Source of the DNA: Nitratidesulfovibrio vulgaris str. Hildenborough
GTDB lineage: Bacteria > Desulfobacterota > Desulfovibrionia > Desulfovibrionales > Desulfovibrionaceae
DNA length: 32,000 nucleotides
Reading direction: 5' to 3'
Assembly (NCBI RefSeq): GCF_000195755.1
Contig: NC_002937.3
Location: 2,370,001 to 2,402,000, forward strand
The notes under the pieces were generated by a model that worked only from the letters and a program-made list of their open reading frames with translations, made no database searches and had not been told where the DNA came from. A program made the position numbers and the translations under genes. Numbering within the stretch: position 1 is the first letter of the stretch; every line of letters begins with the position of its first letter. Below are positions 1 to 32,000 of the stretch, piece after piece.

Positions 1-2134
1 GGGCATGCATGGAAATGGGTTTGGCGAGATAGGCATCCATGCTGGCATCGAGAAAACGCTCCCGGTCTCCGTTCATCACGTACGCCGTGAGCGCCACGAC
101 CGGAACATCGGCATTGGCACAGTGCGAGGCACGCAACAGCCCCACGGCGGTCATCCCGTCCATCTGGGGCATCTGGATGTCCATGAGCACACAGTCGAAC
201 GGCGCGCCTACAAGCACGGCCAGTGCCTGTTCGCCGTCAGTGGCCGTCCTCACGGTGTGTCCCATTCTTTCGAGCATGGCGCGCACTGTGAACAGGTTCA
301 CGGGGTCGTCCTCTACCACGAGCACCCGAAGCCCCTGCGGGTCCTCCTGCGGCGGGTTCACCTCGGGCGCGGCGGCCTTGGCGTCGCCTGCCGCCAGTGG
401 CAGACAGAGGGTGAGATACACCGAAGTACCGACGCCGACCTGCGAATCGACCGTGAGCGTACCGTCATACGCATGTACCAGCGTGCGCGTTATGGCCAGA
501 CCGAGTCCTACTCCCTGATACCGCTTGGTGAGCGGGGCCTCGACCTGCGTGAAGGGCTCGCAGATGGACCCCACCTGTTCTTCCGGGATACCGCAGCCGG
601 AGTCGTGCACCATGAACAGGATGCGCGCCCGCCCATCGGGCATGGGCAAAAGGGTCTTCACCTCGAGTTTCATCTGCCCCCTGTTGGTGAACTTCATGGC
701 ATTGCCCACAAGGTTGAGCAGTATCTGGCGCACCCGCACGGCATCGCCCAGAAAGGGCCCCGGGACCGCATCGAGGGCGAACTCAAGCGGGAGTCCCTTC
801 TCGCGGGAGAGGGGTGCGAAGGTCTCACGAATGGATGCAAGGACATCGGAAAGTGTGAACGGCTGTTCGGCAAGCACGAGTTTGCCCGCCTCGATGCGCG
901 AAAGATCGAGGATGTCGCCCAAAAGGTCGGTGAGCCTGCGCCCGGAACGTCTCGCCATGCCGAGATATTCGGCCTGACCGGCATCAAGGCCCGTGGCCTC
1001 GAGCAGGTCGAGCATACCGAGAAGGCCATTGAGCGGCGTGCGGATCTCATGGCTCATGTTGGCGAGGAACGCGCTCTTGGCCGCGTTCGCGTTATCGGCC
1101 TTCTCCTTGGCCTCACGCAGATGGAGATTGGAGTCCTCAAGCAGGGCCGTTCGTTCAGCGACACGCGTCTCCAGTTCATTGCGTGCCCGTTCCACCGCAT
1201 TGCGGGCCGCCACCTCCTGCTGGAGGGCACGCCGCAGGGAGCGCGACGACAACGCCGTGAAGACCACAAACGCGACGACGATGACGGCCACATAGGCGGC
1301 ATTGCGGAACCACGGCTGTATGGCGTCATCAAGCGCCAGTCCCACGACCACCCAGAACGGATGGTGCCCCACCTTGCGATACGAGAATATCTTCTCAAGC
1401 CCCCCCACATGGGACACTGTTCGCACCACACCCGCCTCACTGCCTCCCTGAATGGCTTCCCGCACCGGCTGTGCTCCGAATCTTCCCGGTGTGACATCCA
1501 TCTCCGGCGGCAGGGGCGGCACACGGGTGAGCATGATGAAGCCCTGGCGCAAGAACGAGATGTGACCATTGGGGCCGATGTCTATGCCCTGAAACAGTTG
1601 GCTGAACCGCTCCAGCGGAATGGTAGCCAGCACCACCCCCATGAAGACGCCGTCACCATCGGTGACCCGACGTGCAACACTGATGACCCTCTTGCCACTC
1701 AGGCGCCCCTCGATGGGTTCCGAGACCTCCATGCGAGTCGCCCCTGCACGCAGGTTCCTGAAATAGACACGATCTCCGATATGCACCCGCTGCTGTAACA
1801 GCCCGTTGCAGTCGAGCACGACCTCACCCGAGGCGTCCGCATAGAGCAGGTTGTCCACAAGGGGCAGATGATCGATGAACCGGCTGAACACGTCGGGCAG
1901 TGCCTGCCTTGCGTTGTCCCCCTCATGGCGCCGGGTCTCCCCGGCGAGTCCCAGCAACCCCACATCGAGCGTGTCGAGGTAGCCGCCGATGCGTTCAGCC
2001 AACGTCACCGTTATGTTGGTCGACGCGACTTCCATGTTCGAGAGCGTATTGCGCCATGCCTCACGGAAGGTCATCGCCCCGAGCAGGATGACGATGATGT
2101 TCGCCACGACCGTGAGAATCCTCAGACGCACCAT
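1..2134 (-). CDS. Hybrid sensor histidine kinase / response regulator with a TM-flanked extracytoplasmic sensor domain, HisKA, HATPase and a C-terminal receiver. The 3' end runs off the left edge.
   Basis: Absent from the ORF track because it has no stop inside the window. The reverse complement of 1025-1069 reads [15 protein letters not shown] (H-box). The reverse complement of about 1-330 reads [13 protein letters not shown]...[14 protein letters not shown]...AYLAKP (receiver). From ATG 2134 (alternative ATG 2161) it reads [19 protein letters not shown]..., a TM helix followed by a soluble sensor domain. I translated the frame by hand for about 250 codons without a stop, and no track ORF ends in this frame. 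The + ORF 5..1798 is its antisense shadow. Confidence 0.9.
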
Positions 2135-2403
2135 GAGTGAAGGCCCCTGAGCCTTCAGCATGGCGGACGTGGCGTCGGGACTGCGATCGTTCGAAGGGTG
2201 GGGGGCATCATCCCCCGGATGGATGTGATGCGACATGGGCCAAGAGTACTACCACAGAGAAGGGTACGTAATGATATTCCTGACCACCATGCCGTACATG
2301 CACACTTGACGATGACGCATGCCTGTCGCACCTTTCCGGAAAGATACGCCACAACAGCATCCATCCCGCCCCATCCAACGCGCCCTCGAACAGGAGACGA
2401 AGC

Positions 2404-3954
2404 ATGTCCACCACGCCCGCACGCATTGCCATTGCGCTTGCCATCGCACTTTGTGCAAGTGTGTTCATCTTCATCGGCGGACAGGTGCTCACACTTGCTG
2501 ACATGGCTGGGCGTATCCACCCGTTTTTCGGCGACATCGTATTCTGGACGGGTATGGGGGCCATGCTTGCGGCACTGGGCTGGCTGGCGGCGACCTATCT
2601 CATGCGGCCCCGCCAGCTTGAACTGCCAAAGGACGACACGCCTGAAGCCCTCGCCGACTACAGACGTGCCCTTGAGACACGGTTGCGCACCAACCCCCAC
2701 CTGCGTGGTGAAGAGGTGCCTGCCGCCTCTGCCGACGGCGTTCCCCACTCCCTTGAAGACCTGCTCTCACACCTCGATGCCGCCGCCCTGCGCGAGACCA
2801 GACGCACGGCATCACGCATCTTTCTCACCACGGCCATCGCCCGCAACGGCAGACTGGACACCCTCATCGTCCTCGTACTGCTGGCCCGCCTCGTCTGGCG
2901 CATCTCGGCCCTCTACGACAGCCGCCCGCACCCGCGGGCGCTGGTTCGCCTGTACCTCAACGTCGCCGGCACGGCCCTCGCCGCCGGGGCACTGGAGGAT
3001 GCAGGACTCGAAGACCACATCCACGCCCTGCTCACGCCGCTTCTCGCCGCATCGCCCATGACATCCGTACCCGGCATATCCGGTGTCGGCACGGTGCTGA
3101 CCGCCTCGCTCGTCGATGGTTCCGCCAACGCCCTGCTGGCCCTGCGGGTCGGCATCGTCACGCGCAACCTGCTCTCGCCGCCGTTGCCGGGAATGCCCGA
3201 ACGCCCCAACCCCTACCGCGAGGCCTCGGCACTGCTTGTCCGCATGTCGGGCGGACTCGTCCGCAAGGTGATGAAGGCGGCGATGAGCGGCCTCACCTCC
3301 GGACTCACGGACAAGGCGCGCCGCGCTGCGGATGCGGTGCGGCAGGGAATGCGTGGCAAAGGCTCCCGCAAGCACACGGACGAGACCACGCACGCCGCAG
3401 CAGGCCCGGAACGGACTGCCCCTGCACAAGATGCGACGAAGCCGGCAGCGAATGATGCGGCACGCCTGCTGCCAAGACAGTCGGCATCACGACCGGCGGG
3501 TTCGGATTCCGGCATGGAACCCCCTGTCCATGTGACCACGACGGATTCGACGACACCGTCGCCACAATCGGCCCGTCCGGTCGTGCGGCGGCCCTCAGGG
3601 CGTCGTGATGTCTCGCAGGCCGCCTACAGGGCCGTGCCTCTTCACGATGCCGAAGCCGGGCCCGCACCCAGCGTCCCCTCCGAGGCCGACGACGCGACAT
3701 GGGAGCGCATAGGCCCGTTACCCGGCATCACCCGCATTGAGGAGAGGCCCGAATCGACCGACGGCCGGGGCGATGTCACGCGTGGGCCTCGTCCGGGAAC
3801 GCATACAGGCAGGACAGCAAAGGCGGGACGCCAAGAAGAGTCCGGAACAGCCGACCGGACGGATATGGCCGATGCCCCGGAAGACGCGCCCCGGGCATTC
3901 TCGCCAGCAAGAAGGCTGCTGCGGTCGCTGCTCCTCAAACGTCGCCAAGGCTGA
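2404..3954 (+). CDS. Membrane protein, probably DUF697/YcjF-like, with a long Ala/Pro/Arg-rich disordered C-terminal half
   Basis: AGGAGA lies 6 nt upstream of ATG 2404. There are two N-terminal TM helices. The segment TTAIARNGRLDTLIVLVLLARLVWRISALYDSRPHPRALVRLYLNVAGTALAAGALED resembles the DUF697 core as I remember it. The last ~230 aa are low complexity. The family call is from memory only. Confidence 0.7.
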   Translation: MSTTPARIAIALAIALCASVFIFIGGQVLTLADMAGRIHPFFGDIVFWTGMGAMLAALGWLAATYLMRPRQLELPKDDTPEALADYRRALETRLRTNPHLRGEEVPAASADGVPHSLEDLLSHLDAAALRETRRTASRIFLTTAIARNGRLDTLIVLVLLARLVWRISALYDSRPHPRALVRLYLNVAGTALAAGALEDAGLEDHIHALLTPLLAASPMTSVPGISGVGTVLTASLVDGSANALLALRVGIVTRNLLSPPLPGMPERPNPYREASALLVRMSGGLVRKVMKAAMSGLTSGLTDKARRAADAVRQGMRGKGSRKHTDETTHAAAGPERTAPAQDATKPAANDAARLLPRQSASRPAGSDSGMEPPVHVTTTDSTTPSPQSARPVVRRPSGRRDVSQAAYRAVPLHDAEAGPAPSVPSEADDATWERIGPLPGITRIEERPESTDGRGDVTRGPRPGTHTGRTAKAGRQEESGTADRTDMADAPEDAPRAFSPARRLLRSLLLKRRQG

Positions 3955-4290
3955 CCACGCAGGGCTACGACATCGGCAGCCGTGCCCGTCATGATGTCCG
4001 ACCGCCAGAGAGCGCCCGGCGCAGATGCCGCCACGCCCCAGAGACCCCGTCGCGAGGCCCCATCGGCAAGAGATGGCAGCCCTCGTAGGATAGGGTCCGC
4101 CCCTTTCATGGCATTGCCCGCAGCAGCCCCGTGACCGGCCTGTCGTTGCCTGTCCCGCCACCTGCCTCCCTGCATCTCTGTCTGTCGGTCACCCCGCAGG
4201 GCAGATTTGATGCCTGCGGCATCCTGTGCTAGTGAAGCCGCCTTATCCGTCCCCCCCTCGTGGAAGTGGCTACCAAGGAGGATGTGCCGC

Positions 4291-4803
4291 GTGTACAAAT
4301 GGCTTCGAGTGTTGCTGGAACTGTTGCCGCTACAGGTGTTCGCCCTGTCGTGGAGGCTCGAAGGGGCGACGGCCCCCGGCGGGTGGCAGCTTCCCTATGG
4401 CCTTGCAGCACTCACGGCTGTCGTCTGCATCGGCATCCTCGTCTGGCGCAGGGTATTGCTCGACAGGCTGCTCCTCGGCGTCAATGCCGCCATCATCCTC
4501 GGGGCACTCGGCCTCTACTGCGGTACGCCGGGTCTGCCGAAACTGCTCGCCGATATTCGCGGGGCTGGCGTCTTCGCCGTCGTGCTTCTTACCGCGGGTG
4601 TGACATACCTTGCCCGCCCTGCCGCCCTCCTCGATTTCGAACGCGGCACATGGGAACCATGGGACAGGTACATGCTGCTTGCCGTGTTCATCGCCTTCTG
4701 GCTGGCCTTCGCCACGCGAGAGGAACCCCTCGTGGGGGCCATGCTGCTTGGCGCGCTTTTCGTGGTGCGCACCATGCTACAGCAGGCCGCCCGCCGCTGG
4801 TGA
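4291..4803 (+). CDS. Small polytopic membrane protein, unknown function
   Basis: The track ORF is 4207..4803. AAGGAGG (4275-4281) abuts ATG 4282 with zero spacing but sits 9 nt before GTG 4291, so I prefer 4291 (4282 remains possible). The product has about 5 hydrophobic helices. I recognise no family. Confidence 0.55.
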   Translation: MYKWLRVLLELLPLQVFALSWRLEGATAPGGWQLPYGLAALTAVVCIGILVWRRVLLDRLLLGVNAAIILGALGLYCGTPGLPKLLADIRGAGVFAVVLLTAGVTYLARPAALLDFERGTWEPWDRYMLLAVFIAFWLAFATREEPLVGAMLLGALFVVRTMLQQAARRW

Positions 4804-5161
4804 CCCCTTCTTCGCCGTTCCAGCTTCTCCGCAGGGCCACCAGGCGCCCTCTCACGACAGCACCCGACCACATACCCCCTACCACGTGACCCGCCCACGA
4901 GAATCGGCCCTCGCCCCTTTGCCCTTCCTCCTTCGTATGACGATGCCCACCATGGGGGACATACCCTGACCGCAGGTGATGGCGTCTCAGTCTGATTCAG
5001 CCTCTTCCGTCAACGCCCCATGCACCTCCACCACCAAGCCCTTGGCGGCGTAGGCCGAAACAGATGAAGGCCGCCTCTCGACGCCGTAGACGCGTTGCAA
5101 GGCCACGACGGGTATCGACCTACGGAAAGAGACACATCCAAGGCGACCTCTCGCCATACGA

Positions 5162-5189
5162 AAAGGGCCGCCCCGAAGGACGGCCCTTT
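5162..5189 (-). terminator. Rho-independent terminator downstream of the lactate permease
   Basis: AAAGGGCCG (5162-5170) pairs with CGGCCCTTT (5181-5189) around a 10-nt loop. On the minus strand the stem is followed by TTTTCGTAT. It lies about 37 nt after the lctP stop (5226-5228). Confidence 0.65.
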
Positions 5190-5225
5190 GTTGTCTCCGC
5201 GTGCTGCGGCGTGCGCCTTGCAGCA

Positions 5226-6746
5226 TCACCCCTGCAGCATGTGCAGGTACGGAATGGCCACGTAGACCAGCGTCCCGAGAATGAGCACGTAGCCCACGCA
5301 CACGGCCAGCGTGCGGTTCATGATGCGCCCTTCGGAACCGACAAGGCCGGTGGCAGCCGTGGCAACGGCGATGGACTGGGGCGAGATCATCTTGCCAGCC
5401 GTGGCACCTGCCGCCGAAGCAGCCACGATCCATGCCCGGTCGATGCTGATGCGGTTCGCGACCTCCATCTGCAATTGCCCGAAAAGGACATTGGAGGATG
5501 TGTCGCTACCCGTCACGAAGGTTCCCAGCGCACCAAGCAGCGGGGCTATGAGCGGGAAGTAGCTGCTGGTGGCATCCGCCACGGCCACAGCGAGGGTGTT
5601 GATCATGCCGCTGGATGCCATGACCTTGGCAAGGGCGACGATGGAGACCACCGTCACTGCCGAGAAGGCGAGCTTGCGGGCCGTCTTCACGAGCACCCCG
5701 GTTATCTCTCCGAAACGGACGCCCTGAATCATGCCGCCAAGGTAGGTGGCGATGATGATGAGCGAACCGGGTGTCGCCAGCCATTTGAAGGTGAACGGCG
5801 TGTCACCGTGGATGACGACGGTGGTCTTCACCGCCCCCAGTGTGTCCTTGATGAGCGGAAAGAGGTTGCTGCACAGGATGATGAAGCTGAAGACGAAGAT
5901 ATAGGGCAGCCATGCCTTGACCTTGTCCGCGGTGGGCAGGGGCTCGGTTTCTACAGCGGCGGTGTCGCGGTGGAAGATGCGCGCCCAGACGATGGTGGCG
6001 ACCATGCTGCACACGCTGCCGATGAGGCAGGGCAGTTCCGCCCCCATGTACTTGGCGGTGTAAAGCTGCGGCAGCGCGAAGGCGACCCCGGAGACGAGCG
6101 TGGCCCAGAACACCCCGCGGATGCCCTTGAAACCTGCCGTGAGGATGACCAGCAGGAAGGTGATGAGGATGATGAACACCGAAAGCTGCAACGCGGTGTA
6201 GTAGCTGATGGTCTCTACGGGCAGCCCGGTGACGCTGGCCATGGTGACGATGGGAATGCCGATGGCGCCGAAGGCCGTGGGCACGGTGTTGGCCACGAGA
6301 CAGATGACAGCGGCGAACATGGGCTGAAAGCCCATGGCGGCAAGGATGCTGGCGGGGATGGCCACTGCTGTGCCATAGCCTGCAACCCCTTCGAGAAAGC
6401 CGCCAAAGCCCCATGCGACGATGAGGACAAGAAGGCGCTTGTCTGTGGTGATGCCGGAAAGCATACGTGTGATGACATTCATGCTGCCCGTATGCTGCGC
6501 CAGATTATAGGTGAACACGGCGGCGACGATGACGACCATGATGGGCCACAGGCCGAGGGCCGCCCCTTCGAGGGCTGCCGTGCCTGCCGAAAGCGGGGCC
6601 ATGTGCCAAGGGCCGAAGACGGCGATGCAGACCGTGGCGGCAAGCGTCAGGGCGCATGTCCTGTAGGCGGGCAGTTTGAGCACGATGAGCGAGAAGATGA
6701 GCCAGACTATCGGCGACAGCGCGAGAACAAGTTGCATTGAATCCAT
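5226..6746 (-). CDS. lctP: L-lactate permease (LctP family)
   Basis: Collinear similarity to E. coli LldP as I recall it, e.g. GLWPIMVVIVAAVFTYN, WGFGGFLEGVAGYGTAVAIPA and NTVPTAFGAIGIPI. The track ORF extends to 6989, but that extension is non-hydrophobic. I set the start at ATG 6746 (MDSMQLVLALSPIVW...); ATG 6737 is also possible. Confidence 0.92.
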   Translation of the reverse strand: MDSMQLVLALSPIVWLIFSLIVLKLPAYRTCALTLAATVCIAVFGPWHMAPLSAGTAALEGAALGLWPIMVVIVAAVFTYNLAQHTGSMNVITRMLSGITTDKRLLVLIVAWGFGGFLEGVAGYGTAVAIPASILAAMGFQPMFAAVICLVANTVPTAFGAIGIPIVTMASVTGLPVETISYYTALQLSVFIILITFLLVILTAGFKGIRGVFWATLVSGVAFALPQLYTAKYMGAELPCLIGSVCSMVATIVWARIFHRDTAAVETEPLPTADKVKAWLPYIFVFSFIILCSNLFPLIKDTLGAVKTTVVIHGDTPFTFKWLATPGSLIIIATYLGGMIQGVRFGEITGVLVKTARKLAFSAVTVVSIVALAKVMASSGMINTLAVAVADATSSYFPLIAPLLGALGTFVTGSDTSSNVLFGQLQMEVANRISIDRAWIVAASAAGATAGKMISPQSIAVATAATGLVGSEGRIMNRTLAVCVGYVLILGTLVYVAIPYLHMLQG

Positions 6747-6811
6747 ATCATACCCGAAGAGTGACAAGGGTTGCGTGACATGCCCGCAAGTGCGGGAAGC
6801 GGCCTCACATT

Positions 6812-6828
6812 CTGTTTGGTCAATCAAG
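6812..6828. promoter_or_regulatory. Copy 1 of exact 17-bp motif CTGTTTGGTCAATCAAG (candidate operator), 66 nt upstream of the lctP ATG
   Basis: Identical to 7240-7256 in the same DNA orientation. The core TTGGTCAATCAA is a near-palindrome (TTGGT/ATCAA). Confidence 0.5.
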
Positions 6829-6990
6829 GAATGCAAGGCGAGTACACGTCCCCTCGGGCTTGCGTCAAGTCGAACGCACAGCCGCACGGCGTCATGGAAG
6901 CATAGCGTGCCAGCAGGACATGACCACCGCGCCTCGTCATTGCGCCACTCGTCCGTAGTGAGTGCCGACATCCGCAGTGCGAGCGCCACA

Positions 6991-7016
6991 TATATTGTTT
7001 GATTATATAAACAACA
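6991..7016. promoter_or_regulatory. AT-rich island, candidate divergent promoter core for lctP and cooM
   Basis: This is the only strongly AT-rich stretch in the 542-bp lctP-cooM spacer: TATATTGTTTGATTATATAAACAACA. The minus strand carries a perfect TATAAT (7007..7002), but its -35 is poor. There is an inverted repeat TTGTTT (6995-7000) / AAACAA (7009-7014). Confidence 0.3.
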
Positions 7017-7239
7017 CCTGTTGCATCACGTAAGCACTCACCACGCCCCTTGCACTGCCACCGCATTGCGTTTTTTTGCGTTTCTTCGAGTCCATCCACG
7101 GGCGGCATCATCTCTCTCAACATCCTGTTACCTCAGGACAAAAAAGAGTGTCGCCCTCCCCTGCCACTCCACATTGGGAATCGATTCACAAACACCCCCT
7201 TGAATTACCCCGCGTGTTGCAATATGGTCGGTCAACCAA

Positions 7240-7256
7240 CTGTTTGGTCAATCAAG
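7240..7256. promoter_or_regulatory. Copy 2 of exact 17-bp motif CTGTTTGGTCAATCAAG, 33 nt upstream of the cooM ATG
   Basis: Identical to 6812-6828. It is preceded 16 nt upstream by a 9/10 copy of the core: GGTCAACCAA at 7230-7239 versus GGTCAATCAA at 7246-7255. Confidence 0.5.
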
Positions 7257-7288
7257 ATATCGGGACTTTCGTCATCAGGGAGATTAGG

Positions 7289-10200
7289 ATGCAACCAGCA
7301 CCAACTCTGTTCGACCTGCCCTTCATGGTACAGGCTGGCATAGTGCTGCTATTCTGGGGCACGCTGGCAGCCATCGCTGCGCGGCGTCGCCTTGACGCGC
7401 TCATCGGCTACGGGGCTGTGGCCGATGCGGGCATCGCGCTCATCGGTTTCGGCCTCGGTTCAGCCACGGCGACGACGGGGGGCATCCTCTTCGCAGCCTT
7501 CCAGTGTCTTGCACGGCTACTTGCCTACGGTGCCCTGCGCCCGCTGATGTCCAAGGCGGGTTCTGCCGAAGCCGACGCCCTGCGGGGCATACGCGAAGCC
7601 ATGCCCGCCAGTGCCGTGCTCTATGGTTTCGGTATGTTCGCGGCACTGGGCATCTCCCCTTTTCTCGTGCCGGAAGGGAGAATGCTGGTCACGGCAGCCG
7701 CCGTGCAGTCGGGCGGGCTGCTGCTGCCCCTGCTCATGGCGCTGTCGGCAGCCATCATGGCATGGCTCACCGTGGTCGCCACGCAGACCGTCTGTCTTGA
7801 ACACGGCCCGTGGGAAGCCTCAGGCATCACCCCCGAACGCCTCCCCCTGCACCTCGCCCCTGTGGCGCTTGCTGTAGCGGGATGCGGCATAGGGGGACAC
7901 GCCCTCATGGTGGGTGCCGCAGCATTTCTCGGGCATGCCCCCGAATCGCTTCCCGCACTGGCTGACGGATGGCACCCGGCGGCACTCGTCCCCTACGCGG
8001 GGGCTTTTTGCGTCTGGGCGGCTGGTGGCGTGGCACGCCCCTTCCGCAGCATCCTCGCCGTGGTGCTTGCGGCTGCGGCCCTTGCGCTGGCATGGCACGG
8101 CGCGGGACTCGACCCCCTCGCACGGCTCTTCGCCGTCATCACCGGGGGCGTCTGCCTCGCCGTCACGGCCTACTCCGTAGGGTACATCACACACGCCCGC
8201 CACAGTTCCGGCTACTACTTCTTCCTCATGATCATGACGGGGTCGCTGATGGGCCTCGTATCCACACGCTCTTTCGGCAGCTTCTACGGCTTCTGGGAAC
8301 TGATGACATGGTCGTCGTACTTCCTTGTCGTGCATGAAGGCACCCCCCGCGCCTTCCGCGCCGGTGTGAAGTACTTCGTCATGTGCGCTGCGGGTGCGAT
8401 GTTCATGCTTCCCGGGCTGCTCATGCTCACCAACGGTGGTTCGGCAGACTTCGACGCCGTGACCACAGCCGTGCGCCAACTCGACCCCATGCTGCTCAAG
8501 GCCGCCCTGCTGCTCACCCTCGCAGGCTTCGCGGTCAAGGCCGGTTTCGTGCCCGTGCACGGCTGGCTGCCCGACGCCCACCCCGTGGCCCCGTCCTCCA
8601 TCTCCGGCCCGCTGTCGGGCCTGCTGACCAAGACCGGCATCTACGGCATCGTCCGCGTCCTGTTCGCTATATGCGGCATGACCGTGCTGCTGCAGACCGG
8701 CGAAGGCATCGCAGGCATCTCGTGGATGGGCGCGGCGGTGACGACGCTGGGCGTGCTCACCATGGCCTACGGCGAAGTCATGGCCTTGCGGCAGGACGAC
8801 ATCAAGCGCCTGCTCGCCTATTCCACCATGGGCCAGATCGGCGAAATCGCCACCATCATCGGCCTTGGCACATGGTTGTCGACCACGGGCGCGCTCGCCC
8901 ACGTGCTCAATCATGCCATCATGAAGAACCTGCTCTTCCTCTGCGCAGGTGCGCTGGTCATGCGCGCGGGTCGCAAGCTTGAAGACCTCGCGGGCATGGG
9001 CCGCATGATGCCGTGGACGGCGGGCTGCATGATGGTGGGTGTGCTCTCCATCATGGGCATGCCGCCCTTCGCCGGATTCGCCAGCAAGTACCTCATGCTT
9101 CAGGGCGCGGTGCAGGCCGGGCACCCCGAACTCGCCGCCGCGCTTCTGCTGGCGAGCCTTGCCGGGGCCGTGTACTACATGCGCATCATCCGCGTGCTGG
9201 TCTTCATGCCCCGCAAGGGACATCCGGTGCAGGAAGCACCGTGGGCCATGCGCCTGCCCATGCTGGTGCTGGCGGGCCTTTGCGTGTTCCTCGGCATCGC
9301 GCCGCAGTACGGACTCGCCCTCGTGACCCCCGTGGCCGACATGCTGGTGGCAGCAGGCAACCTCGCTCCGCAGACCCTGCCCTCGCTGACCGTAAGCTGG
9401 CCCCCCTATGTGGTGCTGACCATGCTCGGCGCGGCACTGCCCGCCCTGTTGCGTCACGACCGCAAGCTGGCCGGATGGGCCACGGCCCTCGTCCTGCTGG
9501 TTGCCGCAGTGGTCGCCGCCTTCACCGGGCGCGACCTCGACATGCTCTCGTACGGCTTCGTGCTGACAGTCGCTGTCATCGGCTGCCTCAACATGGTCTA
9601 CGCCGTGGGCTACATGGAACACAGCCACACCCAGTGGCGGTTCTACACGTTCTTCCTCTTCATGGTGGGGGGCCTCATGGGTGTGGCGGCAAGCCGCGAC
9701 CTGTACAGCTTCTTCACCTTCTGGGAGATCATGAGTTCGTGGAGTCTCTACTGCGTCATAGTGCATGAGGAGTTCCCGGAGGCACTGCGCGAAGGCTTCA
9801 AGTACTTCTTCTTCAACGTGCTGGGGGCGGCCTTCATGTTCCTCGGCGTGGTGCTGCTCACCGCAGGCGCCGGCAGCCCGGCCTTCGACGCCGTACACGC
9901 TGCCCTGCCCTCCATGCCCGTCGGACTCTCCGCCACCGCGGTGGGCCTCATGGTGCTGGGCCTCGTCATGAAGGCGGCGCAACTGCCCTTCCGCATCGAC
10001 GTGCAGATGCACCCCGCCACCGCGCCCACGCCGGTCTCGGGTTACATCTCCTCCGTCCTGCTCAAGAGCGCGCTCTTCGGCCTCGCCAAGCTGCTGCTGG
10101 CCCTTGGCGGCGGCGCAGTGCTGGTGCAGGCCGCCGGGTTCACCGACGGCATCGGCCTCATGCAGGTCGTGGCGTGGGTCGGCGGCATCACCATCGTCAT

Positions 10201-11050
10201 GGCGGCGCTTCTCGCCGTCCTGCAATCCGACCTCAAGCTGGTGCTCATCTACTCCACCGTGAGCCAGCTGGGCTACATGGTGCTGGCCTTCGCCCTCGGC
10301 ACGCCGCTGGGCATGGCAGGGGGCCTGCTGCACCTCGCCAACCACGTGCTGTTCAAGGACCTGCTCTTCCTCGTGGCGGGCGCACTCATCCTGCAGACGC
10401 ACAAGCACTCGCTCGACCAGCTTGGCGGCATAGGCCGCAAGATGCCGGTGACGCTGGGCGTCTTCGCCATCGGCGCACTCTCCGTCGTGGGCGTGCCCCC
10501 CACCAACGGTTTCACCTCGAAATGGATCATCTACCACGCCCTCATGCAGCAGGGTGAAGTGATGCTCGCCATCCTCTCGCTGGTGGGAAGTGTGCTGACG
10601 CTGGCGTACTTCGCCAAGTACCTGCACGCCGCCTTCCTCGGTCAGCCCTCGCCCGACATCGACCACGTGCAGGAGGCCCCGCGCGTGATGCTGGTGCCCA
10701 TGCTCGTCCTCGCTGCGGGTTGTGTCGTCACCGGCTTCTTCCCCGGCCTGCTGCTTGCGCCCATCGCCACCATGCTGACGGCCCTCGGCCTGACCGCGCC
10801 CGAAGTCGCCCCGTGGGGCCTCGCCAGCGGCGCAGGCGCATGGAACGCCACCGCGGTTGCGGTACTCGCCACCGTGGCCGCAGCCTTCGGCTGGGGCATG
10901 CTGCGCCTGCTCACCCGCGACAGCCGGGTGACGACGGTGCACACCTGCGGTGTCGACCTCGGCCGTGACGTGGCCCGCATGAACTCCGGCAGCATCTACG
11001 GCGCGCCCGTGGCCCTGCTGCGCGGCATGACCGCCTCCAAGGAGCGCTAG
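7289..11050 (+). CDS. cooM: CooM, large membrane subunit of the Coo [NiFe] hydrogenase (two fused NuoL/M/N / Mrp-antiporter-like modules)
   Basis: The track ORF starts at TTG 7076. I set the start at ATG 7289, which follows GGGAGATTAGG. The protein is very hydrophobic. Antiporter-type motifs occur twice: WLPDAHPVAPSSISGPLSGLLTKTGIYG and LKRLLAYSTMGQIG in the first half, MHPATAPTPVSGYISSVLLKS and LKLVLIYSTVSQLG in the second half. Confidence 0.9.
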   Translation: MQPAPTLFDLPFMVQAGIVLLFWGTLAAIAARRRLDALIGYGAVADAGIALIGFGLGSATATTGGILFAAFQCLARLLAYGALRPLMSKAGSAEADALRGIREAMPASAVLYGFGMFAALGISPFLVPEGRMLVTAAAVQSGGLLLPLLMALSAAIMAWLTVVATQTVCLEHGPWEASGITPERLPLHLAPVALAVAGCGIGGHALMVGAAAFLGHAPESLPALADGWHPAALVPYAGAFCVWAAGGVARPFRSILAVVLAAAALALAWHGAGLDPLARLFAVITGGVCLAVTAYSVGYITHARHSSGYYFFLMIMTGSLMGLVSTRSFGSFYGFWELMTWSSYFLVVHEGTPRAFRAGVKYFVMCAAGAMFMLPGLLMLTNGGSADFDAVTTAVRQLDPMLLKAALLLTLAGFAVKAGFVPVHGWLPDAHPVAPSSISGPLSGLLTKTGIYGIVRVLFAICGMTVLLQTGEGIAGISWMGAAVTTLGVLTMAYGEVMALRQDDIKRLLAYSTMGQIGEIATIIGLGTWLSTTGALAHVLNHAIMKNLLFLCAGALVMRAGRKLEDLAGMGRMMPWTAGCMMVGVLSIMGMPPFAGFASKYLMLQGAVQAGHPELAAALLLASLAGAVYYMRIIRVLVFMPRKGHPVQEAPWAMRLPMLVLAGLCVFLGIAPQYGLALVTPVADMLVAAGNLAPQTLPSLTVSWPPYVVLTMLGAALPALLRHDRKLAGWATALVLLVAAVVAAFTGRDLDMLSYGFVLTVAVIGCLNMVYAVGYMEHSHTQWRFYTFFLFMVGGLMGVAASRDLYSFFTFWEIMSSWSLYCVIVHEEFPEALREGFKYFFFNVLGAAFMFLGVVLLTAGAGSPAFDAVHAALPSMPVGLSATAVGLMVLGLVMKAAQLPFRIDVQMHPATAPTPVSGYISSVLLKSALFGLAKLLLALGGGAVLVQAAGFTDGIGLMQVVAWVGGITIVMAALLAVLQSDLKLVLIYSTVSQLGYMVLAFALGTPLGMAGGLLHLANHVLFKDLLFLVAGALILQTHKHSLDQLGGIGRKMPVTLGVFAIGALSVVGVPPTNGFTSKWIIYHALMQQGEVMLAILSLVGSVLTLAYFAKYLHAAFLGQPSPDIDHVQEAPRVMLVPMLVLAAGCVVTGFFPGLLLAPIATMLTALGLTAPEVAPWGLASGAGAWNATAVAVLATVAAAFGWGMLRLLTRDSRVTTVHTCGVDLGRDVARMNSGSIYGAPVALLRGMTASKER

Positions 11051-11053
11051 ACC

Positions 11054-12019
11054 ATGCAAGACATCCTTGTCGCCCTCTTCCATATGATCGTCTTCCCGGG
11101 CGGTGCGTTCGCGCTGACGCTGGGGCTTCTGCTCAAGGGACTCGACCGCAAGGTCGAGGCCCGCTTGCAGCGCCGCGTGGGGCCGCCCATCGTGCAGCCC
11201 TTCATCGACCTCGTGAAGCTGACCACCAAGGAGACGCTCATCCCGGCCACGGCCAACCGCACCTTCTTCCTTGCCGCGCCGCTCATCGGCTTCACGGGCA
11301 TGGCGGTGTGCGCGGCCTTCATCCCCGTTCCCGGCGTCTATGACGGCATGCCGGGCATGGGTGACATGCTGGTGCTGTTCTACCTGCTGCCCCTGCCTGC
11401 CATCGCGCTCATGGTGGGCGGGTCGGCGTCAAGCTCGCCTTTCGGGGCCATCGGCTTCTCGCGCGAGATGACCATGATGCTGGCCTACGAGATTCCGCTG
11501 CTGGCCGTCCTGCTGGCGGTGGCGCTCAAGGTCGGTCACGCCACGGGCGTGGGGGCCGAACTCTCGCTGGCCTCGGTCGTGGCCTACCAGGCAAGCACGG
11601 GGATGCTCGGACTCGACCCGGTGATGCTGCCCGCGCTGCTGGCCTACCTGCTCTTCCTGCCGGGAACGGCCGGTGTGCCTCCCTTCGACATCCCCGAAGC
11701 GGAGACCGAGATCATCGAAGGCCCGCTGCTGGAATACTCCGGCCCCGCTCTCGGCTTCTTCCATCTCGGCGCGGCCCTGAAGACCGTCGTCGTGCTGGGC
11801 CTTGGCGTGGCGATGTTCTTCCCCGGCACCGTCCCCGGCGGCATCGTGCCCAACGTGCTGTGGTTCGCCGCCAAGTGAGCGGGCCTCATGCTGCTGTCGC
11901 TGACACTGGTCAAGGCCGCCACCGGCCGTTTCCGCATCGATCAGGCGTTCACCTTCTACCTCAAGCTGCCCACCCCGCTGGCCATGGCGAGTCTCGCCCT
12001 GGCGTGGCTGGGCTTTTAG
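11054..12019 (+). CDS. cooK: CooK, NuoH/HycD-like membrane subunit. The frame is interrupted by an in-frame TGA at 11876-11878 (Sec recoding, split gene or pseudogene unresolved).
   Basis: AAGGAG lies 9 nt upstream of ATG 11054. Conserved motifs include RLQRRVGPPIVQPFIDLVKL and PFDIPEAETEIIEGPLLEYSG. The track ORF ends at the TGA after 274 aa. The same frame continues for 46 codons (AGLMLLSLTLVKAATGRFRIDQAFTFYLKLPTPL...) to TAG 12017-12019, which gives the family-typical C-terminus and about 321 codons. Confidence 0.85.
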
Positions 12020-12031
12020 GGAGACCCGGCA

Positions 12032-12466
12032 ATGAACCTGGTCAAGAAGCTCGCCGTACGCTCCCCGTGGTTGTACCGCATCAACGCCGGATCATGTAAC
12101 GGCTGCGACGTGGAGCTTGCCACCACGGCGTGCATTCCTCGCTACGACGTGGAACGGCTCGGTTGCAAATACTGCGGCAGCCCCCGCCATGCCGACATCG
12201 TGCTCATCACCGGGCCCCTCACCGCCCGCGTGAAGGACAAGGTGCTGCGCGTGTGGGACGAGATACCCGCCCCGAAGATCACCGTGGCCGTGGGCATCTG
12301 CCCCGTCAGCGGCGGCGTCTTCCGCGACGGCTACCCCATCGAGGGGCCGCTCGACCGCTACATCCCCATCGACATCAACGTGCCGGGGTGTCCGCCCCGT
12401 CCGCAGGCCATCATCGAAGGCGTCGTCAAGGCGCGCGACCTGTGGCTCGAACGCATAGGAGGCTGA
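12032..12466 (+). CDS. cooL: CooL, NuoB-like hydrogenase small subunit (proximal [4Fe-4S])
   Basis: GGGAG lies 8 nt upstream of the ATG. The NuoB-type Cys pattern is present: GSCNGCDVE, GICPVSGG, PGCPPRP. Confidence 0.93.
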   Translation: MNLVKKLAVRSPWLYRINAGSCNGCDVELATTACIPRYDVERLGCKYCGSPRHADIVLITGPLTARVKDKVLRVWDEIPAPKITVAVGICPVSGGVFRDGYPIEGPLDRYIPIDINVPGCPPRPQAIIEGVVKARDLWLERIGG

Positions 12467-12467
12467 C

Positions 12468-13103
12468 ATGTTCGGATTCCTCAAGGTTCTCGCCCGCAAC
12501 GTGCTGAAGGGTCCCTCAACCGACCCCTTCCCCTTTGCCGAGGCCCACACCCCCGCCCGCTTTCGCGGTCAGGTGCGTCTCGACCCGGCACTGTGCGTGG
12601 GCTGCGCCATCTGCCACCACGTCTGCGCCGGGGGTGCCATCAACATCGCCGAACGCGAGGACGGCAGCGGCTACGACTTCACCGTGTGGCACAACACCTG
12701 CGCCCTGTGCGGCCTCTGCAGGCACTACTGCCCCACCGGCGCCATCACCCTCAGTAACGACTGGCACAACGCCCACCTGCAATCGCAGAAGTACGACTGG
12801 TGCGAACGCCAGTTCGTTCCGTTCATGCAGTGCGAAGGCTGCGGTGCGCACATCCGCCCGCTGCCGCCGCAACTGGCGGCCCGCGCCTACGGTCCCGGCG
12901 GCTTCGACTTCGCCTCGTTCATGCGCCTTTGCCCCTCGTGCCGCCAGCTGGCCGCCGCCCGGGCGGACGTGCATATCCCCGAAGCCTCGGCCATGCCCGC
13001 AGCCCCCGCAGGCCACGCCGACGAACCCGCCATCCGCGAAGGTGACGCCACCGCCGTCACGGTCAAGGGCGACGAGACGCCCGCCACGGGAGTACAGCAA
13101 TGA
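12468..13103 (+). CDS. cooX: CooX, 2x[4Fe-4S] ferredoxin-like subunit (NuoI/HycF-like) with a C-terminal extension
   Basis: AGGAGG lies upstream of the ATG. There are two CxxCxxCxxxCP-type motifs: CVGCAICHHVC and CALCGLCRHYCP. An extra Cys-rich segment plus an Ala/Pro-rich tail follow residue ~110. Confidence 0.88.
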   Translation: MFGFLKVLARNVLKGPSTDPFPFAEAHTPARFRGQVRLDPALCVGCAICHHVCAGGAINIAEREDGSGYDFTVWHNTCALCGLCRHYCPTGAITLSNDWHNAHLQSQKYDWCERQFVPFMQCEGCGAHIRPLPPQLAARAYGPGGFDFASFMRLCPSCRQLAAARADVHIPEASAMPAAPAGHADEPAIREGDATAVTVKGDETPATGVQQ

Positions 13104-13645
13104 CCACCATGCCCGACAATGCCCTCACCGCCCCCCTCGCCACCGCACTGGATGCGCTGGCAGAGGCGGAAGGCTTCACCTGGACGCGTGATGCCCACGG
13201 CAACGCCTACGGCTGGCTGCGCCTCGCCGAACGCGACACCCTGCCTGAAGCGGCGCGCCTGCTGGCCGAAGGTGGAGCGCGCCTTGCCACCGTCACCGCC
13301 TACGACCCCGTGCGCGAACCCGGCGTGCCCCGTCAGGAGATAGCCTACCACTTCGACGTGCACGGCACGACGCTGACCGTCACGGTGGTCCTCGACCCCG
13401 AATGCCCGTCGGTGCCCTCCATCACCCCGCACTTCCGCAACGCCGACTGGAACGAGCGCGAGTTCATGGAGATGTACGACATCGCCGTACCGGGCCACCC
13501 GAACCCCCGCCGCCTGTTCCTCGACGAGAAGCTCGATGCGGGCATCATGAACACCATCATCCCCCTTTCGACCATGACCAACGGCGCGTCCACGCAGAAC
13601 CTGTGGGAACGCATCCTCGCCGCGCGCCCCGGAGACAAGGCATGA
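13100..13645 (+). CDS. cooU: CooU, NuoC-like (30 kDa-type) subunit
   Basis: ATGA start/stop overlap with cooX. The NuoC-type motif NADWNEREFMEMYDIAVPGHPNPRRLFL is present. Confidence 0.9.
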   Translation: MTTMPDNALTAPLATALDALAEAEGFTWTRDAHGNAYGWLRLAERDTLPEAARLLAEGGARLATVTAYDPVREPGVPRQEIAYHFDVHGTTLTVTVVLDPECPSVPSITPHFRNADWNEREFMEMYDIAVPGHPNPRRLFLDEKLDAGIMNTIIPLSTMTNGASTQNLWERILAARPGDKA

Positions 13646-14742
13646 GCACTCCCGACAGCACGACGCAGACATGGACGCTGCCCGTAGGCCCGCTGCATGT
13701 GGCCCTTGAAGAGCCCATGTACTTCAAGCTGGATGTCGACGGCGAAATCGTCCGCAACGTGGAAATCACCGCCGGACATGTCCACCGGGGCATGGAGGCG
13801 CTGGCCATGCGCCGCAACCTGTTCCAGAACATCGTGCTCACCGAACGCGTGTGCTCGCTGTGCTCGAACAGCCATCCCTTCACCTACTGCATGGCAGTCG
13901 AGCACCTCGCGGGCATCGAAGTGCCCGCCCGCGCCGACCATCTGCGTGTGGTGGCGGAGGAGATAAAGCGCACGGCCTCGCACCTGTTCAACGTCGCCAT
14001 CCTCGCGCACATCATCGGCTTCAAGTCGCTGTTCATGCATGTGATGGAAGTGCGTGAGATCATGCAGGACATCAAGGAGACGGTGTACGGCAACCGCATG
14101 GACCTCGCCGCCAACTGCATCGGCGGCGTGAAGTACGACGTGGACGCCGAACTGCTGGCCATGCTGCTTGCCGGTCTCGACAAGGTGGAACGTAACGCCC
14201 GCGAGATATACCGCATCTACGCCTCCGACCCCATGGTCACAGGGCGCACCACCGGCATCGGCGTACTGCCCCCCGACGAGGCACGCCGCTTCGGCGTGGT
14301 GGGCCCCGTGGCGCGAGGTTCCGGCCTTGCCGTCGACGTGCGCCGCGACGTGCCCTATGCCGCCTACCCGCAACTCTCGTTCGATGTGATCACCGAAGAG
14401 GGCTGCGACGTGCGCGCCCGCGCCCTCGTACGTCTGCGCGAGGTGTTCGAGTCCATCTCCATCATCCGCCAGTGCGTGGCGACCCTGCCCGAAGGGGCCA
14501 TGACGGTCATCATGCCGGAGATACCCGCCGGGCAGTCGGTGGCACGTAGCGAAGCCCCCCGCGGCGAGCTCATGTACTACCTGCGCACCGACGGCACCGA
14601 CATCCCCAACCGGCTCAAGTGGCGCGTCCCGTCCTACATGAACTGGGACGCCCTCGGCGTGATGATGCGCGACGCCAACGTCGCCGACATCCCGCTCATC
14701 GTGAACAGCATCGACCCCTGCATCTCCTGCACGGAGCGTTAG
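13642..14742 (+). CDS. cooH: CooH, [NiFe] hydrogenase catalytic large subunit (group 4, NuoD-like)
   Basis: The track ORF starts at 13402. The real start is ATG 13642, which overlaps the cooU stop (ATGA) and follows GGAGA. Ni-Fe ligand motifs are [10 protein letters not shown] (N-terminal) and DPCISCTER (the extreme C-terminus). Confidence 0.93.
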
Positions 14743-14750
14743 GAGAGACC

Positions 14751-15113
14751 ATGCACGAGGCATCCATCGTGGCGGGCATCATGCGCATCGTAGAGGAGGA
14801 GGCCGCACGGCACGACGTGACGCGCATCGCGCGCGTACGTCTGCGAGTGGGGCTGCTCACCGGTGTCGAACCCCGCACCCTCACCGCCTGCTTCGAGCTT
14901 TACAGCGAGGGCACGGTGGCAGAAGGAGCCTCGCTCGACCTTGAGACGGTGCCCGCCCTCGGCACCTGCCACGCCTGTGGCGCGACATTCGACCTGCATC
15001 GGCGTTGTTTCGCCTGCCCTACATGTGGTAACGATGACATAACCCTTGAAGGTGGACGCGAACTGACCATCGCCGGTCTTGAAGTGCCCCAACCCGAAGG
15101 AGCAACAGCATGA
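14751..15113 (+). CDS. hypA: HypA, hydrogenase nickel-insertion/maturation factor
   Basis: AGGAG (14741-14745) precedes ATG 14751. The N-terminus MHEASIV is HypA-typical. Zinc motifs are CHAC...CPTC. The product is 120 aa. Confidence 0.9.
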
Positions 15114-15631
15114 ACCACGAGGAACTCTTCGTCATACAGGCAGAGGCCGAAAAGTGCCGTGCCTGCCGCAAGTGCGAACTGGCCTGCATCGCCTCCCACA
15201 ACAACCTGACCATCAAGGAGGCCGCGAAGAAGCGTACGGTGTTCGCTCCGCGCGTCCACGTGGTCAAGACCGACGAAGTGAAGATGCCCGTGCAGTGCCG
15301 CCAGTGCAAGGATGCCCCTTGCGCCCGTGTCTGCCCCACCCGCGCCCTCGTGCAGGATGATGGCGTGGTCACCATGCGCGCCCAGTTTTGCGCCGCGTGC
15401 AGGCTGTGCATCATGGCGTGCCCGTACGGAGCCATCAGCCTCTCGTTCATCGGCCTGCCCGAAGAGGACGAGGCAGGGGCCATGCATGGCCGCGAAGTGG
15501 CCGTGCGCTGCGACCTGTGCTCCGAATGGCGCGCACGGGAAGGCAAGAGCAGCTGCGCCTGCGTGGAGGCATGCCCCACCAAGGCCCTGCACATGGTCCC
15601 GCTTGCCGAGGCACGCGGCAGACACCAGTAG
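15110..15631 (+). CDS. cooF: CooF-type iron-sulfur electron-transfer protein (4 x [4Fe-4S] motifs)
   Basis: ATGA overlap with the hypA stop, and GAAGGAG lies upstream. Motifs are [37 protein letters not shown] and CDLC...CVEACP. Confidence 0.9.
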
Positions 15632-15655
15632 CCTTCGCCTCTCGACAGAATGCAG

Positions 15656-15683
15656 ACGCCCCGCCGGAAACCCGGCGGGGCGT
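15656..15683 (+). terminator. Strong GC hairpin terminating the coo operon
   Basis: ACGCCCCGCCGG (15656-15667) pairs perfectly with CCGGCGGGGCGT (15672-15683) around an AAAC loop, starting 25 nt after the cooF stop. The T-tract is weak (GTTCGTCAT). Confidence 0.6.
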
Positions 15684-15735
15684 TCGTCATAAGAACGTTC
15701 GTCATCAGAGCGTTCGCAACTAGGTCGTTCGTCAT
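15681..15735. repeat. Four-unit tandem array with 15-bp period: CGTTCGTCAT + 5-nt variable spacer
   Basis: CGTTCGTCAT occurs at 15681-15690, 15696-15705 and 15726-15735. The variant CGTTCGCAAC occurs at 15711-15720. The array lies between the convergent cooF and FemAB-like genes. Confidence 0.8.
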
Positions 15736-15783
15736 CTCATGGGTACGGAACGCCACGCAACCTGCCATCCCGTGAAGAAGTCA

Positions 15784-15820
15784 GGCGACACGCGTCGCCC
15801 CCTCATGCGTGAAGACGCAT
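15784..15820 (-). terminator. Two small hairpins downstream of the FemAB-like gene
   Basis: GGCGAC-ACGC-GTCGCC at 15784-15799 and ATGCGT-GAAG-ACGCAT at 15805-15820, just after the stop at 15828-15830. There is no clear U-tract. Confidence 0.35.
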
Positions 15821-15827
15821 CGCCTCT

Positions 15828-16907
15828 CTACTGCGTCCTTCCGGGCGCGGCGTCAGTCCTGTACAGGCTTTCGGCATTGCAGAAGTCGCGGTAGGCCGCA
15901 TGGTCGAGCGGATAGTCCCATGACCCGCTTCGCAGCGCGACCCGTCCGCCGAAGCCGGTCTTGAAGCGGTATAACCCGTGGAAGGGGTGTGCCGGGTCGT
16001 GCCCGGGCGGGACGGCACCCATCTCGTAGTCGTGGCACCCCCGGTCGCGGGCATGGCACATGGCCGTCCAGTGCATGAGATAGGGTGCCATGAGGTTGCG
16101 TTTGACATTGCCCGACGCCCCGTACAGGAAGTTGGCCGTTCTTCCGGCCAGCCCCACGATGCATCCGGCAAGGATGTCCGTCCCGTGCGTCGCCAGCAGG
16201 AACAGAAGTTCAGTACTGCCCGCGCCGTCGCACAACGCATGGAACATGGCGCTGAAATGCGTGATGCTGCACGGTTCGAAGCCGTTCCGTATGGCCGTCT
16301 GCCGATAGAGGGCGTGAAACTGCGGCAGACTCTCGCGTCCGACCTCGCGCACGGCCACGCCCTTGCGCCGGGCAAGCCCGATGTTGTAGCGCGTCTTGGG
16401 CTTCATGCGCTCAAGCACCGCCGCTTCCTCGCCGGTGATGTCCACCACCAGCGAACTTGCCACCGTCAAATCCTGAAACGACTTGCGAAGATTCCAGTGT
16501 CGCGTGCCCATGTTCATGCGCAATTCGCGCAAGCGTGCCTCGGGGAAGGCGTTCCATCCCTCGTCGTGCATCTCGTCCGCATAGGGCGAGACCCACGGCA
16601 GGTCGTAGCGGATGAACGCCACATCGGGGCCTAGCCCCTCCGCTAGCGCGAGGGAGAAGCTTTCAAGGTAGACACCGTAGTCCTCATGGGGCGGGGCCAC
16701 CTCCGGGCCTTGCGGCACGATGGCGACGCGGTGCCTGCCAAACCGCCGCAACAGCACAAGCACGTCGCCCCACGGCCCGGAAGACCGGATGTCGAAGGCG
16801 TGCGACTCCATGCCGAGACGGGTCTTCACCTGCGCCCAGTACGGCGTCTGGAAGAGGATGTCCGTGGGTAGAAGGGCCTGCGTCTTCTTGCGAGAAAGGT
16901 CGACCAT
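15828..16907 (-). CDS. FemAB-family (FemX-like) aminoacyl-tRNA-dependent peptidyltransferase homologue
   Basis: GGGAG lies 8 nt upstream of ATG 16907. Family-typical segments as I recall them are KPKTRYNIGLARRKGVAVRE and NFLYGASGNVKRNLMAPYLMHWTAMCHARDRGCHDYEMGAV. Confidence 0.8.
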   Translation of the reverse strand: MVDLSRKKTQALLPTDILFQTPYWAQVKTRLGMESHAFDIRSSGPWGDVLVLLRRFGRHRVAIVPQGPEVAPPHEDYGVYLESFSLALAEGLGPDVAFIRYDLPWVSPYADEMHDEGWNAFPEARLRELRMNMGTRHWNLRKSFQDLTVASSLVVDITGEEAAVLERMKPKTRYNIGLARRKGVAVREVGRESLPQFHALYRQTAIRNGFEPCSITHFSAMFHALCDGAGSTELLFLLATHGTDILAGCIVGLAGRTANFLYGASGNVKRNLMAPYLMHWTAMCHARDRGCHDYEMGAVPPGHDPAHPFHGLYRFKTGFGGRVALRSGSWDYPLDHAAYRDFCNAESLYRTDAAPGRTQ

Positions 16908-17350
16908 GTCACGCTCCCTGACGTCACTGCTTCGACGTCTCTGTCCGCCCCGCCCGGCAGTACGGGCACACAGGCGTCTTCAGGTAAAAACAAAGCGGGA
17001 GACGCATGAGACATGCGACCCCGCCAACACGAAACCACGGTAGAAGGACGATGCTGATACGCTAACGTCTATACCTTTATGCAACGGCCTCCAAAAAACG
17101 TATCGCGCCGGTCATGGTCTCCCATCCGACGCGAACTTGCGGCACATGTGCGTTGCACACGGCTTTGCCTATAGCACATTCTCATGCGCACAAAGCCCTG
17201 TTCATACACCACGTATATGTTTCTGACAACTCGACGTCCCGACATTCACCTTCAGGTCGTAGCACGTGGAACATTCGCTAATCCATACGGATACACAGTG
17301 CACAGCGGTTTGCCATGCACGGGGACTTCGAAAGTCACACGGCAACGAGA

Positions 17351-17407
17351 CATGACAGAAGCCCCCGCATTCCTTGCAGAATGCGGGGGCCGCGACATCT
17401 GTCATGC
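17351..17407 (-). terminator. Composite hairpin terminator downstream of the chemoreceptor gene
   Basis: The inner perfect 12-bp stem is GCCCCCGCATTC (17361-17372) / GAATGCGGGGGC (17379-17390). The outer 9-bp stem is CATGACAGA (17351-17359) / TCTGTCATG (17399-17407). It starts 7 nt after the stop at 17414-17416. Confidence 0.6.
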
Positions 17408-17413
17408 AGCCTG

Positions 17414-19744
17414 TCAGGACTTCATGCCCTCAATGATACGTTCGAGCTCGCTCGCCATGTCAGCCACTTCGGTGATGGCTGCCGCCGACTGGCTCATGCC
17501 CTCTGCCGTGTCGCTGGAGATGACGTTGATCTCTTCCGTGGCGCGGGCTATCTGCTCCGACGCCGCCGACTGCTCTTCAGCTGCCGTGGCGATGGAGCGC
17601 ACCTGATCAGCCGTGCCCACCGAAAGCTGGACGATGGTCTTGAGCGAAGCCCCGGCATCGCCTGCGCGTGCCACAGAGGTCTCTGCATCGCCACCTGCCA
17701 GCCCCATGAGTTCGACCGTCTTGCGGGTCACGCCCTGTATGGCACGGATGGCGTTCCCCACATCGTTGGTGGCGCCCATGGTCTTCTCGGCGAGTTTACG
17801 CACCTCGTCGGCGACGACGGCGAAGCCACGCCCCGCCTCGCCAGCCCGCGCCGCCTCGATGGCGGCATTGAGCGCCAGCAGGTTGGTCTGGTCGGCCACA
17901 TCTGAAATCATGTCCACGATGGTGCCGATACCATCGGCCTGCCGACCAAGTTCCTCAAGACTCACACCCATCTCGTGCATCCTGTCCCGCAACGCACCTA
18001 TGGATGCCACAGCGTCCTGCACCACCCCGGCACCCTTCTCTGCACTCTCGCGGGCCGTGTCGGCACTGGTGACGGCCTCGCCCGCGTTCCGCGCCACCTC
18101 AAGGATGGAGGCGTTCATCTGCTCCACGGCGGCAGCCGTCTCGCTGATGCGCGTCTTCTGCACCTCGGTGCCGCGACTCGACTCGTCTATCTGCGCCGAA
18201 AGCTCTTCGGCGGCAGCGGAGAGACGGGCCGACACGTCCATGGCGCGACGTGCCGCCTCCGCGATGCGGGCATGTTGCGCTTCGACCTCGCGCTGCTTCT
18301 CGATGATGTCGGTGATGTCCATCCAGAACGCGATGGAACCGAGCAACTCGCCGTCCATGTCATAGAAGGGTGTCGTCGCCACGTTGAGATGGACTTCACG
18401 CCCTGATGGTGCGTTCCATACCGCCACGTCATGCAGGTCGGTGCGACTCTTGATGGCCTTGTCGGAGAGGGTCTCCCGGTTGGGGTCGCGCCAGTAGAAC
18501 TCGCCGGAACGCATCCCGTAGTAGTCCTGCGGTTTTCCGGTACGCTCCAGCAGCTTGAGGATATGCTCGTTGGCCCATGTCATGGTGAAGTCGGGGCCGA
18601 CGATGCCGCACGGCGTGGGTATGCCCTTCAGCACGCCCTGTGCGAAACCGAGTTCAGCCTTGATCTTTGTCTTCATGTGGTCGACATCGGCGGCGAGGTC
18701 GGCGAATTCGCAACTGAACCTCCCCTGCGGCACGGTAGAGAAGTCACCGGCGGCAATCTCGCCCGTGTAGCGCTGCAACGCCCCCAGCGGGAGAATGACG
18801 AGCCTGCGCAGCACCATGACGAGGACACCCGCAAGCACCAGTGACGCCACGACACTGATGCCGATGATGACCATGCCGAGGCTGCGCGCCGCAGCCAGCA
18901 CCTCTGACTCGTTGATGTTGGCAGCCAGTATCCACCCGGTCTGGGGGACGGTGGCGAAAGCGGCGAATTTGGCCTCGCCATCTGAGACGTATCGCATGAA
19001 GCCGTTCTTGCGCCGCAACATCTCCGAGACGGACGAAAGGCTTGTTCCGCTTGTCATGACCAACGCAGGATTGGGATGCGAGAGGAAGGTCCCCTTCTCG
19101 TCGACGAGGAAGAGATACCCCGTCTCGCCGTTCGTTACGGACTTCAAGACTTCCTTTTCGAACTCATGGAAATTGAACGAGACCTGAACCCCGCCCAGCA
19201 GTTTGCCATTCTCGGGGTCGCGCACGGGCACGGCGATGCGCAGGGCAAGCCGTCCCCCCTCGACGCTGTAAAGCTCACGCGCGATGGCGACATTCGCACC
19301 GGACAGCACCTGTGCAACGACCGGATGCTTCTTCTTGTTCTCGCCCCGTTCGTCCTTGTTGGCGGCATTGAAACCTGCAACAGCTTCCCCTGCGGTATCG
19401 AAGGTGTAAGCCGACCAGATTTCCGGATAGGTGGCAAGATAGTCCTTGAAACGGCGTTGCGCCGTCTCGCCCTCATCCACCCCTGAACGCAGGGCGACGA
19501 CAACGGCACGCTGCCGTGCCAGCCCCTCGCACAACTTCTGAAGATTGCGGATGTAGACCTCTGTCGCCGTCTCCACCGCACCCATCAGGGTCTCGGTCGC
19601 CTCACGACGGGACGCCTCCGCGTAGGAAGTCACGGCATTCACCGCATACCAGCCCAGACCTCCGAATCCCAGAAGCAACAAGCCGACGAGAAGCACCGTC
19701 ACGCGATTGTTGAGCCTGTCGAAAAAACCCTTGCGCACTTCCAC
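17414..19744 (-). CDS. Methyl-accepting chemotaxis protein (TM - dCache-like periplasmic domain - TM - HAMP - PAS - MA signalling domain)
   Basis: GTG start at 19744, with GGGAGG 7 nt upstream. The signalling hairpin motif [37 protein letters not shown] is present. A PAS-like segment lies between the HAMP and MA domains. Confidence 0.93.
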
Positions 19745-20171
19745 TGCCAGCCTCCCGAAGATACTTTATCTACCAATCGTCGATTATTCCGTTAACTTTA
19801 TGGGGTTTTGCACTAACAGGAGGTGATTTTTCAATACCCTACCCGCATACCCTACCTGCCATATACGCAGTATGCCCCCTGCACGCGTTCACTCACAACA
19901 CACATTCATCAAACGTTCATTTTAAAAATACAGCCCATGGCATCTATCGTAGCGGCATCGTCAAAAGTCGCAATACGGTTATTATGTGACACGCTGTCCG
20001 CATCGCAGACCTGTGCGCCTCCAGACCGCAACGGTACTTGGCAACCGTGCCCCGTTGGGCTACGCCAAAGGCCCACCGTGGACTTCGAGGTGCAGACAGG
20101 ACGGACACTCCGCCCAAGACGGAGGTGCACGATCATTCTCCGCGAGTCTGCCGGGAAATGGACGATCACAC

Positions 20172-20918
20172 ATGTACAGAAAGAACATCGCTCGACGCCA
20201 CAAGCCCGCGCAGCCGAAACGAAGCCTGATGAAGGTCTTCTGGCTTTGCCTCGCCGCCATCGTCACTCTGGCTGCCGCGGATGTGCTACGCTACGCGGTC
20301 TGGCCCGATGTGGACGACCTCGTGACAGCACAGCCGCAGACAACGGCACTCATCGAACAACGTCGTGGCGAAGCCGAAGACGTGGGCAAGACATTCCGGG
20401 TGCGCCGCACATGGGTTCCCCTCAAACGCATCTCGCCGCACCTCATCCGCGCCGTGACCATCGCCGAGGATGACAAATTCTGGGGACATGAAGGATTCGA
20501 CGTGGACGGCATGGAGGACGCGTTACGCCGCAATCTCGAGAAGGGACGCCTTGCCGCAGGGGGCAGCACCATCACCCAGCAGCTGGCGAAGAACCTCTAT
20601 CTCGGCACGGAACGCAGCCTCTCACGCAAGCTGAAAGAGGCGATTCTCGCAGTCCGTCTCGAAGATGCCCTTTCAAAGCGGCGCATCATCGAACTGTATC
20701 TGAACGTCGTCGAATGGGGCGACGGCATCTTCGGTGCCGAAGAGGCGGCACGGGCGCACTTCGGGGTTGCGGCGGCGAACCTGTCACCTGAACAGTCCGC
20801 CCGCCTAGCCGTGGTACTGCCCAATCCCCGAAAGTGGTCGGCACGCAACCCTCCCCGCCACATACGGCAGAAGACCGCCATCATCCTCTCGCGCATGGAA
20901 CGCAGAGGGCTCATCTGA
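20172..20918 (+). CDS. mtgA: Monofunctional biosynthetic peptidoglycan transglycosylase (GT51)
   Basis: GT51 motifs are AEDDKFWGHEGFD, GGSTITQQLAKN and RKLKEAILAVRLE. The track ORF starts at GTG 19986. I chose ATG 20172, which gives a basic N-terminus followed by a TM helix and 248 aa. ATG 20229 is also possible. Confidence 0.88.
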   Translation: MYRKNIARRHKPAQPKRSLMKVFWLCLAAIVTLAAADVLRYAVWPDVDDLVTAQPQTTALIEQRRGEAEDVGKTFRVRRTWVPLKRISPHLIRAVTIAEDDKFWGHEGFDVDGMEDALRRNLEKGRLAAGGSTITQQLAKNLYLGTERSLSRKLKEAILAVRLEDALSKRRIIELYLNVVEWGDGIFGAEEAARAHFGVAAANLSPEQSARLAVVLPNPRKWSARNPPRHIRQKTAIILSRMERRGLI

Positions 20919-20972
20919 ACACGCCCCGCTCTTCAGTACAGGGGCAGACGGCACTGCCTCGCACACGATGAA

Positions 20973-21000
20973 GCCCCCGGAACGCAGTCGTTCCGGGGGC
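20973..21000. terminator. Bidirectional terminator hairpin between the convergent mtgA and proX
   Basis: GCCCCCGGAACG (20973-20984) pairs perfectly with CGTTCCGGGGGC (20989-21000) around a CAGT loop. Smaller hairpins flank it. Confidence 0.6.
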
Positions 21001-21130
21001 CTGTCGTCATCACGAGAATGCCTGTCATGGCAGGTGCATAGTGCACCCTTGTCCTACAGAGGTTCTGGATTCGCAAGGCAGCAGGTGAAGCGGACGCCTC
21101 ATTCAGTCCCACAGCCCTGAAAATGCGCCT

Positions 21131-21988
21131 CTACTTCGCCAGCCAGCTGTCCACCAGCGCAGGGTGCTCCTTCATGAAGCGACGGGCGTTGGTCAGCGGG
21201 TCGGCCCCTTCCTCGTTGTTCCACGCCATGAGGGTCTGCAACTGGGCCGTATCCGCATAGGCGAAGCGGTCGAGAAAGGCGAAGACCTCGGGCATGTCCT
21301 TGTCCAGCCCCTTGCGTACCACCGTGTGGATGGATTCCATCCCGCCCAGGGCGCCCTTGGGGTCGTCAAGGTACTTCAGTTGCCAGCGTCCGAACATCCA
21401 GTGCGGCGACCACGCGGTGACCACAATCCATTCCTTGCGGCGGATGGCGTCGGCAAGGGCCGCCGTCATGGTCGCCCCACTGCCCTCCACAAGCTGCATC
21501 TTCTTGAGGCCGTATGCCTTGATGGCATCCTCCGACATACGCATGAGTCCGGCACCGGGGTCGATACCGATGATGCGCCCGCCGAAACGGTCAGCAGCGG
21601 CGTCGAGTTCGGCGATGGAGTTCACCGTCACATAGTCGGGTACCGCCCAGCCAAGGCGCGCACCGTCCACCAGCGGGCCGAGGTCGCGCACCTTGCCTTC
21701 AAGACGTTTGAGGTAGTCGCCGTGCGTGACGGGCAACCACGCCGTGACCGTGGCGTCCACGTCGCCCGAAGCCACAGCCATCCACATGGCACCGGCACTG
21801 ACCGGAAGAAGCTCGACCTTGCGGTGCAACCTGTCTTCGATGGCGGCCTTGACGAGATTGCTCGTGGCGCGGGCGCAATCCCATTCCACATAGGCGATGC
21901 GCACGGGCTTCGCGTCCTTCGAGGCGGCCTGTGCCGCACCGGTGAAGGCAAGAAGGAACGCCACTGCCAGCAGAATGATCTTTTTCAT
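21131..21988 (-). CDS. proX: Glycine betaine/proline-type ABC transporter substrate-binding protein (ProX/OpuAC family)
   Basis: AGGAGA precedes ATG 21988. The Sec signal peptide is MKKIILLAVAFLLAFTGAAQA|A. The mature part resembles OpuAC-type binding proteins. It sits in an operon with the permease and ATPase. Confidence 0.88.
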   Translation of the reverse strand: MKKIILLAVAFLLAFTGAAQAASKDAKPVRIAYVEWDCARATSNLVKAAIEDRLHRKVELLPVSAGAMWMAVASGDVDATVTAWLPVTHGDYLKRLEGKVRDLGPLVDGARLGWAVPDYVTVNSIAELDAAADRFGGRIIGIDPGAGLMRMSEDAIKAYGLKKMQLVEGSGATMTAALADAIRRKEWIVVTAWSPHWMFGRWQLKYLDDPKGALGGMESIHTVVRKGLDKDMPEVFAFLDRFAYADTAQLQTLMAWNNEEGADPLTNARRFMKEHPALVDSWLAK

Positions 21989-22145
21989 GGTTTCTCCTCT
22001 GGTTTGCCGGGGACCCCGGACGGGAACGGAATGGCGGGGAGAACCGCCGCGTGCGGCACCGGAGGCTGCAAGCCCCCGGCACACGCACCGTGATCGGTGA
22101 CAGGCGCGCTGACTCGATGAGAACGCAGCGCGGCCTGACGAGGTG

Positions 22146-22997
22146 CTACCTGTCGACGGAACTGCGGCGCCCTATGTGCTGGAGCACCCGGTCGAGGCAT
22201 ATGGCGACGATGACGATACCGATGCCCGCCTCGAAGCCGCTGCCCAGTTCGAGCCTCTGGATGGCCTTCCACACCTCGCCGCCAAGGCCGCGCGCACCGA
22301 TCATGGCTGCGATGACGACCATGGAGAGCGCCAGCATGATGGTCTGGTTCACGCCAGCGAGGATGGTGGGGGCTGCCAGCGGCAGTTCCAGCTTGACCAG
22401 CCGCTGCCAGCGACTGGTGCCGAACGCCTCTGCGCATTCCACGAGGTCGTCGGGGACCTGCCGGATGCCGAGGCACGTGAAGCGAATGGCAGGGGGCATG
22501 GCGAACACCACAGTGGCGAACACCGCCGCCACCTTGCCGAGACCGAAGAACGGGATGGCGGGAATGAGATAGACGAACGCGGGCATGGTCTGCATGAGGT
22601 CGAGCACCGGCATGAGCACCTTGCGCACCGTGACGTTGACCGCCGCGGCGATGCCCAGGGGCACGCCTGTCACCACAGCCAGCGCCGTGGCCACGAGCAC
22701 GAGGGCTATGGTGCTCATGGTGGCCTCCCACAGGCCGAGGTTCCATATGAGCCCGAAGCCCAGCAGGGCGAACGCACCGATGCCCGGCTTGCGCGTGGCA
22801 CGCCATGCCAGCAGCGCCACCACGGGTATGAAGGCCCACGGAGGAATGGAGCCGAGCAATGATTCGAGCATGTCGATGCCATTGCCAGCCACTGTGGAGA
22901 AGGCACGCGTTGCGCCGGAGCACCACTCCACCATGTTGTCGGTGAAGGCTTCGAGCCATGCCCCGAGGGGGATGCGTGGAATTTGGACGGACATCAT
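22146..22997 (-). CDS. proW: Glycine betaine/proline ABC transporter permease (ProW/OpuAB family)
   Basis: Polytopic membrane protein with an EAA-type loop (ECAEAFGTSRWQRLVKLELPLAAPTILAGVNQ). Its start overlaps the proV stop (ATGA). Confidence 0.9.
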   Translation of the reverse strand: MMSVQIPRIPLGAWLEAFTDNMVEWCSGATRAFSTVAGNGIDMLESLLGSIPPWAFIPVVALLAWRATRKPGIGAFALLGFGLIWNLGLWEATMSTIALVLVATALAVVTGVPLGIAAAVNVTVRKVLMPVLDLMQTMPAFVYLIPAIPFFGLGKVAAVFATVVFAMPPAIRFTCLGIRQVPDDLVECAEAFGTSRWQRLVKLELPLAAPTILAGVNQTIMLALSMVVIAAMIGARGLGGEVWKAIQRLELGSGFEAGIGIVIVAICLDRVLQHIGRRSSVDR

Positions 22998-24187
22998 GCG
23001 ACACCTCCGCGTTCGGCAAGCGCCCCCAGCAGCAGACCGCGAACGATGACGCCAGCCAGCCTGCCACGTTCGTCCACGACAGCCAGCGGATGCGGCAGGT
23101 CTGCCATGAGGGATATGAGTTCCGTAGCCGGGGCTTCTGGTGGAACCGTGGCGATGTCACGTCTGACGATGGAACCAAGCTCGCGTACGCCCTCGGCGGC
23201 GAGGCGCGCCGCATCGTCTGCGGTGATGAGCCCCACCAGCCTGTGCCGTTCGTCCAGCACGAAGAGCGTTGCGATGGCGTTACGCCGCATCTTGCGCAGG
23301 GCGGTGCGGGGGCCGTCTATGCCGAGCACCGCCACGGCTTCGGAGCGCTTCATGACGCTGCCAGCCGTGAGCACCTTGGTCACATCGGCCTCGCCCACGA
23401 AGCGGGCGACATAGTCGTCGGCAGGATTGGTGAGGATGTCCTCGGGCGTGCCTATCTGCACCACCGCCCCGTCGCGCATGAGCACGATGCGGTCACCCAG
23501 TTTGAGGGCCTCGTCGAGGTCATGACTGATGAACACGATGGTCTTCTGCAGGTCGTCCTGCAACCGCAGCAGTTCGTCCTGCATGTCACGCCGGATGAGT
23601 GGGTCGAGCGCGCTGAACGCCTCGTCCATGAGCAGGATGTCGGGGTCGAGGGAGAGGGCCCTTGCAAGCCCCACACGCTGTTGCATGCCCCCGGACAGCT
23701 GCGCGGGACGCGATGCGGCCCACTCTGCGAGCCCCACCCTTTCGAGCGAGACCATGGCCTGACGCTCGCGTTCGGCACGGGGCACGCCCATGGCCTCTAG
23801 GCCGAAGGCGGCATTCTGCAGCACAGTGCGGTGCGGGAAGAGGGCGAAGTTCTGGAAGACCATCCCGAAGCTGCGTTGCCGAAGGCGTCGCAACTCGTCG
23901 ACGGGCATGGAGGTCACGTCCCGGCCGTCGACGGTGACGGTTCCGGCCGTGGGTTCGATGAGGCGGTTGAGGCAGCGTACCAATGTGGATTTACCGCTGC
24001 CGGAGAGACCCATGACCACGACGATCTCGCCCTCCTCCACATCGAAGGAGGCACGGTCGACACCCACGGCATGGCTTGTGCGGCGGTGGATTTCCTCCTT
24101 GCCGAGCCCCTGCTCGAGAAGACCGAGGGCCTTCTCGGGGTGTGGACCGAAGATCTTGGTCAGGTTCCTGATGGAAAGTTTCGACAT
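22994..24187 (-). CDS. proV: Glycine betaine/proline ABC transporter ATPase with C-terminal tandem CBS domains (ProV/OpuAA family)
   Basis: AGGAGGGAG precedes ATG 24187; the track ORF extends spuriously to 24307. Motifs are Walker A GLSGSGKST, signature LSGGMQQR and Walker B ILLMDEAFSALD, followed by a CBS-pair-like tail. Confidence 0.92.
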   Translation of the reverse strand: MSKLSIRNLTKIFGPHPEKALGLLEQGLGKEEIHRRTSHAVGVDRASFDVEEGEIVVVMGLSGSGKSTLVRCLNRLIEPTAGTVTVDGRDVTSMPVDELRRLRQRSFGMVFQNFALFPHRTVLQNAAFGLEAMGVPRAERERQAMVSLERVGLAEWAASRPAQLSGGMQQRVGLARALSLDPDILLMDEAFSALDPLIRRDMQDELLRLQDDLQKTIVFISHDLDEALKLGDRIVLMRDGAVVQIGTPEDILTNPADDYVARFVGEADVTKVLTAGSVMKRSEAVAVLGIDGPRTALRKMRRNAIATLFVLDERHRLVGLITADDAARLAAEGVRELGSIVRRDIATVPPEAPATELISLMADLPHPLAVVDERGRLAGVIVRGLLLGALAERGGVA

Positions 24188-24355
24188 GCTCCCTCCTGTT
24201 GGATGTCGCGGGGTGGAAGACACCCCGTCGGGCACCGGCCCGACAACGGAAGGGAGGACAGCGAACGCCGCCCGCAAAACGGGCACGCGGAAGGCGCAAG
24301 GCTGCAACCGCGACGCATGGCATCATTCGCTCGATAGTGCGGAATGAAAGACCAC

Positions 24356-24391
24356 ACACATGGGCAGGCTGCTCTGCCCAAGCCCATGTGT
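24356..24391 (-). promoter_or_regulatory. Nested/alternative hairpins in the proV upstream (leader or operator) region
   Basis: The outer pair is ACACATGGGC (24356-24365) / GCCCATGTGT (24382-24391). The inner pair GGGCAG (24362-24367) / CTGCCC (24374-24379) shares the GGGC bases. The element lies 170-205 nt upstream of the proV ATG. Confidence 0.35.
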
Positions 24392-24640
24392 CGCACATCC
24401 TCCTGGATTGAAAACGTATGTAATAACTGCACTTGAAAGGACAATCATGCTTCTTTGAAAAGGAGCAAAATCATCCATTGTGGAGGACATGCTACAGCAA
24501 TGTCGTCATCATGTCCAGCACAACACATGCACATAGCGCATATGCACACATGGAACATACCTTATGCATCATGAAAGCCGACATTGTACCCGCCACAGAC
24601 TTACGGTAAGCTCTGACATCCCAAGCCAAAGGAACCCTCG

Positions 24641-26659
24641 ATGCAGCTACCCCTTCTGCCGGACATCGTCGTCCTCTTCTGTCTCTCGATAGGCGTTCTG
24701 CTCGTCTGCCACCGGGTGCGCCTGCCCGCCATCGTCGGCTTCCTCATCACGGGTGTGTTGTGCGGCCCTTCGGCACTGGGGCTCGTCTCCGCTGTGCATG
24801 AGGTCGAACTCATGGCCGAGATTGGCGTGGTTCTGCTCATGTTCACCATCGGCATGGAACTCTCCGGCGATGAGCTGTCGCGCCTGCGCAAGCCCGTCTT
24901 CATCGGCGGCACTGCACAGGTGGGTCTGACGGTAGCCGTCTTCGCGGGCATAGCCCTGCTGCACGGACAGACGCTCTCCGAAGGCATCCTGTTCGGATTT
25001 CTCGCCGCCCTCTCTTCCACCGCCATCGTTCTGAGCCTCTTGCAGCAACGCGCACAGACCGAGAGTCCGCAAGGACGCATCGCCCTTTCCGTGCTCATCT
25101 TCCAGGACATCGCCATCGTCCCCATGATGCTGGCCATTCCGCTGCTGGCGGGAACCATCACGGCAGACGCGAAGTCGCTCGCCCTCTCGGTGGGCCGCAC
25201 CGTCGCCGTTCTCGGCGGTCTCGTCCTTCTGGCGCGTTATGTGGTCCCGCCCCTGATGGAGCGCGTGGTACGCACCCGCAGCCGTGAACTGCTGCTGCTC
25301 ACCACGCTGGGTCTTTGCCTCGCCGTCGCCCTGCTCACATCATCCATGGGCCTTTCCCTCTCGCTGGGGGCCTTTCTTGCCGGACTGCTGTTGGCAGAGT
25401 CGGAATACAGCCTCAGCGTCATCGAAGGGGTGCTCCCCTTCCGCGACGTGTTCACCAGCCTGTTCTTCATCTCGGTGGGGATGCTGCTCGATGTGGGCTT
25501 CCTGTTCGACAACCTCGGTGCCGTACTCGCCGTCGCCGCCGCACTGGTGGTTCTCAAGGCCGCCATCGCCACTCCCGCCATCCTGCTGCTGGGCTACCCG
25601 CTACGCACCTGCATCATCGCCGCACTGGCGCTGGCCCAGATAGGTGAGTTCTCGTTCGTCCTTGCCCGGTCGGGGCTTGAGCACGGGCTTCTCGGCAAAG
25701 ATGCCTACCAGATGTTTCTTGCGGCGAGCATCATCACCATGACGCTCACCCCCGGACTGCTTGCCGTGGCACCCCGCTTCGCCCGCTACGTGTCGACGCT
25801 GCTCAAGAGTCACGAGACCTTTGATGAAGCGCACGGGGCGGCCCTGCACGACCACCTCATCGTGGTCGGCTTCGGGGTCGGCGGCAAACACCTAGCCCGG
25901 GTGGCACGAGAGGCTGGTATCGCCTACACCATCCTCGAGATGAACCCCGACACGGTGGCGCGGTACCACGGCAAGGAACCCATCCACCACGGCGACGCCA
26001 CCCACCCGCTCGTCCTCGAGCATCTCGGCGTACGGCAGGCCCGCATCCTTGCCGTGGTCATCTCCGACCCCGCAGCCGTTCGCGGCGTCACCGCGGCAGC
26101 CCGCGCCCTGAACCCTGCCCTGCACATCGTGGTGCGCACCCGCTTCCTCGGCGAAGTGACCGCCCTGCGCGACCTCGGCGCCAACGAGGTCGTCCCGGAA
26201 GAGTTCGAGACCTCCATCGAAGTCTTCAGCCGCGTTCTCACCCACTACCTCGTCCCGCGGCAGACCATCGACGGTTTCATCGACCGCATCCGGGCCGAGA
26301 ACTACGACATGCTCCGCAGCCACGACCTTCCGGGGTCGACGCTTGCCGCACTCGAGGGCGGTCTGCCCGGAGTCGCCGTCGAAGCCTACACCGTCGAAGC
26401 GGGGGCCAGCATCGCCGGACGTACGCTCCTTGAAAGCGACCTGCGGCAGCGCCATGGCGTCACTGTCGTCGCCATCCGGCGAGGGGAGACGACGCTGGCA
26501 TCCCCCGATGGCAGCATGGCGCTGCTGCCCGGCGACGTTGCCTATGTCTTCGGTGAGCCCACGGCACTGCATGACGCGGCGGCACTCTTCTCGAAGGCTA
26601 CCGGCGACGCTCCCTTCGCAGAGAGGGTGCCATCTTCGGTCTCGGAAACAGCGGCCTGA
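24641..26659 (+). CDS. CPA2-family monovalent cation:proton antiporter with C-terminal RCK (TrkA-N + TrkA-C) domains (KefB/YbaL-like)
   Basis: AAGGAA precedes the ATG. An N-terminal Na+/H+-exchanger-like membrane domain of about 380 aa is followed by a Rossmann motif (LIVVGFGVGGKHLAR) and a TrkA-C-like segment (VEAYTVEAGASIAGRTL...LLPGDVAYVFG). Confidence 0.9.
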   Translation: MQLPLLPDIVVLFCLSIGVLLVCHRVRLPAIVGFLITGVLCGPSALGLVSAVHEVELMAEIGVVLLMFTIGMELSGDELSRLRKPVFIGGTAQVGLTVAVFAGIALLHGQTLSEGILFGFLAALSSTAIVLSLLQQRAQTESPQGRIALSVLIFQDIAIVPMMLAIPLLAGTITADAKSLALSVGRTVAVLGGLVLLARYVVPPLMERVVRTRSRELLLLTTLGLCLAVALLTSSMGLSLSLGAFLAGLLLAESEYSLSVIEGVLPFRDVFTSLFFISVGMLLDVGFLFDNLGAVLAVAAALVVLKAAIATPAILLLGYPLRTCIIAALALAQIGEFSFVLARSGLEHGLLGKDAYQMFLAASIITMTLTPGLLAVAPRFARYVSTLLKSHETFDEAHGAALHDHLIVVGFGVGGKHLARVAREAGIAYTILEMNPDTVARYHGKEPIHHGDATHPLVLEHLGVRQARILAVVISDPAAVRGVTAAARALNPALHIVVRTRFLGEVTALRDLGANEVVPEEFETSIEVFSRVLTHYLVPRQTIDGFIDRIRAENYDMLRSHDLPGSTLAALEGGLPGVAVEAYTVEAGASIAGRTLLESDLRQRHGVTVVAIRRGETTLASPDGSMALLPGDVAYVFGEPTALHDAAALFSKATGDAPFAERVPSSVSETAA

Positions 26660-26734
26660 CGCACCTGCCCCCAGACAGGGTCGCCCGGTTTACCGCCGTC
26701 GCAGCCCGTGCTAGGTGAGCGCCGGAGGCTTGCC

Positions 26735-28162
26735 ATGTCCCGCACCATTGCCGAAACACCCCGTCCCGCCGTAGCGTCCATGTCCAGCGGCTGCATACCG
26801 CCCCACCATCGCCCTGACACGTTGAAGCAGCGATGGGGCACCCCGGCTGCGGTCTGCCTGCTGGTGACCTGTCTTTTCGCGATGACGCTGCTCACCACCG
26901 GCTGCAAGCCCCCCCGCAGGACCCCGCCCACGCTCCCCGACCGGCCCGACATGGCTACGGTGGAACAGCCCGTCGTCCCGCCCGCCACTGTGGACGGCAA
27001 GGACCTTGACGCCCCCCAGACACCGAAAGAACGCATCGCGCTCGCCTTGCGCCTTCTCGATGACGGCGGCGACGGGGCCGACCCGACGCAGGCTGTGCAA
27101 CTCATCGAACAGGATGCCACGACGGGATACGCCCCCGCGCAAGACCTGCTCGCCCGTCTTTCGCTGGAAGGGTACGGCACGGCCAAGGACCCGGCGCGCG
27201 CCTTCGCACTGGCCATCGAAGCCGCCCGACAGGGATTGCCCGATGCACAAAGGCTTGCCGGGACCATGTACACACTCGGACTGGGTACCGCCCGCGACCT
27301 TGAGCAGGGAATGCGCTGGCTGCGCGAAGCCGCCGACGCAGGCGACGGTGAAGCCGCAGCCATGGTAGCCGACTATTACCGGCAAGGCCTCGGGGTGGAA
27401 CGGAACGACACGGAAGCCTTCCTCTGGACCCACCGCGCAGCCGAACGCGGCGTGAAGCGTGCCGCGCTATGGCTTGGCCTGCACTACCACTACGGTGTAG
27501 GCACTCCTGCAGACCAGAAACAGGCCTTCGCCCTTCTCAGACCTTTCGCAGACGAAGGCGATGCAGAGGCGCTGACCATCATCGCCCTGCTACTGCACAA
27601 GGGGGAAGGCGTCGCACAGGACAGGAAGGCGGCCCTTCGCTATTTCGAGAAGGGAGCAGCAGCGGGGGACCCGGTGGCACAACTCGACCTCGGGGTGCTG
27701 TACCATCAGGGTGACGGCGTCACGCGTGACATGGACAAGGCGCGCGGCCTCTTCCGTCAATGCGCGGAAGGCGGCAACGCCCGGTGCATGACCCTGTACG
27801 CCAGCATGCTCGAAGAAGGGGAAGGCGGACCGTCAGACCCGGCTGAAGCCCTCGCATGGTACATGGTCGCGTCCATGGCCGGAGATGATGACGCAACGCC
27901 GTTCCTTGACGACCTGCGAAGCCGCATCACCGCGGAACAGGCAGCACAGGGCAAGGTCAGGGCCACCGCCATCATCAGGTCGTTGACCGCAAGCCCCGCC
28001 GCTGACGAAGCGTCACGGCAATCATCCGGGCAGACTGCGGGCCAAGCATCGGGCCACGCTTCGGGCCAGACGCCAGAGAGTACCTCGGCGCGGACATCGG
28101 CCCCGGTGCCATCTGCCCTTCCCCGCGAGGCGGCAGGCAAGCGTCCGACCGTACTGCCCTGA
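26735..28162 (+). CDS. Sel1-repeat (SLR/TPR-like) protein, probable lipoprotein
   Basis: GGAGG (26724-26728) lies 6 nt before ATG 26735. A lipobox-like LLTTGC follows a hydrophobic stretch. About 8 repeats follow the pattern A..L...Y..G.GV..D...A..W...AA..G. The C-terminus has a low-complexity SGQ/ASG tail. Confidence 0.85.
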   Translation: MSRTIAETPRPAVASMSSGCIPPHHRPDTLKQRWGTPAAVCLLVTCLFAMTLLTTGCKPPRRTPPTLPDRPDMATVEQPVVPPATVDGKDLDAPQTPKERIALALRLLDDGGDGADPTQAVQLIEQDATTGYAPAQDLLARLSLEGYGTAKDPARAFALAIEAARQGLPDAQRLAGTMYTLGLGTARDLEQGMRWLREAADAGDGEAAAMVADYYRQGLGVERNDTEAFLWTHRAAERGVKRAALWLGLHYHYGVGTPADQKQAFALLRPFADEGDAEALTIIALLLHKGEGVAQDRKAALRYFEKGAAAGDPVAQLDLGVLYHQGDGVTRDMDKARGLFRQCAEGGNARCMTLYASMLEEGEGGPSDPAEALAWYMVASMAGDDDATPFLDDLRSRITAEQAAQGKVRATAIIRSLTASPAADEASRQSSGQTAGQASGHASGQTPESTSARTSAPVPSALPREAAGKRPTVLP

Positions 28163-28175
28163 AGCCGCCCTCCAT

Positions 28176-28207
28176 GCATCCTGAACAGGATGCGGCGCTT
28201 CGCCGCA
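28176..28207 (+). terminator. Two adjacent, partly overlapping GC hairpins after the Sel1-repeat gene
   Basis: GCATCCTG-AA-CAGGATGC at 28176-28193 and TGCGGCG-CTT-CGCCGCA at 28191-28207, starting 14 nt after the stop. There is no U-tract. Confidence 0.4.
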
Positions 28208-28489
28208 GAATAGTCACAATCACGTTACGGAAAAGCATGTTCCTTGCCATGCCTTGCCCCCGTCATCGCATGGGGTCATGCCATCCTTCCGCTAAAAATC
28301 ATAGAATACAGCGCGTAATCATGTACAAACCGAATATGGGCGACAATCGTTCTCGTCACTGTTCTGTAACATTGAGCGTGCATAAGGCGACACAACAAAG
28401 GCAGCCATAGCCCGGCGCTTGTGGGGCACGGTTGCTGTTTATGTGCACAACCAATAACGCGGCTCGCCCCGCCACAGCAGGAGAGAGGC

Positions 28490-29119
28490 ATGGCATTCTG
28501 CCTGTTCCCCAAGAACATCAGATTCTTCGAACTGCTCACCCGCCAGAACGACATCCTTCAGGAGGCGGCCAACCTCCTCGACCAGATTCTCGACGACTTC
28601 GGCAATGTCACCGATGCGTGCAAACGCGTGAACCTCATCGAAGAGGAAGGCGACAAACTCTGCCGCGAGATAACCCATCAGCTTTCCCAGACGTTCATCA
28701 CGCCCATCGACCGCGAGGACATCCACCGCATCAACCTCGCGCAGGAAGATTCCATCAACTACATCAAGGGCATCTCCACCCGCGCACGCCTCTATGGTTT
28801 CGGCCAGATTCGCTTCCCGGCCCGGAAGATGGCGAAGAACCTCAAGGCCATGGCCGTCGAGACCGGCAAGATGCTGGCATGTCTGCGCGCCAAGGAAGGC
28901 GTCGAAGGGCACGTCAAGCAGATCAAATCGCTCAAGGGCGAATGCGAGATGCTGCTCGGCACCGGCCTTGCCGAGCTTCAGGACGCCGAAATCGTGGACT
29001 TCAAGGGCATAACCGACATCATCAAGTGGACGCAGGTGTACGACCGCGTTGAACTGGCCGTCGAGCGCGTCGAAGACCTCGCCGACGTGCTCGAAGAGGT
29101 GGTGCTCAAGAATGCTTGA
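28490..29119 (+). CDS. DUF47-family (PhoU-like) protein, usual partner of Pit phosphate transporters
   Basis: AGGAGAGAGG precedes ATG 28490; the track ORF starts at 28421. Family-like segments are NLIEEEGDKLCREI, ITPIDREDIHRI and YDRVELAVERVEDLADVLE. It overlaps the pit start by 8 nt. Confidence 0.85.
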   Translation: MAFCLFPKNIRFFELLTRQNDILQEAANLLDQILDDFGNVTDACKRVNLIEEEGDKLCREITHQLSQTFITPIDREDIHRINLAQEDSINYIKGISTRARLYGFGQIRFPARKMAKNLKAMAVETGKMLACLRAKEGVEGHVKQIKSLKGECEMLLGTGLAELQDAEIVDFKGITDIIKWTQVYDRVELAVERVEDLADVLEEVVLKNA

Positions 29120-30122
29120 GATACCCCTGCTGCTGGTCGTCATCATCGTCGTGGCGCTCATCTTCGACTTCACCAACGGCGCCCACGACTGTGCTAACGC
29201 CATTGCCACCGTGGTCTCCACCAAGGTCATCTCGCCCAAGGTCGCGGTCATCATGGCTGCGGGCCTGAACCTTTTCGGCGCGTTCCTCGGCGAGGAGGTG
29301 GCCCATACGCTCGGTTCGGGCATCGTCAACACCGACATGGTCATGGGCTGTCAGGCCCTTGTACTGGCGGCGCTCATCGGGGCCATCGCGTGGAACCTCA
29401 TCACGTGGTACTTCGGCATCCCCTCGTCGTCGTCACACGCGCTCATCGGCGGGCTCATGGGGGCTGCCGTGGCCTACTCCGGCTTCGGCACACTCAACGG
29501 TCCTTCCATCGCCAAGAAGATCCTTCTGCCCCTCGTGCTCTCGCCGCTGGCGGGCTTCGCCGTGGGTTTTCTCTTCATGTCACTGCTGGCGCTTGGCCTG
29601 TGGAAGGTCAGCAGGCAGCGTGTGAGCAGCACGTTCCACAGGTTGCAGATTCTTTCCGCCGCCTTCATGGCCACAAGCCACGGCCTCAACGACGCCCAGA
29701 AGACCATGGGGGTCATCACCCTCGCCCTGTTCATCTTCCATGAGATAGACACCATCCACGTCCCCTTCTGGGTCAAGTTCATCTGTGCTTCCGCCATGGC
29801 TGCCGGTACGGCCCTCGGGGGGTGGAAGATCGTCAAGACCATGGGGCACCGCATCTTCAAACTCGAACCGGTGCACGGCTTCGCAGCGGAGACCTCCGCC
29901 GCCCTCGTCATCACCGGTGCCTCGGCTTTCGGCGCGCCCATAAGCACCACCCATACCATCACCGCCTGCATCTTCGGTGTCGGTTCCACCAAGCGCCTTT
30001 CGGCAGTGCGCTGGGGTATCGCCGGCAACCTCGTGGTGGCATGGGTGCTCACCATCCCCGCATCCGCCCTCATCGCCGCACTCAGTTTCTGGCTGCTCGA
30101 CCTCATGGGATTCGTGCAATAG
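29112..30122 (+). CDS. pit: Inorganic phosphate transporter, PiT/PHO4 family
   Basis: Start at ATG 29112 (MLEIPLLLVVIIV...); the track ORF starts at 29049. The duplicated PiT signatures FDFTNGAHDCANAIATVVST and SHGLNDAQKTMGVI are present. Confidence 0.9.
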   Translation: MLEIPLLLVVIIVVALIFDFTNGAHDCANAIATVVSTKVISPKVAVIMAAGLNLFGAFLGEEVAHTLGSGIVNTDMVMGCQALVLAALIGAIAWNLITWYFGIPSSSSHALIGGLMGAAVAYSGFGTLNGPSIAKKILLPLVLSPLAGFAVGFLFMSLLALGLWKVSRQRVSSTFHRLQILSAAFMATSHGLNDAQKTMGVITLALFIFHEIDTIHVPFWVKFICASAMAAGTALGGWKIVKTMGHRIFKLEPVHGFAAETSAALVITGASAFGAPISTTHTITACIFGVGSTKRLSAVRWGIAGNLVVAWVLTIPASALIAALSFWLLDLMGFVQ

Positions 30123-30141
30123 AGGCAGCAGACACGACAAT

Positions 30142-30185
30142 ATCAGAAGGGCCGACAATGCTTGCGCATAGGCGGCCCTTCTGAT
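30142..30185. terminator. Bidirectional terminator hairpin between pit (+) and the TraR/DksA gene (-)
   Basis: ATCAGAAGGGCCG (30142-30154) pairs perfectly over 13 bp with CGGCCCTTCTGAT (30173-30185). The 18-nt loop contains a mini-stem ATGC/GCAT. Confidence 0.55.
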
Positions 30186-30219
30186 GTCACAAAAATCCGG
30201 CTTGAGACGAAAGAGGAAC

Positions 30220-30441
30220 CTACCTCGCCCCCTTCTCCCGCTCTTCCTGACAGGCACGGCACAACCCGGCGCCGGGCAATGCCTTGAGACGCGCCTCAGG
30301 TATGGCTTCTCCACACTCGCGGCAGCACGCCACACCATCAATCCACTCTGGGCCTTCACTGTCCGCCGTAGCGCGGGCCTTACGCAGGGCAGCCTCTCGG
30401 TCGAGGCGCTCCAGTTCCTGGGCCTGATCGAACATGTCCAT
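30220..30441 (-). CDS. TraR/DksA-family C4 zinc-finger protein (73 aa)
   Basis: AAGGAGG lies 7 nt upstream of ATG 30441. CRECGEAIPEARLKALPGAGLCRACQ matches the TraR-type C..CG..IPEAR.K..PG...C..CQ pattern. Confidence 0.85.
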   Translation of the reverse strand: MDMFDQAQELERLDREAALRKARATADSEGPEWIDGVACCRECGEAIPEARLKALPGAGLCRACQEEREKGAR

Positions 30442-30452
30442 GCGTGTCCTCC

Positions 30453-30944
30453 TTATGAGGATGAGTCCGCGTGACGGAAGGGCGGCAATGCCGCCATCCT
30501 GACCTTGACAACTATCTTGCGCACAGTTCCCTGATAAGGGCCTTGCAAGCCCGGCATATGGGCGTCTTCCGGATAAAGCACGGCGAAGGTACCGGGCAGC
30601 AGGGGAACACGGGCGTAGGCTTCATCGCCTTGCGCGTAGAACCGTACATCACCCGCGGCGTCATATGGACCGGCTGGAACGAGGGGGGCACGCGAAGCGA
30701 CATGCATCCACTCTCCCCCTGCGAGGACGTACTGGATATCGATGTAGCACTCGTGGGCTTCGTAGCGCGCACCGTCGAGGGCGCGAGGTTCGTAGGTGGC
30801 GACATTGGCGTAGAGGTCATCGCCGAGGATGACGTGCCGTCCGTCGGTGATGTCGGCAGCGGCATGGGCGAGAAAGCCGAAGGCCCTCTCCCAGAGAGGC
30901 CCGGCGCAATAGCGCCGCCAATGATCAAGCGAGGCAACGATCAT
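30453..30944 (-). CDS. YhcH/YjgK/YiaL (DUF386) family protein
   Basis: Family-like features are the N-terminus MIVASLDHW, YEAHECYIDIQYVLAGGEWM and FAVLYPEDAHMPG. Its stop lies 11 nt upstream of the TraR-like start, which indicates an operon. Confidence 0.78.
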   Translation of the reverse strand: MIVASLDHWRRYCAGPLWERAFGFLAHAAADITDGRHVILGDDLYANVATYEPRALDGARYEAHECYIDIQYVLAGGEWMHVASRAPLVPAGPYDAAGDVRFYAQGDEAYARVPLLPGTFAVLYPEDAHMPGLQGPYQGTVRKIVVKVRMAALPPFRHADSSS

Positions 30945-31205
30945 GCTGTCACACCCGAATGAGGACGGTAAAAGCGAATGCCGTGGGCGAGTCCTCCCGC
31001 CGACGGCAGACCAATATATTCACCCCCATAGCGCAACGGCACCCGATTGTAAACGAAAATACTCATTGCAATCTTCGAATGACGTACTACACTAGAATAA
31101 AAGATTACCATGCCCATCGGGGAGAGCCTTTCCTCACCCATACATATCTCGACAGTACGTGAAGTTGAACATCGTGTTTGCGAACGACAACACCGGGGGG
31201 GGAAT

Positions 31206-32000
31206 ATGACCATTCGTACAAAACTCGTGCTTGCGTTCCTCGCTTCCATCGTCGTCGCCATCGGCAGCATCACGACGGTGGTGTCGCTGCAGGTGAGCAA
31301 GAATTCCGTCGCCGCCTTCGAGGAATCGTCACTGGGTCAGCTTGACCGCACCAACGATTTCATCGCCGCCTTCCTCAACGAAGCCCGCTATAACGCCATG
31401 TTCCTCGCCAAACTCGACGAGGTCGTACAAGCCCCCGGCAAGATAACAAGCTATGTGAACACCACGTCAGCACCCAGCATCCGCCGTGCCGACATGCAGC
31501 CCAACGAACAGAAGCTGTTCGACATCTTCATGCACATGACCAAGGGCAACCCGGCCTATGACGGTGTGTTCCTCGGCACGGCGGAAGGCGGCTTCAACAT
31601 GTTCCCCGAGGACAGCCTGCCTGCGGGGTACGACCCCCGCAAGCGCCCGTGGTACAAGGAAGCACTAGGCAGCGGTGAAGACTCCATCATCAGCAAGGCC
31701 TACATGTCGACCACGCGCGTTCCCGTAAGTTCCGTCGTCGCCAAGGTCTTCGATGCGCAACGCCGGGTCGTGGGTGCCATCGGCATCGACATCAACCTCT
31801 CCACCCTCACTCGCGTGACAAGTGCCTTGCATATTGGGCAGACGGGCTATGTCATGCTTGTCGAGGACACCGGCATCATCATCTCCGATCCCAAGCACGA
31901 GCAGTTCGCCTTCAAGAACATCACCGAAACGGGAACCCCCGCGTTCACGCGCATCATGGGCATGAAGCGCGGCATGTTCGAGGACTCCCTCGACGGCAAG
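31206..32000 (+). CDS. dCache_1 sensor-domain membrane protein, most likely a second chemoreceptor. The 3' end runs off the right edge.
   Basis: Not in the track because there is no stop in the window. ATG 31206 follows a G-run. The product reads MTIRTKLVLAFLASIVVAIGS (TM helix), then Cache-type motifs YDPRKRPWYKEA and GAIGIDINL. I checked by hand that the frame is open for all 265 codons to the edge. Confidence 0.85.
   Translation, partial: MTIRTKLVLAFLASIVVAIGSITTVVSLQVSKNSVAAFEESSLGQLDRTNDFIAAFLNEARYNAMFLAKLDEVVQAPGKITSYVNTTSAPSIRRADMQPNEQKLFDIFMHMTKGNPAYDGVFLGTAEGGFNMFPEDSLPAGYDPRKRPWYKEALGSGEDSIISKAYMSTTRVPVSSVVAKVFDAQRRVVGAIGIDINLSTLTRVTSALHIGQTGYVMLVEDTGIIISDPKHEQFAFKNITETGTPAFTRIMGMKRGMFEDSLDGK

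Follow-up and report, generated by a model that had tools for sequence, protein, structure and literature searches.

The in-frame TGA in cooK of Desulfovibrio vulgaris Hildenborough: probably a strain-specific nonsense allele of a conserved cysteine codon, not a selenocysteine codon

Desulfovibrio vulgaris Hildenborough (DvH) is a model sulfate reducer, and cooK, the gene for the NuoH-like membrane subunit of its Coo hydrogenase, is interrupted by an in-frame TGA, behind which the reading frame stays open. The locus raises the question of whether this codon is decoded, as selenocysteine (Sec) or by readthrough, whether the gene is expressed in two pieces, or whether the TGA is a nonsense mutation or an error in the record. 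These options were left unranked in a preliminary description of the sequence; in the present analysis a nonsense mutation in an otherwise intact operon is favoured, and sequencing error is excluded.

The window, i.e. the whole stretch of 32,000 nt that was analysed, contains on its plus strand a complete Coo-type energy-converting [NiFe] hydrogenase operon (Table 1). Its content is that of Coo/Mbh-type group 4 operons, with antiporter-like, NuoH-, NuoB-, NuoI-, NuoC- and NuoD-like subunits, HypA and a CooF-like ferredoxin, and the same gene order was found by gene calls on the contigs of relatives. Both the match to PF00146 and the operon context agree with the earlier naming of the interrupted gene (11054-12019) as cooK, a NuoH-like hydrogenase membrane subunit. 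Position 11876 of the window corresponds to position 2381876 of the DvH chromosome, and cooK to DVU2287. The start of cooM is ambiguous: the longest ORF begins at TTG 7076 (1324 aa), and gene callers working on identical DNA gave 1241, 1253 or 1267 aa.

Table 1. Features of the coo locus (window coordinates) and stop-removing alleles at codon 275 (contigs of public assemblies); the allele counts are biased by the choice of sequenced projects and are uninformative on natural frequencies
Feature	Position or contigs	Strand	Evidence and remarks
cooM, double Mrp/NuoL-like antiporter subunit	7325..11050	+	ORF list, family profiles, public gene calls
cooK (DVU2287) 5' part, 274 codons and premature TGA	11054..11878	+	ORF translation; PF00146 NADHdh; 274-aa gene call in public assemblies
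In-frame TGA, codon 275, in place of the conserved CooK Cys codon TGC/TGT	11876..11878	+	Sequence, orthologue alignment, Grosskopf et al. 2016
cooK 3' part, 46 codons and TAG	11879..12019	+	ORF translation, alignment to MbhM/NuoH; translated only if the TGA is bypassed
Candidate restart ORF, 43 codons, from ATG 11888	11888..12019	+	Called mechanically as a 43-aa gene in assemblies
Best formal bSECIS-model hairpin	11882..11917	+	Folding, bulges allowed; not distinguishable from background
cooL, NuoB-like small subunit	12032..12466	+	PF01058
cooX, NuoI-like 2x[4Fe-4S] subunit	12468..13103	+	Family profiles
cooU, NuoC-like subunit	13100..13645	+	PF00329
cooH, [NiFe] large subunit, NuoD-like, 366 aa in public assemblies	13642..14742	+	PF00346/PF00374; gene calls in L001/L004
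hypA, nickel insertion chaperone	14751..15113	+	PF01155, TIGR00100; 120-aa gene call
cooF-like 4Fe-4S ferredoxin	15110..15631	+	Family profiles
Allele AAG TCA GCG (Ser) at codon 275	L084-L086		213 blocks in index; NCBI records ADP87265.1, WP_014524497.1
Allele AAG GGA GCG (Gly) at codon 275	L087-L088		85 blocks in index
Allele AAG TCG GGC (GAG deletion, Ser) at codon 275	L089, run ERR1193530		4 contigs in index

All sequence features listed in the preliminary description are present where it placed them. The cooK frame runs from ATG 11054 to the TGA at 11876-11878 after 274 codons, ending ...NVLWFAAK, and then stays open for 46 codons (AGLMLLSLTLVKAATGRFRIDQAFTFYLKLPTPLAMASLALAWLGF) as far as TAG 12017-12019; the GGGAG at 12019-12023 and the ATG at 12032 belong to cooL; an internal ATG at 11888 is in frame; and two short hairpins, GTCGCTGAC (11896-11904) and GGCC-N6-GGCC (11914-11927), lie behind the stop. 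With the stop bridged, the product of 321 aa matches the Pfam NADHdh profile over positions 10-296 of 298 (E=7e-65), and aligns to the extreme C-termini of MbhM (6CFW_M, E=5e-41), HycD (7Z0S_D) and NuoH (7NYH_H), so that the tail was rightly described as a NuoH/HycD-type C-terminus. It encodes the remainder of a transmembrane helix, the conserved GRFR-IDQ loop motif, aligned with TGRLKISQ of MbhM and PRPRYDQ of NuoH, and the last helix; the peptide FRIDQAFTFYLK comes from this C-terminal part of CooK. Since the bridged product matches both the profile and the C-termini of the solved homologues, the 46 codons are real coding sequence and not an open frame by chance.

The codon which the TGA replaces was identified in two sets of relatives. 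Cys was found at the column in all of the 119 proteins that could be aligned among the best 120 database relatives. The second set comprised 77 loci from species-representative genomes, of which 73 were aligned at the column and 53 were close CooK orthologues; among the latter the codon is TGC in 31, TGT in 21 and ACC (Thr) in one, i.e. Cys in 52 of the 53. Thus, the proposed check for Cys in orthologues gave a positive answer in both sets. The sole close orthologue without Cys, from the MAG Desulfovibrio sp. Md513_bin130 (L053), shows that there is no strict need for Cys even inside the CooK clade. Distant NuoH-like proteins have Met, Ile, Thr, Tyr or Asp at this column, and the equivalent residue in solved homologues is Val in MbhM and Thr in E. 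coli NuoH. The preliminary alignment of the TGA with the residue right after a conserved Lys is therefore correct as to position, although Cys at that position is confined to CooK proteins. Judging from these alignments, Cys275 is a feature of the CooK clade located within a transmembrane helix, rather than a redox residue of the whole family.

TGA itself was seen at the column in none of the 73 aligned species loci. For the scan of a metagenome collection a degenerate pattern of 74 nt was derived from the conserved flanks; its TGY version recovers 41 of the 53 close orthologues. In the metagenomes the TGY pattern was found in 72 contigs and the TGA pattern in none. TGA-bearing homologues in other organisms, as are looked for in a selenoprotein, were absent from both sources. 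The scan of species-representative genomes gave no N. vulgaris locus (best 78% identity), and the comparison within the species was made with Logan contigs and cluster members. On this evidence the TGA is private to the Hildenborough reference lineage.

One rival reading is decoding of the UGA as Sec by means of SelB and a SECIS element inside the CDS, yielding full-length CooK(U275), with the Ser and Gly alleles (Table 1) being Sec replacements that alter the amount or properties of the protein. In favour of this reading, the UGA aligns with an almost invariant Cys of CooK orthologues, the GenBank and UniProt entries carry cooK as full length, a hairpin that formally fits the bacterial SECIS (bSECIS) model follows the UGA, and D. 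vulgaris makes selenoproteins, HysA being one of them. Genes selA, selB, selC and selD, as well as tRNA genes, were not found within the 32,000-nt window, Rfam and tRNA scans of which were empty over its whole length.

The hairpin was evaluated with the bSECIS model of a 2026 review (PMC13188914), as part of the bacterial SECIS check proposed earlier, and the script used for this recovered the genuine SECIS of E. coli fdhF (-14.2 kcal/mol, loop GGUC, spacing 18). The strict uninterrupted hairpin, UGUC-GCU-GACA, has a folding energy of -0.8 kcal/mol, which is the background median. When bulges are allowed, a hairpin with the upper stem UGUC/GACA and the loop GCU (11899-11901), which starts with G and lies 20 nt after the UGA, reaches -13.4 kcal/mol and agrees with the model formally. 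However, 44% of random window positions also pass and 16% score as well, while among the orthologues with an ordinary Cys codon 25 of 53 pass and 17 of 53 score as well as the cooK hairpin. The loop GCU is unusual in comparison with the common G[G/U], and the catalogue of prokaryotic selenoprotein families does not list CooK/NuoH (PMC13188914). Compared with shuffled sequences, the 65 nt that follow the UGA show no gain in folding stability (z=+0.52), and an Rfam scan of 11700-12150 with E up to 10 gave nothing SECIS-like, its sole match, RAGATH-32 (E=2.6), being meaningless. The bSECIS model is non-discriminating in this GC-rich gene, and there is no SECIS signal above background.

Comparison within the species shows how the codon has changed. 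The TGA haplotype was found in identical form in at least ten contigs from separate sequencing runs (L004-L006; 100% identity over 2-6.8 kb). A sequencing or assembly error in the record, for which the general prior for an isolated in-frame stop is the sole argument, was rejected, as the TGA recurs across these independent runs and was also called, as the reference allele, in the resequenced clones of Grosskopf et al., with a frequency near 100% in three of them; the probability of such an error is close to nil. A sister lineage with 99.2% identical DNA (L001-L003) has TGC at codon 275. Its cooK gene differs from that of the window at 7-8 sites, all of them synonymous except codon 275, and the 141 nt downstream of this codon are identical, including the hairpin. 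Hence the undecayed tail, together with whatever RNA structure it may form, is older than the TGA and gives no evidence of selection for readthrough, and the hairpin was not shaped for Sec.

One protein cluster named Nitratidesulfovibrio (Desulfovibrio) vulgaris brings together the product of 274 aa, that of the 43-aa ORF and several forms of 321 aa. Public assemblies contain three stop-removing alleles, namely TCA, GGA and TCG, the last one produced by deletion of GAG; apart from this change, their haplotype does not differ from the window over 3-5 kb. Each of them is one event away from TGA and at least two events from TGC. In the most parsimonious history TGC would have changed to TGA once, and the stop would then have been removed independently three times or more, which makes four events, whereas histories in which TGA is not the hub need six; we infer from this that TGA served as a mutational hub. 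Such varied sense codons, including one for Gly, which has no side chain, are expected if the benefit comes from having any amino acid in place of termination, and this variety is difficult to square with a Sec on which function depends. Moreover, since Ser, Gly, Thr (in L053 and in NuoH) and Val (in MbhM) are all accepted at the position, neither Cys nor Sec chemistry is required there.

The preliminary description also suspected that the case might be known already, and this is so: the site is covered by the 'putative selenocysteine' database annotation and by a 2016 paper. Grosskopf et al. (ISME J 10:2844, PMC5042321) found the DSMZ stock of DvH to be polymorphic at 2381876 in DVU2287 and showed that deletion of GAG, turning TGA into TCG, marks the syntrophy-competent genotype. 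Only clones with the deletion grew syntrophically and produced H2 from lactate without sulfate, while clones with TGA only did neither, although they still produced some H2 at 50% sulfate (PMC5042321). The coculture medium in which the TGA clones failed at syntrophy contained selenite (PMC5042321), so selenium starvation is not the explanation for their phenotype. In the VCF of that study the change is called stop_lost, p.Ter275_Ala276del, in the 321-codon CDS AAS96760 (PMC5042321), which means that the GenBank annotation reads through the TGA. Grosskopf et al. left open whether the change is a stop loss or a replacement of Sec by Ser, and their speculation favours Sec (PMC5042321). The syntrophic clones carried also an Asp to Asn change in DVU3023 (chromosome position 3142197), a sigma-54 regulator of a lactate-utilisation operon (PMC5042321), and, as this change is fully linked to the one in cooK, the 2016 study does not isolate cooK as the cause. 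In a 2024 proteome CooK was detected by 3 peptides with 8% coverage, which says nothing on the C-terminus; the selenoprotein HysA ([NiFeSe] hydrogenase) was detected too, indicating that the Sec machinery is active in D. vulgaris.

Taken against these data, decoding as Sec appears very unlikely. Its prediction of Cys in relatives held, but it does not sit well with alleles in which Ser or Gly restores or preserves function; TGA occurs at the column in no other genome or metagenome examined, the hairpin is no better than chance and is unchanged in the sister lineage with TGC, four other residues (Gly, Ser, Thr, Val) are tolerated at the position, and the TGA clones are non-syntrophic despite the selenite. 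A weaker form, in which the UGA would be decoded as Sec with low efficiency through the pre-existing hairpin, making CooK a just-born facultative selenoprotein with Sec at a membrane-embedded, non-catalytic position, is considered very unlikely. If true, it would offer a snapshot of the first step from Cys to Sec, with poor expression being 'repaired' by Ser or Gly under selection for syntrophy.

Two further readings involve reinitiation behind the TGA or leaky readthrough of it. Ribosomes might stop at the TGA and start again at ATG 11888, giving a 274-aa and a 43-aa protein that would be partly functional together without residues 275-278. This ATG lies in the same frame 10 nt behind the stop, a spacing that would permit termination-reinitiation, and the tail is intact. 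However, the SD-like stretch before the ATG (GAG/GGG) is weak, the arrangement exists in no other lineage examined, the intactness of the tail is explained by the recent mutation, and the behaviour of TGA clones, which is that of Coo-deficient cells as regards H2 production and syntrophy, indicates that a split product would be at best poorly functional; we regard the two-piece CooK as highly improbable.

UGA is the leakiest bacterial stop codon, and its low-level readthrough, for example by Trp-tRNA, might provide a little full-length CooK, so that the allele would be hypomorphic and not null. The H2 that TGA clones form at 50% sulfate is consistent with such leakage, though other hydrogenases could explain it. 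As a separate account of the locus, readthrough is most improbable; it only modifies the degree of loss and is compatible with the nonsense explanation.

Most probably, then, the TGA is a strain-specific nonsense mutation of the conserved codon for Cys275 and does not encode selenocysteine. The stop stands where relatives have a sense codon, it is restricted to one shallow lineage, the tail behind it is undecayed, and several distinct one-step alleles that remove it occur on the same haplotype. The 'putative selenocysteine' annotation of cooK is probably wrong, and the reference Hildenborough genome would carry a nonsense allele. The likely course of events is as follows. One C-to-A change would have turned TGC into TGA in the Hildenborough reference lineage, and translation would now mostly end at codon 274. 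The loss of about 47 C-terminal residues, comprising part of a transmembrane helix, the GRFR-IDQ loop and the final helix, would cripple or strongly weaken the membrane arm of the Coo [NiFe] hydrogenase. Cells with TGA would respire sulfate normally but release less H2 from lactate than a methanogen partner needs, and any mutation from stop to sense (TCA, GGA or delta-GAG/TCG) would restore full-length CooK and syntrophic growth. The truncation would then be the molecular cause of the phenotype, and selection the reason for the abundance of revertants. The downstream 46 codons would look intact only because the mutation is very recent.

In comparison with known systems, the closest case is the polymorphism of Grosskopf et al. 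2016 (PMC5042321) itself: the nucleotide, the TGA, the gene and the operon are the same, and the TCG allele was recovered here from ERR1193530. That paper has only the GAG-deletion allele. Added here are the Ser (TCA) and Gly (GGA) alleles, a sister lineage with TGC and the lack of TGA in other genomes and metagenomes, all of which favour a stop-loss reading. In the literature search TCG was the only published allele found at the site; TCA and GGA were not found there. The locus resembles Sec/Cys pairs with a SECIS inside the ORF, such as E. coli fdhF, in having UGA opposite Cys, a selenoprotein-making host and a formally model-compatible hairpin 20 nt downstream; unlike them, it has no TGA orthologues elsewhere, its hairpin is at background level, the position is non-catalytic and tolerant, and the TGA clones show a loss-of-function phenotype despite selenite.

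As a protein, the bridged CooK is homologous over its full length to MbhM, HycD and NuoH (ND1; PDB 6CFW chain M, 7Z0S chain D and 7NYH chain H) and shares the GRFR-IDQ motif with them, and its operon has NuoB/C/D/I-like and antiporter-like partners like those of group 4 [NiFe] hydrogenases and complex I. The solved homologues differ in being uninterrupted and in having Val (MbhM) or Thr (NuoH) at the equivalent of codon 275. The coexistence in one stock of a single-codon null with revertants, which become enriched when the function is needed, is similar to reversible loss-of-function alleles that persist as standing variation in stocks of laboratories and collections. In contrast to switching systems, the cooK site has no repeat tract or dedicated mechanism, and reversion takes place by ordinary point mutation or a 3-nt deletion, so it is no case of programmed phase variation.

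In the reference genome, in UniProt and in metabolic models, cooK appears as a full-length, putatively Sec-containing subunit. If the reference allele is a null or a hypomorph, the reference strain would be a natural Coo-deficient mutant, and stocks with TGA, TCA, GGA or TCG would differ in a hydrogenase of hydrogen cycling and syntrophy, which would affect the comparability of physiology, fitness and omics data between laboratories. For selenoprotein prediction the case is a caution, as a perfect Cys/UGA alignment together with a model-passing hairpin can stem from a fresh nonsense mutation in GC-rich DNA. The reassessment may serve as useful housekeeping for users of the strain and does not involve a new kind of biology.

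Several further observations were made on the alleles. Pre-existing polymorphisms in DvH stocks were reportedly described by Zhou in 2015. At codon 275, public runs with the Hildenborough haplotype read TGA, TCA, GGA or, after loss of GAG, TCG; runs with one or another of these four alleles include ERR15700375, ERR5321934, ERR1193524, SRR1290777, SRR3212872 and ERR1193530. The run series SRR11249489-98 contains both the Ser allele TCA and the Gly allele GGA. That the runs with TCA and GGA come from syntrophy-selected cultures of the Dv-Mm evolution project PRJNA248017 is something we infer only from the proximity of SRR numbers, and the supplements of Turkarslan 2021 have no variant call at the codon-275 site. 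One protein of 348 aa (P0099), encoded on a single 13-kb Logan contig, is identical to the window protein for 231 residues and frame-shifted thereafter, from about window position 11746 onward. It reads QVSGPH across GTGAGC, which places it on the TGA haplotype, and may represent a further disruptive frameshift allele or an assembly error.

In the remaining part of the window, four ORFs with high third-position GC (159, 150, 100 and 198 aa), located at 39-1295 and 4207-4803, have no Pfam match at E<=1e-5, and DUF697 is the sole Pfam match of a 516-aa ORF at 2404-3954. A gene for L-lactate permease (PF02652, E=9e-139) lies on the minus strand at 5226-6989, directly upstream of the coo operon and divergent from it; a 558-codon ORF on the strand opposite to it, at 5064-6740, matched no family and would most likely be a shadow ORF of GC-rich DNA. 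The divergent permease gene is a neighbour that fits the proposed role of Coo in the disposal of electrons from lactate oxidation.
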